Source of the DNA: Escherichia coli
GTDB lineage: Bacteria; Pseudomonadota; Gammaproteobacteria; Enterobacterales; Enterobacteriaceae
Length of the DNA: 64,000 bases
Reading direction: 5' to 3' (one strand)
NCBI RefSeq assembly: GCF_029227855.1
Contig: NZ_CP074356.1
Translations under genes and position numbers: made by a program
In this document: positions 1 to 64,000 of the stretch, in pieces
Numbering within the stretch: the first letter of the stretch is position 1
Layout of the letters: each line of letters begins with the position of its first letter
Notes under the pieces: generated by a model
The model's input: only the letters and a program-made list of their open reading frames with translations
Told to the model about the DNA's origin: nothing
Databases searched by the model: none

Positions 1-132
1 ACGCAGTTCACGCCCTACTGTCAGCAGTTCTTCACGCGTGGAGTTCCCCGCCCAATAACTTTCTTGCGCTTTTTTCAGCTCGCGACGCAGGCCAACGCGA
101 GGGAAACCGAGGGTGTGATTAAGAATTGTCAT
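1..132 (-). CDS. metE: 5' end of cobalamin-independent methionine synthase (partial, continues beyond window start)
   Basis: Reverse-complement of 1..132 translates to [37 protein letters not shown]..., the MetE N-terminus; start codon complement at 130..132; divergent from metR. Confidence 0.85.
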
Positions 133-249
133 TATATGCCCCTTATGGAATTTTTAGTATTTAGCCGTCCAGATGTTTACACATCCATAATTGGCGGTTA
201 CTGTATATTCCTCAAGCGCAAATTATTCATGCCGAAGTGAAGGACTTTC
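133..249. promoter_or_regulatory. metE-metR divergent promoter/operator region
   Basis: AT-rich 117 bp between two divergent start codons; expected location of MetR/MetJ sites from established knowledge; individual sites not resolved by eye. Confidence 0.4.
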
Positions 250-1203
250 ATGATCGAAGTAAAACACCTGAAAACGCTACAAGCGTTGCGGAACTGCGGC
301 TCTCTCGCAGCCGCTGCGGCGACGTTGCATCAGACGCAATCCGCCCTGTCTCACCAGTTTAGCGATCTGGAACAACGCCTTGGCTTCCGGCTATTTGTGC
401 GTAAGAGCCAGCCGCTACGCTTTACACCGCAGGGAGAAATCCTGTTGCAACTGGCAAACCAGGTGCTGCCGCAAATTAGCCAGGCACTGCAAGCCTGCAA
501 TGAACCGCAGCAGACGCGTCTGCGCATTGCCATTGAGTGCCATAGCTGTATTCAGTGGCTGACGCCCGCGTTAGAAAATTTCCATAAGAACTGGCCGCAG
601 GTAGAGATGGATTTTAAATCGGGCGTGACGTTTGACCCGCAGCCCGCGTTGCAACAGGGCGAGCTGGATCTGGTGATGACCTCCGATATCCTGCCGCGCA
701 GTGGCCTGCATTATTCGCCGATGTTCGACTATGAAGTGCGTCTGGTGTTAGCACCTGACCATCCACTGGCGGCGAAAACGCGAATTACACCGGAAGATCT
801 CGCCAGCGAGACGCTGTTGATTTATCCGGTGCAGCGTAGTCGACTGGATGTCTGGCGGCATTTTCTTCAGCCGGCAGGCGTCAGCCCGTCACTGAAAAGC
901 GTCGATAACACCTTATTGTTGATTCAGATGGTTGCCGCGCGGATGGGTATTGCCGCGCTACCGCATTGGGTAGTAGAGAGTTTTGAGCGCCAGGGTCTGG
1001 TGGTGACCAAAACCCTGGGCGAAGGCTTGTGGAGCCGACTGTACGCCGCCGTGCGCGATGGCGAGCAGCGTCAGCCAGTTACGGAAGCGTTTATTCGCTC
1101 AGCGCGCAATCACGCCTGCGATCATCTGCCGTTTGTGAAGAGCGCGGAGCGACCCACTTACGATGCACCCACAGTGAGGCCAGGATCACCAGCGCGCCTG
1201 TAA
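250..1203 (+). CDS. metR: LysR-family transcriptional activator MetR
   Basis: 317-aa ORF with N-terminal HTH ([31 protein letters not shown]); length and sequence match MetR; adjacent and divergent to metE. Confidence 0.93.
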
Positions 1204-1990
1204 TAAACGTTGGCCAGTGCGGCTGTTGGTGCCAGATAGCCAGGTTTACCAGCAGCCCTGCCGGAACGTGCATATTATTCATAATGCCCAGCGTTCCGGC
1301 GTCCACCTGCGTCGCGCCGTAGTTCCACATAAAGTAGCCAATCCCGGAAGCCACCACGCCAAGAAACACCAGAATGCCCCATTGCAGCGTGGTTTGCGGC
1401 ATTTTCTGCGCATTTCCCAGCAAGAACCATGCAATTACCGCCACCAGGAACGCGCCAAGATAGAACCACGCAAAGGCGTTATGCTGCGGCATCGGGCGAG
1501 TTTCCATCAGGCGTTTGTAACCCACCATGCCGATGGCAAAAGTGATATTGGAGAGTTGCACCAGCAACAAGCCAGTCCAGAAATGGTCGGTGACCTGATC
1601 ATAGCGAATAATCCCGGCACCAATCACCGCCAGCAAGGCGCTAAAAGCATAGCCCCAGCGCAGACGGCGCTTACTCATGATGTCATAAATCAGCGTGATG
1701 TAGAGCGGCGTCAGCACGGTGAACAGCAGCAGCTCGGAAACCGTCAGGTAGAGATAAGCGCGGAAACTCAGCATATACATCACGCCGAGCTGCATCGCGC
1801 CCACCAGCATATACAGGCCGACTGTTTTCAGGCTATTGCCACGGGTACGCAGAAACGGCAGAAAAACGAGTGCCGCCAGGCCAACGCGCACCAGCACCGC
1901 AAAATAGCTATCGACGTGCCCCGCAAGGTACTCGCCATAAAAGCTAAAGGAGAAGGCCCACAGAATCGTGGTGATGATAAGTAGCGCCAC
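1091..1990 (-). CDS. yigM: EamA/DMT-family inner membrane transporter (YigM/BioP-like)
   Basis: 299-aa multi-pass hydrophobic ORF; synteny between metR and yigL; 3' end overlaps metR 3' end convergently. Confidence 0.85.
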
Positions 1991-2065
1991 AATGGAAAAC
2001 TCTTTGATTAACGAGTATCCATTGTAGCGAAGTATCAGGTTGACAACTGACCAAATAAAGAACGA

Positions 2066-2866
2066 TTACGATAAATAGAGTTTACGCAGATAATGCGGCA
2101 CCGCGTCTTCGGCGTTAGTACCAATCACTTCCAGCTCGGGATGAAGGTCTTTCAGACGCTGGTGCGCACTGCCCATAATGCAGCCTTTCCCCGCCATCGA
2201 CAGCATTTCGGCGTCGTTCATCCCGTCACCAAACGCAATACAATCCTTCAGGCTGTAGCCCAGTTTCTTCGCCACTGCTTCCAGCGCATGGCCTTTCGAC
2301 ACGCCGCCCGCCATCACTTCCAGACAGGTTAAGGTAGAGAAACTGACGTTGACGCGATCGCCCCAGCGAGCGTTAATCGCCTGCTCCAGCGGCAGCAGTT
2401 GTTCATGGGAATCGCAGGTGAAAAACACTTTGCTGACGCCTTCCGGCTCCAGTAATCCAGGCTCATACAGCGCATATTTGAACACCGCTTCTTTAAAAAA
2501 GCGCATCTCTTCCGGGCGATGGCGATTCATAAACCATTCGTCGTCGCGATAAACGTTAGTAATGATGTCCGGATTGTCGTTGACTACGCCAAACAGATCG
2601 CTGGCAATGTCGCGATCCAGGTTATGAGCAAAAATCAGATTACCATCCAGATCGTGAACGCGCGCACCATTGGAGGTAATCATGTAAGACTTAATCTCCA
2701 GATTATCGCGAATTTGCCCCACATCAACGTGGTGACGACCGGTCGCAAACACAAAGTTGATGCCGCGCGCGGTGAGCAGCTTCAGAGTTTCTTTGGCGTA
2801 AGGGGATAACGTATGGTCGGGAGAAAGTAACGTGCCATCTAAATCAGACGCAACAACCTGGTACAT
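2066..2866 (-). CDS. yigL: HAD-superfamily Cof-type sugar phosphatase
   Basis: ORF track gives 308 aa; internal start MYQVVASDLDGTLL carries the HAD motif I (DxDGT) and yields the expected 266 aa; GDGMND motif near the C-terminus. Confidence 0.85.
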   Translation of the reverse strand: MYQVVASDLDGTLLSPDHTLSPYAKETLKLLTARGINFVFATGRHHVDVGQIRDNLEIKSYMITSNGARVHDLDGNLIFAHNLDRDIASDLFGVVNDNPDIITNVYRDDEWFMNRHRPEEMRFFKEAVFKYALYEPGLLEPEGVSKVFFTCDSHEQLLPLEQAINARWGDRVNVSFSTLTCLEVMAGGVSKGHALEAVAKKLGYSLKDCIAFGDGMNDAEMLSMAGKGCIMGSAHQRLKDLHPELEVIGTNAEDAVPHYLRKLYLS

Positions 2867-2873
2867 AAGAAAT

Positions 2874-3896
2874 TTAAACCTCTGTAGAGCGGTTTCCGCT
2901 GGGTGAGTTATGCCTGTTGAAAAAATCAACGATGGCGTGGAGCGCGACTGAGCGCATTGCGTCCTTTTCAAAAAGGATCTCATGGTAAGCACCTTTAATT
3001 ACCAACGGTCGTCCTCCTTCGACAGGATGGCCCGCGGCGGTGCGGAGTTCACAAAAACGGTCATGCATGCGGTTATCCACCACGCGTTCCTCTTCAGCTT
3101 GTAAGAGAAGCGTTGGCGTGGCGTCATCACCCGCACCGGCTAACACCTGTTCGCCAGCCAGAATACTTTCGCGTACCCAATGGTAGGTCGGCCCACCGAC
3201 GCGAATCGTTGGGTCATCAGCATAGAAGCGTAAGTTACGTCGATATCGCTGTCTGCTGTGGGTCAGTACGTTGATAGCAAACGGCAACGCGCGCCAGCGC
3301 CCGGTGCCTATTGCATAGCCATCACGGAAACGTGGATGCGCTTCGGCCCAGTTGAGGATCTGCCGTGCCATAAATGACGGCATACGAATCACGATCCCAA
3401 ACATTGGCGCAGTTAGCGCAATGGCGTCACATACACCTGGATGGCGTTGCAGAAATAATGTGGAGATCGCACCGCCCATCGAATGTGCCAGTATATAGCG
3501 TTTACGCCACGGACCGGGCTGAACCTCCTGCTGCCAGAATGCCGCCAGATCATCAACATAATCATTAAAGCGATTAACATGCCCGAGATGCGGATCGGCT
3601 AACAGGCGACCGGAACGTCCCTGCCCGCGATGGTCGATGATTAAGACATCAAACCCCAAATGGAACAGGTCATAGGCCAGTTCCGCATATTTTACGTAGC
3701 TCTCAATACGCCCCGGGCAGATGACTACCACCCGGTCATGGTGCTGTGCGCGAAAACGGACAAAGCGCACCGGAATGTCATCCACACCAGTAAACTCTGC
3801 TTCATCACGCTGACGCCAGAAATCAGTCAGCGGTCCCATGGTAAAAGCAGCAAACGCGTTTTCTCTTGTTTCCCAGTCTTTTTGCTGCTGAAACAT
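2874..3896 (-). CDS. pldB: lysophospholipase L2
   Basis: 340-aa ORF with alpha/beta-hydrolase GHSMGG nucleophile elbow; synteny. Confidence 0.9.
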   Translation of the reverse strand: MFQQQKDWETRENAFAAFTMGPLTDFWRQRDEAEFTGVDDIPVRFVRFRAQHHDRVVVICPGRIESYVKYAELAYDLFHLGFDVLIIDHRGQGRSGRLLADPHLGHVNRFNDYVDDLAAFWQQEVQPGPWRKRYILAHSMGGAISTLFLQRHPGVCDAIALTAPMFGIVIRMPSFMARQILNWAEAHPRFRDGYAIGTGRWRALPFAINVLTHSRQRYRRNLRFYADDPTIRVGGPTYHWVRESILAGEQVLAGAGDDATPTLLLQAEEERVVDNRMHDRFCELRTAAGHPVEGGRPLVIKGAYHEILFEKDAMRSVALHAIVDFFNRHNSPSGNRSTEV

Positions 3897-4006
3897 CGGG
3901 TAATCTGCCTCTTAAACCACGTAAAATCGTTTTTTTTAGCGTGCCTGACACAACGCTGCGACAGTAGCGTATTGTGGCACAAAAATAGACACACCGGGAG
4001 TTCATC

Positions 4007-4627
4007 ATGACCTTAGAATGGTGGTTTGCCTACCTGCTGACATCGATCATTTTAAGCCTGTCGCCAGGCTCTGGTGCAATCAACACTATGACCACCTCGC
4101 TCAACCACGGTTATCGCGGCGCGGTGGCGTCTATTGCTGGGCTTCAAACCGGACTGGCGATTCATATTGTGCTGGTTGGCGTGGGGTTGGGGACGCTATT
4201 TTCCCGCTCAGTGATTGCGTTTGAAGTGTTGAAGTGGGCAGGCGCGGCTTACTTGATTTGGCTGGGAATCCAGCAGTGGCGCGCCGCTGGTGCAATTGAC
4301 CTTAAATCGCTGGCCTCTACTCAATCGCGTCGACATTTGTTCCAGCGCGCAGTTTTTGTGAATCTCACCAATCCCAAAAGTATTGTGTTTCTGGCGGCGC
4401 TATTTCCGCAATTCATCATGCCGCAACAGCCGCAACTGATGCAGTATATCGTGCTCGGCGTCACCACTATTGTGGTCGATATTATTGTGATGATCGGTTA
4501 CGCCACCCTTGCTCAACGGATTGCTCTATGGATTAAAGGACCAAAGCAGATGAAGGCGCTGAATAAGATTTTCGGCTCGTTGTTTATGCTGGTGGGAGCG
4601 CTGTTAGCATCGGCGAGGCATGCGTGA
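4007..4627 (+). CDS. rhtB: LysE/RhtB-family homoserine/homoserine-lactone exporter
   Basis: 206-aa membrane ORF; divergent from pldB and convergent with paralog rhtC. Confidence 0.9.
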
Positions 4628-4635
4628 AAAATAAT

Positions 4636-4665
4636 GTCGGATGCGGCGTAAACGCCTTATCCGAC
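4636..4665. repeat. REP (repetitive extragenic palindrome) unit
   Basis: gtcggatgcggcgtaaacgccttatccgac, an imperfect palindrome of the canonical GCCGGATG...CATCCGGC family, between convergent rhtB and rhtC. Confidence 0.6.
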
Positions 4666-4688
4666 TTACTCTGAAGACGCGTCTGGCA

Positions 4689-5309
4689 TCACCGCGAAAT
4701 AATCAAATGAATGCCAAATCCGGCAAATAACGCCCCGGCAAAACCATCAATCCACTTCGCCAGACGTTGATAACCACGGCGCATTTGCGGCAGGGCAAAC
4801 AGGCTGGCAACGACGGTAAACCACGCCAGCGTTTCGACAATGATCAGCGCAAAAATGCCCCAGCGCGCGGTAGTGCCAACGTTATCACCGACAAACAATG
4901 AGAACACCGAGCCAAAGTAGATAATCGCTTTCGGATTAGCGAGATTGGTCAGTAAACCTTTCAGGAAACTGCGCCCACTTTTCGCCAGCTCGACCTGTGG
5001 CGCAGGTGCAGAAACTGCCTCTTTTTTCAGCGCGCCGCGCAGCATCTGGTAACCCATCCAGCAGAGATACAGGCCACCGCCAACCATAATCAGCGTATGC
5101 AGCCAGGCCATTTTTTCGATAATCAAATGCAGGCCAAGCAACGCAATCCCAGCCCAAACCATTACGCCGCAGGTAATGCCCAGCACGCCCATCATCGCTT
5201 CTTTACGGGAACGACTGACAGCGGTCTGAGAGACAAAAAAGAAATCGGGACCGGGGCTCATAAGCGCCACAATGTGCACCATGGCGACGGTGAGAAATAA
5301 CATCAACAT
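4689..5309 (-). CDS. rhtC: LysE/RhtB-family threonine exporter
   Basis: 206-aa membrane ORF paralogous to rhtB; synteny upstream of recQ. Confidence 0.9.
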   Translation of the reverse strand: MLMLFLTVAMVHIVALMSPGPDFFFVSQTAVSRSRKEAMMGVLGITCGVMVWAGIALLGLHLIIEKMAWLHTLIMVGGGLYLCWMGYQMLRGALKKEAVSAPAPQVELAKSGRSFLKGLLTNLANPKAIIYFGSVFSLFVGDNVGTTARWGIFALIIVETLAWFTVVASLFALPQMRRGYQRLAKWIDGFAGALFAGFGIHLIISR

Positions 5310-5372
5310 ACATTTGACTCGCGGGGGAAACGTTTACGGAGTCTTCATCCTGGCACTTTTTTATGCTGCTGA

Positions 5373-7202
5373 CTACTCTTCGTCATCGCCATCAACATGC
5401 GCACGAATCAGCGCCATAAACGGTTTGCCAAAGCGTTCCAGCTTGCGCATCCCAACACCGTTAACGCTGAGCATTTCGCTGGCGGTGATCGGCATCTGTT
5501 CAGCCATCTCAATCAAGGTTGCGTCGTTAAACACCACGTACGGCGGGACATTACTTTCATCGGCAATCGATTTACGCAGTTTGCGTAATTTGGCGAACAG
5601 TTTGCGATCATAGTTGCCGCCGAACGATTTCTGCATCGCTTTCGGTTTGAGCGCCACGATACGCGGCACGGCAAGTTGCAAAGAGGATTCGCCGCGCAGC
5701 ACCGGACGCGCGGCCTCTGTCAGTTGGAGGGCAGAATGCTGGGCAATATTTTGCGTCACCAGGCCGAGGTGAATCAACTGGCGGATCACGCTCACCCAAT
5801 GTTCATGACTTTTATCACGGCCCATACCGTAGACTTTTAGTTTGTCATGACCATAGTCGCGGATACGCTGGTTATTAGCGCCGCGAATCACTTCCACCAC
5901 ATAGCCCATACCAAAACGCTGATTCACACGACCAATGGTGGAAAGGGCAATCTGAGCATCGGTTGAACCGTCGTACTGTTTCGGCGGATCGAGGCAGATA
6001 TCGCAGTTCCCGCACGGCTCCTGACGCCCTTCGCCAAAATAGTTCAGCAGTACCAGACGACGGCAAGTTTGCGCTTCGGCAAAAGCGCCCATCGCATTGA
6101 GTTTATGACGTTCGATATCCTGCAACTGCCCCTGCGGCTTCTCTTCCAGACAACGGCGCAGCCACGCCATATCGGCCGGATCGTAAAACAGCATCGCTTC
6201 CGCGGGCAGGCCATCACGCCCGGCGCGACCGGTTTCCTGATAATAGGATTCGATATTGCGCGGAATATCAAAGTGGACCACGAAGCGAACGTTTGGTTTA
6301 TTGATGCCCATGCCGAACGCCACCGTCGCCACCACAATTTGCAGGTCATCGCGCTGGAATTTCTCCTGCACGTCGGCGCGGACATTATTTTCCAGCCCGG
6401 CATGATAGGCCGCCGCGCTAATACCCTTGCTTTGCAGGCGCGCAGCGGTGTCTTCTACTTTCGCCCGGCTGTTGCAGTAGATAATGCCGGACTTACCGCG
6501 CTGTTCCTGCACGTAGCGCATCAACTGATCGAGCGGTTTGAACTTCTCCATCAGCATGTAGCGAATATTCGGACGGTCAAAACTGTTGATTTGAATCAGC
6601 GGATCGTTCAGCCCCAGCAGGCGCACGATATCCTGGCGCGTGGTGTCGTCGGCTGTGGCGGTCAGCGCCATAAACGGCAGCGTCGGGAACCGCTGGCGCA
6701 ACTGACCGAGCGCGGCATATTCCGGGCGGAAATCGTGGCCCCATTGGGAGATACAGTGCGCTTCATCAACGGCTAATAACACCGGATTCCAGTGCGCCAG
6801 ATGCTCAAGAAAGTTATCCAGCATCAGGCGTTCCGGGGCGATATAAAGCAGACGAATTTGCCCGGTGCGGCAGCCTGTCATCACTTCAAGTTGCTGTTCG
6901 CGGGTTTGCGTCGAGTTAAGGCACGCCGCCGCCACGCCGTTGGCTTGCAGTTGATCCACCTGATCTTTCATCAACGAAATCAGCGGTGAAACAACCACGG
7001 TAAGGCCGTTTAGCAATAAGGCAGGAATTTGATAGCAAAGGGATTTTCCGCCACCGGTGGGCATGACGACCAGGCAATCGCGACCGGAAAGCACAGTGTC
7101 GATAATTTCTTCCTGGCCGGGGCGAAACTGTTGGTAGCCAAAGGTTTCTTGTAAAACCTGTTTAGCTCCGGACTCCAGATTCAACACTTCCGCCTGCGCC
7201 AC
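5373..7202 (-). CDS. recQ: ATP-dependent DNA helicase RecQ
   Basis: Walker A ([11 protein letters not shown]), DEAH box ([15 protein letters not shown]), zinc-binding CGNCDIC and C-terminal HRDC region; the ORF could start 2 codons earlier (7208). Confidence 0.93.
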
Positions 7203-7225
7203 ATTCACCCCGATTGCCTGAAATA

Positions 7226-7252
7226 AAAACAGGCGCTATTTTCAGCGCCTGC
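7226..7252 (-). terminator. probable intrinsic terminator downstream of pldA
   Basis: Inverted repeat caggcgct/agcgcctg preceded on the + strand by an A-run (a T-run after the hairpin on the - strand). Confidence 0.5.
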
Positions 7253-7334
7253 GCGAGAAACTGCAATGCTTTTAGTCTCTGAGAGGGTAATCCTGGATGC
7301 TGGATTCCAGATTTGCCAACCACTCAACCGTTCA

Positions 7335-8204
7335 TCAAAACAAATCGTTTAGCATAACCCCCACACCGACACGGGTCTGGTTGAAGTTATAGTCGATGAG
7401 CGATTCGCCATAGCCGCTGTAAACCTGAGTATAAAGGCGCACATGTTTGGTGATCGGGTAACTTAAGCCTAACTCCGCGCCGCCGTAGCCGGTGTTCCAG
7501 TTGTACTGTCCTTTCGCACTGAGCACCGCATCACCGAGGTGATAGCCGATTTTAAGCTGGTAGTAACCCATATATTTGGTGATATCCGGGTTATCGTCAG
7601 TATTACCCACCACATACCACGGCTTCACTTCTACCAGCCAGTTACCGTTTTCTGCCATCAGGCGAGTATAAAGGCGGTTCCAGCTGCGGGAGGTCGGGTC
7701 GGAACGCCCGTTAGAGTCGTGGTTATACCCCATCTCCACATCGCGCAGCGTCCAACCTGCAAAACGGTAATCGGTGGCAAAACCGAGGAACAATTGCGGT
7801 TCGTAGTTGGTTTCACGAAACGGTGAAGACTCTTCGCTATTGGACAGTTGCCACCAGGATTTTTGCGTATAAGACGCACCCAACACCGAGTTCGGGCCTA
7901 AAATCCCACGCCACAGCGGAAATGCCAGGCTCAACTGAAACTTTACTTCATCCTTACGCGCATTTTCCGCCCAGTCGTAACTGGCAATCGCTTCTTTATT
8001 CAGATCGCTGGTTTGGGTGTAAATGAGGTAGTTGGTGTCATAAGGATAGAGCGTGAACGGATTGTCATGCTCCTGCAGCATATTGGCGATAATACTGCCA
8101 CGCACCGCTGGCGCGTCATGCACCTCTTTCACCGTTGCCTCTTGTGCATATACTGCCATAGGCAACATAAACACCGGCAACAACCAGCCCTGCAGAGTCC
8201 GCAT
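7335..8204 (-). CDS. pldA: outer membrane phospholipase A (OMPLA)
   Basis: 289-aa ORF with signal peptide (MRTLQGWLLPVFMLPMAVYAQEA) and a beta-barrel sequence ending in F; matches PldA. Confidence 0.93.
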   Translation of the reverse strand: MRTLQGWLLPVFMLPMAVYAQEATVKEVHDAPAVRGSIIANMLQEHDNPFTLYPYDTNYLIYTQTSDLNKEAIASYDWAENARKDEVKFQLSLAFPLWRGILGPNSVLGASYTQKSWWQLSNSEESSPFRETNYEPQLFLGFATDYRFAGWTLRDVEMGYNHDSNGRSDPTSRSWNRLYTRLMAENGNWLVEVKPWYVVGNTDDNPDITKYMGYYQLKIGYHLGDAVLSAKGQYNWNTGYGGAELGLSYPITKHVRLYTQVYSGYGESLIDYNFNQTRVGVGVMLNDLF

Positions 8205-8368
8205 CGGTCGTGTTCTCCGTAACGAATTATTGATAAGGTGAATATTTTTCTGCGGGCTATTTTACATACTTAACTCCATAGCCGTTAGTTATCCCTTCCT
8301 AAAGTAGAAACCAACAACAAAGAAGCATAAAATCAACATTTCATTAACTAATGAAGTGTAAGGATGAT

Positions 8369-8836
8369 ATGTCTGCCGTACTGACCGCTGAACAAGCCCT
8401 GAAATTAGTGGGTGAGATGTTTGTTTATCACATGCCATTTAACCGCGCATTGGGGATGGAACTGGAGCGTTACGAAAAAGAGTTCGCACAGCTGGCCTTT
8501 AAAAATCAGCCAATGATGGTGGGCAACTGGGCGCAAAGCATTTTGCACGGCGGGGTCATTGCGTCGGCGCTGGATGTCGCCGCCGGTCTGGTGTGCGTGG
8601 GAAGTACCTTAACCCGCCACGAAACCATCAGTGAAGATGAACTACGCCAGCGGCTATCGCGGATGGGGACCATTGATCTTCGCGTTGATTATCTGCGCCC
8701 AGGCAGGGGCGAGCGTTTTACTGCTACCAGTAGCCTGTTGCGTGCAGGCAATAAAGTCGCCGTCGCCCGCGTTGAATTACACAATGAAGAACAGCTTTAT
8801 ATTGCCAGTGCCACCGCCACCTATATGGTAGGTTGA
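8369..8836 (+). CDS. yigI: hotdog-fold (4HBT-type) thioesterase
   Basis: ORF track 161 aa; start at MSAVLTAEQ gives 155 aa; synteny between pldA and rarD. Confidence 0.8.
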
Positions 8837-8887
8837 AGACATAAAAGCAGGTAAACTGCTGTTACCAATTAAAAATGAGTATTCCCG

Positions 8888-9775
8888 ATGGATGCAAAAC
8901 AAACGCGGCAGGGCGTATTACTCGCTCTTGCCGCTTATTTTATTTGGGGTATAGCGCCAGCGTACTTCAAGTTGATTTACTACGTGCCTGCCGATGAAAT
9001 CCTGACGCATCGCGTGATCTGGTCGTTTTTCTTTATGGTGGTGCTGATGAGCATTTGCCGCCAGTGGTCCTATTTAAAAACGCTGATTCAGACGCCACAG
9101 AAAATTTTTATGCTGGCAGTCTCTGCCGTGCTGATTGGTGGCAACTGGCTACTGTTTATCTGGGCGGTGAACAATCACCATATGCTGGAAGCGAGCCTTG
9201 GTTACTTTATTAACCCGCTGGTGAACATTGTGCTGGGGATGATTTTCCTCGGCGAGCGATTCCGCCGGATGCAATGGCTGGCGGTGATTCTGGCGATATG
9301 TGGCGTGTTAGTCCAGCTGTGGACTTTTGGTTCGCTACCTATTATCGCGCTGGGACTGGCATTTAGTTTTGCCTTCTACGGTCTGGTACGCAAGAAGATT
9401 GCCGTTGAAGCGCAAACCGGCATGTTAATCGAAACCATGTGGCTGCTGCCCGTGGCGGCAATTTACCTGTTTGCTATTGCCGACAGCTCAACCAGCCATA
9501 TGGGGCAAAACCCGATGTCGCTGAATTTACTGCTGATCGCCGCCGGTATTGTCACTACCGTACCGCTGTTGTGTTTTACCGCCGCTGCCACGCGCTTGCG
9601 TCTCTCAACGTTAGGCTTTTTCCAGTACATTGGCCCGACGCTGATGTTCCTGCTGGCTGTGACGTTTTATGGTGAAAAACCGGGTGCCGATAAGATGGTG
9701 ACTTTCGCCTTTATTTGGGTGGCGCTGGCAATTTTTGTGATGGATGCGATTTATACGCAGCGTAGAAAAAGTTAA
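8888..9775 (+). CDS. rarD: EamA-family permease RarD
   Basis: 295-aa, 10-TM-like hydrophobic ORF; synteny. Confidence 0.9.
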   Translation: MDAKQTRQGVLLALAAYFIWGIAPAYFKLIYYVPADEILTHRVIWSFFFMVVLMSICRQWSYLKTLIQTPQKIFMLAVSAVLIGGNWLLFIWAVNNHHMLEASLGYFINPLVNIVLGMIFLGERFRRMQWLAVILAICGVLVQLWTFGSLPIIALGLAFSFAFYGLVRKKIAVEAQTGMLIETMWLLPVAAIYLFAIADSSTSHMGQNPMSLNLLLIAAGIVTTVPLLCFTAAATRLRLSTLGFFQYIGPTLMFLLAVTFYGEKPGADKMVTFAFIWVALAIFVMDAIYTQRRKS

Positions 9776-9821
9776 GAATTAACATGGGTAGGCCGTTTAA
9801 AGAGCCTACCCACTGACTTAT

Positions 9822-10136
9822 TTATCTTTTTTTGAAAAAAATTAAGATAAGAAAAAGAACAATATTTGTTACAGGAAATACCCCCAAAACTCCCCAGTAC
9901 TTACTCCATCCTAGAGACATCGTATATCTACCAAGGATTTGACAAAACCCAAAACTTAACCCTATACCTATACTTCTTAAATTTAATGTCGTAGTCAGGC
10001 TTAAAATAAATAGAACAAGGATGGTAATAGCCCACCACAATAACCATGCCTTAACAAAATCAGATTTTTTGCTGTAAGGTTCTTTACCCAAGAACAACTG
10101 CCAAAAGTTACCATTTCCCATATAGAATCCATTCAC
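9822..10136 (-). CDS. small hypothetical membrane protein (104 aa, GTG start), low-GC
   Basis: ORF with 2-3 predicted TM segments (AWLLWWAITILVLFILSLTT; VLGVFPVTNIVLFLILIFF); AT-rich; may correspond to one of the small yigF/yigG-type genes of this interval, but I cannot verify that. Confidence 0.4.
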   Translation of the reverse strand: MNGFYMGNGNFWQLFLGKEPYSKKSDFVKAWLLWWAITILVLFILSLTTTLNLRSIGIGLSFGFCQILGRYTMSLGWSKYWGVLGVFPVTNIVLFLILIFFKKR

Positions 10137-10333
10137 CCAAGATATTGTTTATAGAATAAAAATACATTTCAATTATATTTAATTAAAATATACCCCATCA
10201 ATAAAAACTTACACACTCTAAATTACTACTGTATAGTTATCAATGCAAAGACTGCTATATTGCATATATATATGCAAACCACATAATTCAGGTAATATAT
10301 ATTCAAAACAATTATATATAAAACAGTGTAAAA

Positions 10334-10720
10334 ATGTTCAAATTATCCATCAGAAATATATTCTACCCATCCAGGCTTGAGCGTTTATCACGCTTTCAGT
10401 TCATAATCTATACATTAACATCATGGTCAATATTAATAACTTTGAATGATATCAACCTGGCTTTGAGTTTTATTCTGGTTATTAATAATACCTATGTAAA
10501 TATCAATATTGGAGCAAAAAGAATAAGAGATACTGGATGTAAGGCAATCTACTTTGTATTGATTTCATTGGGCTTGACACTTTTTTCTATTATCTCTGCA
10601 GCAATTGAAGGGATGAGATGTGAGTCATTAAGCGTCCAACTCAACGTGGCATGGATATTATTCACAACAATTATGTTATCTGCGATTCCCTCGGCTAAAA
10701 TGTCGCTGTCAGCACACTAA
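10334..10720 (+). CDS. small hypothetical inner membrane protein (128 aa), low-GC
   Basis: ORF with about 4 hydrophobic segments, preceded by a very AT-rich 200 bp region; ends 25 bp before the duplicated corA 3' fragment (convergent). Confidence 0.45.
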   Translation: MFKLSIRNIFYPSRLERLSRFQFIIYTLTSWSILITLNDINLALSFILVINNTYVNINIGAKRIRDTGCKAIYFVLISLGLTLFSIISAAIEGMRCESLSVQLNVAWILFTTIMLSAIPSAKMSLSAH

Positions 10721-10744
10721 CTTACTCACAGCGACATCGTATAG

Positions 10745-10883
10745 TTACAGCCAGTTCTTACGCTTAAAGTACAGATACGGTGTCAGGCCCGCGAGGATCA
10801 TAAAGATAATCGCGCCAGGGTAGCCGAAGCCCCACTTCAGTTCTGGCATAAACTCAAAGTTCATGCCATAGCTGGAGGCAATC
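10745..10883 (-). pseudogene. duplicated 3' fragment of corA (last ~46 codons and stop)
   Basis: About 135-140 bp nearly identical (about 8 mismatches) to 12456..12595 at the true corA 3' end; encodes ...[43 protein letters not shown] versus ...[29 protein letters not shown] in intact corA. Confidence 0.8.
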
Positions 10884-11071
10884 CGCGTAGGAAAAAGTTT
10901 CCTAATCGGTAAATTCAACATTTTGTTATTAACAATGAGCAAGACCAATCATTAACGAGGTTCTCTTCAGAGATGTAATGAAAAAATGTGAAGTTTACTT
11001 CTTTTTTAAATATTTTTTTACCCTAGCATTTGTTCTCGAATTGATATTGAGCTTAAATATAACCAAGGCAA

Positions 11072-11926
11072 ATGCAAATGAATAACATATTACTTCCGCC
11101 AATTAATATTCCCTGTACACTTTTCGAAACTATTAGTTTATTCGATGATTTTTCTGCTGATGATATGCAATATGGTGATATGGTAGAACAAGACTTTCTC
11201 TCACTCGGCCTAAGCGATATCTCAGCAAAAGTTGATCCTTACAGACTTATTAAATACCATTTCCCTGGCCCAGGTTCTATTAATGTTGCTTTTAGTGCCT
11301 CAAGTTCCGGAACAAAAATATCACAACGTGAATGCACTGATATTTTATTTGCAGAAATGAAAGAACTAGCAAAAATGCTTTCCTTTTTTGGACAATATAA
11401 AACACTTATCGAAGATCTGATTGAACATTTTAGATATGGAAATGGCAGCAATTTTCATAGCCAACAATTAAATTTATCTTTTCATGAAAAAATAAATAAA
11501 TATGGTTATAATAGTCCAATACGAATAATCAAAGAATGTATCGAAAATGGCATTAATTCAACTCCCTCGACAGGATACCAACCTCTTATCCTGCAAAGCA
11601 TTAAAACCAAATTACTTTCATCAAGACTAAATAAATTTAATGACTTCGAGGACAGTTTTAATGGCTTAGGAATCAGTGTTCATGATATTTCAGCTCAAAA
11701 AATATCTCTTTTAAGTTTTCAAAAATACGCTATAGGATGGAGTGCAACAATTCATTTTGTAGCACAGGACCACTTCGGTCTTGATGTAACTGATATCAAA
11801 AACAAGACTTACAGCAAATATAGATTTTTTCGCATATGGTTCTTTTTACAACGGCATAAAGACTTTGCTTTCAAACCTTTTTTCACCAATTTTAACACTA
11901 TCGAAAGAATCGAAAATTATCTATGA
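11072..11926 (+). CDS. hypothetical protein, 284 aa, no recognisable motif; first gene of a low-GC two-gene cassette
   Basis: Long ORF in a region of about one-third G+C; AAGG Shine-Dalgarno 7 nt upstream; no signal peptide or TM segment evident; stop overlaps the start of the next ORF (ATGA). Confidence 0.6.
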   Translation: MQMNNILLPPINIPCTLFETISLFDDFSADDMQYGDMVEQDFLSLGLSDISAKVDPYRLIKYHFPGPGSINVAFSASSSGTKISQRECTDILFAEMKELAKMLSFFGQYKTLIEDLIEHFRYGNGSNFHSQQLNLSFHEKINKYGYNSPIRIIKECIENGINSTPSTGYQPLILQSIKTKLLSSRLNKFNDFEDSFNGLGISVHDISAQKISLLSFQKYAIGWSATIHFVAQDHFGLDVTDIKNKTYSKYRFFRIWFFLQRHKDFAFKPFFTNFNTIERIENYL

Positions 11927-12414
11927 AAAGCAAACTCCAGAAAATTATATTATGTTTATTTCTTCTATGCTGCATCTATAATTTATGGACATTGCGTCCT
12001 GTACAGATTTTGTATACATACTCTGATGCTGGCAATTCAGTCTTTCTGGTCGTTGATCATCTGCCATGGACTGACAGCGATAAAATAAATTGGTATCTGA
12101 AGCATCAGAATGAAATTAAAAATCAACATCCCCTACCAGAAGGTAGTTGGCATACCTGGTATGTCATTGATATCGGTAATGGCTTCACTGACTATAAAAA
12201 ATATATCGAAGGGCCGTATGAAGATCTCTACTGTTTCCCGACAATTAAGAGCAATGATAATTGCATCGTGAAAAATTACTTAATGGTTATTAATGAATAC
12301 CCTTATCGTAACACTCATATTGGTATTAACGATTTTACTGAGTATCAATTAACACAAGAAAATAAAATAGAGCGAGTTTTCAATCCGCATGACTTTAAAT
12401 ACGACAATTTTTAG
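11923..12414 (+). CDS. hypothetical protein, 163 aa, with N-terminal signal peptide or membrane anchor; second gene of the cassette
   Basis: N-terminus MKSKLQKIILCLFLLCCIYNLWTL (basic then hydrophobic); Tyr/Trp/Asn-rich remainder; translationally coupled to the upstream ORF; ends 41 bp before the corA stop (convergent). Confidence 0.6.
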   Translation: MKSKLQKIILCLFLLCCIYNLWTLRPVQILYTYSDAGNSVFLVVDHLPWTDSDKINWYLKHQNEIKNQHPLPEGSWHTWYVIDIGNGFTDYKKYIEGPYEDLYCFPTIKSNDNCIVKNYLMVINEYPYRNTHIGINDFTEYQLTQENKIERVFNPHDFKYDNF

Positions 12415-12455
12415 AAATAAGCCGGATAAAAAAATAGCTTTATCCGGCACTCATA

Positions 12456-13406
12456 TTACAGCCAGTTCTTGCGCTTAAAGTACAGATACGGTGCCAGGCC
12501 CGCGAGGATCATAAAGATAATCGCGCCTGGGTAGCCGAAACTCCACTTCAGTTCTGGCATAAACTCAAAGTTCATCCCATAGCTGGAAGCAACGAGCGTC
12601 GGCGGCAGGAATACCACGGATACCACCGAGAAGATTTTGATGATGCGGTTCTGCTCGATGTTGATAAAGCCCATCGCCGCCTGCATCAGGAAGTTCACCT
12701 TCTGGAACAGGGATTCGTTATGCGGCAGCAGGGATTCGATATCTCGCAGGATTTCACGCGCCTGCTCCAGTTGCCCACCCGGTAAACGCGCCTTGCGTAC
12801 CAGGAAGTTGAGCGCACGCTGGGTATCCATCAGACACAGGCGAACTTTCCAGCCGATATCTTCCAGTTCCGCCAGCGTGGAGAGCGCCTCATCGTACTCA
12901 TCGCCCTGATGCCCTTCCATAATTACCCGGCTCAACTGCTCCAGATCGCTGTAGATATTTTCAATTTCATCTGCCAGCTGTTCGATTTTGGTTTCGAACA
13001 GATCCAACAGCAGCTCGTAGGCGTTACCGTCCACCATTGACTGGCTACGGGCGCGCATACGATACAGACGGAATGCAGGCAGTTCACGCTCACGCAGAGT
13101 AAACAGACGACCATCACGGATGGTAAATGCCACAGTGGAGTTACCGGCGTGATCTTCCGCATCTTCAAAGAAGAAGAAGGAGTGAATATGCAGGCCGTCA
13201 TCGTCTTCAAAGAAACGTGCCGATGCTTCGATGTCTTCCAGTTCCGGGCGGGTTGCCAGGCTCTGGCCAAGTTCAGATTGTACGCGCAGTCGCTCGTCGT
13301 CGTCCGGTTCGACAAGATCAATCCATACTGCATTTACAAGGGGTTGTGACTCTTCGACTTCCAGCCGGGTCAGTCGGTTATTTTCCAGTTGAAATGCGCT
13401 CAGCAT
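12456..13406 (-). CDS. corA: Mg2+/Co2+ transport protein CorA
   Basis: 316 aa from [12 protein letters not shown]; C-terminal TM helices with the YGMNF signature (GMN motif). Confidence 0.93.
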
Positions 13407-13775
13407 GACCGGGACTCCCAATGCTTAAAATATCGGACAGTTCGGTGGGCACACAGAAACAAATTGGGTTTCAGACCATTAAACAGCCTGACTCAGCGCG
13501 ACGGGAAAAATTGAGGTCGCTGACAACCGCTAAGGCTATCAGCAAAAAGGGATAGCCTTAGGAGTTGATCCTGGATGACAGGATAGTGAGCCAGTATCTA
13601 CTGGGTGTGTCCAAGGCGAATGTCCTCTTAGAGTGATCGTGCGCGCATGTTACGCCAGCAAAATTTTGCCGTCAACACGCAACAGAACACCACAGAACAA
13701 TAGTTGAACTTCGCGCTTTTTGGTACTCGTCAAGGTCGCTAACAGGATAAAAAAATCCAACATCCAGGACCTATA

Positions 13776-14540
13776 ATGGCGCATCGGCTACTCATTGGTA
13801 AAGGAATGATCACCTTGAATCTCAAACGGATTTTTCTCGCCCTCACCTTACTTCCCTTGTTTGCTGTTGCCGCTGATGATTGCGCACTCTCAGATCCGAC
13901 GCTGACCGTACAGGCGTATACCGTTAATCCTCAAACAGAGCGGGTGAAAATGTACTGGCAAAAAGCCAATGGCGAAGCGTGGGGAACTTTACATGCTCTG
14001 CTGGCGGATATGAATAGTCAGGGTCAGGTGCAGATGGCGATGAACGGCGGCATCTATGATGAAAGCTATGCGCCGCTCGGTTTGTACATCGAAAACGGTC
14101 AGCAGAAGGTGGCGTTAAATCTCGCTTCAGGTGAAGGGAATTTCTTTATCCGTCCTGGCGGCGAGTTTTATGTCGCGGGAGATAAAGTCGGCATCGTTCG
14201 TCTGGATGCCTTCAAAACCAGTAAAGAGATTCAGTTTGCGGTGCAGTCAGGGCCAATGTTGATGGAAAACAGTGTAATTAATCCGCGTATTCATCCCAAC
14301 GTCGCCTCACGTAAAATTCGTAACGGTGTTGGGATTAATAAACATGGGAATGCCGTGTTTTTGTTGAGCCAGCAGGCGACAAATTTTTATGATTTTGCCT
14401 GTTATGCCAAAGCGAAACTGAACGTTGAGCAGCTGCTTTATCTTGATGGCACGATTTCACATATGTATATGAAAGGCGGGGCAATCCCGTGGCAACGCTA
14501 TCCTTTTGTCACCATGATTTCCGTAGAGCGGAAAGGTTAA
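13776..14540 (+). CDS. yigE: conserved protein of unknown function (YigE-like), probable signal peptide
   Basis: 254-aa ORF with an N-terminal hydrophobic region (IFLALTLLPLFAVAADD); synteny between corA and uvrD. Confidence 0.8.
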   Translation: MAHRLLIGKGMITLNLKRIFLALTLLPLFAVAADDCALSDPTLTVQAYTVNPQTERVKMYWQKANGEAWGTLHALLADMNSQGQVQMAMNGGIYDESYAPLGLYIENGQQKVALNLASGEGNFFIRPGGEFYVAGDKVGIVRLDAFKTSKEIQFAVQSGPMLMENSVINPRIHPNVASRKIRNGVGINKHGNAVFLLSQQATNFYDFACYAKAKLNVEQLLYLDGTISHMYMKGGAIPWQRYPFVTMISVERKG

Positions 14541-14576
14541 AACGATAGTTTTGTGTCAGATACTGAAGATGGCGCA

Positions 14577-14683
14577 GATGCCGGATGCGGCGTAAACGCC
14601 CTATCCGGCCTACATGACGTTGCAATTTATTGAATATGAATGATTTTTTAGGCCAAATAAGGTGCGCAGCACCGCATCCGGCA
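14577..14683. repeat. BIME-like cluster: two REP units flanking an IHF-like motif
   Basis: gatgccggatgcggcgtaaacgccctatccggcctac and ggtgcgcagcaccgcatccggca with tgcaatttattgaat between them; lies between convergent yigE and uvrD. Confidence 0.6.
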
Positions 14684-14686
14684 ACG

Positions 14687-16849
14687 TTACACCGACTCCA
14701 GCCGGGCGTATGCCGCCACCAGCCATTTAATACCCTGGCCCTGGAATGCCACCTGCAAACGGCTATGCTCGCCGCTGCCTTCCATATTGACGATGGTGCC
14801 TTCACCAAACTTAGCGTGGCGTACACGCTGACCGAGCTTGTAGCCGCTGTCGTTCTCGACCATCGGCGTCCCCATCCGTTGATGGCTGACCGGACGACTT
14901 ACCGTAGCGCGCAGGCGCACCTCTTCCACACACTCTTCCGGCAGCTCGCCGATAAAGCGCGACGGGCGATGGTAAACCTCTTTACCATACAGACGGCGGG
15001 TTTCCGCGTAGGTCAGCGTCAGTTTCTGCATCGCGCGGGTTACACCAACGTAGGCCAGACGGCGTTCTTCTTCCAGACGCCCGCCTTCATCCAGCGACAT
15101 CTGGCTTGGGAACATACCCTCTTCCATACCGACAATAAACACCTGCGGGAACTCCAGGCCTTTCGCCGAGTGCAGCGTCATCAACTGCACTGCATCCTGC
15201 CAGGTATCCGCCTGCCCCTCGCCCGCTTCCAGCGCCGCATGGGAGAGGAATGCCTGCAGCGGCATTAAATCTTCATCTTCTTCGTTGTAGCTGAACTGGC
15301 GCGTTGCCGTCACCAGTTCCTCTAAGTTTTCGATACGCGTCTGGCCTTTTTCGCCCTTCTCCTGCTCGTACATGGTGCGCAGGCCGGAGTCTTTAATTAC
15401 CCGGTCAGTCTGTACATGCAGCGGCATATCGGCAGTTTCTTGCGCTAAGGCATCGATTAATTCCATAAATCGCTGCAAGGCGCTGGCAGCTCGCCCGGCG
15501 AGGGCTTTTTCCTGCAACAGTTCACGACATGCCTGCCAGAGTGTTAACTGGCGATCGCGCGATGTCTGACGTACCACGTCCAGCGTCCGGTCACCAATAC
15601 CCCGCGTTGGCGTATTCACCACGCGCTCAAACGCCGCGTCGTCGTTACGGTTGGCAATCAGACGCAGATACGAGAGCGCGTCTTTGATTTCCTGGCGTTC
15701 GAAGAAGCGCATCCCGCCGTAAATACGGTACGGCATACTGGCCTGCAACAGTGCTTCTTCCAGTACACGCGACTGGGCGTTACTGCGGTAGAGAATGGCG
15801 CACTCGGCAAGCGCCCCGCCGTTGTCCTGCCAGGTTTTGATGCGGTTAACCACAAAACGCGCTTCATCGAGTTCGTTAAAAGCGCAATAGAGGGAAATAG
15901 GCTCACCGTCCGCGCCATCGGTCCACAGTTTTTTACCCAGACGCCCGTTATTGTTTTCAATCAGGGCGTTAGCGGCGCTCAGAATATTGCTGGTAGAGCG
16001 GTAGTTTTGCTCCAGACGAATAGTTTCGGCACCGGGGAAATCATTAAGGAAACGCTGAATATTCTCCACCTGCGCCCCGCGCCAGCCGTAGATTGACTGG
16101 TCGTCATCACCGACGATCATCACTTTGCCGGTGTCGCCCGCCAGCAGGCGGATCCACGCGTACTGAATGTTGTTGGTATCCTGGAATTCGTCCACCAGGA
16201 TATTGGTAAAACGTTCGCGGTAGTGTTGTAGGATATGCGGCTTGTTAAGCCACAGTTCGTGAGCGCGCAGCAGCAGCTCGGCGAAGTCCACCAGGCCCGC
16301 GCGGTCACACGCTTCCTGATACGCCTGATACACCTTCTGCCAGGTCTGCTCCACCGGATTACCGTAGCTTTGAATATGATGCGGACGCAGGCCTTCATCT
16401 TTCTGGCTGTTGATGTACCACATTGCCTGGCGCGGCGGCCACTGCTTCTCGTCGAGGTTCATGGCTTTGATCAGACGCTTAAGCAGGCGCAGCTGGTCCT
16501 CGCTATCGAGGATCTGGAAATCCTGCGGCAGATTGGCGTCCATATGGTGCGCACGCAGCAGGCGGTGCGCCAGCCCGTGGAAGGTGCCGACCCACATGCC
16601 GCCCTGGCTGGTGCCCATCAGTTGCCCGATACGATGACGCATCTCCGCCGCCGCTTTGTTGGTAAACGTCACCGCCATAATCGAGTATGGCGAGCAGTTT
16701 TCCACGCTCATCAGCCAGGCGATACGATGCACCAGTACGCGCGTCTTACCACTGCCCGCGCCCGCCAGCACCAGAAGGTTGCTGCGTGGCGCGGCCACCG
16801 CTTCGCGCTGTTTGTCATTAAGGCTGTCGAGCAGGTAAGAAACGTCCAT
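14687..16849 (-). CDS. uvrD: DNA helicase II UvrD
   Basis: ORF track gives 783 aa; true start MDVSYLLDSLNDKQREAVAAP gives 720 aa; Walker A AGAGSGKT; UvrD/Rep family. Confidence 0.93.
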   Translation of the reverse strand: MDVSYLLDSLNDKQREAVAAPRSNLLVLAGAGSGKTRVLVHRIAWLMSVENCSPYSIMAVTFTNKAAAEMRHRIGQLMGTSQGGMWVGTFHGLAHRLLRAHHMDANLPQDFQILDSEDQLRLLKRLIKAMNLDEKQWPPRQAMWYINSQKDEGLRPHHIQSYGNPVEQTWQKVYQAYQEACDRAGLVDFAELLLRAHELWLNKPHILQHYRERFTNILVDEFQDTNNIQYAWIRLLAGDTGKVMIVGDDDQSIYGWRGAQVENIQRFLNDFPGAETIRLEQNYRSTSNILSAANALIENNNGRLGKKLWTDGADGEPISLYCAFNELDEARFVVNRIKTWQDNGGALAECAILYRSNAQSRVLEEALLQASMPYRIYGGMRFFERQEIKDALSYLRLIANRNDDAAFERVVNTPTRGIGDRTLDVVRQTSRDRQLTLWQACRELLQEKALAGRAASALQRFMELIDALAQETADMPLHVQTDRVIKDSGLRTMYEQEKGEKGQTRIENLEELVTATRQFSYNEEDEDLMPLQAFLSHAALEAGEGQADTWQDAVQLMTLHSAKGLEFPQVFIVGMEEGMFPSQMSLDEGGRLEEERRLAYVGVTRAMQKLTLTYAETRRLYGKEVYHRPSRFIGELPEECVEEVRLRATVSRPVSHQRMGTPMVENDSGYKLGQRVRHAKFGEGTIVNMEGSGEHSRLQVAFQGQGIKWLVAAYARLESV

Positions 16850-16897
16850 TGGCACCGCCGCGTAAAAATAGGTTGGGCGGAGAAGCGCAACGCCCTC

Positions 16898-16913
16898 CGC
16901 CAAAAAGCTGGGT
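16898..16913 (-). promoter_or_regulatory. LexA (SOS) box in the uvrD promoter
   Basis: On the uvrD strand reads CTGTATATATACCCAG (CTGT-N8-CCAG, close to CTGT-N8-ACAG), about 50 bp upstream of the uvrD start. Confidence 0.6.
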
Positions 16914-16932
16914 ATATATACAGATTTGCTGA

Positions 16933-17649
16933 TTATATCAGCGAGGTCAGAGATGCCAACCGGGAAATTTCCAGATGCGGCAGTAAACGGCTGTCCCAGG
17001 TTTGCATCAGATCGCCATTTTCCGGTCTGATCCAACAAGCCTGCATTCCGCTGCGAATTGCCCCACCCACGTCAGTGGTGAGATCGTCCCCAACATGTAA
17101 GATCTCGCCGATCGGCACGTTGAGTTTTTCCGCAGCCAAAAAGTACATATCGCTGAACGGTTTTGAGCGCCCGTGCGGGCCAGCGCGCAGCACAAACTCA
17201 AAATAATCCCCCAAACCAAACAGTTCCGGCTGGGCGTTACCGTTGGTGATCGCCACCAGCGGCCATTTCTTCGCCAGCTGTTTTAAGGTGTCGTGAGTTT
17301 GCTGCGGGACGTCGATTCGGCTGCGCCATTTGGCAAAGTTAATCATTGCTGCGTGTGCGCCTGCACTGGCTTCTTCGGCACTCAGCCCGGCGTCGAGCAT
17401 CGCTTGTTCAATCGAACGAAAACGCCAACGCGTCACGTCGTGATAAATCTCGGGTTCCGCTTCCCGTACCGCCTGGCGCAGGCGTTGCAGATCTTCATTC
17501 TGGAAGCTGCGCAGCGCCGGATGATAATTTTGCACAAAGGTAAGCGCCTCTCGCTCGGTGCGCAAAATCACCGGACGGTTATCGTAAAGGGTATCATCCA
17601 GGTCAAAGGTGAGCGCCGAGATGCGCCCCAAAGGCCGGTAAAAACGCAT
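16933..17649 (-). CDS. yigB: HAD-family hydrolase (FMN phosphatase-type) YigB
   Basis: 238-aa ORF with HAD motif I ([11 protein letters not shown]); last gene of the dapF-yigA-xerC-yigB operon. Confidence 0.85.
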
Positions 17650-18545
17650 TATTTCCCCCGTTTGGCGCGTGGATGCGCCGCATCGTACACCGAGGCAAGG
17701 TGTTGAAAATCAAGATGAGTATAGATTTGCGTGGTGGAGAGGTTGGCATGACCCAGCAGCTCCTGCACACCACGAAGATCGCCGCTCGACTCCAGCATAT
17801 GCGTAGCGAACGAGTGACGTAATTTATGTGGGTGAACGTGATTATTCAGCCCTTGTTTTATGCCCCATTCGGCAAAGCGTTTCTGCACATTACGCGCGGA
17901 GATACGCTTGCCCAGTTTCGACAGAAAAAGCGCGTCGTCTTCGCTACCAAACAGGTCGCGCAAATCAAGCCAGTGCTCAATCCACGCCACAGCGTTGCGA
18001 CCAATCGGCAGGCGGCGCTCTTTGCTGCCTTTCCCCATTACCCACACTTCACCAGACTCCAGGTCGAGGTGTTTGATATCCAGCCCCACCAGCTCGGAAA
18101 GACGCAGACCCGCGCCGTACATCACTTCCAGCATTGCACGGTCGCGTACAGCGAGGGGATCGTTGATATCAATATCCAGCAGCCGATTCATATCGTCGAC
18201 GTCGATGTTTTTCGGCAGATGACGCGGCGCTTTCGGTGCCGAAACTCCTTTCGCCGGGTTAGCTTTGAGTTCGTTCTGGCTGACCAGCCAGTCAAAAAAG
18301 CTACGTAGCGCAGAAAGCCGTAACGCGAGGCTTGCTGCTCCCAGCCCTTTACGGCGACTGCGTACAGCAAAATTGCGCACCATCGTCACATCACATTGCT
18401 GCCAGCTTTGCAGGCCGTTTTCGCTGGCAAAATTGATGATCGCCTCAAGCTGACGCTGGTAGTTAAGCAGGGTTATCGGGCTAAGCTGGCGCTCCACGCT
18501 CAGATAACGTAGGTAGCGTTCTACATCGGTGTGTAAATCGGTCAT
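17649..18545 (-). CDS. xerC: site-specific tyrosine recombinase XerC
   Basis: 298-aa ORF with the catalytic region [12 protein letters not shown]...[16 protein letters not shown]; overlaps neighbours by 1-4 bp. Confidence 0.92.
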
Positions 18546-19249
18546 ACGCGTTCAATCCAACGCTCCAGAAGCTCCGGCAACATCAGCGCAATTTCATGAA
18601 GTAACTGCGTTCCTTGCCCTTGTTGATAGTGACTGGCATCGCGACTGGTAAACAGCACGACACCCAAATCAGCATCGCTTCCCAGCATCGACATCGCCAC
18701 CGATCCCACCGCTTTCGCTTCCGGTAGCACCACCAGCAGCTCTGGTCCGTTAAGCGGCCCAAGATAGTGCTGTTCCTGCCCCAAACGCTGAATACGCAGC
18801 GGTTCGAAAGACTGACGGCTTAATGCCAGATGAGTGTGGTTCGACGGCGCACCTAAGCGCCAGCGATCCGGAAACAGGCGCAGACTCGCACCTGCCAGGC
18901 CGAGATCGCGCGCCCAGCGGTGAAAGCGCATCAGCATATCGTCGAGACTGCTGGCGGCGGTGAGACTGCGCTGCAGGTAGAGTAGGCGATAAAACAGGCC
19001 TTCGTTGGCGATAGCCTGTTCCATCAACAGCGCCATGTTCTCTTCCAGAACATGAATATGATTACGTGCGCGGGCCATGTGCCACTCGACCAACGAAACG
19101 GTGCCGCGTACCGGATGCGGCACACGTATCGCTTCTACTGCGCGCGCATTACGGATAAAAAACTCAGGATTTTTAATCAGATAATCGACAACCGCCCGGT
19201 CATCAAGCTCCGTGAGTGTTTCCTGCAGTTCTTCCCCTGGTTGCTTCAT
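18542..19249 (-). CDS. yigA: DUF484-family protein YigA
   Basis: 235-aa ORF between dapF and xerC with 4-bp overlaps (operon). Confidence 0.85.
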
Positions 19250-20070
19250 AGATGAATAAATCCGTCGTAGACATGTACCGCCGGGCCAGTCATATATAAC
19301 GGGTGACCCGGACCTTTCCAGGCGATATCAAGACGACCGCCGGGGAGTTCCACGCGTACTTCTTCGGCCAGCAAACCTTGCTGAATCCCTACTGCAACCG
19401 CCGCACACGCGCCGCTGCCGCAGGCCTGGGTTTCTCCTGCCCCACGCTCATAAACGCGTAAACGAATATGCTCGCGCTTAACCACTTGCATAAAACCGAT
19501 ATTGGCTCGCTCCGGAAAACGCTCGTGGCTTTCCAGAACAGGACCAAGCGTTTCTACCGCCGCGGTATCGACATCATCGACCTGAATCACGCAATGCGGA
19601 TTTCCCATCGACACCACGCCGCATAAGATTGTCTGCTCGGCGGCGCGCATAATATAGGTCTTTTCCGCTTTGTTAGCGCGAAACGGCACGGCGGAAGGTT
19701 CGAAGTTGGGTTCGCCCATATTTACGCGGACCAGATCATCATCGGTGACGGTCAGAACCATCCGCCCGTTGGCGGTGCTGACGCGGATATCGCGCTTATT
19801 GGTCAGCCCTTTCAGACGCACAAAACGGGCAAAGCAGCGCGCACCATTGCCGCACTGCGCCACTTCACTGCCATCAGCATTGAAAATGCGATAGTGAAAA
19901 TCCAGTTCAGGATCATACGGCGGCTCAACCACCAGCAGTTGGTCAAACCCTACTCCCAGGTGCCGATCAGCCAGGCGACGAATCAGCTCCGGTGAAAAAA
20001 AGACATTCTGCGTTACCGCGTCGACGACCATAAAATCGTTGCCAAGGCCATGCATTTTCGAGAACTGCAT
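19246..20070 (-). CDS. dapF: diaminopimelate epimerase
   Basis: 274 aa from [19 protein letters not shown] (GNDF motif) and catalytic Cys motif GNGARC. Confidence 0.92.
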
Positions 20071-20106
20071 CATTTACTCCAATCACGCGGGTACAGAAAC
20101 TGACTT

Positions 20107-20310
20107 TTAGTAATTCACCTGGGATGGACCATCGCCAGTGGCGCGATCGTTTTTATCCGGCACCGTGGATTGCGTTTGCGTCTCTACCGGTTTGGTCGGC
20201 GGCGGTGCGTTTTTATCTGCAGGCGGGAAATAGAGCGGACCTTTCAGACCGCAGCCCGTCAGGCTGAAGAGAGTAAGTAATACAGTGAGTGCCTTAAACA
20301 CGTTTTTCAT
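20107..20310 (-). CDS. yifL: small lipoprotein YifL
   Basis: 67-aa ORF with lipobox LTGC after a signal peptide (MKNVFKALTVLLTLFSLTGCG); immediately upstream of dapF. Confidence 0.8.
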   Translation of the reverse strand: MKNVFKALTVLLTLFSLTGCGLKGPLYFPPADKNAPPPTKPVETQTQSTVPDKNDRATGDGPSQVNY

Positions 20311-20772
20311 TATGGATTGCCTGTAAAGTTCATCGCTTTCTGCTTTCTATCATCGCAGGAGAAGACGTAAAAGCAAGCGTTTAGCGACTCTTTATGAAGT
20401 CTGAAAAGTGAGGAAATGCTGCGAGTATAACGCTTACTCGTGGGGATTTATGTTTTGCTGGTAGTTTCGTGATCGGCACCTCGCGCCAGGATGGCTTTAT
20501 GCACTATCGCAATGTAGTTTGTTTGTTGGCTTTTTTAGTTCCGTCAGCGTGAGGATGCTCGCTCGGTAAACCTGATCATAATGTTTACCAGAAACAGGGA
20601 AAGGCGTGGTGTAACTGCGCCCTAATGAAGAGACAAATCTTTCGCTACACTGAGACATCATTATTCCGGTGACGGATGAATCGTGCCGGAACGCAGCCGC
20701 AGAGGTGCAAACTTTGAAGCCCTGACCCCATGCCGCTATACTGCCGCCATCACTTAAAAACAGGATACAACA

Positions 20773-21093
20773 ATGAACGACAGTGAATTTCATCGCCTGG
20801 CTGATCAACTCTGGCTGACCATTGAAGAACGCCTGGACGACTGGGATGGCGACAGCGATATCGACTGCGAAATCAACGGCGGCGTACTGACCATTACCTT
20901 TGAAAACGGCAGCAAAATCATTATTAACCGCCAGGAGCCGCTGCACCAGGTGTGGCTGGCAACCAAACAGGGCGGCTACCATTTTGACCTAAAAGGCGAT
21001 GAATGGATTTGCGATCGCAGCGGCGAAACCTTCTGGGATTTGCTGGAACAGGCGGCGACACAGCAAGCGGGTGAAACAGTCAGTTTCCGCTAA
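20773..21093 (+). CDS. cyaY: frataxin homolog CyaY (iron-sulfur cluster assembly)
   Basis: 106-aa acidic [36 protein letters not shown]...; matches CyaY. Confidence 0.9.
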
Positions 21094-21132
21094 GATTGCA
21101 TGCCGGATAAGCCTCGCTTTCCGGCACGTTCA

Positions 21133-23679
21133 TCACGAAAAATATTGCTGTAATAGCGGCGTATCGTGATCCTGATTGGCAGGCGGCATGTTACCGATAG
21201 ATTTTGTGCGGAACGGAATCACCTGTTCACGACCATCAACCTTCACAATCTGATAGAACTGCGGCAGGTTGAAGTTGATGAAGCTTGAGCCGTAGGTGAA
21301 GCGGTCGTGCGATGACGAGTAGAAGCGACTGACGTCACGCACCAGTTCCTCTTTGCTGCCTTCGCAGTGGTGATACACCTCAACCCGGTTGCTTTCGTCG
21401 AGAATGTAGATATTAAAGCCATTCTCGTCTTGCGTTTCTTCGAAGAAGAACTGGATGATCCCTTCACTAGCAAAGCCGTCCACCACCGCCGGTAATTTGA
21501 CGTGATTGGTTTCAACCTGCACTGACAAGCCGTGCAGTTTGTTATGCGAAATAGCGCCATAAAACTCGATGGCGTTTTCCAGTTTTTGTACCGATACATT
21601 CAGGCGTTCGAAGAACAACCCCCAGGTTTGACCAGAAACGCGCAGCGCCTTGAAACGCCCGGTTTCCTGGCGGGTGCTGGAAAGGCGCAGTTCAATACAC
21701 TCAGAAACCAGTTGCTGCACGCGAGTACGGATTAACCCGCGCAGATGCTGGCTATAACAGAAGACTTCCACGCTATCTGGCGGTGCGGCGTCCTGATGCA
21801 TTTTGCCGAGAATAGTTTTCAGGGCTTCGATCATCGATTGCTCGCCGTTGAAGTGCAGCGTACGCACTTCGTTCCACGAGTTGCGGTACAGCAGGTCAAC
21901 GCTACCTACCAGGCAATTTTGATTCTCGCCAAAGCTGAAGACATCCAGCTTACGGAAATCAAAATGCACCACCTGATTGCGGAACGCCGCTGTCGGGTCA
22001 TATTCCAGGTTAACGATAATCGCCAGATGGCGGATCTCACACGGGCTGTAGAGCGCCTTCGGTGTCGGTGCAGGTAAGCGCAGCGGGAAATGGTGCGACA
22101 CGTCGGCGACCATCTCCTGCAACTTAGGCAAATCGACAATGCCGTTACCTTTAATATACAAACGGGTGCGCGAGGTCAGCAGGCCGTTAAACCATGCCCA
22201 CGCCACCAGTTTATTCAGGTAACGGTTATATTCCAGCGGCTGATGGCTGATGATCGACTCAATATTTGGCGCGCGGTTATACAGATACCAACCTGAACGG
22301 TTAGCACGGCCCGGCGGCACATAAATAAAGGTCAGATTCGGTTCCGAGAGATCGGGTGAAATCTGCGGGTTTACCAGCGTCACTTTACCTGGTAATGCTT
22401 CAAACGCGGCATACAGCTTACGCGTCAGCACGCCGATATCCTGCGGACTGGCGGAGACGCTAAGGTTATTGCGACGCGCAAAGCGGATCAGATTACGGTA
22501 GCTCTGCATCATCGCGTCGAGCAACTCGTTGTGCGCCTCACGCACCTGATCAATCTTCCAGTTAGCGCGGTTATCGAGCATTGCCAGACGAGCTTCGTCC
22601 CAACCCCACTCGCTCACTAACTGGCTCAACACTGCGCGACGCCAGCCTACGCAGGCGCGTTCACGGCTGAGCTTTTCGCACACTTTTAAATAGAAGCAGC
22701 GACGTACTAAATCCAGACGGGTAAAATCTTCAATCGCCGTCAGGTATTCAGTAACACGCTCCAGCATCATGCAGTATGGATCGAGACCAAACGATACAAT
22801 CTCGCCGTCGTGCAAACGCTGTTTGATATCTTTCGCCAGCAGACGTGGGTTCGGGTATTCCCAGGAATAGGCTTCCAGCAGCAGTGTTTTCAGTACCGCT
22901 TTGTATGGGGAATCGATACTCTTGTAGAGCTGCCAAAGGCTGGCACCAAAGTACTCTTCAGCAGAAAGCGAGCTTAAGCCACCGAGATCCAGCCATTCAT
23001 TTGGCGTCAGCACGCCCTGCGCGTAAAGCGTCATCACATAGTCGTCGTAATGCTCTTCTTCGTCGCACGGCACCATATTCCACAGAATACGCTTACCGGC
23101 GAGACGCACGGCGGTACGATAAAATTCGTCAAGCAGCAGTATATGCTGGGTGGAGCCACAATCTTCGCCCCCCAGGCTGCCGCTTTCATTATGACGGAAG
23201 CGGTTTTCATCAATCAGGAAGAAGCTGACTTCCACACCCAGCGAGGCGGCCCAGCTTTCCAGCAGACTACATTTACGTTGTAGTAACTGGCGCTCTTCGC
23301 TATCGAGCCAGGATTGATGACAGACCCAGATATCCAGGTCAGAGGAACAACTTTGCCCTACGGACGAGGTGCTGCCCATGGTGTATACACCAGTAATTGG
23401 AAGCTCACCTTTCGGTGGGTCCTGTACTGACATTCCACGATACAGTTCAAGCTCGTTCAGGTAGTGGCGTTGAGTTTCATCAGGCGTGTAAAGGCAAATG
23501 CCTTTGGGAACGTTACCATCAAGGTAACCCGGCATTAGCGGATGGTGATAGTGCAACAATGTCGGCAGTAGACTGTAGACCTGTTGGAATGCAGGCCCCA
23601 TAGCAGCAAGCGCGCGATCCACACGCAATTGATTTATGGCATCCAGTCTCTGTTTCAGAGTCTCAATATAGAGGTACAA
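21133..23679 (-). CDS. cyaA: class I adenylate cyclase
   Basis: 848-aa [21 protein letters not shown]...; the initiation codon read from the sequence is TTG (complement of 23677..23679). Confidence 0.93.
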
Positions 23680-24065
23680 GACGTATCGCCTGATTTGCTA
23701 CCCGTCATGACTGTGATTCCGCCAACATCAACGGTAACACGCGGCATTCGGGATATTTCGTATGTCAAAGGTAACCGTTACCACTTTTCGCGCCTGGTTT
23801 TTTTAGTTTCACGACGAAAAAATGGTCTAAAACGTGATCAATTTAACACCTTGCTGATTGACCGTAAAGAAAGATGCGCTACATACAAGTGTAGCACCGT
23901 TTATTCTCTGTAAATTCCTTATTACGACGGCGTGAAACGCCTGTCAGGATCCACTGCCAGACCTCATTTTACGGTTTGCGCAGGCGTCTACGTTTCACCA
24001 CAACACTGACATCACTCTGGCAAGGATGTTAGGATGGACCACGGATGATAATGACGGTAACAAGC
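23680..24065. promoter_or_regulatory. cyaA-hemC divergent promoter region
   Basis: 386-bp non-coding interval between divergent starts; individual promoter and CRP sites not resolved by eye. Confidence 0.35.
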
Positions 24066-25007
24066 ATGTTAGACAATGTTTTAAGAATTGCCACACGCCA
24101 AAGCCCACTTGCACTCTGGCAGGCACACTATGTCAAAGACAAGTTGATGGCGAGCCATCCGGGCCTGGTGGTTGAACTGGTACCGATGGTGACGCGCGGC
24201 GATGTGATTCTTGATACGCCGCTGGCGAAAGTAGGCGGAAAAGGCTTATTTGTAAAAGAGCTGGAAGTCGCGCTCCTGGAGAATCGCGCCGATATCGCCG
24301 TACATTCAATGAAAGATGTGCCGGTTGAATTCCCGCAAGGTCTGGGGTTGGTCACTATTTGTGAGCGTGAAGATCCTCGCGATGCCTTTGTGTCCAATAA
24401 TTATGACAGTCTGGATGCGTTACCGGCAGGCAGTATCGTCGGGACGTCCAGTTTACGTCGCCAGTGCCAACTGGCTGAACGCCGCCCGGATCTGATTATC
24501 CGCTCCCTGCGCGGCAACGTCGGCACTCGCCTGAGCAAACTAGATAACGGCGAATACGATGCCATCATTCTTGCCGTAGCCGGACTAAAACGTTTAGGTC
24601 TGGAGTCCCGCATTCGCGCCGCGTTACCACCCGAGATTTCTCTTCCGGCGGTAGGACAAGGTGCAGTCGGTATTGAATGCCGCCTTGATGATACGCGCAC
24701 TCGCGAGCTGCTTGCCGCGCTGAATCACCACGAAACTGCACTGCGCGTTACCGCAGAACGCGCCATGAATACCCGTCTCGAAGGTGGATGTCAGGTGCCA
24801 ATTGGTAGCTACGCCGAGCTTATTGATGGTGAAATCTGGCTGCGTGCGCTGGTCGGCGCGCCGGACGGTTCGCAGATTATTCGCGGTGAACGCCGCGGTG
24901 CGCCGCAAAATGCCGAACAAATGGGGATTTCGCTGGCAGAAGAGCTACTGAATAACGGCGCGCGCGAGATCCTCGCTGAAGTCTATAACGGAGACGCCCC
25001 GGCATGA
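24066..25007 (+). CDS. hemC: porphobilinogen deaminase (hydroxymethylbilane synthase)
   Basis: Start at [20 protein letters not shown] gives 313 aa; first gene of hemCDXY. Confidence 0.92.
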
Positions 25008-25744
25008 GTATCCTTGTCACCCGCCCGTCTCCCGCTGGAGAAGAGTTAGTGAGCCGTCTGCGCACACTGGGGCAGGTGGCCTGGCATTTTCCGCTGATTG
25101 AGTTTTCTCCGGGTCGACAATTACCGCAACTTGCTGATCAACTGGCAGCGCTGGGGGAGAGCGATCTGTTGTTTGCCCTCTCGCAACACGCGGTTGCTTT
25201 TGCCCAATCACAGCTGCATCAGCAAGATCGTAAATGGCCCCAACTACCTACTTATTTCGCCATTGGACGCACCACCGCACTGGCGCTACATACCGTAAGC
25301 GGACAGAAGATTCTCTACCCACAGGATCGGGAAATCAGCGAAGTCTTGCTACAATTACCTGAATTACAAAATATTGCGGGCAAACGTGCGCTGATATTAC
25401 GTGGCAATGGCGGTCGTGAGCTAATTGGGGATACCCTGACGGTGCGCGGTGCTGAGGTCACTTTTTGTGAATGTTATCAACGATGCGCAATCCATTACGA
25501 TGGTGCAGAAGAAGCGATGCGCTGGCAATCCCGCGAGGTGACGATGGTCGTTGTTACCAGCGGTGAAATGTTGCAGCAACTCTGGTCGCTGATCCCACAA
25601 TGGTATCGTGAGCACTGGTTACTACACTGTCGACTATTGGTCGTCAGTGAGCGTTTGGCGAAACTCGCCCGGGAACTGGGCTGGCAAGACATTAAGGTCG
25701 CCGATAACGCTGACAACGATGCGCTTTTACGGGCATTACAATAA
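25004..25744 (+). CDS. hemD: uroporphyrinogen-III synthase
   Basis: 246-aa ORF overlapping the hemC stop by 4 bp. Confidence 0.9.
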
Positions 25745-25765
25745 CTCTCATAACAGGAAGCCATA

Positions 25766-26977
25766 ATGACGGAACAAGAAAAAACCTCCGCCGTGGTTGA
25801 AGAGACCAGGGAGGCCGTGGACACCACGTCACAACCTGTCGCAACAGAAAAAAAGAGTAAGAACAATACCGCATTGATTCTCAGCGCGGTGGCTATCGCT
25901 ATTGCTCTGGCGGCGGGCGTCGGTTTGTATGGCTGGGGTAAACAACAGGCCGTCAATCAGACCGCCACCAGCGATGCCCTGGCTAACCAACTGACGGCAT
26001 TGCAAAAAGCCCAGGAGAGCCAAAAAGCCGAGCTGGAAGGCATTATTAAGCAACAAGCTGCACAGCTTAAGCAGGCGAATCGTCAGCAAGAAACGCTGGC
26101 AAAACAGTTGGATGAAGTCCAACAAAAGGTCGCCACCATTTCCGGCAGCGATGCTAAAACCTGGCTGCTGGCTCAGGCCGATTTTCTGGTGAAACTCGCC
26201 GGACGGAAGCTGTGGAGCGATCAGGACGTCACGACCGCTGCAGCGTTGCTGAAAAGTGCAGATGCCAGCCTGGCGGATATGAATGACCCGAGTCTGATTA
26301 CCGTTCGTCGGGCAATTACCGATGATATCGCCAGCCTTTCTGCAGTTTCGCAGGTGGATTATGACGGCATCATCCTTAAGCTTAATCAGCTTTCAAATCA
26401 GGTAGATAACCTGCGTCTGGCCGATAATGACAGCGATGGTTCGCCGATGGATTCCGACGGTGAAGAGCTTTCCAGTTCCATCAGCGAATGGCGTATCAAT
26501 CTGCAAAAAAGCTGGCAGAACTTTATGGACAACTTCATTACGATTCGCCGTCGTGATGACACCGCCGTACCGCTGTTAGCGCCAAATCAGGATATCTATC
26601 TGCGCGAAAATATTCGCTCTCGCCTGCTGGTCGCAGCACAAGCTGTACCGCGTCATCAGGAAGAGACTTATCGCCAGGCGCTGGAGAACGTCTCCACCTG
26701 GGTACGTGCTTACTACGATACTGATGATGCCACCACCAAAGCATTCCTCGACGAGGTGGACCAGTTAAGCCAGCAAAATATCTCGATGGATCTTCCGGAA
26801 ACCCTGCAAAGCCAGGCGATGCTGGAAAAACTGATGCAGACTCGCGTGCGTAACCTGCTGGCACAACCGGCAGCGGGGACAACGGAAGCTAAACCTGCAC
26901 CTGCACCTGCACCTGCACCTGCACCTGCACCTGCACCGCAAGGTGATACTCCGGCAGCCGCGCCGCAAGGAGAATAA
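25766..26977 (+). CDS. hemX: HemX membrane protein with coiled-coil and Pro-Ala repeat
   Basis: 403-aa ORF with an N-terminal TM segment, Q-rich coiled-coil region and a C-terminal (PA)n tract. Confidence 0.88.
26894..26929 (+). repeat. perfect hexanucleotide tandem repeat (CCTGCA)x6 inside hemX
   Basis: Six exact CCTGCA copies encoding [12 protein letters not shown], followed by a degenerate seventh unit. Confidence 0.9.
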
Positions 26978-26979
26978 CC

Positions 26980-28176
26980 ATGCTAAAAGTGTTATTACTC
27001 TTTGTTTTGCTGATTGCGGGGATAGTGGTTGGCCCGATGATTGCCGGTCATCAGGGTTACGTGCTGATCCAGACTGACAACTACAATATCGAAACCAGCG
27101 TCACGGGCCTGGCGATTATTTTGATTCTGGCGATGGTAGTGCTGTTTGCCATTGAGTGGCTACTGCGGCGGATCTTCCGCACAGGCGCACACACCCGTGG
27201 GTGGTTTGTCGGACGTAAGCGTCGCCGTGCCCGTAAGCAGACCGAACAGGCGCTGCTGAAACTGGCGGAAGGCGATTATCAGCAAGTTGAAAAGCTGATG
27301 GCGAAAAATGCCGATCACGCGGAACAACCGGTGGTGAACTATCTACTGGCTGCCGAAGCCGCGCAACAACGTGGTGATGAAGCACGCGCCAACCAACATC
27401 TGGAACGCGCAGCAGAGCTGGCCGGCAATGACACCATTCCGGTAGAAATCACCCGTGTACGTCTGCAACTGGCCCGTAATGAAAACCATGCTGCACGCCA
27501 CGGCGTGGATAAGCTGCTGGAAGTTACGCCACGCCATCCGGAAGTATTACGTCTGGCGGAACAGGCGTATATCCGCACAGGTGCATGGAGTTCTCTGCTG
27601 GATATCATCCCATCAATGGCGAAAGCCCATGTTGGTGATGAAGAACATCGTGCAATGCTGGAACAACAGGCATGGATTGGCCTGATGGATCAGGCGCGTG
27701 CCGATAACGGTAGTGAAGGTTTGCGTAACTGGTGGAAAAACCAAAGCCGGAAAACGCGTCATCAGGTAGCGTTGCAGGTGGCAATGGCGGAACATCTTAT
27801 TGAATGTGACGATCATGATACTGCCCAGCAAATTATCATCGATGGCCTGAAACGCCAGTACGACGATCGCCTACTGCTGCCGATTCCTCGACTGAAAACC
27901 AACAATCCGGAACAGCTGGAAAAAGTGCTGCGCCAGCAGATCAAAAACGTCGGCGATCGCCCGCTGTTGTGGAGCACACTGGGCCAGTCACTGATGAAGC
28001 ACGGAGAATGGCAGGAAGCATCGCTCGCCTTCCGCGCGGCGCTGAAACAACGTCCGGACGCCTACGATTACGCATGGCTTGCCGACGCGCTGGACAGACT
28101 GCACAAGCCGGAAGAAGCTGCAGCGATGCGTCGCGACGGTTTGATGTTAACGTTGCAGAACAACCCACCACAGTAG
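26980..28176 (+). CDS. hemY: HemY (TPR-containing inner membrane protein)
   Basis: 398-aa ORF with two N-terminal TM segments; last gene of hemCDXY. Confidence 0.9.
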   Translation: MLKVLLLFVLLIAGIVVGPMIAGHQGYVLIQTDNYNIETSVTGLAIILILAMVVLFAIEWLLRRIFRTGAHTRGWFVGRKRRRARKQTEQALLKLAEGDYQQVEKLMAKNADHAEQPVVNYLLAAEAAQQRGDEARANQHLERAAELAGNDTIPVEITRVRLQLARNENHAARHGVDKLLEVTPRHPEVLRLAEQAYIRTGAWSSLLDIIPSMAKAHVGDEEHRAMLEQQAWIGLMDQARADNGSEGLRNWWKNQSRKTRHQVALQVAMAEHLIECDDHDTAQQIIIDGLKRQYDDRLLLPIPRLKTNNPEQLEKVLRQQIKNVGDRPLLWSTLGQSLMKHGEWQEASLAFRAALKQRPDAYDYAWLADALDRLHKPEEAAAMRRDGLMLTLQNNPPQ

Positions 28177-28223
28177 TTCCTTCTCACCCGGAGGCAAGCA
28201 CCTCCGGGACCTTTCTGATGCAT

Positions 28224-28430
28224 AAAAAAACGCCTGCTCTTATTACGGAGCAGGCGTTAAAACAGGTCTGTATGACAACAAGTGGGTGCTTCACTCAACG
28301 TTGTGTCCATGGTGTCTGATGAGGCATAAGCGACATCTGTCAGTGGACGATAAGCACCGTAAACGGCTCTGCGTCATTCCGGAGTTTATGAGGCACTAAG
28401 GCGAACATAAGAGATGGAATGAGCATCTAC
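28224..28430 (-). ncRNA. glmZ: small regulatory RNA GlmZ (glmS activation pathway)
   Basis: Reverse-complement reads GTAGATGCTCATTCCATCTCTTATGTTCGCC...CCTGCTCCGTAATAAGAGCAGGCGTTTTTTT, matching GlmZ as I recall it, including the terminal hairpin and U-tract; about 207 nt. Confidence 0.85.
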
Positions 28431-28855
28431 CCGTTTATTATGCCACAGAGAATCGGGAAATAACATCCCTTAACACTTGTTATGAGATAATTCTGTAATC
28501 CTCTTTGCTTCCTGAGTAATAACTTCCTGAGTGAATATTTAACCTGAGCTTGATCCTACACATACTTATTATGAATGATAAAATTCATTCAATTAATAAC
28601 ACATATATTAATTGCCGTTAAAACTAAAAAAAAGCATCAATAATCAACGCGATATAATAAACCTGCCTTACATATCAACTGCGCCAGAGGTAGGATTGAA
28701 AACGCTCTCCTGATTTTCCAATTCATTTTCTGGATAAATAAATAATTTATTTTTGTCACTATTATTTATGTAATCATCCTGTCAAGGAGAGGGATCTCAA
28801 TTATCAATGCTTAATTACGTCATCATTTTGATGACATGAAACCGGAGCATTTTGC

Positions 28856-29020
28856 ATGGAATTTTCGTTTTCACCCAAACTTTTTGTTGTTGCTGTCGCC
28901 GCCGCTCTTCCTCTCATGGCCAGCGCAGCAGATACCCCGTCAACTGCCACCGCACGCAAAGGCTTTGCCGGATACGATCACCCAAACCAGTATCCACAGA
29001 ACGCTGCAATTTATTGAATT
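28856..29020 (+). pseudogene. 5' remnant (about 54 codons) of a secreted-protein gene, probably arylsulfatase aslA
   Basis: ATG at 28856 encodes [46 protein letters not shown]... (signal peptide with ASA cleavage motif), then runs into REP sequence and stops; synteny predicts a ~550-aa aslA here but only about 670 bp separate glmZ from aslB. Confidence 0.5.
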
Positions 29021-29030
29021 TGCACGATCA

Positions 29031-29069
<39 letters not shown>

Positions 29070-29100
29070 AACCGCAGGCGGCCACAAAATGGCCGCTTTT

Positions 29101-30336
29101 TTACTTATTCACCACCAGCAAATGTGCCTGCATAATGTCACTGGCCGGGCGACCGTGCGCCAGCAAATCAGCCATTGCTTTAAGATATGGCGGTAGATGG
29201 CGGAAATAACGCTGATACCCGGCACACAAATAATTCAGCCCCGGTTTGCCGCTGGCATCGAGCATGAAGCGGTGTTTCGGGCAGCCTCCCCAGCACGCTT
29301 TTAACACGTTACAACTGCGACACTGCGCCGGTAATTGCTTAAATTTATCTTCACCAAACACCTGCTGTTGCGGGGAATCGATCATTTCTGCAATTGTTTG
29401 CTGATGCATATTCCCCAGCCGATATTGCGGATAAACATAGTGATCGCAGGCGTAAACGTCGCCGTTGTGCTCAACAATCACCGAGCGCCCACAGGTTGGC
29501 TGATGATGGCAAACCGCACCCGGCGCACCGACAAAATTGGCAAACGCCCATTCGATATTCATCACGAAAATCTTGCCGACGTCGCGTTTGATCCAGTGGT
29601 CGAATATCGCCACCAGAAATTCACCAAATTCATCGGGGCGCACCGACCATTCCGTCAGTTCCCCCTGAATATCACCAGGCGCATGTAGTTTCAGTCCATC
29701 GCTGGCAGCTGTTTCATCAGCCAGGCGCTCGACCACCGGAATAAACTGGATGAATTCGACTCCCGCATCGCACAAAAAATCATAAACCTGCAACGGTTGC
29801 TGCGCGCTGGTGCGGTTGACGCAGACCAGCACGTTATAGTCGACATGATGTTTTTGCAGCAGCGTCAGGGCACGCATCACCAGCTTATGCGTTGGTCTGC
29901 CACCTTTGGTCACGCGATATTGATTGTGGATCTCAGCCGGACCGTCCAGCGATAACCCAACAAGAAAATGATTTTCTGCCAGAAATGCACACCATTTATC
30001 ATCGAGCAGCACGCCGTTAGTCTGGAAGCTGTTACTTATCTTCCTGCCAGCACCGTATTTCGCCTGTAACTTTACGGCACGGCGGTAAAAATCCAGCCCG
30101 AGTAACGTTGGTTCGCCGCCCTGCCAGGTAAAAGCCACTTCGTTTTGCGGTTCGCTGGCAGCGATATAGTGACGGACATACGCTTCCAGCGTGTCATCGT
30201 CCATATGCGTGACTGGCTTTTCGCGGTAAAGGGATTGTTTTTCGAGATAAAAACAGTAGTCACAGTTCAGATTACAATCGGAACCACTCGGTTTCGCCAT
30301 CACATGAAAAGCACGCGTTGGAACCTGTTGCAGCAT
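29101..30336 (-). CDS. aslB: anaerobic sulfatase-maturating enzyme homolog (radical SAM)
   Basis: Start at MLQQVPTRAFHVMAKPSGSDCNLNCDYCFY gives 411 aa; CxxxCxxC radical-SAM motif and C-terminal Cys clusters. Confidence 0.88.
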   Translation of the reverse strand: MLQQVPTRAFHVMAKPSGSDCNLNCDYCFYLEKQSLYREKPVTHMDDDTLEAYVRHYIAASEPQNEVAFTWQGGEPTLLGLDFYRRAVKLQAKYGAGRKISNSFQTNGVLLDDKWCAFLAENHFLVGLSLDGPAEIHNQYRVTKGGRPTHKLVMRALTLLQKHHVDYNVLVCVNRTSAQQPLQVYDFLCDAGVEFIQFIPVVERLADETAASDGLKLHAPGDIQGELTEWSVRPDEFGEFLVAIFDHWIKRDVGKIFVMNIEWAFANFVGAPGAVCHHQPTCGRSVIVEHNGDVYACDHYVYPQYRLGNMHQQTIAEMIDSPQQQVFGEDKFKQLPAQCRSCNVLKACWGGCPKHRFMLDASGKPGLNYLCAGYQRYFRHLPPYLKAMADLLAHGRPASDIMQAHLLVVNK

Positions 30337-30451
30337 GGTCACTCCTTGCCTGAAGTCATCCTTCAATACGTTAAGGGCGAAATCATACCGTGGGGCAATG
30401 AGTTATTACGGGCGTTTATTGCGAAGGGAGGGTGACGAAATGCACAGAAAA

Positions 30452-30476
30452 CAAAAAACCCCGCCGAAGCGGGGTT
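30452..30476 (-). terminator. intrinsic terminator of the tRNA operon
   Basis: On the - strand: hairpin CCCCGCTTCGGCGGGG followed by TTTTTTGTTTT, immediately 3' of tRNA-Pro. Confidence 0.7.
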
Positions 30477-30482
30477 CAAAAT

Positions 30483-30559
30483 TGGTCGGCGAGAGAGGAT
30501 TCGAACCTCCGACCCACTGGTCCCAAACCAGTTGCGCTACCAAGCTGCGCTACTCGCCG
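30483..30559 (-). tRNA. proM: tRNA-Pro (anticodon UGG)
   Basis: Reverse-complement CGGCGAGTAGCGCAGCTTGGTAGCGCAACTGGTTTGGGACCAGTGGGTCGGAGGTTCGAATCCTCTCTCGCCGACCA, with encoded CCA. Confidence 0.95.
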
Positions 30560-30600
30560 AAATACTGCTTTTTGAATTTTTAGTTCAATTCTTTAAAGTC

Positions 30601-30687
30601 GTGGTGCGAGGGGGGGGACTTGAACCCCCACGTCCGTAAGGACACTAACACCTGAAGCTAGCGCGTCTACCAATTCCGCCACCTTCG
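30601..30687 (-). tRNA. leuT: tRNA-Leu (anticodon CAG)
   Basis: Reverse-complement GCGAAGGTGGCGGAATTGGTAGACGCGCTAGCTTCAGGTGTTAGTGTCCTTACGGACGTGGGGGTTCAAGTCCCCCCCCTCGCACCA (87 nt, long variable arm). Confidence 0.95.
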
Positions 30688-30717
30688 CATTGTCACAACT
30701 TCTAATAATGGGGTGGC

Positions 30718-30794
30718 TAATGGGATTCGAACCCACGACAACTGGAATCACAATCCAGGGCTCTACCAACTGAGCTATAGCCACCACTACAAAT
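30718..30794 (-). tRNA. hisR: tRNA-His (anticodon GUG)
   Basis: Reverse-complement GGTGGCTATAGCTCAGTTGGTAGAGCCCTGGATTGTGATTCCAGTTGTCGTGGGTTCGAATCCCATTAGCCACCCCA, including the extra 5' G typical of tRNA-His. Confidence 0.95.
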
Positions 30795-30842
30795 CTTGTT
30801 ACGCGGTATTACTACCACCGCAGCTCAAGCGCCGGGACTAAA

Positions 30843-30919
<77 letters not shown>

Positions 30920-31021
30920 TTAGCGCCGTTGCGGGGGTGGATAATACGGACTTCCCACCCCTCTGTCTAGTCCCTTTTTAAATAAATTGCGCGTTTGGTT
31001 ACGGTTTGTGCGTTTTGCTGC

Positions 31022-32407
31022 TTATTCCTCCAGTTTATGCGCTTTCCCGTGGCGATTAAGGCCAAAAACTTTATAAATCGCCGTCACCGCCAGCATAAAG
31101 ATGATGCCAACAAACAGCGACATACGCGTATCTTCATTAAAGTACATGCCGATCAAAACGCAAATCAGGAATGCCATTGTTACGTAGTTGGCCCACGGGA
31201 ACAGGATTGAGCGGAACGGATGGCTGGCAATCGCCGCTTTATGTGCACGCCGAAAACGCAGCTGGCTTATCAATATCACAAACCATGGCACCATCCCCGG
31301 AAGCACGCTGGCACTGTAGACGTAGACAAACACACGCTGCGGATTGGGAATGATGTAGTTCAGGCATGAGCCAATTAGCAGAATAGCAATAGATACTGCC
31401 ACACCCGCAACTGGTACGCCGTGACGGGAAACTTTCGCCATCGCCGCCGGTAACTGACGGTTTTTCGCCAGTGCGTAGAGCATACGTCCGCAACTGTACA
31501 TGCCGCTGTTACAGCCAGAGAGCGCAGCCGTCAGCACCACAAAGTTGATAATGCCCGCCGCTGCGGTAATACCGATTTTGGCAAAAGTCAGTACGAACGG
31601 GCTGCCGTTGCTGCCAATTTCATTCCACGGGAAGATGGTGACGATAACGAAAATCGCGCCTACGTAGAAAATCAGGATCCGCCACAGCACTTTGCCTACG
31701 GCACTGCGCAGCGTCACCTGCGGATTCTTCGCTTCACCGGCAGTAATGCCAATCAGCTCCACGCCCTGGTAGGACGCCACCACAATACACAGCGCGGTCA
31801 GGAACCCTTTCCAGCCACCCGCAAAGAAACCGCCATGCTCTGTGAGATTGCTAAAACCAATCGACTGCCCGCCATTGCCAAAGCCAAAGAAAATCACGCC
31901 CAGGCCAATGACAATCATCACGATAATCGTGGTGACTTTGATCATCGCGAACCAGAACTCGATTTCGCCGTACAACCGCACCGCCGCCAGATTCGCCAAC
32001 GCCACCAGCGCCACTGCGATCAATGCGGGTATCCACTGCGCCATCTCCGGGAACCAGAACTGGACATAAACGCCAATGGCGGTGATTTCTGAGATCCCCA
32101 CGGCCATCCACATAAACCAGTAAGACCAGGCGGTGAGATAACCAAAGAACGGGCTCATATAACGATGCGCATAAACGGCGAACGAACCGGTAACCGGTTC
32201 GAGGAACAACATTTCGCCCATTGAACGCATGATGAAAAAGACGAATAGCCCGGCGATGATATAGGCCAACAATACGGATGGCCCGGCCCATTTCAAGGTA
32301 CTGGCGGCCCCCATAAACAGGCCGACGCCAATGGTGCCCCCCAGGGCGATGAGTTCGATATGTCGAGCTTCCAGCCCACGCTGTAGCTCTGGTTTGTTAT
32401 CTGCCAT
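31022..32407 (-). CDS. yifK: APC-family amino acid permease YifK
   Basis: 461-aa 12-TM ORF ([33 protein letters not shown]...); synteny next to the argX tRNA operon. Confidence 0.9.
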
Positions 32408-32541
32408 AAATCCTCGTGTTGTGTTTGCATGCTTTCCGGTGTTACCGGTTATCGTTATGGGTACATCGAGTGTTGCGAATGTTTTCGTAATTCAGGAGAA
32501 ATGGCAAATAAAGCATTAAAAATTTGAATGCTTTGTGTAAT

Positions 32542-32579
32542 AAAAAAGCAGACAGGCGACGGAGTGACCACTCCGTCGC
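32542..32579 (-). terminator. probable terminator at the end of the wec (ECA) operon
   Basis: Hairpin gcgacggag/ctccgtcgc; on the - strand followed after a short spacer by a T-run; just downstream of the wecG stop. Confidence 0.45.
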
Positions 32580-32597
32580 TTTACAAAGAGAGGAAAA

Positions 32598-33338
32598 TCA
32601 GAGGTTGCCGGTGTAGTGCCAGCGTAAATAACGCAGCAAACGAAGCTGACGCTTAATGCGGCTCGGCTGCGAAAGCAGGCGGTAGAGCCACTCCAGTCCC
32701 AGCGTTTGCCAGATTTTCGGTGCGCGTTTTACGTGACCGGTGAAAACATCGTAAGTCCCGCCAACGCCCATATACAGCGCATCTGGATGCACCAGACGGC
32801 AGTCGCGCATGAAGATCTCCTGCTTTGGCGATCCCATCGCAACGGTGACGATTTGCGCTCCGCTGGCATGAATGCGTTCAAACAGCGCCTGACGCTGCTC
32901 GGGTTTAAAATAACCATCCTGACTGCCAACGATATTCACATTCCACTGGTTGCGCAGTTTAGCTTCAGTTTTCGCCAGCACTTCAGGTTTACCGCCCACA
33001 AGAAATACCGGCGTCCCTTCTTTGCCTGCGCGCGCCATCAGCTCTTCCCAGAGATCAGCACCGGCAACGCGGGAAACCTGCGCCTGCGGGTACTTTTTAC
33101 GTACTGAACGTACAACGCTGATGCCATCCGCATATTTAAATTCGGCAGCGTTAATTAGCTCCCTGACCTCAGCATTATCTTCAATGGTCAGCATTTTTTC
33201 GGCATTAATGGCAACCAGCGTTCCCTGCTTAAGATGCCCGTCAGCAAACAGATAATCGAGGGCGTGCTGCATATCACGCCAACCAATCAACTGTAAGCCA
33301 CGCAGCGTATAGGTCGGTGCCATGGTGTTGTTATTCAT
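32598..33338 (-). CDS. wecG: UDP-N-acetyl-D-mannosaminuronic acid transferase (ECA)
   Basis: 246-aa WecB/TagA/CpsF-family ORF; last gene of the wec cluster. Confidence 0.9.
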
Positions 33339-33340
33339 TG

Positions 33341-34693
33341 TTATCCTTCAACCTGCGTCCGGAGCGATGATTTTGTACGTTTATGAATGAGTCCGGCGCT
33401 TTCAAAAAGCCAGTACAACAGTTTTGCGATCATCAGACATGCGCCGAAGACCACGATAAAAAAGACTACGCGTGAGACAAACGAATCCAGCCCTTCACGT
33501 GCCAGCACGATCATATTGAAGATCGCCCCAAAGCAGAAACTGTGCAATATCGCAGCCTTATAGCGATTAGTCTCGCGGTTGCCCAGCTCATACAGCCAGT
33601 CGAACCATTTGATGATCAGTCCAACCACAATCGCCCCGAGTGGGATGAACAACGCGCCGCCCATCACCACCAGTGAGCCTATAAGCGTAGGCGAGATCGC
33701 CAGTCCGGAGTGGTTATTCAGCACTTCCCAGGTAAAGTAGTTGGCTGAGTTCAGCACCATACTCGGGCGACCCGGCCACAGCCAGGAAGGGATAAAGACA
33801 TAGAAATCGCGGACAATTGGAGCCAGGCCCTGGAAGTCGATGTTGTCGTAGTTCTGCAACAGCAACGCCAGATTCTCCCATGGCGAGAAGGTGTCGCGAG
33901 TGAGATAGAGAAACGTATAGAACGCTTCATCGCCGCTCACATTCATTCCATAGCGTTTTAGCGCCAGCCAGAACATGCCCACAATCCCCAGCACGCCCGC
34001 CGCCGCCAGCATCCACAACGAAATCCAGCCGCGAATAATGCCAATAAACAGGAAGATAGCGAATGCGATGATGATATTGGCGCGAGTGCCGCCGACAATC
34101 ATATAAGTCAGCAAGCCAAAGGCGACCGTGCTGACGAGGAAAAACAGCCACGCTTTGCTATCCTGGCGCAGAAAGTAGACCACCAGCATCGCCGGGATGA
34201 AAAAGTAAAAGAAGCGTTTTAACGCCACGCCGGAGACTTCACTGGAGAAGATCTGACTGTAGGAGTTAAGCCGGAACAGCAAAAAGCCGTTGTGCATGAA
34301 GAAGATGCCGACGCTTACCAGCGCGATGCCCATCAGGATCACCCACGTAAGATTGGTCTCCACGCGATTCATGGTAAACAGCGGACGGCGCGGTACATCA
34401 GCAACGCGTTTGCGTAGGCGGGTTTTGTAGGTGACATAGTAAACCGCGTAGAAGCAGCCCGCAGAAAGCAACGCCTGCAACAAGATTTCTGGCGGCGCGA
34501 CACCAACATCAAAGCGAAATACCAGCACGCTGGTCAGCGGGAAGCCGAAGAAAAAGGTGAGCAAAAACAGCAATGAAAAGAAGACATTGAAGTTAAAGCG
34601 CACACGGCGAAACTCAAACCAGGTCAGCGTGGCAATAAACAGCGTGCAGAGCAGCCAGACCACAAACAGGCCACTGAATTGCAGCAGACTCAT
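33341..34693 (-). CDS. wzyE: ECA polymerase
   Basis: 450-aa polytopic membrane ORF; position in cluster. Confidence 0.9.
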
Positions 34694-35769
34694 GCGCCCT
34701 CCCCGGCGGCAATCGCCAACGCCCGCTGCCAGCCTTGTAGATAGTTAGGGCTAAAGAAGGCAATGGTGTTTTTATCCACCGACGCCAACTGGCGCTGCGC
34801 TTCACGCACAATATCCTCGTTGAGATCGTCGGTAGTAAACAGCACCGGCAAATGCTGTTCCGTCATATCCTGCCAGAACGGATTTTCCCGGTTAAGCACA
34901 CAAGGAATGCCCGCCTGAATCAGTAAGCAAAGCGTACCAATGCCCTGCTGGCGGGCAAAAATAAAGTAACCAAGATCGCACTGACGAAGTAGCGCCAGAT
35001 AGGCGTCAAATTCCAGTTTTTCGCTCAAAATTTGCAGATTTTCTTCGCTGAATAACTCCAGCCCCGCCTGACGAACTTCCTCAATGTACGCTTCGTTATT
35101 AGGCGGATATCCCATCGGCACCACCACTTTTACCGTATCGCCAAATTGCTGATGAACGGCGCACAAGGCAGCAATATGGTCATTGCTGCGGTCACCGGAG
35201 TTCCCCACCAGAATGGTCATTTTCCCTTCACGTTGCCGATCGTTCGCCATCGTATTGAGAGAAGGGTCCATCCGCGTCGGGAAGTACAGCAGTTCGCCCC
35301 GCACCTTTGGATGCGTTTTGGCAAAAAAGCTCAAATCGCCGCGGGTGGCAAATACACAGCCGACTCGCTTTTGCGCCAGGCGACGTAGTGGGTAAAAAAG
35401 CTTATATCTCAAGCCACTGGAAAGCTCATACAGGTCTGCCCCCCAGATATGCCAGAAAAACTGGCTGGGCTTAATGCCACCACTCAGCAGAGCCAGCCAC
35501 AGTGTGGGATTGAACTGACCGTGGAAGAAAAAACGCTGCTGACGGTTAGCTTTTGCTTTCGCGATGACCGCTTCCGCCAGCGATTTTTTCCCAGGGAAAA
35601 ATTGCACAGAAAGCGCCGGACAGCTATCACTTAAGCCGTCGTCCTTGCCAACAACCATAAACTCGCGCGCGTGCTCGCTCGTCGCAGCCAGCGCGTCATT
35701 GAAAAACCGCAAAACGGTTCGGTTATGGTGAGGGATATCCGATCCCAGTACGTGAATCAGTACAGTCAT
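34690..35769 (-). CDS. wecF: TDP-Fuc4NAc:lipid II Fuc4NAc transferase
   Basis: 359-aa ORF overlapping both neighbours by 4 bp; position in cluster. Confidence 0.9.
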
Positions 35770-37016
35770 GCCCGCCTACGCCAGAGTAAAAACACGCCAC
35801 AACAAAGAGAAAAATAGACGATATAAGTTGCCATATATGCCTGCGCCGCGCCCAGTGCACCATGCGCAGGGATTAGCCAGTGGGCAAATACCATCAATAA
35901 AGTGAACTGGCTGATTTCCGCCAGAATATAAAACCGCAATGACGCTTTGGCGATCACCAGATAACCAAAGACATAAGCGCCCACTTTTAACACATCACCC
36001 ACTAACTGCCAGGCAAAGAGATCGCGCATAGCGGTAAATTTATTCGACAACAGCAGCCAGATAGCAAAATCACGCAGCAGCCAGACGGTAAAACTCGCCG
36101 CCGCCACTGCCGGTAAGACGAATTTCAGCGATTTAACCACTTCCCGGGTGATATCGCGCTTTTCCGTTAGCCGCGACAACGTGGGCAGCAAATATACGCT
36201 GAACGATGCCGTAATAAATTGCAGGTAGGCATCGGAAATACTGCTCACCCCTTGCCAGATCCCCACTTCATCCCAGCTATACTGCGCCGCGAGCAGTTTA
36301 CGCATCATGATGTAAGCAACAGGCAAGGTCACCGACGTAATCAACGCCATGAGCGTAAATTTGCTCAACTGCCCTGCCAGACCGTTATCCCAGCTGGGTT
36401 TCAAATAGCTTAACGGGATGACACCACGTTTGATCAACATGATGGCGGCAGGAATTACCACCAGCGCGGGAATCAGCGCCAGACCCAGCAACGCCCCTTC
36501 ATAACCGCCCAAACGGTAACTGACGTAGTACGCGAGAACGCCAATCAAGCTGCCGACAATCAGCGATAACGCATTACCTGCGGCATCGCGAAAGCCTTTC
36601 ATCAGCGCCAGTAACAGGTTGCCCCAGGCGATCCCCATTTGCACCAGCGCCACTAAACGCACCAGCCCCTGATAGTCGGTATTACCAAACAATCCCTGGC
36701 TGATTGGCGCAGCTGCCAGCACAAAAACCAGCGCCATCAGCGTAGAGAAACCAAGTACCATCGCTGATGAAGTGCCGACCACGCGGCGCAGCTGTTGCGG
36801 ATTATCATGGTACTGGGCAACGTATTTGGTTACACCGTTAAAGATGCCAGCTCCGGCAAGCACGCCGAGCACGGTAATCAACTGGCGGAAATTTGCCGCC
36901 AGCCCAAGCCCCGCCGGACCAAATGACACAGCCAGCAACTTACCGACCAGTAACCCGGCACCAATCTTGACCAGTGTACTGGCCGCCGTCCACAAGGACG
37001 CTTTTGCCAACGACAT
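35766..37016 (-). CDS. wzxE: lipid III (ECA precursor) flippase
   Basis: 416-aa 12-TM-like ORF; position in cluster. Confidence 0.9.
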
Positions 37017-37017
37017 A

Positions 37018-38148
37018 TCAGGAGAAGTAGTTCAACAAAGTCGCAATTACCGTACGCTGATTGACGGGCGACAGGTTGTAGAACAGCGGCAGGCGCAGCA
37101 GGCGCTCGCTCTCTTTGGTGGTGTAGCGATCTTCACCGTGGAACTCACCAAAGCGTTCCCCCGCAGGGCAACCGTGCAGCGGAATGTAATGGAACACCGC
37201 CATGATTTCCGCTTCTTTCAGAAAGTTAATCAACGCGCTCCGGTCATCAATATCCCGCAGTTTAATGTAGAACATATGCGCGTTCTGCACGCAGCCATCG
37301 GGAATCGACGGCAGCTCGATACGCCCGGCTTTCGCCAGAGGCGCTAACGCATCGTAGTAGTTTTGCCACAGCGCCAGACGTTGCTGGTTGATACGATCCG
37401 CTGCTTCCAGTTGCGCCCACAGGTACGCAGCTTGCAGATCGGACATCAAATAGCTGGAGCCAATATCGCGCCAGGTATATTTATCGACCTGACCACGGAA
37501 GAACTGGCTGCGGTTAGTGCCCTTTTCACGGATGATCTCGGCTCGTTCGATTAACGCTTTATCGTTAATCAGCGTCGCGCCGCCTTCACCACCCGCCGTA
37601 TAGTTTTTGGTTTCATGGAAGCTAAAGCAGCCAATATGACCAATGGTTCCCAGTGCACGCCCTTTGTAAGTGGATATCACGCCCTGAGCGGCATCTTCTA
37701 CCACAAACAGATTATGCTTTTTCGCCAACGCCATAATGGTGTCCATTTCGCAGGCCACACCCGCGTAATGGACCGGCACGATAACGCGCGTTTTGTCGGT
37801 GATCGCCGCTTCAATCAGCGTTTCGTCGATGTTCATGGTGTCCGGGCGAACATCCACAAAAACGATTTTTGCGCCACGCAGCACAAAGGCATTGGCGGTG
37901 GAGACAAAGGTGTAGCTCGGCATGATCACTTCATCGCCAGGCTGGATATCGAGCAGCAGCGCCGCCATCTCCAGCGAAGCGGTGCAGGACGGCGTCAGTA
38001 ACACTTTGGCGCTGCCAAAACGTTGCTCCAGCCACTGCTGGCAGCGACGGGTAAAACCGCCATCGCCACACAGTTTGCCGCTACCCATTGCCGACTGCAT
38101 ATAGTCGAGTTCGGTTCCCACCACCGGCGGTGCGTTAAATGGAATCAT
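37018..38148 (-). CDS. wecE: dTDP-4-amino-4,6-dideoxygalactose transaminase (DegT/AHBA-synthase family)
   Basis: 376-aa PLP-aminotransferase-like ORF; position in cluster. Confidence 0.9.
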   Translation of the reverse strand: MIPFNAPPVVGTELDYMQSAMGSGKLCGDGGFTRRCQQWLEQRFGSAKVLLTPSCTASLEMAALLLDIQPGDEVIMPSYTFVSTANAFVLRGAKIVFVDVRPDTMNIDETLIEAAITDKTRVIVPVHYAGVACEMDTIMALAKKHNLFVVEDAAQGVISTYKGRALGTIGHIGCFSFHETKNYTAGGEGGATLINDKALIERAEIIREKGTNRSQFFRGQVDKYTWRDIGSSYLMSDLQAAYLWAQLEAADRINQQRLALWQNYYDALAPLAKAGRIELPSIPDGCVQNAHMFYIKLRDIDDRSALINFLKEAEIMAVFHYIPLHGCPAGERFGEFHGEDRYTTKESERLLRLPLFYNLSPVNQRTVIATLLNYFS

Positions 38149-38152
38149 GTGA

Positions 38153-38827
38153 TCACCTGTATAACCAGTACGCGGTGCTTTCTACATTTGCACCACTTTG
38201 TATGTATCGTTTAAGCGCGGCGGTGTTGCCCATTTGGGTCGCCACCCGCAAAGTTGTTTTACCGCGAGCATACGCCCAGTTTAGCGCCGTTTGCATCAGC
38301 TCAGCACCTGCACCGCGTCCAGCCAGCAGGCCAATTCGCGCATCTGTCGCATTGAGTTCCCGTAAAGAGACATAGCCGCGAATATCGCCGGACGCCGCAC
38401 GTAAAATCAGACATTGATGATCAAAGGTGCCGCGCACGGCATTTTCAATCCACTGTGCATAAAAGCGTCTGCTGGCGTCAGGCGCATACCACGGCGCACG
38501 AAAACGGCTTTGCGCAAATGCGGCGCTGGCTAACTGACGTAATGCGGGAATATCGGTCTCTTGTGCCACTACAGCACCACTATCACTGACATTGTTCACG
38601 GGTAGTGCCAAATCAACTTCACCTTCTACCAGGGAGAATCCCAGCTGTTGCAGGGCATCCAGTTCACCCGTATTTGATGCCGCAATTTTGGCCTGCACCC
38701 GTGACCACGGCGCTAACACGTCTGGCGTCAGGAGCGGTGCTTCAGACGTAATGCACACGATGGCGCTGTTAACACCAAAGAAGGCGTTTTCCCAGGTTAG
38801 TGGCTCAATACTGGCGCGGACGGGCAC
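38153..38827 (-). CDS. wecD: dTDP-fucosamine acetyltransferase (GNAT)
   Basis: 224-aa ORF with acetyl-CoA-binding-like segment; overlaps rffH 3' end; actual start may be internal. Confidence 0.85.
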
Positions 38828-39686
38828 GAAGTAACTCCAGCAGATATTGGCCGTAGCCAGTTTTCGCTAATGAACTGGCAGCACGCTTCACACCCTCGTC
38901 ATCGAGCCAGCCGTTACGCCAGGCGATCTCTTCCAGGCAGGCAATCTTAAAGCCCTGGCGTTTTTCTACTGTCTGCACAAAGGTACTGGCTTCAATCAGG
39001 CTGTCGTGAGTGCCAGTGTCCAGCCAGGCAAATCCGCGCCCGAGCAGTTCAACGGTCAGGTTGCCCGCCTCGAGGTACATCTGGTTGATGGAGGTAATCT
39101 CCAGTTCACCACGCTCCGACGGCTTCACCTGCTTTGCGTACTCCACGACTTTACTGTCGTAGAAATAAAGCCCGGTCACCGCCCAGTTTGACTTCGGCTG
39201 TTTTGGCTTTTCTTCCAGCGAGATAGCGCGGAAATTGTCGTCAAACTCCACCACGCCAAAGCGTTCCGGGTCCATCACCTGATAGCCAAATACCGTCGCC
39301 CCTTCCGTGCGCGCCGCAACATGACGCAGCTTCGGACTGAAGCCCTGACCGAAGAAGATGTTATCGCCCAGCACCAGACAAGAAGGTTCACCGTTGAGGA
39401 AGGTTTCACCGATGATAAAGGCCTGCGCCAGACCGTCCGGGCTGGGCTGTTCGGCGTATTCCAGCTGGATACCGAACTCACTACCATCGCCCAGCAGGCG
39501 CTGGAAATAACCTTTATCTTCCGGCGTAGTGATGATGAGAATTTCGCGGATACCGGCCAACATCAGCACCGACAGCGGATAGTAAATCATTGGCTTATCG
39601 TAAATCGGCAACAGTTGCTTCGATACGCCGCGCGTAATCGGATGCAATCGGGTGCCGGAACCGCCCGCCAGGATAATACCTTTCAT
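38805..39686 (-). CDS. rffH: glucose-1-phosphate thymidylyltransferase
   Basis: N-terminus [18 protein letters not shown] (nucleotidyltransferase G-loop); 293 aa. Confidence 0.92.
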
Positions 39687-39704
39687 GTTTGCCTCCGCTG
39701 AAAA

Positions 39705-40772
39705 TTAGCCTTTCAGACCTAAACGCTCGCCCTGATAGCTGCCGTCCTGCACCTGCTTCCACCAGCTTTCATTAGCCAGATACCACTGCACCGTTTTACG
39801 CATTCCACTTTCAAAGGTTTCCTGTGGCAGCCAACCAAGTTCACGGGCAATTTTCGAAGCATCAATGGCATAACGCAGATCATGCCCCGGACGGTCAGCG
39901 ACAAAGGTGATCAAGTCACGATAGTGCGCCACGCCGTGCGGCTTGTTCGGAGCCAGTTCTTCCAGCAGCTCGCAAATGGTTTCCACAACATCGAGATTCT
40001 TACGCTCGTTGTGACCACCAATATTATAGGTTTCACCGACTTTCCCGGTGGTCGCCACGCAATACAGCGCGCGGGCGTGATCTTCCACATACAGCCAGTC
40101 ACGGATTTGCTGCCCGTTGCCATATACCGGCAGCGGTTTACCCGCCAGCGCGTTGAGGATCATCAGCGGGATCAGTTTTTCCGGAAAGTGGTAAGGACCG
40201 TAGTTATTCGAGCAGTTGGTGATCAGCGTCGGCAGACCGTAGGTCCGCAGCCAGGCGCGCACCAGATGGTCGCTACTGGCTTTTGACGCGGAATAAGGGC
40301 TGCTCGGCGCATACGGCGTGGTTTCGGTGAAGAAATCATCCGTCGAGTGCAGGTCACCATATACTTCGTCGGTGGAGATATGATGAAAACGGAACGCTGA
40401 TTTTTTATCTTCCGTCAGCGTATTCCAGTAAGCCCGCGCCGCTTCAAGCAATGTATAAGTCCCGACAATGTTGGTTTCAATAAACGCTGCCGGGCCGTCA
40501 ATAGAACGGTCAACATGGCTTTCGGCTGCCAGATGCATGACACAGTCTGGCTGATGCTCAGTGAATACGCGTGCCAGTTCTGCCCGATCGCAGATATCAA
40601 CTTTCTCAAAGGCAAAGTGCTCGCTTTGCGCGACCGGTGCCAGCGACATCAGGTTTCCGGCGTAGGTCAGCTTATCGACCACTACCACCGCATCGCTCGT
40701 TTCGTTGATGATATAACGCACCAGCGCCGAGCCAATAAACCCGGCACCACCTGTTATCAGAATTTTTCTCAT
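39705..40772 (-). CDS. rffG: dTDP-glucose 4,6-dehydratase
   Basis: N-terminus [20 protein letters not shown] (Rossmann GxxGxxG), YxxxK SDR motif; 355 aa. Confidence 0.92.
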
Positions 40773-42034
40773 CAGCGCCAGACTCCTTTGGCATCGACGA
40801 CATACTGCTGATGGACATTGTCGCCATTGATAACTTTGAACTGACTATGATCGACCAGCATCACCAGCACGTCTGCCGTTGCCAGCGCCTCGTCAAGCTG
40901 CGCCAGAGTACAAAGCCCGGTCAGTTTTTTCGGCAACTGGTGGATGTTAGGCTCAACAACCAGCGTTTCGCCGCTGTGCCACTGGGCGATCAGTTCAGCG
41001 ATTTCCATCGCCGGGCTTTCGCGCAGGTCATCAATATTCGGTTTAAACGCCAGACCAAAGCAGGCGATTTTCAGTTCACTGGCGCGTTTATCGGTAGCAG
41101 CAAGGCAGTCGGCAACCGCCGCTTTCACCTGATCGATAACCCAGAACGGTTTGTGATCGTTAACTTCGCGCGCGGTACGGATAAGCCGCGCCTGCTGGGG
41201 GTTCTGTGCCACGATAAACCACGGATCAACAGCAATGCAGTGACCGCCCACGCCAGGGCCAGGCTGAAGAATATTAACGCGAGGGTGACGATTCGCCAGG
41301 CGAATCAGTTCCCAGACGTTAATCCCCTGATCGGCACAAATCAGCGACAATTCATTAGCAAAAGCGATATTCACATCGCGGAAGCTGTTTTCGGTGAGCT
41401 TACACATTTCCGCCGTCCGCGAGTTAGTGACGACACACTCACCTTCGAGGAAAATTTTGTACAGTTCGCTGGCGCGGGTCGAACAAACCGGCGTCATACC
41501 ACCAATCACGCGATCGTTTTTAATCAGCTCGACCATAACCTGGCCCGGTAACACGCGTTCCGGGCAGTAAGCAATGTTGACGTCCGCCTGCTCGCCCACC
41601 TGCTGTGGGAAAGTGAGATCCGGACGCATCTCTGCTAACCATTCTGCCATCTTCTCGGTTGACCCCACCGGCGAGGTGGATTCAAGGATCACCAGCGCGC
41701 CTTTTTTCAGCACTGGCGCAATGGAGCGAGCAGCCGATTCAACGTAGGTCATATCTGGCTCATGATCGCCTTTAAACGGCGTGGGTACAGCAATCAGCCA
41801 GGCATCCGCTTCAACTGGCGTCGTGCTCGCTCGTAAAAAACCGCCTTCTACGGCAGTTTTTACTACGCTCGCCAAATCAGGCTCGACGATATGGATTTCG
41901 CCACGATTGATGGTATCAACCGCGTGTTGGTTGATATCGACACCAATCACCTGTTTTTGCCGTGAGGCAAACGCTGCTGCTGTAGGCAGCCCGATGTAAC
42001 CCAGTCCGATAACAGAAATGGTCGCAAAACTCAT
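40772..42034 (-). CDS. wecC: UDP-N-acetyl-D-mannosamine dehydrogenase
   Basis: N-terminal NAD-binding [10 protein letters not shown]; 420 aa; UDP-glucose/GDP-mannose dehydrogenase family. Confidence 0.92.
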
Positions 42035-43161
42035 AGTGATATCCGATTATTTTTTAACGCTTCCAGAATGCGAGAGCATGCCTGACCATCACCATACGGG
42101 TTATGGGCGCGGCTCATAGTTTGATATTCGTTTTCGTCTTTTAAAAGACGCGTCACTTCCTCGACAATTCGCTGCTTATCCGTGCCTACCAGACGCACCG
42201 TACCCGCCGTCACCGCTTCCGGACGCTCAGTGGTATCGCGCATCACCAGCACCGGTTTCCCCAGCGAAGGCGCTTCTTCCTGAATGCCGCCTGAGTCGGT
42301 CAAAATCAGCCAGGCGTGGTTCATCAGCCAGACAAACGGTAAATACTCCTGGGGATCGATCAGAATGACATTTTTCACATGCCCCAGAATGCGATTGACC
42401 GGCTCTCTGACGTTCGGGTTGAGATGCACCGGATAGACAATCTGGATGTCCTGGTGCGTGGTGGCGATGTCTGCCAGCGCGTGGCAGATTTCTTCAAAGC
42501 CACGACCGAAACTTTCACGCCTGTGACCGGTCACCAGAATCATCTTTTTATCGGGGTCGATAAACGGGTAATTTGCCGCCAGTTCTGAACGCAGCGTGTC
42601 GCTGCTCATCACCTGATCACGCACCCATAACAGTGCATCAATGACTGTATTACCAGTAATGAAGATTCGGCTATCCGCAACGTTTTCACGCAGCAAGTTT
42701 TGCCGGGAAGTTTCGGTTGGAGAGAAGTGATACATCGCCAGATGCCCGGTCAATGTACGGTTAGCCTCTTCCGGCCACGGCGAATAGAGATCGCCCGTGC
42801 GTAAACCAGCCTCAACGTGACCAACAGGAATACGCTGATAAAACGCCGCCAGGCTGGTTGCCAGCGTCGTTGTTGTGTCGCCGTGAACCAGCACGACGTC
42901 TGGTTTGAACTCGGCAAGAATAGGTTTTAGCCCTTCCAGAATCCGACAGGTTATCTCTGTCAGGCCCTGTCCTGGCTGCATTATGTTGAGATCGTAGTCA
43001 GGTACAATGGAAAAGAGTTTCAGCACCTGATCGAGCATCTCCCGATGCTGCGCAGTGACGCAAACTTTAGCCTCAAAAAAAGGATCTTTTGCCAACGCAT
43101 GCACCAACGGAGCCATCTTGATGGCTTCCGGGCGCGTACCAAATACAGTCAGTACTTTCAC
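42031..43161 (-). CDS. wecB: UDP-N-acetylglucosamine 2-epimerase
   Basis: 376-aa [23 protein letters not shown]... typical of non-hydrolysing UDP-GlcNAc 2-epimerases. Confidence 0.92.
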
Positions 43162-43216
43162 ATCGATTCTCTTCGAATAAGCGGCGAGCGCCTTTGCGCT
43201 CGCCGCAGCAGTGTTG

Positions 43217-44266
43217 CTATTTCGAGCAACGGCGGGTTAATGCGACACCAGCCCCGATCAGCCCCCCGACAATGCCCCACATAATCATCAGGAAGGCACG
43301 ACGTGGGCTATCGCGTTTTACCGGTTCTTCCGGCGTACGCAAATAGCGATAGGTCTGAAAACGCGGATCCAGAGTTGGACCAACATTCAGGGTGTTTAAC
43401 ATGGCCCGATTCTGATCATAGTCGAGATCAAAGGCCGGACCGACGGCCTGTAAATTTTCCAGTCGAGCCTGGAGCATTGGACGCCCAAGCAGGAACATTT
43501 CTGAATCAGGTAATTCCTCGGCAGGCACATCTGTCGCACTGCGCGAAATATTATGCTGCTCAGCAATTTTCAGCGCCTGCTCAATGCTGTTCATCCGGCG
43601 GTCGTAGATGGCTTTCGCCACCTCTTCCTGACGCTTCACCTGAGCTTTCATCTGGATGGTGCGTGCCGCCCATGCGCCTTTCAGCTCATCATTCAGATGG
43701 CTGGCTGCACGCTGGCTGGCAAAAGCAACATACTGACGTAACAGGTTATTAGCGTCAGGCGCGGTTTCGGCAATAAGCTTCACGCTGTCATTGACCGCGC
43801 GAGTAAAGTCTCCGGGGATAAACTGGATGTTGTTAATCATTTCATCCAGCAACGCCGCATCGGCTTTGCTGTTGCCCACCATCCGCTGCTTGTAATAGTC
43901 GGTTTGCAGCCAGAACTCTCTGCGGGTATCCCACGAGGCCAGTTGCATAACAAACTCTTTATAGGCTTCGTCCATGACCGATGGTTGGTCGGCAGAAGCC
44001 ATGTTTGAACGGGCATCCAGGTTACGCAAAAATTGCTGCTGCGAGTAATATCCCCCCAGCATATTCACCGTTGGACGATCGGTAATCGCCGTCGCGCTCC
44101 ACTCTTGTCGAGCAAAAAAAGTATACGCCAGCGCGATTAACGCAAACGCCAGCCCCATGCCAATAATCCATAGCTTCCCAGCCCACAAGGTACGAAACAA
44201 CCCACGAATATCCAGTTCATTTTCAGCGTCTTCGGCCGGTTTCCCAGGCATTGGTTGTGTCATCAC
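43217..44266 (-). CDS. wzzE: ECA polysaccharide chain-length modulator
   Basis: About 348-aa ORF with N- and C-terminal TM segments flanking a large periplasmic domain (Wzz/PCP-1 topology). Confidence 0.9.
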
Positions 44267-44274
44267 ATCCTCAT

Positions 44275-45378
44275 TTATTTGGTTAAATTGGGGCTGCCAC
44301 CACGATTTCTACGCAGTCTGCGTTTTACGCGCTTAATAAAGCGAGCAACTTTCCAGGCACGCTTAATGCAATATCCATAGAGGAAGAATGCTAGCAAAAA
44401 GAGCACCAGCATGACCCACTCCGGGACAAAATGAGAATATTCTGCCAGCACGCCAATGGAAGCGAGCAGTGCTGCGGCAAGGGTAATCAGCACAAACGCC
44501 TGACGGGAAGTAAACCCGGCACGCATGATCAAATGGTGAATATGCTGACGGTCAGGAGAGAATGGGCTCATGCCTTTACGCAGGCGACGGTACATAATCG
44601 CCACCATATCCATTAGCGGAATGGCGATTATCCACAAAGCGGTAACCGGGCTGATGGGATGGGTTTTGCCCTGGGTCGTTTCGAGCAGGATCCAGATAAC
44701 GGTAAAACCAATCAGCGTACTGCCCGCATCACCCATAAAGACTTTGTAGCGGCGACCCAGGATACCAAGGTTAAGCATGATGTATGGCAGGATGGCGGCG
44801 ATCATCGCAAAGCACCAGATTGCGAGGCTGGTTTGCCCGTCGAACCACAAAATCATACCGATTGCTGCAAACGAGACGCAGGACAACCCGCCCAGCAAGC
44901 CATCAATGCCATCAACCATGTTGAACGCATTAATGGCCGCCCAGACGGCAAATAGCGTCAGGAAGTAACCAAACGGTCCGAGCACCATCTCCCAGGAGCC
45001 AAAGATATAACCCAGGCTACTGAGATAAAGTTTGCCGAACACCATCATAACAATGCCAACAGCGGCCTGTATGGTGGCACGGATTTTTACGCTGATATCA
45101 AAACGGTCATCCAGCGCGCCAATGAAAACAAGCACACCGGCACAAGCGAGATAGAGAGATGCATGCGGAATATAGTAATCGACAATTCCGAACGTGAAGC
45201 AAATCCCTGCGTAAACCGAAATCCCCCCAACGAGAGGTATCAATCCCTGGTGACGTTTGCGGAAGTTTGGTTTATCCACTAAACCGACTTTTTTTGCCAC
45301 TTTACGGGCAAAAAACAGAAACAGTGTCGTGAATAAAAAAATACTGATGAGATCAGTACTCACTGTCAGTAAATTCAC
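44275..45378 (-). CDS. wecA: UDP-GlcNAc:undecaprenyl-phosphate GlcNAc-1-phosphate transferase
   Basis: 367-aa polytopic ORF with the MraY/WecA motifs DDxxD (GALDDRFD) and NxxNxxDGIDGL. Confidence 0.92.
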   Translation of the reverse strand: MNLLTVSTDLISIFLFTTLFLFFARKVAKKVGLVDKPNFRKRHQGLIPLVGGISVYAGICFTFGIVDYYIPHASLYLACAGVLVFIGALDDRFDISVKIRATIQAAVGIVMMVFGKLYLSSLGYIFGSWEMVLGPFGYFLTLFAVWAAINAFNMVDGIDGLLGGLSCVSFAAIGMILWFDGQTSLAIWCFAMIAAILPYIMLNLGILGRRYKVFMGDAGSTLIGFTVIWILLETTQGKTHPISPVTALWIIAIPLMDMVAIMYRRLRKGMSPFSPDRQHIHHLIMRAGFTSRQAFVLITLAAALLASIGVLAEYSHFVPEWVMLVLFLLAFFLYGYCIKRAWKVARFIKRVKRRLRRNRGGSPNLTK

Positions 45379-45569
45379 AATGCATGCTCTCAGAGAAAAT
45401 TATTAGCAGAAGTATAACCACGAAGACCTTTATTCAGAAGGGAAAGTCCGTTCCGAACCCACCAGTCCTGTGCAAAAATTAACCATTTGATATGCAAATT
45501 GCATAACATGCCAGCAAATTCCAGGAATTTTCCTAACATCGCCAGCGCGGCATTAAGATTACAGATATA

Positions 45570-45605
45570 AAAGCAAAACGCCACGTAAACACGTGGCGTT
45601 TTTGG
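45570..45605 (-). terminator. intrinsic terminator downstream of rho (bidirectional-looking)
   Basis: Hairpin cgccacgt-aaac-acgtggcg flanked by an A-run on one side and a T-run on the other. Confidence 0.6.
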
Positions 45606-45617
45606 CATAAGACAAAT

Positions 45618-46877
45618 TTATGAGCGTTTCATCATTTCGAAGAAATCGTCATTGGTCTTAGTCATGGCCAGTTTATTAATGAGGAATTCCATTGCATCGA
45701 TTTCGCCCATCGGGTGAATGATTTTGCGCAGGATCCACATTTTCTGCAGTTCTTCCTGAGTCGTGAGCAGCTCTTCTTTACGGGTACCGGAACGGTTGTA
45801 GTCGATAGCCGGGAAGACGCGTTTTTCAGCGATCTTACGAGAGAGGTGCAGTTCCATGTTGCCTGTACCTTTAAACTCTTCGTAAATAACTTCGTCCATT
45901 TTAGAACCGGTATCGATAAGCGCCGTCGCGATAATGGTCAGGCTGCCGCCCTCTTCCACGTTACGCGCCGCACCGAAGAAGCGTTTCGGACGATGAAGGG
46001 CATTGGCGTCCACACCACCGGTCAACACTTTACCTGACGCCGGAACAACAGTGTTGTAAGCGCGCGCAAGACGAGTGATGGAGTCGAGCAGAATGATAAC
46101 GTCTTTCTTGTGCTCAACCAGGCGTTTGGCCTTCTCGATCACCATTTCCGCAACCTGAACGTGGCGAGATGCGGGTTCGTCAAAGGTAGAAGCAACAACT
46201 TCACCTTTTACCAGACGCTGCATCTCGGTTACTTCTTCCGGACGTTCGTCGATCAGCAGAACCATCAGCACACAATCCGGGTGGTTGTAAGCAATGCTCT
46301 GAGCAATGTTCTGCAGCAGCATAGTTTTACCGGCTTTCGGCGGTGCCACAATCAGACCACGCTGACCACGACCGATAGGTGATGCCAGATCCAGTACGCG
46401 AGCGGTTAAATCTTCAGTAGAACCGTTACCACGTTCCATACGCAGACGAGAGTTTGCGTGCAGCGGGGTTAAGTTCTCAAAGAGGATTTTGTTGCGGGCG
46501 TTTTCAGGTTTGTCGAAGTTAACTTCGTTAACTTTCAGCAGCGCAAAATAGCGTTCACCTTCTTTCGGCGGGCGAATCTTACCAGAGATGGTATCACCAG
46601 TGCGGAGGTTGAAACGGCGGATTTGGCTAGGGGAAACGTAGATGTCATCAGGACCGGCGAGGTAGGAGCTGTCTGCGGAACGGAGGAAACCAAATCCATC
46701 CTGCAATATCTCCAGTACGCCATCACCAAAGATATCTTCGCCACTCTTTGCGTGCTGCTTCAGGATGGCAAAAATAATGTCCTGCTTACGCATACGAGCC
46801 AGGTTTTCCAGCCCCATATTTTCGCCGAGAGTGATCAGCTCAGAAACCGGCGTATTCTTTAATTCGGTAAGATTCAT
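45618..46877 (-). CDS. rho: transcription termination factor Rho
   Basis: ORF track gives 443 aa; true start [44 protein letters not shown] gives 419 aa; Walker A APPKAGKT. Confidence 0.95.
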
Positions 46878-46961
46878 AGTGGTGTGAGTTCTTAAACTTG
46901 GGGTAAATCTCGAACTTAATGTTGTGAATGGTATGGCAGGATCATCCATGCCTGTTTACGG

Positions 46962-47063
46962 TCATCGACTCATGTCTTTTCGCTGCCTGGTCACAGGAGA
47001 GTACGCAGAACTGAAACGACAAGACGGATTGAGTGACGAGCCAGAAATCTGTTCACTTCGCAT
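46962..47063 (-). CDS. rhoL: rho operon leader peptide
   Basis: Reverse-complement encodes MRSEQISGSSLNPSCRFSSAYSPVTRQRKDMSR* (33 aa) just upstream of rho. Confidence 0.8.
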   Translation of the reverse strand: MRSEQISGSSLNPSCRFSSAYSPVTRQRKDMSR

Positions 47064-47203
47064 TTAAGATAAAACGGGAAGCGTTGGAAATTACAAGATT
47101 CAAACTTAATAAGGTATGTTTAATACGAAGTCAACACTAAGTTAGCATGACTCACGCCGGGCGTCCAGTTTTTAGCGACGGGGCACCCGAACATGAAATT
47201 CCC

Positions 47204-47533
47204 TTACGCCAGGTTAGCGTCGAGGAACTCTTTCAACTGACCTTTAGACAGTGCACCCACTTTGGTTGCCGCCACTTCACCGTTTTTGAACAGCAGCAGA
47301 GTCGGGATACCACGGATGCCATATTTCGGCGCAGTGCCAGGGTTTTGATCGATGTTCAGTTTTGCAACGGTCAGTTTGCCCTGATATTCGTCAGCGATTT
47401 CATCCAGAATCGGGGCGATCATTTTGCACGGACCGCACCACTCTGCCCAGAAATCGACGAGGATCGCCCCGTCCGCTTTGAGTACATCCGTGTCAAAACT
47501 GTCGTCAGTCAGGTGAATAATTTTATCGCTCAT
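47204..47533 (-). CDS. trxA: thioredoxin 1
   Basis: 109 aa from [50 protein letters not shown] (WCGPC active site); the ORF track upstream extension was rejected. Confidence 0.95.
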
Positions 47534-47663
47534 ATATAACTCCACAGGAATAAGCCTGGCGTGTTGGTTTCGTTGTTGGTGTAACATTAACCAACTAAAG
47601 GTTGACTTTATTTCACCGGATACGCTTTCGTAAAGCAATAGTAAGCTGATATTCTACCACACT

Positions 47664-48929
47664 ATGAGCAAAACACATTTAACAGAACAGAAGTTTTCCG
47701 ACTTCGCCCTGCATCCGAAGGTTGTAGAAGCCCTTGAAAAAAAAGGGTTTCATAACTGTACGCCCATTCAGGCACTGGCCCTTCCGCTGACGCTGGCGGG
47801 TCGTGACGTAGCCGGGCAGGCGCAAACCGGTACCGGGAAAACGATGGCGTTTCTTACGTCAACGTTTCATTATCTTCTCTCTCATCCTGCGATTGCCGAT
47901 CGCAAGGTGAATCAACCACGTGCCTTAATTATGGCACCGACGCGTGAACTTGCCGTGCAGATCCATGCCGACGCAGAACCGCTGGCGGAAGCTACCGGCC
48001 TGAAGCTGGGTCTGGCTTACGGTGGTGATGGCTACGACAAACAGCTGAAAGTGCTGGAAAGCGGCGTTGACATTCTGATTGGCACTACGGGGCGTTTAAT
48101 TGACTACGCCAAGCAGAACCACATTAACCTCGGTGCCATTCAGGTGGTGGTACTGGACGAAGCCGATCGCATGTACGATCTGGGCTTTATTAAAGATATC
48201 CGCTGGCTGTTCCGCCGTATGCCGCCTGCAAACCAGCGCCTCAACATGCTGTTCTCCGCCACGCTTTCGTACCGGGTACGTGAACTGGCGTTCGAGCAGA
48301 TGAACAATGCCGAATATATTGAAGTGGAACCGGAACAGAAAACGGGCCACCGTATTAAAGAAGAGCTTTTCTACCCTTCTAACGAAGAAAAAATGCGTTT
48401 GCTGCAAACGCTGATCGAAGAAGAGTGGCCAGACAGAGCGATTATTTTCGCCAATACCAAACACCGTTGTGAAGAGATCTGGGGCCACCTGGCGGCAGAT
48501 GGTCATCGTGTCGGTTTGTTGACAGGCGATGTCGCGCAGAAAAAACGTCTGCGTATTCTTGATGAATTTACCCGTGGCGATCTGGATATTCTGGTTGCCA
48601 CCGACGTTGCCGCGCGTGGTTTGCATATTCCGGCAGTGACGCACGTCTTTAACTACGATTTACCCGATGACTGTGAAGATTACGTTCACCGTATTGGTCG
48701 TACAGGTCGCGCAGGCGCAAGCGGTCACTCTATTAGCCTGGCGTGTGAAGAGTATGCATTGAATTTGCCTGCTATTGAGACCTATATTGGTCACTCAATT
48801 CCGGTAAGCAAATACAATCCGGACGCATTGATGACCGATCTGCCAAAACCGCTGCGCCTCACGCGCCCACGTACAGGCAATGGTCCGCGTCGTACTGGCG
48901 CTCCGCGTAATCGTCGTCGTTCAGGTTAA
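47664..48929 (+). CDS. rhlB: ATP-dependent DEAD-box RNA helicase RhlB
   Basis: 421-aa ORF with Q motif, Walker [13 protein letters not shown] box (VLDEADRM), [13 protein letters not shown] and an Arg-rich C-terminus. Confidence 0.93.
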
Positions 48930-49062
48930 ATAAAATGTCATACTCAAAATCATTCAAACTGTATCAAGATGGCAAGAGAATGAGTCCCGATGAGCGTACT
49001 GTAGTAAGTGATTCGGGTGAAAGAATGCAGCCAACACAGAGACAGATTGAAGGATGAAGAGT

Positions 49063-50547
49063 ATGGGTTCCACCTCGTCGCTGTATGCAGCCATTGATCT
49101 CGGTTCGAATAGTTTTCATATGCTGGTTGTGCGCGAGGTGGCTGGAAGCATCCAGACGCTGACGCGAATTAAACGCAAAGTGCGTCTGGCTGCTGGCCTG
49201 AATAGCGAAAATGCCCTCTCTAATGAAGCAATGGAGCGCGGTTGGCAATGTCTGCGCCTGTTTGCTGAACGTCTGCAAGATATTCCTCCCTCGCAAATTC
49301 GCGTTGTCGCTACGGCGACATTACGACTTGCCGTCAATGCGGGTGATTTTATTGCCAAAGCGCAGGAAATCCTCGGTTGTCCGGTACAGGTGATCAGCGG
49401 TGAAGAGGAAGCACGTCTGATTTATCAGGGCGTTGCTCACACCACTGGTGGTGCCGATCAGCGCCTGGTGGTGGATATAGGCGGAGCCAGTACTGAACTG
49501 GTAACCGGCACGGGTGCACAAACCACCTCGTTGTTCAGCCTGTCGATGGGCTGCGTCACCTGGCTGGAACGCTATTTTGCCGATCGTAATCTGGGGCAGG
49601 AAAATTTTGATGCTGCAGAAAAAGCGGCACGCGAAGTGTTACGTCCGGTTGCCGATGAATTACGGTATCACGGCTGGAAAGTGTGCGTTGGCGCTTCCGG
49701 CACCGTGCAGGCGTTACAGGAAATCATGATGGCACAGGGAATGGATGAACGCATTACCCTGGAAAAGTTGCAGCAACTGAAACAGCGCGCCATTCATTGC
49801 GGTCGGCTGGAAGAGCTGGAGATTGACGGGCTGACGCTGGAACGTGCGTTAGTGTTCCCGAGTGGTCTGGCGATCCTGATCGCCATTTTTACCGAACTGA
49901 ATATTCAGTGTATGACCCTGGCGGGCGGTGCGCTGCGTGAAGGCCTGGTCTACGGCATGTTGCATCTGGCCGTCGAGCAGGATATTCGCAGCCGTACGCT
50001 GCGTAATATTCAGCGCCGCTTTATGATCGATATTGATCAGGCGCAGCGCGTAGCCAAAGTTGCAGCTAACTTCTTCGATCAGGTGGAAAATGAATGGCAT
50101 CTTGAAGCAATAAGCCGCGATTTGCTCATCAGCGCTTGTCAGCTTCATGAAATCGGCCTGAGCGTTGACTTCAAACAAGCGCCGCAACACGCTGCTTATC
50201 TGGTGCGTAACCTGGATCTTCCCGGTTTTACCCCCGCACAGAAGAAACTGCTGGCGACGCTACTGCTCAACCAGACTAACCCGGTCGATCTCTCATCGCT
50301 GCATCAGCAAAATGCCGTACCACCGCGCGTCGCAGAACAACTCTGCCGTTTACTACGCCTGGCTATCATTTTTGCCAGCCGTCGCCGTGACGATCTCGTG
50401 CCAGAGATGACATTACAGGCTAACCATGAACTGTTGACCTTGACGCTTCCGCAAGGTTGGCTAACCCAACATCCGCTGGGTAAAGAGATTATTGCTCAGG
50501 AAAGCCAGTGGCAGAGCTATGTCCACTGGCCGCTGGAAGTGCATTAA
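49063..50547 (+). CDS. gppA: guanosine pentaphosphate phosphohydrolase / exopolyphosphatase
   Basis: Start at [26 protein letters not shown] gives 494 aa; Ppx/GppA family. Confidence 0.9.
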
Positions 50548-50593
50548 TGAGTAAGTGCCGGATGCGATGCTGACGCATCTTTTCCGGCCTTGA

Positions 50594-52615
50594 TTATTTC
50601 CCTCGTTTTGCCGCCATCATCGCTTTCAAATTCGCCAGATGGCTTTGCCCTTTCTGCATCCGTTCTTCGGCGCTGACCACTTTGCGCTCCTGTTCCCAAA
50701 TCAGATCATCCTGCGGCAGCTCCAGCAAAAAGCGGCTCGGCTCCGGGCGCACCAGTTCGCCATACTGACGGCGTTCTTTACACAGCGTAAAGGTCAATTC
50801 CTTCTGGGCGCGGGTAATGCCGACATAGGCCAGCCGCCGCTCCTCATCGATATTATCTTCATCGATGCTGCTCTGGTGCGGCAAAAACCCTTCTTCCATA
50901 CCGACCATGTAGACATAAGGAAACTCCAGCCCTTTCGACGCGTGGAGAGTCATCAGTTGCACCTGATCCAGCTCTTCTTCACTCTCACCACGCTCCATCA
51001 TGTCGCGCAAAGTAAAGCGCGTCACCACCTGGGTGAGCGTCATCGGCTCATCCAGTTCGCTGCCTTCCAGCATCTCCGTCATCCAGCTAAACAGTTGGTT
51101 GACGTTCTTCATGCGCATTTCGGCGGCTTTCGGGCTGGGCGATGTTTCGTACAGCCAGGATTCATAATCCATGCCGTGGATCAGATCGCGCACCGCAGCA
51201 ATCGGCTCCCGCTCCGCCAGGCGCTGGATTTCTGCCAACCAGTGAGTGAAGCGGGTCAATGCTTCATAACCACGTCCGCTAAGGGTCTGACTCAGGCCCA
51301 TATCAAAGCTGGCGGTAAACATGCTTTTATTGCGCGTCATCGCCCACTCACCCAGCTTTTTCAGCGTCGCCGGGCCAATCTCTCGCTTCGGCGTGTTAAC
51401 GATACGCAGAAATGCGCTGTCATCGTCCGGGTTAGTCAGCACACGCAGATAAGCCAGCAAATCCTTGATTTCAGGACGAGAGAAAAACGACGTACCACCA
51501 GAAATTTTGTACGGGATGCGGTTTTGCATCAGGAATTTTTCAAATACCCGCGACTGATGGTTGCCGCGATAAAGAATGGCGTAATCTTTGTACTGCGTTT
51601 TATTGACGAAGTGATGCGCAATCAGTTCACCGGTGACGCGCTCGGCTTCATGTTCCTCGTTATTCGCGCTTAAAACTTTTAGCTCTGTGCCATAACCCAG
51701 TTCGGAGAACAGACGCTTTTCAAAGACGTGCGGATTATTGGCGATCAGGATGTTCGCCGCTTTCAAAATACGTCCGGAAGAGCGGTAGTTTTGCTCAAGC
51801 TTAATCACCTTCAGCGCCGGAAAATCCTGGCTCAACAGCACCAGGTTTTGCGGACGTGCGCCGCGCCAGGAGTAGATCGACTGGTCGTCATCGCCAACTA
51901 CGGTAAAGCGCGCGCGGCTGCCCACCAGCAGTTTCACCAGTTCATACTGGCTGGTGTTGGTGTCCTGATACTCATCCACCAGCAGGTAGCGAATTTTGTT
52001 CTGCCAGCGCTCGCGGACTTCTTCATTGCGTTGCAGCAGCAACGTCGGCAATAAAATCAGATCATCGAAGTCGAGAACGTTACAGGCTTTCAGGTGTGCA
52101 TCATACAGCCCATAACAATGGGCAAAAATACGATCCCGCTCGCCCTTTGCCTCTGCCGCCGCCTGCGCCGGAGTTTTGAGATCGTTCTTCCAGTTGGAGA
52201 TGGTCGAAATTAGCTGTTGCAGGAGAACTTTGTCATCTTCAATCAGCCCCTCAGTCAGCTCTTTGAGCAACGCCAGCTGATCGGTATCGTCAAACAATGA
52301 GAAGTTCGCTTTCATCCCAAGCGCCGCATACTCACGCTTGATGATATCCAGCCCCAGCGTGTGGAAGGTGGAGATCATCAGCCCTCGCGCCTCTTTGCGA
52401 CCCAGCGTCTGCCCGACTCGCTCTTTCATCTCGCGCGCCGCCTTATTGGTAAAGGTCACCGCCGCGATATGTCGTGCCTGATAACCGCAACCGCGGATCA
52501 GATGGGCGATTTTATTGGTGATAACACGAGTTTTACCGGAACCCGCGCCCGCCAGCACCAGGCAGGGGCCGGTAACGAATTCGACAGCTTGTTGTTGGCC
52601 GGGGTTTAGACGCAT
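50594..52615 (-). CDS. rep: ATP-dependent DNA helicase Rep
   Basis: ORF track gives 690 aa; true start [40 protein letters not shown] gives 673 aa; UvrD/Rep family. Confidence 0.93.
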
Positions 52616-52831
52616 AGGTGTATTGCTCAATCTTCGAACGGGGGGAGGATTGTAGCAGAATCGCATTTGAATGTGACCGAGTGAAAACCGCTAACCGGAT
52701 GGCTGCGGATGTTTAAATCAGAGAGGGAAGGCCGAAACCGGAGTTCATCATGAATCCATTAGACTTAGAAAATATCGGGTCGTAACGTTGTGTTATTACT
52801 TTTTCAGAGTTTACTAAGGAGAGGTTTACTC

Positions 52832-53275
52832 GTGGCGATTAATTTCAGCCCCAAGGTTGGTGAAATACTGGAATGCAACTTTGGTAACTATCCTGTTAGC
52901 CAGAATGGACAGATCAGTACGGCGTATTACGATGGCCGCATTCCACCTGAGATGATAAAAAATAGGTTGGTTGTCGTGCTCAACGGAAAAATTAATGGCA
53001 ACGCATGTATCGTCGTTCCATTATCAACCACTCGCGACCATGACAAGTTAAATCGTGGAATGCATGTTGAAATAGCCAGTAATGTTATCAATGACCTGCA
53101 ATTCTTTGATCAGCAGATACGTTGGGCTAAAGCCGACCTGGTACAACAAGTCAGTCGAAACCGATTAAACAGAGCAAGGACTTATCGGGGTATCTTAATC
53201 AATGTTTGCCACATGAGTTGGTTGCAGACATACAGAGGGCAGTCATCAAGTCAATCAATGCCATATCGCTCATAA
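52832..53275 (+). CDS. yifN: PemK/MazF-fold (toxin-like) protein, intact, no adjacent antitoxin ORF recognised
   Basis: GTG start 8 nt after AAGGAGAG Shine-Dalgarno; segments PKVGEILECNF, RLVVVLNG and NACIVVPLST resemble the PemK/MazF conserved core (GEIWLVDLDP / RPVLIV / LPVVVPVTS) as I recall it; symbol by synteny between rep and ppiC. Confidence 0.55.
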   Translation: MAINFSPKVGEILECNFGNYPVSQNGQISTAYYDGRIPPEMIKNRLVVVLNGKINGNACIVVPLSTTRDHDKLNRGMHVEIASNVINDLQFFDQQIRWAKADLVQQVSRNRLNRARTYRGILINVCHMSWLQTYRGQSSSQSMPYRS

Positions 53276-53408
53276 ATTGACAATAAAATCACCATCCCCG
53301 ATAATGACTCTGTAGCCCATAGAGGCCCTAAGTTTTCTCCCCTTGAGGGACCTGCGAAGCCCGGATTTTCCGGGCTTTTGCCATATATGTCCCCCCCTCC
53401 CTGACTGA

Positions 53409-53714
<306 letters not shown>

Positions 53715-53718
53715 TAGC

Positions 53719-53775
53719 AAGGCCTTCTCCAGGAGAAGGCCTTGAGTGTTTTCTCCCTCTCCCTGTGGGAGAGGG
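53719..53775. terminator. bidirectional terminator region between convergent ppiC and ilvC
   Basis: Two hairpins: aaggccttctcc-agg-agaaggcctt and ccctctccc-tgtg-ggagaggg. Confidence 0.5.
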
Positions 53776-53800
53776 TCGGGGTGAGGGCATCAGCGCGCAC

Positions 53801-55276
53801 TTAACCCGCAACAGCAATACGTTTCATATCTGTCATATAGCCGCGCAGTTTCTTACCTACCTGCTCAATCGCATGGCTGCGAATCGCTTCGTTCACATCA
53901 CGCAGTTGCGCGTTATCTACCGCGCCTTCCGGAATAGCTTTACCCAAGTCGCCCGGTTGCAGCTCTGCCATAAACGGTTTCAGCAACGGCACACAAGCGT
54001 AAGAGAACAGATAGTTACCGTACTCAGCGGTATCAGAGATAACCACGTTCATTTCGTACAGACGCTTACGGGCGATGGTGTTGGCAATCAGCGGCAGCTC
54101 GTGCAGTGATTCATAATATGCAGACTCTTCAATGATGCCGGAATCGACCATGGTTTCGAACGCCAGTTCAACGCCCGCTTTCACCATCGCGATCATCAGT
54201 ACGCCTTTATCGAAGTACTCCTGCTCGCCGATTTTGCCTTCATACTGCGGCGCGGTTTCAAACGCGGTTTTGCCGGTCTCTTCACGCCAGGTCAGCAGTT
54301 TCTTATCATCGTTGGCCCAGTCCGCCATCATACCGGAAGAGAATTCGCCGGAGATGATGTCGTCCATATGTTTCTGGAACAGCGGTGCCATGATCTCTTT
54401 CAGCTGTTCAGAAAGCGCATAAGCACGCAGTTTCGCCGGGTTAGAGAGACGGTCCATCATCAGGGTGATGCCGCCCTGCTTCAGCGCTTCGGTGATGGTT
54501 TCCCAACCGAACTGAATTAGTTTTTCTGCGTATGCCGGATCGGTGCCCTCTTCCACCAGCTTGTCGAAGCACAGCAGCGAGCCAGCCTGCAACATACCGC
54601 ACAGGATGGTTTGCTCACCCATCAGGTCAGATTTCACTTCCGCAACGAAGGACGATTCCAGCACGCCCGCACGGTGACCACCGGTTGCTGCCGCCCATGC
54701 TTTAGCGATCGCCATACCTTCGCCTTTCGGATCGTTTTCCGGGTGAACGGCAATCAGCGTCGGTACGCCGAATCCACGTTTGTACTCTTCACGCACTTCG
54801 GTGCCAGGGCATTTCGGCGCAACCATGACTACGGTGATATCTTTACGGATCTGCTCGCCCACTTCGACGATGTTGAAACCGTGCGAGTAACCCAGCGCCG
54901 CGCCGTCTTTCATCAGTGGCTGTACGGTGCGCACTACATCAGAGTGCTGCTTGTCCGGCGTCAGGTTAACCACCAGATCCGCCTGCGGGATCAGTTCTTC
55001 GTAAGTACCAACTTTAAAACCGTTTTCGGTCGCTTTACGCCAGGACGCGCGCTTCTCGGCAATCGCTTCTTTACGCAGAGCGTAGGAGATATCGAGACCA
55101 GAATCACGCATGTTCAGGCCCTGGTTCAGCCCCTGTGCGCCACAGCCGACGATAACCACTTTTTTATCCTGAAGGTAGCTCGCGCCGTCGGCGAATTCGT
55201 CGCGCCCCATAAAGCGACATTTGCCCAGCTGTGCCAGCTGCTGGCGCAGGTTCAGTGTATTGAAGTAGTTAGCCAT
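53801..55276 (-). CDS. ilvC: ketol-acid reductoisomerase
   Basis: ORF track gives 541 aa; true start [23 protein letters not shown] gives 491 aa. Confidence 0.95.
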
Positions 55277-55425
55277 GGTGATTCCTCGTGATGTTGTGCT
55301 TCTTATTGTTCGGTTCGCGTTTGCGAGATTGAATTCACTATATGACAGGAAATTTATTGCGGAAATTGATATATTCACAACGTCACATTGCAATTTTTGC
55401 AACGTCAACATCGAGGGCTGCGCCA
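55277..55425. promoter_or_regulatory. ilvC-ilvY divergent promoter/operator region
   Basis: 149-bp interval between divergent ilvC and ilvY starts; IlvY operators expected from established knowledge, not individually resolved. Confidence 0.45.
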
Positions 55426-56319
55426 TTGGATTTACGCGATCTGAAAACCTTCCTGCATCTGGCGGAAAGCCGCCATTTTGGCCGCAGCGCGCGGGCGATG
55501 CACGTTAGCCCATCCACGCTCTCACGGCAGATTCAGCGCCTGGAAGAAGATCTTGGTCAGCCGCTATTTGTGCGCGATAACCGCACGGTAACGCTGACGG
55601 AAGCGGGCGAAGAGCTGCGCGTTTTCGCCCAGCAAACGCTGTTGCAGTATCAGCAATTGCGCCACACCATCGATCAGCAAGGGCCGTCGCTCTCTGGCGA
55701 ATTACATATCTTCTGCTCGGTGACCGCTGCCTACAGCCATCTGCCGCCGATTCTGGATCGCTTCCGCGCGGAACACCCGTCGGTGGAGATCAAACTCACC
55801 ACTGGTGATGCGGCAGATGCAATGGAAAAAGTGGTCACGGGAGAAGCGGATCTGGCGATTGCCGGGAAACCGGAGACGCTACCCGGCGCTGTGGCGTTTT
55901 CGATGCTGGAGAATCTGGCAGTAGTGCTGATTGCGCCCGCGCTGCCCTGCCCGGTGCGTAACCAGGTTTCGGCAGAGAAGCCGGACTGGTCTACAGTGCC
56001 GTTTATCATGGCCGATCAGGGACCGGTGCGTCGCCGCATTGAACTGTGGTTTCGACGCAATAAAATCAGCAACCCGATGATTTACGCCACGGTTGGCGGG
56101 CATGAAGCGATGGTATCGATGGTGGCGCTCGGCTGTGGTGTGGCGCTGTTGCCGGAAGTAGTGCTGGAAAACAGCCCCGAACCGGTGCGTAACCGCGTGA
56201 TGATTTTAGAGCGCAGCGATGAAAAAACGCCGTTTGAACTGGGCGTGTGTGCACAAAAAAAGCGGCTGCATGAGCCGCTGATTGAGGCGTTCTGGAGGAT
56301 TTTGCCGAACCACAAATGA
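55426..56319 (+). CDS. ilvY: LysR-family regulator IlvY
   Basis: In-frame TTG at 55426 gives a 297-aa protein beginning (M)[39 protein letters not shown] (HTH); there is no ATG in frame upstream of the HTH. Confidence 0.88.
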
Positions 56320-56324
56320 CGTTG

Positions 56325-56365
56325 TCGCGCGGGTAGGCCTGATAAGCGAAGCGCTATCAGGCATT
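56325..56365. repeat. REP-like palindromic unit
   Basis: gtaggcctgataagcgaagcgctatcaggc between ilvY and ilvA. Confidence 0.4.
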
Positions 56366-56370
56366 TTTCC

Positions 56371-57915
56371 CTAACCCGCCAAAAAGAACCTGAACGCCGG
56401 GTTATTGGTTTCGTCGTGGCAATCGTAGCCCAGCTCATTCAGCCGGGTTTCGAAATCCGGTTCATGGTCGCCAAGTTCGAACGCCGCCAGTACGCGCCCG
56501 TAGTCGGTGCCATGGCTGCGATAGTGGAACAAAGAAATGTTCCAGTGCGTACCCAGCGTGTTGAGGAAGCGCAGCAGCGCGCCCGGTGATTCCGGGAATT
56601 CGAAGCTGTAGAGGCGTTCCTGCAACGGATGTGACGGACGCCCGCCGACCATATAGCGCACATGCAACTTCGCCATTTCGTCGTCGGAGAGATCCACCAC
56701 GCTGTAGCCGCCGTCGTTGAGCATCTGCAAAATTTCTTTGCGCTCTTCGAGGCCGCGGCTCAGGCGCACGCCGACAAAGATGCAGGCGTTTTTGGCATCG
56801 GCAAAACGGTAGTTGAACTCGGTGACCGATCGCCCGCCAAGCAGTTGGCAGAATTTGAGGAAGCTGCCTTTTTCTTCCGGAATGGTCACCGCCAACAACG
56901 CTTCACGCTGTTCGCCCAGTTCGCAGCGTTCCGAGACGTAGCGCAGGCCGTGGAAGTTCACGTTGGCACCGGAAAGAATATGCGCCAGCCGTTCGCCGCG
57001 AATGTTGTGCTGGGCGATATATTTTTTCATTCCCGCCAGCGCCAGCGCGCCAGAGGGTTCCGCCACCGCGCGCACATCTTCGAATAAATCCTTCATCGCC
57101 GCACAGATCGCATCACTATCGACGGTGATGATGTCGTCGAGATACTCCTGGCATAAACGGAAGGTTTCGTCACCGATGCGTTTTACCGCTACGCCTTCAG
57201 CAAATAGCCCTACGCGCGGCAGATCAACCGGATGACCCGCATCCAGCGCTGCTTTCAGGCAGGCGGAGTCTTCCGCTTCTACGGCGATCACTTTGATTTG
57301 TGGCATCAGTTGTTTGATCAGCACCGCAACGCCCGCCGCCAGACCGCCGCCGCCGACTGGCACAAATACGCGGTCGAGATGGGCGTCCTGCTGGAGCAGT
57401 TCCAGCGCCAGCGTGCCTTGCCCGGCAATCACCATCGGATGGTCGAACGGCGGCACCCAGGTGAACCCCTGCTGCTGTGACAGTTCGATCGCTTTAGCTT
57501 TCGCTTCGTCAAAGTTCGCGCCATGAAGCAGCACTTCGCCGCCGAATCCACGTACCGCATCGACTTTGATGTCGGCGGTGGCGGTTGGCATAACGATCAG
57601 GGCCTTCACGCCTAACCGCGCAGAAGAAAACGCGACGCCCTGCGCGTGGTTACCCGCAGAAGCAGTGATCACGCCGTGCGCTTTTTGTTCTTCCGTCAGG
57701 CCCGCCATCATGGCGTATGCGCCGCGCAGCTTAAAGCTGTGCACTGGCTGGCGATCTTCGCGCTTCACCAGAATGACGTTATCAAGACGCGACGACAGTT
57801 TTTCCATTTTTTGTAGCGGCGTAACCTGCGCCGCCTCGTAAACCGGCGCGCGCAGCACTGCTCTTAAATATTCGGCACCTTCCGGAGCACCGGACAGGGG
57901 TTGCGAGTCAGCCAT
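56371..57915 (-). CDS. ilvA: threonine dehydratase (biosynthetic)
   Basis: 514-aa ORF with PLP-binding region (HSFKLRGA) and C-terminal regulatory ACT-like domains. Confidence 0.95.
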   Translation of the reverse strand: MADSQPLSGAPEGAEYLRAVLRAPVYEAAQVTPLQKMEKLSSRLDNVILVKREDRQPVHSFKLRGAYAMMAGLTEEQKAHGVITASAGNHAQGVAFSSARLGVKALIVMPTATADIKVDAVRGFGGEVLLHGANFDEAKAKAIELSQQQGFTWVPPFDHPMVIAGQGTLALELLQQDAHLDRVFVPVGGGGLAAGVAVLIKQLMPQIKVIAVEAEDSACLKAALDAGHPVDLPRVGLFAEGVAVKRIGDETFRLCQEYLDDIITVDSDAICAAMKDLFEDVRAVAEPSGALALAGMKKYIAQHNIRGERLAHILSGANVNFHGLRYVSERCELGEQREALLAVTIPEEKGSFLKFCQLLGGRSVTEFNYRFADAKNACIFVGVRLSRGLEERKEILQMLNDGGYSVVDLSDDEMAKLHVRYMVGGRPSHPLQERLYSFEFPESPGALLRFLNTLGTHWNISLFHYRSHGTDYGRVLAAFELGDHEPDFETRLNELGYDCHDETNNPAFRFFLAG

Positions 57916-57917
57916 TA

Positions 57918-64000: not shown

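Follow-up and report, generated by a model that had tools for sequence, protein, structure and literature searches.

How is transcription of uvrD, which encodes DNA helicase II, controlled from the short stretch of DNA between this gene and yigB, and is a LexA operator part of that control? The window, by which we mean the whole stretch of 64 kb that was analysed, is an E. coli chromosomal segment in which dapF-yigA-xerC-yigB-uvrD all lie on the minus strand, an orientation left unstated by an earlier sequence-only reading of the same DNA. A 4.1-kb query around the yigB-uvrD spacer matched many complete E. coli genomes at 100% identity, and in these it is annotated as yigA-xerC-yigB-uvrD-yigE, and the gene coordinates were taken from the coordinate-matched RefSeq record of a 100%-identical E. 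coli genome (Table 1). The spacer is 83 nt long and occupies positions 16850-16932, exactly where the sequence-only reading had placed it; its sequence is the same as that of K-12 (NC_000913.3, 3997900-3997982). A 151-nt segment around the spacer is likewise the same as in K-12, and is found at 99% identity or more in 5401 of 5425 complete E. coli genomes.

Followed along the minus strand, the upstream part of the region runs from GAAATTTCCCGG through TTGGCA, TCTCTGACCTCGC and TG to A and TATAAT. After TATAAT come CAGCAA and then the putative operator, ATCTGTATATATACCCAGCT, and the leader that follows the operator consists of TTTT, GGCGGAGGGCGTTGCGCTTCTCCGCC, CAACC, TATTTTTA and CGCGGCGGTGCCA up to the ATG. 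The two distances given by the sequence-only reading were loose rather than misleading: the yigB stop is 9 nt from the CTG of the box where about 20 had been given, and the CAG of the box is 58 nt from the ATG where about 50 had been given.

Table 1. Features at the yigB-uvrD junction, in window coordinates
Feature	Position	Strand	Remarks and basis
yigB CDS	16933..17649	-	3' end carries the uvrD promoter; read-through into uvrD possible from here; annotation
-35 hexamer TTGGCA of the uvrD promoter	16954..16959	-	within yigB Leu-Ala codons; promoter scan
Extended -10 TGaTATAAT	16932..16940	-	TATAAT (16937..16932) overlaps the yigB stop TAA (ATA TAA T)
yigB stop TAA	16935..16933	-	RefSeq annotation of identical genome
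Predicted transcription start, A	16925	-	7 nt past the -10; equals K-12 NC_000913.3 3997907; from -10 geometry only
LexA operator (SOS box), 20 bp, ATCTGTATATATACCCAGCT	16906..16925	-	exact match, PWM, HI, published motif, orthologous boxes
Operator core CTG-N10-CAG, invariant, CTGTATATATACCCAG	16923..16908	-	exact match, single copy in window
Leader hairpin, 26 nt, candidate attenuator stem-loop, GGCGGAGGGCGTTGCGCTTCTCCGCC	16876..16901	-	dG -17.1 kcal/mol, hairpin alone
CAACC and T-rich tract TATTTTTA	16863..16875	-	directly past the hairpin; read from sequence
uvrD CDS	16849..14687	-	720 aa; start codon ATG 16847..16849; RefSeq annotation and sequence

The palindromic CTG-N10-CAG skeleton of gammaproteobacterial LexA operators is present at the site. 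The skeleton by itself is uninformative as evidence for LexA, as 24 copies were counted in the window against 14 expected, a number reached by none of 100 shuffled sequences, and this excess is probably due to the usage of CTG and CAG codons and not to LexA sites. The full 16-mer CTGTATATATACCCAG occurs once in the 64-kb window and in none of 100 dinucleotide-preserving shuffles. For scoring, we used the 18 aligned E. coli LexA motifs listed in Table 4 of PMC3009722, from which uvrD was removed, and the remaining 17 sites were symmetrised and converted into a 20-bp position weight matrix (PWM). With uvrD left out in this way, ATCTGTATATATACCCAGCT was the top match of the entire 64 kb, at 15.6 bits, the runner-up reaching 12.1 bits, and only 6 of 200 simulated 64-kb sequences (first-order Markov) contained any site with such a score. 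The SOS box that had been proposed upstream of uvrD from the letters alone was thus recovered as an exact 16-mer and as the best matrix match in the window.

The strength of the site was then compared with that of known LexA sites. In a leave-one-out ranking the uvrD box came 15th of 18 known boxes, so that its score, 15.3-15.6 bits with uvrD excluded, falls inside the range of validated sites (4 to 28.6 bits), toward the weak end. It matches the LexA consensus at 14 of 20 positions. The Berg-von Hippel heterology index (HI) of the box, computed from the same 18-site set, was 5.66, making it the sole site of the window below 10; the published value for the uvrD box is 8.5 (PMC11228462, Table 1). 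The 25-mer given as the uvrD LexA motif in Tables 4 and 7 of PMC3009722, AAATCTGTATATATACCCAGCTTTT, is identical here. Judged by these sequence measures, the uvrD site appears to be a real LexA operator of mid-to-weak strength. Two other regions of the window were inspected with the same matrix and index. In the metE-metR intergenic region, TACTGTATATTCCTCAAGCG (199-218, plus strand) has a perfect LexA left half-site and a right arm reading CAAG for CAG, and is the third-best matrix match of the window (11.4 bits, HI 10.9); the region upstream of recQ (7203-7334) is without a LexA-like site, the lowest HI being 17.5.

A promoter scan of 6.2 kb around uvrD returned a single strong sigma-70 site, TTGGCA-16-TGaTATAAT, which matches the consensus at 11 of 12 positions and has an extended -10 in addition. 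This promoter sits within yigB and not in the spacer. The operator starts 6 nt past its -10, and the CTG core of the operator 8 nt past it; with +1 predicted from the -10 geometry, the operator would cover about +1 to +20 of the transcript. A mapped uvrD transcription start was searched for and not found in the supplements of PMC3415461 and PMC2760140, nor in Supplementary Data 1 of PMC6131387. The entry 'uvrDp' of PMC2996942 was also considered as promoter data and was rejected, as it contains qPCR primer names only.

The embedded promoter is conserved among Enterobacterales. TATAAT preceded by TG was found in 38 of 43 of them, one more (L037) having GG instead, and 35 of the 43 have a -35 reading TTGGCA or TTGGCT with a 16-nt spacer. 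The n of TGnTATAAT varies; it falls on the first position of the codon that ends yigB, which consequently encodes Ile, Leu or Val, and the rest of the element is near-invariant. The last 15 codons of yigB (224-238) rank first of 224 sliding windows for third-position conservation. The uvrD promoter hexamers are kept even where the amino acids encoded by yigB change.

We then looked at the box itself across a wider range of bacteria. A search of a genome collection with UvrD gave a comparative set of 80 species from the Enterobacterales, Vibrionales, Aeromonadales, Alteromonadales and Pasteurellales, in which the best PWM match within 150 nt upstream of uvrD was recorded, and 3468 windows of 150 nt from the same loci served as controls. 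A box of at least 10 bits was present in 68 of the 80 species (85%) versus 9 control windows (0.26%), and one of at least 14 bits in 44 species versus 2 control windows. The core of the box reads TATAAAT in many species. The box is kept in Vibrio, Aeromonas and Pasteurellaceae, in which a gene other than yigB lies upstream of uvrD, and all sampled Vibrionaceae carry it upstream of uvrD, most of them at a distance of 7-15 nt from the ATG and one (L050) at 127 nt. A LexA-like box upstream of uvrD was absent or decayed in seven Shewanella species (L059-L064 and L068; best score below 6 bits), and in Xenorhabdus ehlersii (L031) TATAAT is kept and the box has decayed to CTATATAAAAATATTAAC (best score also below 6 bits). 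Neptunicella marina (L080) has, in addition to the box at its uvrD promoter, a LexA-like sequence of 20.3 bits, AACTGGATATTAATCCAGCT, at positions 1062-1081 of that locus, 1.4 kb upstream of uvrD.

Published expression data agree with an SOS function. E. coli uvrD stands among the classical SOS genes in the table of PMC11228462, with a 2.1-fold induction by AZT and a 1.7-fold dependence on LexA cleavage, and its promoter reporter was described as an 'early' UV-induced SOS promoter (PMC5999292). The Salmonella uvrD gene, with one box, was induced 13.9-fold by nalidixic acid and displayed LexA-independent basal heterogeneity (PMC8072944). The E. coli work is summarised in PMC4439123, where Arthur & Eastlake 1983 and Finch & Emmerson 1983 are cited, as two promoters, one constitutive and one governed by LexA, with a 3- to 6-fold induction. 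The measured LexA dependence of uvrD is small, about 1.7- to 2-fold. The LexA regulation of uvrD put forward by the sequence-only reading is upheld by the operator score, the promoter-adjacent position, the 68 species with a box and the published tables (PMC3009722, PMC11228462), and we conclude that the element is almost certainly the LexA operator of the E. coli uvrD promoter.

How does this operator compare with others? The promoter-operator does not differ in any way from that of E. coli K-12: the sequence is identical, a single element seen in two strains of the species. The gammaproteobacterial LexA operators, such as those of recA, lexA, sulA, umuDC, uvrA and uvrB, have the consensus TACTG(TA)5CAGTA, and the uvrD box shares with the recA/lexA/sulA type the CTG-N10-CAG skeleton, an AT-rich centre, a predicted overlap with a sigma-70 promoter and, going by the literature, derepression by RecA-stimulated LexA cleavage. 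It is weaker than most of them, by consensus match as well as by matrix rank, and lies downstream of the -10, not over the hexamers; uvrD also differs from them in having its promoter within the coding sequence of the gene before it and a hairpin in the leader past its operator. The V. cholerae uvrD gene has an orthologous LexA box, and its expression changes when LexA is non-cleavable (lexA(ind-)) or when the box is mutated; this box reportedly overlaps a -10 (PMC4439123) and, unlike in E. coli, yigB is not the upstream neighbour.

Taken as a working model, in which the sequence, score, promoter geometry and conservation were computed here and the LexA dependence, attenuation and yigB-uvrD transcript come from the literature, the sigma-70 promoter with its extended -10 embedded in the last yigB codons would drive uvrD. 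Transcription would start about 7 nt past TATAAT, at what is presumably the first base of the 20-bp operator, and a bound LexA dimer, spanning about +1 to +20, would hinder RNA polymerase binding or escape, probably by a steric effect. Upon DNA damage, RecA-stimulated self-cleavage of LexA would free the promoter, and uvrD would rise a few-fold. Because the operator is mid-to-weak (published HI of about 8.5) and the promoter near-consensus, repression is expected to be leaky and basal UvrD high. Two further inputs would act on the 83-nt spacer, namely the leader hairpin with its T-rich tract, an attenuator according to the literature, and LexA-independent transcripts, which may enter from yigB in the absence of an intervening terminator. 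Read-through would presumably interact with the operator and the hairpin.

Among other explanations, the one that survives best holds that uvrD is transcribed mainly by LexA-independent read-through from yigB/xerC, or from a constitutive second promoter, and that the box has a minor role, perhaps as a weak roadblock. A terminator scan of the minus strand detected no terminator-like site between yigB and uvrD (16850-17150), and in Supplementary Data 3 of the SMRT-Cappable-seq study the RegulonDB uvrD operon, b3813, is extended to b3812-b3813 (yigB-uvrD), which supports entry of upstream transcription into uvrD by a transcript that fully covers yigB and uvrD only. Of the read-through that the sequence-only reading had predicted from the dapF-yigA-xerC-yigB operon, the entry from yigB therefore stands, on the missing terminator and this transcript, and an origin at the dapF promoter falls outside what the transcript covers. 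The SMRT-Cappable-seq criterion is at least one 5'-triphosphate full-length read covering both genes, so that a single read satisfies it. A major contribution of read-through would also fit the small LexA dependence (about 1.7-fold; PMC11228462) and the mention of a constitutive promoter beside the LexA-governed one (PMC4439123). That statement of two promoters was not reproduced by our sequence scan, which found a single good promoter within the 850 nt that precede uvrD; when the scan was relaxed, from 17700 to 16840, the only candidate for a second, constitutive promoter was an 8/12 match deep in yigB (17527..17497). Against read-through as the main source, promoter reporters of uvrD are clearly UV-inducible (PMC5999292), and a near-consensus promoter (11/12 plus TG) that is conserved within yigB at the nucleotide level would be hard to explain if it were unimportant. 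We thus consider it rather unlikely that read-through or a second promoter is the main source of uvrD transcripts; this explanation complements control by the LexA operator and does not exclude it, and the 'constitutive' component described in the older papers may be this yigB-uvrD read-through.

Could the operator instead contain a -10 element of its own? Here the box core TATATATA would be the -10 of a second promoter and LexA would repress by occluding it, as described for V. cholerae (PMC4439123), and the TATAAAT core seen in many species would suit such a role. In E. coli, the hexamers inside the box lack the final T (TATATA, 4/6), no acceptable -35 was found 15-19 nt upstream, and the conserved TGnTATAAT located 8 nt upstream is far stronger, which makes an in-box -10 very improbable. 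Finally, that the palindrome is a chance AT-rich CTG-N10-CAG or promoter/UP-like DNA devoid of LexA function, as the 24 skeletons of the window, the consensus match at only 14 of 20 positions and the about 3% of random 64-kb sequences holding an equally good site might suggest, is effectively refuted by its place exactly at the promoter, by the orthologous boxes found in 85% of the species against 0.26% of controls despite differing flanks and neighbour gene, and by the published induction and lexA-dependence data.

Besides LexA, attenuation reportedly controls uvrD, both being named in the title of a 1983 report by Easton and Kushner. The leader of the predicted uvrD transcript contains a candidate for this function, the GC-rich hairpin GGCGGAGGGCGTTGCGCTTCTCCGCC, which is present in the MFE and centroid folds alike. 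The folding stability of the complete E. coli leader does not exceed that of shuffled sequence (z = +0.59), and the stem is not immediately followed by a U-tract: the T-run TATTTTTA begins 5 nt after it, and due to this offset the hairpin was not called by the terminator scan. In view of the leader z-score and the offset T-run, attenuation therefore rests on the 1983 title and not on our analysis. A 3' end of the uvrD leader was not found in the supplements of PMC7815308, and no Rfam family was hit at E <= 1 when 16600-17200 was scanned.

The comparison of Enterobacterales leaders revealed that hairpins recur in them while the sequence is not conserved. The mean folding z was -1.5, with 17 of 39 species below -1.5, and a perfect-stem hairpin with a T/C-rich tail was present in the leaders of 15 of 39 species versus 9.1% of control windows. 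The hairpin sequences differ between genera, and leader hairpins of unrelated sequence were seen at loci L003, L040, L049, L013, L019 and L067 among others. In several genera the transcribed right half of the operator forms part of the stem (CCCAG...CTGGG), which is followed by T-runs, as in Citrobacter youngae, where CCCAG...CTGGG is followed by T8. As evidence for a conserved module, such recurrence is suggestive only. It is possible, although we hold this tentatively and would lean against it, that the promoter over the yigB stop, the operator at +1 and the leader hairpin form one conserved Enterobacterales unit, in which the hairpin would be a true attenuator gating transcripts from the SOS promoter as well as read-through transcripts.

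The origin of the hairpin was also considered. The E. coli hairpin might be a degenerate REP, but it has no significant match to the REPs of the window, and the K-12 annotation is without a REP there. In Pseudocitrobacter (L033) and in a MAG (L004), the uvrD leaders are about 110 nt long and contain an insertion that resembles REP/BIME elements and matches a true REP of the window (56333-56354) over 22 nt, at 91%. This insertion starts at the position homologous to the E. coli hairpin, hinting that the latter may be a REP remnant. The published distance from box to ATG in Salmonella, 105 nt, would fit a similar REP/BIME-like insertion. Within Escherichia, two variants of the hairpin were observed: L070, the GTDB E. 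coli representative, has a G>A SNP in the 3' arm (CTCCGCC to CTCCACC) that breaks one pair relative to the window and K-12, and in E. albertii a C>T change keeps the pairing as G-U.

Two features located elsewhere in the window were recorded. Between the uvrD stop and yigE (14580-14682), two inverted REP sequences (BIME) follow immediately past the uvrD stop codon, one with the sequence GCCGGATGCGGCGTAAACGCC... (plus strand) and the other with GCCGGATGCGGTGCTGCGCACC... (minus strand). Between rarD and corA, a strain-variable insert (9822-12402) contains a hypothetical gene, a corA fragment pseudogene (10745-10891) and genes of the YPO3983 family and DUF943; this layout is presumably unlike that of K-12.

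The SOS box of uvrD was already known, being in the literature since 1983 and in the tables of the SOS regulon, and its recognition from raw sequence serves as a positive control. The promoter embedded in yigB and constrained at synonymous and even non-synonymous positions is a minor refinement rather than new biology, and the same applies, as small refinements, to the repeated occurrence of leader hairpins and to Shewanella having lost the box. A conserved promoter-operator-hairpin module would, if true, be of modest interest. For the cell, the high basal level of UvrD that a leaky operator would allow fits the housekeeping roles of this helicase in mismatch and excision repair.

Follow-up and report, generated by a model that had tools for sequence, protein, structure and literature searches.

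TTG initiation codons of cyaA and ilvY in Escherichia coli: a conserved codon in one gene and a variable codon at a fixed position in the other

The adenylate cyclase gene cyaA of Escherichia coli K-12 reportedly uses UUG as its initiation codon, as is said to have been described by Roy in 1983, by Aiba in 1984, and by Reddy, Peterkofsky, and McKenney in 1985, and the divergent ilvY–ilvC control region of the same strain is said to have been described by Wek and Hatfield in 1986 and 1988. When the UUG of cyaA was mutated to GUG and to AUG, the relative synthesis from UUG, GUG, and AUG was 1:2:6 (Reddy et al. 1985, quoted in PMC5499595), and a ratio of 1:2:3 is given there for lacZ fusions. The UUG of cyaA is also described as retained in many Enterobacterales as well as in further gammaproteobacteria (PMC5499595). 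In addition, cya belongs to the polyamine modulon by way of its UUG start, and polyamines enhance the binding of fMet-tRNA at the UUG and GUG starts of the class to which cya belongs in that modulon (PMC7177335).

Here we examined the start codons of both genes in a stretch of 64,000 nucleotides of an E. coli chromosome (hereafter, the window). Thousands of complete E. coli genomes have matches to the sequence around the two genes, with several reaching 100% identity, and K-12 MG1655 is colinear with the whole window, from metE to ilvL, at 97.7–99.2% identity. The annotation used as reference was that made by PGAP for strain 503025, which is 100% identical to the window over both start regions. 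We hold with high confidence that both genes are translated from UUG at their annotated positions, cyaA by means of a conserved device and ilvY with a codon that varies at a fixed position. Both starts were already known, as they agree with earlier annotation and with the literature; what is new is limited to an upstream in-frame ATG of ilvY, judged to be unused, and the variation between TTG and GTG among E. coli strains. A preliminary description of this DNA had dealt with the two starts together under positions 21133–23679, a span that is correct for cyaA but does not hold the ilvY part, which occupies 55426–56319.

Among the 59 annotated coding sequences of the region, 51 start with ATG, five with GTG, and three with TTG (ilvY, cyaA, and ysgD). 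The genomic rate of TTG starts is about 3–4.35%, and at this rate the probability of finding three or more TTG starts among 59 coding sequences is 0.26–0.48. TTG starts are not enriched in the region, and their number is that of the genomic base rate.

The coding sequence of cyaA, a class I adenylate cyclase of 848 amino acids plus the stop codon, is located on the minus strand at 21133..23679, as supported by the list of open reading frames, the translation, Pfam, PGAP, and the MG1655 gene b3806. Its initiation codon is the TTG at 23677..23679 (minus strand), which was read directly and is the annotated start in both PGAP and MG1655, the start in strain 503025 mapping to position 23679 of the window. 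With direct reading, PGAP, and b3806 in agreement, the 848-aa frame from this TTG that had been put forward in the preliminary description was confirmed, and its remark that the use of UUG by cyaA is established was likewise borne out by the mutagenesis cited in PMC5499595. The start region reads, on the minus strand, GGG TAG CAA ATC AGG CGA TAC GTC TTG TAC CTC TAT ATT GAG. Six codons 5' of the TTG is an in-frame TAG (23698..23700, minus strand), and between these two codons ATG, GTG, and TTG are all absent, so that the frame of cyaA cannot begin further 5'. The sequence also shows a weak ribosome-binding element, AGG, at 23689..23691 (minus strand), within the conserved motif AUCAGGCGA; over the 25 nt 5' of the TTG, the strongest anti-SD duplex reaches only −3.8 kcal/mol. 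The protein displays the domain architecture of class I adenylate cyclases in Pfam, with Adenyl_cycl_N (PF12633) at residues 5–200 (E = 1.2e-82) and Adenylate_cycl (PF01295) at residues 228–825 (E = 3.2e-258).

Of 5425 complete E. coli genomes, 5421 carry an identical 50-mer centered on the TTG of cyaA. Beyond the species, the homologous codon is TTG in all seven orthologs sampled from the Enterobacterales, Photobacterium (Vibrionaceae), and Aeromonas, including Photobacterium sanctipauli and a metagenome-assembled genome of Aeromonas veronii, with amino-acid identities of 47–98%. The AUCAGGCGA motif is kept in the orthologs L095, L096, L097, and L099, and the N-terminal motif xYIETLKxR of CyaA is conserved as far out as Photobacterium. 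A distant homolog from Thiohalobacter (39% identity) has an ATG start and a different N-terminus. Within E. coli the UUG of cyaA thus hardly varies at all, and it is kept from one gammaproteobacterial order to another, in agreement with the regulatory role documented for it. In one of the orthologs a 1-nt indel shifts the TAG out of frame, and the gene caller had for this reason picked an ATG further upstream; the TTG is still present in this sequence.

Taken together with the published work, the UUG and the weak ribosome-binding site of cyaA are an old, conserved device that, according to the literature, limits the production of adenylate cyclase several-fold. The literature also has this device render initiation sensitive to polyamines (PMC7177335), and such deep conservation of the TTG fits a selected role.

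The gene ilvY encodes the LysR-type regulator IlvY, of 297 amino acids plus the stop codon, and was located by PGAP mapping and Pfam on the plus strand at 55426..56319. Its initiation codon is the TTG at 55426..55428 (plus strand; GTG in K-12), which is supported by the sequence, by PGAP, and by an alignment of 80 species. Eight nucleotides before the TTG is the Shine-Dalgarno sequence GAGGG (55413..55417, plus strand), with an anti-SD duplex of −6.4 kcal/mol, and only two residues after the start codon begins the HTH_1 domain (PF00126), which is covered end to end, from profile position 1 to 60, by residues 3–62 (E = 3.7e-23) and is followed by LysR_substrate (PF03466; E = 4.8e-37). PGAP and MG1655 concur on the position of this start.

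The divergent gene ilvC is on the opposite strand, with its ATG at 55274..55276 (minus strand; sequence and PGAP), and the control region of 149 bp between the two genes bears the two published operators of IlvY. O1 (ACATTGCAATTTTTGCAACGT; 55385..55405, plus strand) matches the operator in PMC5002191, taken there from Wek and Hatfield (1988), while O2 (TTATTGCGGAAATTGATATAT; 55355..55375, plus strand), which overlaps promoter elements of both ilvY and ilvC, matches the O2 given in that paper when read as its reverse complement. Because O1 is reported to be centered at +17 of the ilvY transcript (PMC5002191, citing Wek and Hatfield 1988), its location at 55385–55405 would put the start of ilvY transcription near 55379. 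A simple consensus scan of 55200–55500 found no sigma-70 promoter, and for this reason the transcription start was taken from that literature.

To compare the start of ilvY across species, the loci of 80 Enterobacteriaceae species representatives were aligned, and the codon aligned to residue 1 was scored. In every one of them this codon is a start codon, being GTG in 64, ATG in 15, and TTG in one (E. albertii). Conservation reaches 100% at +2 and +3 but is only 37–75% from −1 to −8, and downstream of the start the conservation has a three-base periodicity, the first and second positions of codons 2–10 being 93–100% conserved. A GGAG-type Shine-Dalgarno core at −12 to −9 is 72–98% conserved, and the mean anti-SD duplex over the 80 species is −6.7 kcal/mol. 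In 53 of the 80 species there is an in-frame stop within six codons 5' of the start, so that no longer IlvY is possible in those species; the frame is open for 31 codons upstream in 15 of the 80. The 297-aa ilvY frame from the TTG at 55426..55428, proposed earlier from the window alone, is matched by the PGAP start, by the presence of a start codon at this site in each of the species representatives, and by a helix-turn-helix that begins at residue 3. As judged from comparison and annotation, this would be the start site of ilvY, and it is strongly supported. No direct mapping of the N-terminus or the initiation site of IlvY was found, the INRI-seq and TRAINSPOTTER supplements having no entry for ilvY.

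The preliminary description had also stated that no ATG exists upstream of the helix-turn-helix of ilvY, and this turned out to be false, as the sequence and the list of open reading frames show an in-frame ATG at 55342..55344 (plus strand). It is 28 codons 5' of the TTG with no intervening stop, and the mechanical open reading frame is that of 55342..56319 (325 aa). Because this ATG exists, it must be excluded on other grounds than its absence. Translation from it would yield a 325-aa protein with an N-terminal extension of 28 residues, and the window sequence alone is compatible with this longer frame: ATG is the preferred start codon, the frame is open up to the TTG, and the same extension is open in K-12 and some relatives (the 15 of 80 species mentioned above). 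However, this ATG falls among the promoter elements and O2, approximately 37 nt 5' of where transcription would start according to the location of O1 (PMC5002191), and it has no usable Shine-Dalgarno sequence (best duplex −3.0 kcal/mol). The extension overlaps operator DNA and has no Pfam domain match, the nearby in-frame stops in 53 of the 80 species also speak against it, and this start is used neither by PGAP nor by the EcoGene-derived annotations. We judged the upstream ATG to be unused and regard initiation there as very improbable. Still less credible, to the point of being negligible, is that one or both genes begin at a downstream codon and produce a shorter protein. Candidates in frame do exist, namely the ATG at codon 25 of ilvY and, in cyaA, the TTG at codon 18, the GTG at codon 20, and the ATG at codon 27. 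The ATG of ilvY at 55498..55500 (plus strand; sequence and Pfam), the first one downstream in the frame, is nevertheless implausible as a start, since it is inside HTH_1 and initiation there would cost the domain a third of its length (22 of its 60 positions), and a shorter IlvY is also opposed by the conservation of codons 2–10 described above. In cyaA, a downstream start would remove the beginning of Adenyl_cycl_N, which starts at residue 5; the conservation of the xYIETLKxR N-terminus out to Photobacterium is against a shorter CyaA, as is the alteration of protein yield by mutagenesis of the UUG reported in PMC5499595.

With initiation at the TTG of 55426..55428 as the preferred reading for ilvY, the variation of this codon within E. 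coli was then evaluated. In K-12 (b3773) the codon at the homologous position is GTG, while the window has TTG. K-12 reads GAGGGCTGTCCCTGTGGAT where the window reads GAGGGCTGCGCCATTGGAT, with four substitutions crowded into the spacer and the start codon, three of them in the 7-nt spacer (CTGTCCCTGTG in K-12 and CTGCGCCATTG in the window). The 144-nt intergenic stretch immediately 5' of this spacer is 100% identical between the two, and they are also alike in the position of the start, the Shine-Dalgarno sequence, O1, O2, and the 297-aa product. The gene itself is 95.2% identical to that of K-12, with flanking genes at 97.6–98.2%, which makes ilvY the most diverged gene of the neighborhood. 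Alleles were counted with allele-specific 50-mer probes against the 5425 complete E. coli genomes carrying the locus; as megablast requires an exact 28-mer, a centered 50-mer probe reports its own allele only. The TTG family of the window type was found in 3358 genomes, of which 604 are identical and the others are 1–2 nt off in the Shine-Dalgarno region, and the TTG was retained in all four of the non-identical members that were sampled. The K-12-type GTG allele (CTGTCCCTGTG), which includes O157:H7, was found in 1774 genomes, and a second, intermediate GTG allele (CTGCGCCTGTG) in 149. Approximately 144 of the 5425 genomes gave no match with any of the ilvY probes, and the probes for three further alleles (the L010 type, GCGCCAGTG, and GCGCCTTTG) had zero matches among the E. 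coli genomes. TTG thus accounts for at least 62% of the genomes and GTG for at least 35% (at least 1923 genomes), and TTG is the majority allele of ilvY in E. coli, although it is not fixed. The same GCGCCATTG context is found in E. albertii, where the gene is only 89.9% identical; a context shared despite this identity suggests that the polymorphism is old or that the change took place in parallel. That E. coli had acquired ilvY recently from E. albertii was considered and rejected, given an identity of only 89.9% between the genes.

Whether the weak codon matters in ilvY is a separate question from the position of its start. The preliminary description had called weak start codons a known means of low expression, and this is demonstrated for cyaA only, by the mutagenesis in PMC5499595. 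In ilvY the codon changes freely, and TTG as such is thus not a conserved element of its design. A reading to which we give a little less than even weight is that the position of the ilvY start is right and the use of TTG over GTG is approximately neutral, having arisen by drift or by hitch-hiking in a diverged allele, and is not an adaptation to low expression. It is favored by the shifts of the start codon between species (64 GTG, 15 ATG, and 1 TTG) and within E. coli (3358 genomes with TTG and at least 1923 with GTG), and by the local divergence of ilvY (95.2% identity to K-12). Switches of start codon among close relatives are, moreover, a general phenomenon under only weak selection (PMC5622118). 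From the predicted folding of the 5' leader, opening the ribosome-binding site takes 6.75 kcal/mol in the TTG allele and 7.96 kcal/mol in the GTG allele of K-12, and so small a gap is again consistent with neutrality. On the other side, the start is non-AUG in 65 of the 80 species, a pattern suggestive of some constraint that disfavors strong starts, and the TTG allele has an adjacent double change at −1/+1 together with the spacer changes, which could be compensatory. A proposal that the spacer changes strongly offset the weaker codon through structure was rejected, because the predicted difference is only about 1.2 kcal/mol and is not decisive. The use of ATG by 15 species speaks against any strong need for ilvY to have a weak start, and since TTG and GTG also interchange in E. 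coli, the TTG of ilvY is probably not tuned. That the start codon is an old polymorphism possibly maintained by selection seems unlikely to us; if this were true, the linked −1/+1 and spacer changes might set a lineage-specific dose of IlvY, and thus the inducibility of ilvC.

Our preferred explanation for ilvY is that its start is held just 5' of the LysR-type helix-turn-helix and 8 nt 3' of the GAGGG Shine-Dalgarno sequence, while the codon itself varies. GTG is the common state, in the Enterobacteriaceae as in K-12, and TTG, the majority allele of E. coli, comes together with changes in the 7-nt spacer. A low output of IlvY would probably come mainly from the autoregulated promoter combined with a non-AUG start of either kind, alongside a Shine-Dalgarno sequence of moderate strength. 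As the UUG of cyaA is nearly invariant in E. coli and the codon of ilvY is variable, a non-AUG start should not automatically be taken for a tuned regulatory feature. Beyond the quality of annotation the significance is small, both rare-codon starts being correctly annotated; the case also illustrates that the shortcut of finding no upstream ATG can fail while the assignment of the start holds.

In comparison with the described systems, the cyaA of the window is the gene studied in K-12 with a start region that shows no difference. The two sequences agree at every position between −223 and +58 relative to the b3806 start (281 nt, 100%), and they are alike in the TTG, the upstream in-frame TAG, the weak AGG element, and the 848-aa product. 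The coding sequence differs only by scattered SNPs. Within the polyamine modulon described by the Igarashi group (cya, cra, spoT, frr, gshA, and uvrY), the UUG context of cyaA that is reported to be stimulated by polyamines is exactly that of the window, while ilvY is not among the reported members (PMC7177335). For ilvY, the closest described behavior is that of the start-codon switches surveyed by Belinky, Rogozin, and Koonin (2017; PMC5622118), as GTG, TTG, and ATG likewise interchange at a fixed position among close relatives, with linked changes beside the start codon. Unlike that survey, ilvY is a single gene, with a polymorphism inside a single species and a TTG context that E. albertii shares.

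Within its neighbourhood, ilvY is the gene that has diverged furthest, with 95.2% identity to K-12 against 97.6–98.2% for ilvC and ilvA, and the intergenic region beside it is 100% identical to K-12. Across 1651 complete E. coli genomes, the segment containing the gene (window 55200–56400) is matched at just 90–95% identity, in contrast to the 5' region of cyaA, for which 5410 genomes show at least 99% identity. The TTG start context of the E. albertii NBRC 107761 ilvY locus (L012, 1471–1503), TTGAGGGCTGCGCCATTG, matches that of E. coli exactly, even though the E. albertii coding sequence shows only 89.9% identity to that of the window. This context, common to the two species, could be a cross-species polymorphism or could have arisen by parallel change.

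Within cyaA, 37 nt inside the gene, is an out-of-frame mini-ORF, ATG-CCA-TAA (23635–23643, minus strand), which corresponds to an in-vitro initiation peak that the INRI-seq supplement of PMC9825163 lists for cyaA at K-12 position 3991189. The third TTG start annotated in the window (13612–13614, minus strand) belongs to ysgD, a small protein gene of 19 codons upstream of corA.

Adjoining corA is also a strain-variable island of 2.7 kb (window 9768–12455), which stands in place of the K-12 genes yigF/yigG. It encodes a DUF3289 protein (11072–11926) and a DUF943 membrane protein (11923–12414), both on the plus strand, together with two ORFs without a family match, and 137 bp of the corA 3' end are duplicated within it (10745–10881). 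This content, the duplicate included, suggests that the island was inserted via recombination at corA.

Strain 503025, although 100% identical to the window around both start codons, has an additional three-gene insert between cyaY and lptM (11470–15180 of its locus, L101), in which one gene encodes a DUF3304 protein and two encode hypothetical proteins. The insert is absent from the window, and the window strain is therefore different from 503025.

The window also differs from K-12 elsewhere. About 1.58 kb of K-12 aslA (K-12 3984290–3985868) is absent from the window at ~28995; in the near-identical strain 503025, the aslA remnant is annotated by PGAP as an arylsulfatase pseudogene. In the metR–metE intergenic region, the window has 26 nt (134–159) where K-12 has 145 nt (4012907–4013051), and the two do not align. 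At 52790–53275 (plus strand) lies an intact ORF of 161 aa that starts with GTG and matches PemK/MazF-like toxins (Pfam E = 1.1e-9); the corresponding K-12 position holds only the pseudogene yifN. The ilvG gene, a frameshifted pseudogene in K-12, is intact in the window (~61042–62688, minus strand), and its annotated length in strain 503025 is 1647 nt.

Follow-up and report, generated by a model that had tools for sequence, protein, structure and literature searches.

The CCTGCA repeat at the 3' end of Escherichia coli hemX is the typing locus CVN014 and probably a near-neutral microsatellite

A perfect array of CCTGCA units lies near the 3' end of hemX in the stretch of E. coli DNA that we analyzed (64 kb, hereafter the window), and its primer sites and repeat unit identify it as CVN014, an already known MLVA marker. 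The array changes much faster than its flanks accumulate point substitutions. We conclude that it is very probably a hypermutable, in-frame hexanucleotide microsatellite, one whose effect on the length of the HemX C-terminal tail is nearly neutral.

The array consists of exact units joined head to tail over 42 bp (Table 1), and this 42-mer occurred in none of 100 dinucleotide-preserving shuffles. Tandem Repeats Finder placed it at 26893-26937 (period 6, 7.5 copies, 100% matches) with a score of 90, the highest in the window. The same program reported two other tandem repeats, at 12708-12749 (period 21, 2.0 copies, score 56) and at 62872-62908 (period 15, 2.5 copies, score 60). The original prediction of a perfect CCTGCA array stands, but its count of six copies ending at 26929 does not: exact counting gives seven, ending at 26935. 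The array is in frame within the plus-strand open reading frame 25766-26977 and encodes (Pro-Ala)x7, residues P377-A390 of a 403-residue protein, after which 13 more residues precede the stop codon; the in-frame Pro-Ala coding near the C terminus, as first proposed, is thus borne out. So is the identity of the gene as hemX, by full-length agreement with NCBIfam NF008173 (720 bits, against a cutoff of 313) and by a match to Pfam PF04375 over residues 130-363 (361 bits, against a cutoff of 25.9).

Table 1. Features of the hemX-hemY region of the window that bear on the repeat.
Feature	Position	Strand	Basis
hemX coding sequence, 403 aa plus stop	25766..26977	+	ORF; NF008173; PF04375; RefSeq annotation of matching genomes
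Codons of the HemX C-terminal tail, aa 367-403, Ala/Pro-rich, low-complexity, containing the repeat	26864..26974	+	Predicted model; alignment of 80 species
CVN014 'R' primer site GCAGCRGGGACAACGGAAGC	26870..26889	+	0 mismatches, unique in window (primer: PMC8143711 Table 1)
(CCTGCA)x7 perfect hexanucleotide microsatellite, the variable core of CVN014, allele 7	26894..26935	+	Exact 42-mer; amplicon 153 bp; single pure run of 7
hemY Shine-Dalgarno AAGGAG within the last hemX codons (CAA GGA GAA = Q401 G402 E403)	26967..26972	+	Position; codon conservation
hemY coding sequence, beginning 3 nt past the hemX stop	26980..28176	+	ORF; NF008017, 830 bits
CVN014 'F' primer site TCCCCGCAATCAGCAAMACAAAGA, inside the start of hemY	26999..27022	-	0 mismatches, unique in window (primer: PMC8143711 Table 1)

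The gene order hemC-hemD-hemX-hemY in the window agrees with the RefSeq annotation of syntenic regions. The closest annotated genomes (L099 and L100) carry, between hemY and aslB, only an annotated 138-bp arylsulfatase fragment (window ~28855-28993 by transfer) and, between lptM and cyaY, a frameshifted DKNYY-family pseudogene (window ~20469-20647 by transfer). RefSeq and NCBIfam name the hemX product uroporphyrinogen-III C-methyltransferase, whereas Pfam assigns a HemX domain only, and the Pfam search found no methyltransferase domain in the protein. The product name is a legacy suggestion, traced to 1988 (PMC2704936). According to a preprint, HemX is distantly homologous to Mic60 but lacks the mitofilin domain (bioRxiv 10.1101/2022.06.14.496148), and the Keio hemX deletion is viable with reduced gentamicin sensitivity (PMC12282077). 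None of these three points (product name, Mic60 relation, gentamicin phenotype) bears on tail length. HemX would span the inner membrane once (bitopic) and expose a helical domain in the periplasm; a sequence search for relatives of solved structure returned none below E = 0.47.

CVN014 is a 6-bp locus of the generic E. coli MLVA, amplified with the primers listed in Table 1, its copy number being calculated as (product size - 111)/6 (PMC8143711 Table 1). In the window the two primer sites face each other and enclose the array, with a predicted amplicon of 153 bp. The formula then gives (153-111)/6, or allele 7, which is the number of copies counted, and it likewise returned the counted copies in 16 amplicons fetched from other genomes, spanning alleles 2-21. 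Because both primers match around the array and the formula recovers the counted copies, the array is CVN014: the two share both primer sites (each unique and without mismatch), the 6-bp unit, the 111-bp offset and high polymorphism, and we observed no difference between them at the DNA level. CVN014 belongs to the schemes GECM-7 and GECM-10, for which Lindstedt et al. 2007 and Lobersli et al. 2012 are cited (in PMC8143711 and PMC3877011). Among the loci of the generic E. coli MLVA, it has been reported as the most variable (PMC3877011) and as the most polymorphic (Nei index 0.83, 4-15 repeats; PMC3519732), and in a Swedish collection it varied more than any other locus (PMC5217547 Table 3). 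In the open literature that we searched, which does not include the original 2007 description, hemX and CVN014 are nowhere named together, and we found no relevant paper linking hemX with VNTR or MLVA.

To place allele 7 among other strains, we compared a 242-nt query around the array with 5,426 complete E. coli genomes. The locus was matched in 5,425, with match lengths differing from 242 by multiples of 6. (The hemX/hemY junction was not matched in the one remaining genome; it was matched at two places in at least one genome, and one place was on a plasmid.) Allele sizes were mostly derived from match lengths, with 20 alleles from other genomes read directly, and the collection is biased in that it contains many K-12 derivatives and outbreak clones. 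Copy numbers were summarized by two systematic 60-row samples of the 5,425 genomes and one cumulative count. The first sample contained 2 copies in 9 rows, 3 in 2, 4 in 4, 5 in 11, 6 in 11, 7 in 7, 8 in 5, 9 in 3, 10 in 2, 11 in 3, 12 in 1 and 13 in 1, and a deleted array in 1. The second, consisting of 60 evenly spaced rows from a synthetic 30-copy query that ranked genomes by array length, contained 2 copies in 10 rows, 3 in 2, 4 in 4, 5 in 9, 6 in 9, 7 in 6, 8 in 5, 9 in 4, 10 in 3, 11 in 2, 12 in 2, 13 in 1, 15 in 1 and 21 in 1, and a deleted array in 1. The samples agree closely (2-13 and 2-21 copies, with modes at 5-6 and at 2), and the Nei index from the quantile sample of the 5,425 genomes is ~0.89, compared with the published 0.83. 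Nine or more copies are present in 1,229 genomes (22.7%). The longest arrays among the matches listed have 25, 23 and 22 copies, so the range extends from 2 copies, as in K-12-type genomes (393-aa HemX), to at least 25.

Direct reading of the 20 fetched alleles shows how they differ. The tract is retained in 19, covering every value from 2 to 14 as well as 16, 20 and 21 copies; all are uninterrupted CCTGCA runs that differ from one another only in the number of complete, identical units and keep the same junctions. The exception is strain NCTC11023 (L083, NZ_LS483297.1:4601078-4601862), in which the array and the next five codons are deleted (...GCTAAACC joined directly to GGCAGCC...), the CVN014 'R' primer site carries a mismatch, and a 384-aa HemX is annotated as intact. 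All the fetched alleles have a hemX that is annotated as intact. The expectation that copy number varies between strains was therefore correct, both among the 5,425 complete genomes and on identical 20-kb backgrounds. We also looked for the opposite outcome, identical copy number in all relatives, and this clearly fails: relatives differ.

The comparison of near-identical backgrounds reveals how quickly these differences arise. Over 20 kb (window 17000-37000), the window and strain VCSW8 differ by 0 substitutions, yet they carry 7 and 14 copies, respectively; their sole differences are the 42 bp in the array and one A in an intergenic homopolymer. The latter is an extra A in the window at 28626 (A run ~28627-28634, between hemY and the arylsulfatase remnant) relative to both closest genomes, VCSW8 and GB089, and may reflect either genuine slippage or a sequencing error. 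Copy number ranges from 3 to 21 among the 60 genomes that share at least 99.8% identity with the window over the 20-kb flank. Sister isolates differ as well: ZH48 carries 16 copies and ZH49 carries 20, while in the pair SRY149 and SRY157 the numbers are 12 and 14. ST131 genomes have 5 and 8 copies, published alleles within this clone being 2, 3, 4, 5, 6, 7, 8, 10 and 11 (PMC3407997), and O111 strains have 12, 16, 17 and 22.

These results bear directly on the proposal that copy differences are old and fixed in each lineage, instead of being generated by continuing hypermutation. Short alleles do look stable: every K-12-type record in the samples carries 2 copies, and several sets from a single clone are uniform at 6 or 7. 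However, the doubling relative to VCSW8 on an unsubstituted background, the differences of 2 and 4 units between sister isolates, and the spread of alleles within ST131 and O111 make a stable lineage marker highly improbable, and for long alleles this reading is already contradicted. The uniformity of same-clone sets with 2, 6 or 7 copies, together with the frequent differences in sets with 12 or more, fits an instability that depends on array length, although this pattern is anecdotal and provides no rate estimate. Nor do the differences seem to originate in collapsed or expanded repeats in the assemblies. Some records are long-read-only assemblies, which would favor such an artefact, but the arrays (12-150 bp) are well inside read length, differences are always whole hexamers, and MLVA studies by capillary electrophoresis give the same range and the same top rank in variability (PMC3407997, PMC3877011, PMC5217547, PMC3519732). 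We regard the chance of a sequencing or assembly artefact as close to negligible.

The position of the tract within the protein was evaluated with an AlphaFold model (mean pLDDT 60.5, moderate), built on HemX sequences from 80 Enterobacteriaceae species and used for the tail only. In this model the last helix comprises residues 348-365, and residues 367-403 form coil with pLDDT values of 33-38, so that this segment is predicted to be disordered. Across the 80 species, the segment past "...RNLLAQ" is rich in Ala and Pro and variable in both length and sequence, and only Q401, G402 and E403 are conserved. The QGE end is present in 79 of the tails, three of them with one extra Q, and CAA GGA GAR TAA is kept in 17 of the 17 tails printed as DNA. 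These conserved codons coincide with the hemY ribosome-binding site.

The tract had been described initially as a linker. This description is not supported: the model shows instead a low-confidence, coil-like C-terminal tail, with just the 13 residues after the repeat. Because the last helix ends at residue 365 and no domain comes after the tract, the repeat is best regarded as part of a C-terminal tail. We considered an inter-domain Pro-Ala linker and rejected it, as no folded or conserved module is found 3' of the tract, and we also rejected the idea that a conserved C-terminal peptide turns the tract into a genuine linker, given that the only residues kept are those whose codons form the hemY ribosome-binding site. 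It is instructive to compare the tract with the OmpA hinge, the TonB spacer and the linkers of the E2p lipoyl domains, which are Ala-Pro-rich connectors of E. coli proteins. The HemX tract resembles them in its Pro/Ala-rich, extended, low-complexity composition. In contrast to the HemX tract, each of these connectors joins two folded or functional modules.

How, then, does the array change, and at what cost to the protein? Copy changes would arise by slipped-strand mispairing in replication. The unit contains the self-complementary TGCA, through which slipped-out units on either strand could form weak imperfect hairpins; the single-stranded array of seven units is predicted to fold at -6.8 and -8.2 kcal/mol, one value for each strand, as an imperfect hairpin of 4-bp blocks, and such hairpins may stabilize the slipped intermediates. 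Each step would lengthen or shorten the HemX C-terminal tail by one Pro-Ala dipeptide. The CCT GCA codon pair is not a preferred one, and the repetition of this single non-preferred pair points to an array that expands at the DNA level rather than by selection on the protein. HemX is presumably not exposed at the cell surface, which makes immune selection unlikely. Together with the range of 0-25 copies, found in natural and laboratory strains, and the natural deletion allele, these observations argue for a tail whose length is most likely nearly neutral.

The array has counterparts among known repeats. STTR5 and STTR6 of Salmonella Typhimurium are in-frame 6-bp typing VNTRs that, like the array, have a short unit, change by gain or loss of whole units, vary among SNP-identical isolates and serve as epidemiological markers (PMC5183578); they lie in a different gene and species, and no homology is implied. 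The contingency (phase-variation) loci of pathogens are also hypermutable simple repeats that lie in a gene and change by slippage. Unlike them, the array leaves the reading frame unchanged in every allele, does not turn expression on and off, and lies in a gene whose product is no surface antigen. With a unit length divisible by three, hemX is never switched off and no phase variation results. We therefore rejected a phase-variable contingency locus, on the basis of the 6-bp unit, the intact hemX at all fetched alleles and the lack of a promoter-like site, none having been found at the array.

Some evidence against neutrality comes from other Enterobacteriaceae. An Ala/Pro-rich HemX tail is present in every genus examined. 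In most genera it is written in mixed codons, as in Salmonella, Klebsiella, Enterobacter and the Citrobacter other than the three species named below. Pure CCTGCA/GCACCT runs occur within Escherichia (6 copies in E. albertii, 7 in L001 and L002, at most 2 in L003 and L004), and at the equivalent 3' site of hemX in three Citrobacter species, namely L017 (sp. NCU1), L019 (Awk 4) and L021 (R56), with 10, 15 and 14 pure copies, respectively. Either a shared proto-repeat expanded in parallel in Escherichia and Citrobacter, or elsewhere it stayed at a low copy number. The Citrobacter expansions and the retained Ala/Pro tail could thus reflect some selection for a Pro-Ala-rich tail, or simply a shared proto-repeat.

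These data, together with the description of HemX as a distant Mic60 homologue, are what favor a functional tuning of length, in which the Pro-Ala tract acts as a semi-rigid spacer whose length is selected because it determines how far HemX reaches in the periplasm or how active it is there, for example in a Mic60-like contact, so that changes in copy number would be adaptive: the tail is Ala/Pro-rich in 80 of the 80 species, and long expansions arose independently in Escherichia and in the three Citrobacter species. However, no preferred length is evident, as the tract ranges from 0 to 50 residues within one species and differs even between sister isolates, and the natural strain NCTC11023 lacks it altogether. 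Moreover, just 13 residues lie past the tract, their sole conserved part being the QGE of the hemY Shine-Dalgarno, and the repetition of one codon pair and the presumed absence of surface exposure weigh against selection on the protein. We consider functional length tuning unlikely. A more specific version, in which tail length sets the periplasmic reach of a Mic60-like inner-membrane protein and rapid copy change tunes an envelope or respiration trait, is in our judgment quite unlikely.

The proximity of the array to hemY raises a further possibility, namely that repeat length alters mRNA structure or translational coupling ahead of the hemY start and thereby tunes HemY. The hemY Shine-Dalgarno begins 31 nt 3' of the repeat end, and the hemX stop and hemY start are 3 nt apart. 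Yet partition-function folding with 0-25 copies gave the same unpaired probabilities in every case (0.00 for the Shine-Dalgarno and 0.64 for the start codon), and the repeat lies at a constant distance from the hemX stop. Neither a promoter-like site nor an Rfam family at gathering score was found at the array. Because the predicted accessibility of the Shine-Dalgarno and start is identical at 0-25 copies, we rejected control of hemY through RNA structure, and we consider any regulation of hemY by repeat length very unlikely. As a separate observation, the hemY Shine-Dalgarno (within window 26936-26982) is predicted to be fully paired at any repeat length. A Shine-Dalgarno that is both paired and encoded by the conserved QGE codons of hemX would make hemY translation depend on ribosomes terminating at hemX, which suggests hemX-hemY translational coupling.

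Near-neutral slippage thus remains the best explanation of the array, and the feature that was flagged from the sequence is an ordinary, known one, a long-used epidemiological marker, for which the prediction of variability between strains was correct. Our analysis adds some detail: it locates CVN014 within the C-terminal HemX tail that is predicted to be disordered, and it extends the allele range in complete genomes (0, 2-25) beyond that of the MLVA reports (PMC8143711, PMC3877011, PMC3519732, PMC5217547, PMC3407997). The description of CVN014 may also gain modestly from the natural deletion allele and from the Citrobacter expansions. New biology would follow only if tail length affects HemX function. 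The practical value of CVN014 is that of a fast-evolving typing marker and, because the array can double with 0 substitutions in 20 kb, CVN014 alone is a poor guide to relatedness.

Follow-up and report, generated by a model that had tools for sequence, protein, structure and literature searches.

The window, which is the whole stretch of 64,000 nucleotides of Escherichia coli DNA analysed here, keeps the gene order of K-12 around glmZ. The order is hemC-hemD-hemX-hemY, glmZ, a truncated aslA, aslB, the tRNA cluster proM-leuT-hisR-argX and thrP (thrP/yifK), with the hem genes on the plus strand. The glmZ gene lies antiparallel between hemY (plus strand, end at 28176) and the aslA remnant (plus strand, start at 28856). 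We place its full-length primary transcript of 207 nt at 28224..28430 on the minus strand, with +1 at 28430. This placement combines the Rfam match, the identity with K-12 and the length of 207 nt that a review gives for the GlmZ primary transcript (PMC4152352). Over 22 kb around glmZ, identity is 99.8-100% with E. coli isolates from the environment and from cattle and with Shiga-toxin-producing ones, for example VCSW8 and O22:H8 strains. The window is thus chromosomal DNA of E. coli.

On the hemY side, a GC-rich hairpin (cacccggaggcaagcacctccggga, 28186..28210, plus strand) lies 3' of the hemY stop (28176) and faces the glmZ terminator in convergent orientation. The hairpin, conserved in K-12 as well, is probably the terminator of hemY. 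Compared with the K-12 MG1655 locus, the 47 bp spacer between the glmZ terminator and hemY presents three changes. On the other side, aslB (29101..30336, minus strand) encodes an intact anaerobic sulfatase maturase that shares 400 of its 411 residues with the K-12 protein. The equivalent gene is annotated as aslB in strain 00-3076.

Other features of the window were also recorded. HemX (25766-26977) has 403 aa, compared with 393 in K-12. The ten additional residues are in a C-terminal Pro-Ala dipeptide repeat (26894-26923), which reads AKPAPAPQA in K-12. The length of hemX varies among related genomes and is 1218 bp in strain 00-3076. Rfam also gave two matches above threshold on the minus strand: Rev39_5p_UTR at 62708-63000 (159.9 bits) and the TrxA 5' UTR thermometer at 47504-47603 (78.8 bits).

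Identity and conservation of GlmZ

A sequence-only reading had assigned 28224-28430 to GlmZ with its intrinsic terminator. It proposed as controls a covariance-model search and the conservation of the promoter and of the central stem-loop bound by RapZ and RNase E. A poor score or a disrupted terminator would have spoken against it. The Rfam 15 covariance-model scan of the whole 64-kb window returned RF00083 (GlmZ_SraJ) at exactly these positions on the minus strand, with 218.4 bits (E 3.4e-56) for a gathering score of 60 bits. The match spans positions 1-214 of the 214 in the model. It has no truncation and zero non-canonical pairs flagged, and it was found again when the sub-region was scanned separately.

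The reverse complement of 28224-28430 is identical to K-12 MG1655 3986432-3986638 at 207 of 207 positions. So, no change affects the central stem-loop, the terminator or the stretch of 15 nt that pairs with glmS. The gene is the known GlmZ (SraJ/RyiA, b4456), with the same 207 nt, terminator, -35 and -10 hexamers, orientation and hemY-aslA position as in MG1655. Among complete E. coli genomes, 5424 of 5426 carry these 207 nt with at least 99% identity (median of one copy per genome, highest two). Nothing in the sequence argues against the identification, and the assignment was exact to the coordinate.

The same reading stated that an annotation based on ORFs would not reveal the gene. This agrees with the records. 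A RefSeq/PGAP record with the same deletion allele has nothing annotated from hemY to the aslA remnant. Likewise, of 25 genomes sampled for the features under the glmZ match, 23 gave "none" and two gave "hypothetical protein". In the RefSeq record of K-12, glmZ has 172 nt (3986432-3986603) and stops before the terminator; the literature, Rfam and the window sequence support 207 nt.

Structure of the RNA and its terminator

The match presents the GlmZ_SraJ architecture: two large stem-loops on the 5' side are followed by a linker that is single-stranded and by the terminator hairpin. The base pairs are intact. According to the Rfam structure line, stem-loop 1 comprises nt 1-65 (28366..28430, minus strand). 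All of its pairs are canonical, and its core also appears in the MFE and centroid folds. The same line gives the central stem-loop 2 at nt 73-146 (28285..28358, minus strand), with an outer helix GGUGCUU/AAGCACC. Its sequence is identical to that of the K-12 reference, where RapZ binds this stem-loop (PMC4152352). By analogy, RapZ would bind it here too.

The rho-independent terminator occupies 28224..28258 on the minus strand and consists of an 11-bp stem, an 8-nt loop and a U-tract. It was supported by a terminator scan, by Rfam and by the fold. The scan, which is independent of Rfam, places 11 pairs (7 of them G-C) from 28258 to 28229, followed by the T-run. The stem and the U-tract are intact down to 28224. 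GlmZ has a predicted folding energy of -60.8 kcal/mol, with z = -3.33 relative to dinucleotide shuffles. Both the MFE and the centroid folds recovered the terminator and the cores of the stem-loops.

The glmZ promoter and the intergenic region

The complete aslA-glmZ intergenic region of 425 bp is kept (28431..28855, by alignment to K-12), with only three differences from K-12. One of them is the A to G change at -1 (28431), and the other two lie further upstream. At 28785, read on the RNA strand, K-12 has C and the window T. The remaining difference is in a T-run on the minus strand (28622-28633), near 28630, where K-12 has C-TGTTTTT and the window CTTTTTTTT.

The σ70 promoter region, from -40 to -1, corresponds to 28431..28470 on the minus strand. 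It is identical to K-12 save for the change at -1, which is outside both hexamers. By our own reading of the sequence, the -10 element is CATAAT (-12 to -7, 28437-28442), preceded by TG at -15/-14 (28444-28445), and the -35 element is ATGTTA (-36 to -31, 28461-28466), all on the minus strand. The hexamers and their spacing are those of K-12, and the proposed control of promoter conservation left a single substitution.

Previous work on K-12 glmZ found that the sequence upstream of -40 is dispensable, with only -40 to +1 needed, and that mutations of the -35 or the -10 reduce or abolish expression (PMC3045617). The -35 of K-12 was described as matching the consensus at three bases (PMC3045617), and ATGTTA in the window likewise matches three of six positions. 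A generic σ70 scan missed the glmZ promoter because the -35 matches only these three. The promoter call therefore rests on identity to the promoter mapped in K-12. On this basis, an Escherichia-type single σ70 promoter is predicted within -40 to +1. Across the intergenic region, the generic scan found three promoter-like sites, with 2.4 expected from shuffles, that is, no excess.

Promoters of this type are single and constitutive, and GlrR does not bind them (PMC3045617). In Salmonella and Yersinia, GlmZ belongs to the same RNA family and has the same role as glmS activator. In contrast, their glmZ genes have σ54 promoters with GlrR sites and IHF sites, where the window has the single σ70 promoter of Escherichia type (PMC3045617).

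The 90-nt haplotype from -80 to +10 that carries the G at -1 occurs without change in 1571 genomes (about 29% of those sequenced). As a natural variant it is common.

The aslA deletion allele

The window aligns by blastn to K-12 in two blocks: 23000-28994 to K-12 3991832-3985869, and 28996-33000 to K-12 3984289-3980294. The breakpoints and the junction alignment place the deletion junction at 28994..28996. The absent segment is K-12 3984290-3985868. It comprises 1579 bp, from codon 47 to the end of aslA plus 62 bp downstream.

What remains of aslA is an ORF of 53 aa (28856..29017, plus strand). Translation against K-12 AslA shows 46 original codons (28856-28993), which include the signal peptide, then seven codons out of context and a stop. 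In K-12 MG1655, the gene divergent from glmZ is full-length; here it is cut to 46 codons. PGAP labels the equivalent remnant as a pseudogene, "arylsulfatase, incomplete, missing C-terminus". Besides the signal peptide, the remnant still has the aslA start codon and the region upstream of it; its last seven residues are novel.

The sequence-only reading had placed glmZ immediately beside the deleted aslA and stated that the deletion ended before the sRNA and the presumed region of its promoter. The deletion is real, and the K-12 and junction alignments show that the sRNA and the promoter region are kept, with a difference only at -1. The proximity was overstated. The junction and the glmZ start are 564 bp apart, with the junction upstream (about -565) and far beyond the -40 limit of the promoter. 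Between the junction and glmZ lie the 425-bp intergenic region and the 46 aslA codons.

We counted the allele with a 181-nt probe across the junction, covered at 80% or more. The identical junction is present in 1728 of 5426 complete E. coli genomes (32%). In K-12, O157:H7, BL21-type and APEC O1:K1:H7 genomes, only one side of the junction was matched and aslA is full-length. The deletion is a widespread natural allele, not peculiar to the source genome. Strain 00-3076 (NZ_CP027584.1) has an identical aslA junction. From the hemY stop to the aslB stop it is identical at 923 of 924 bases, and the sole difference is at 28785 (A in the window, G in 00-3076). It also carries the 90-nt promoter haplotype. 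We looked for repeats or microhomology at the junction and found at most 1-2 shared bases, which point to no particular mechanism of deletion.

Downstream of the junction, what was the aslA-aslB intergenic region still has its REP element and its hairpin terminator (29035..29098). They were located by naRNA4 matches and the terminator scan, which gave a terminator-like site at 29076-29098. The naRNA4 (RF02564) matches over the REP element (29035-29098) have 44 and 33 bits, on both strands, and are below the threshold of 59.5. A short ES036 match at 29004-29025 is also below threshold. A permissive Rfam scan for a second RNA within 28100-29150 returned only these sub-threshold matches, naRNA4 (REP-related) and ES036. 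In roughly one E. coli genome of three, aslB is an orphan maturase whose neighbouring presumed substrate gene, aslA, is deleted.

A study of 2024 on IBD described invasive isolates as having "acquired" AslA (PMC11879602). We considered whether K-12-like strains gained aslA, instead of a loss here. This was rejected because the locus still has the aslA promoter region, its start codon and the 46 codons that include the signal peptide. With this signal-peptide remnant kept, the aslA polymorphism at the hemY-aslB locus looks like loss through a 1.58-kb deletion rather than gain.

Pairing with glmS and the proposed control

The Rfam structure line leaves a single-stranded linker from about nt 147 to 172. 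A duplex prediction located the stretch that would pair with glmS at 28262..28281 on the minus strand. It comprises nt 150-157 (UUGUUGUC) and nt 163-169 (GACCUGU). These 15 nt are predicted to pair with the K-12 glmS 5' UTR between -41 and -21. The target was the K-12 leader; glmS, rapZ and glmY of the source strain lie outside the window. The 66-nt leader segment that holds the site showed full identity in 4950 of the 5425 E. coli records with a match; in the others, identity was 95-99%.

The predicted site agrees with the published one, in which 15 nt of the linker pair with UTR positions -41 to -19 (PMC4152352). Among 1000 shuffled linkers, 77 pair with the UTR at least equally well. As this energy is not significant, the pairing claim rests on the coincidence with the published site and on the identity with K-12. 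We take the prediction as corroboration and not as proof. Full-length GlmZ against the entire glmU-glmS intergenic region gave a structure from end to end that was no better than shuffles (170 of 300). That duplex was discarded as meaningless, and the prediction was confined to the linker.

The processed form of GlmZ has about 151 nt (PMC4152352). Correspondingly, the processing site of RNase E and RapZ would be at about nt 151, inside the linker at 28262..28281.

As K-12 has exactly the same RNA, the function of GlmZ here is best explained by the mechanism known from K-12. The scheme of control by Hfq, RapZ, RNase E and GlmY is taken from PMC4152352. By analogy with K-12, a constitutive σ70 promoter would drive a 207-nt GlmZ that ends at its own intrinsic terminator. 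The linker, with Hfq, would pair with the glmS 5' UTR. This pairing would open a hairpin that hides the ribosome-binding site, and GlmS synthesis would increase. When glucosamine-6-phosphate (GlcN6P) is plentiful, RapZ on the central stem-loop would recruit RNase E. The cut at about nt 151 would then remove the glmS-pairing site. When GlcN6P is scarce, the decoy sRNA GlmY would sequester RapZ and counteract the cleavage. Transcription, the action of Hfq, RapZ and RNase E, and the activation of glmS in the source strain are thus expected from the K-12 model.

Alternative readings

Our main reading is that 28224-28430 is the chromosomal glmZ of E. coli, a gene of K-12 type with the adjoining, widespread aslA deletion allele (probability about 0.97). 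Both the gene and its context are already known, and the finding is ordinary.

The first two stem-loops of GlmY (RF00128) are homologous to those of GlmZ, and RapZ binds both RNAs (PMC4152352). The segment could then be the decoy GlmY instead of a functional GlmZ, or else a GlmZ/GlmY-like copy that has degenerated. Both RNAs belong to one Rfam clan (CL00011), and an overlapping clan match with a lower score is suppressed, which leaves room for this reading. Nevertheless, GlmZ is the top-scoring clan member with full-length coverage, and the sequence is identical to K-12 glmZ. GlmY has no linker complementary to glmS and resides at another locus; the window has the linker, absent from GlmY (PMC4152352), at the hemY-aslA location, which is the glmZ locus. 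We rejected GlmY identity on clan competition, the pairing linker and the locus, and we give either form of this reading a negligible chance.

A different question is the output of a true GlmZ. The variant at -1, similar in frequency to the aslA-deletion allele, could shift the choice of start site or the GlmZ level, for which we see a slim chance. The broader proposal, in which the start site or level is altered in the lineage by this variant or by the upstream context left by the deletion, we regard as very improbable. One base does differ from K-12 directly before the start site. Moreover, the haplotype (1571 genomes) and the junction (1728) have similar counts and occur together in strain 00-3076. 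Against an altered output, both hexamers (-35 and -10) are as in K-12, with the same spacing. K-12 needs nothing upstream of -40 (PMC3045617), and the junction is at -565. In addition, it is unlikely that a conserved regulator would be disabled by a haplotype that about 29% of the sequenced genomes share. If the effect of the -1 variant were true, the third of E. coli concerned would control GlmS and cell-envelope precursors around a set-point that differs slightly.

Implications

With GlmZ of K-12 type as the preferred reading, the result has little importance beyond correct annotation. GlmZ is among the best-characterised sRNAs of enterobacteria and is here identical to the reference. Regarding annotation, the automated RefSeq procedure misses glmZ in most of the sampled E. 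coli genomes. As for aslA, its presence or absence in surveys of virulence genes corresponds to a clean deletion allele of 1.58 kb at the hemY-aslB locus. This allele, carried by about a third of complete genomes, spares the neighbouring regulator glmZ and aslB.
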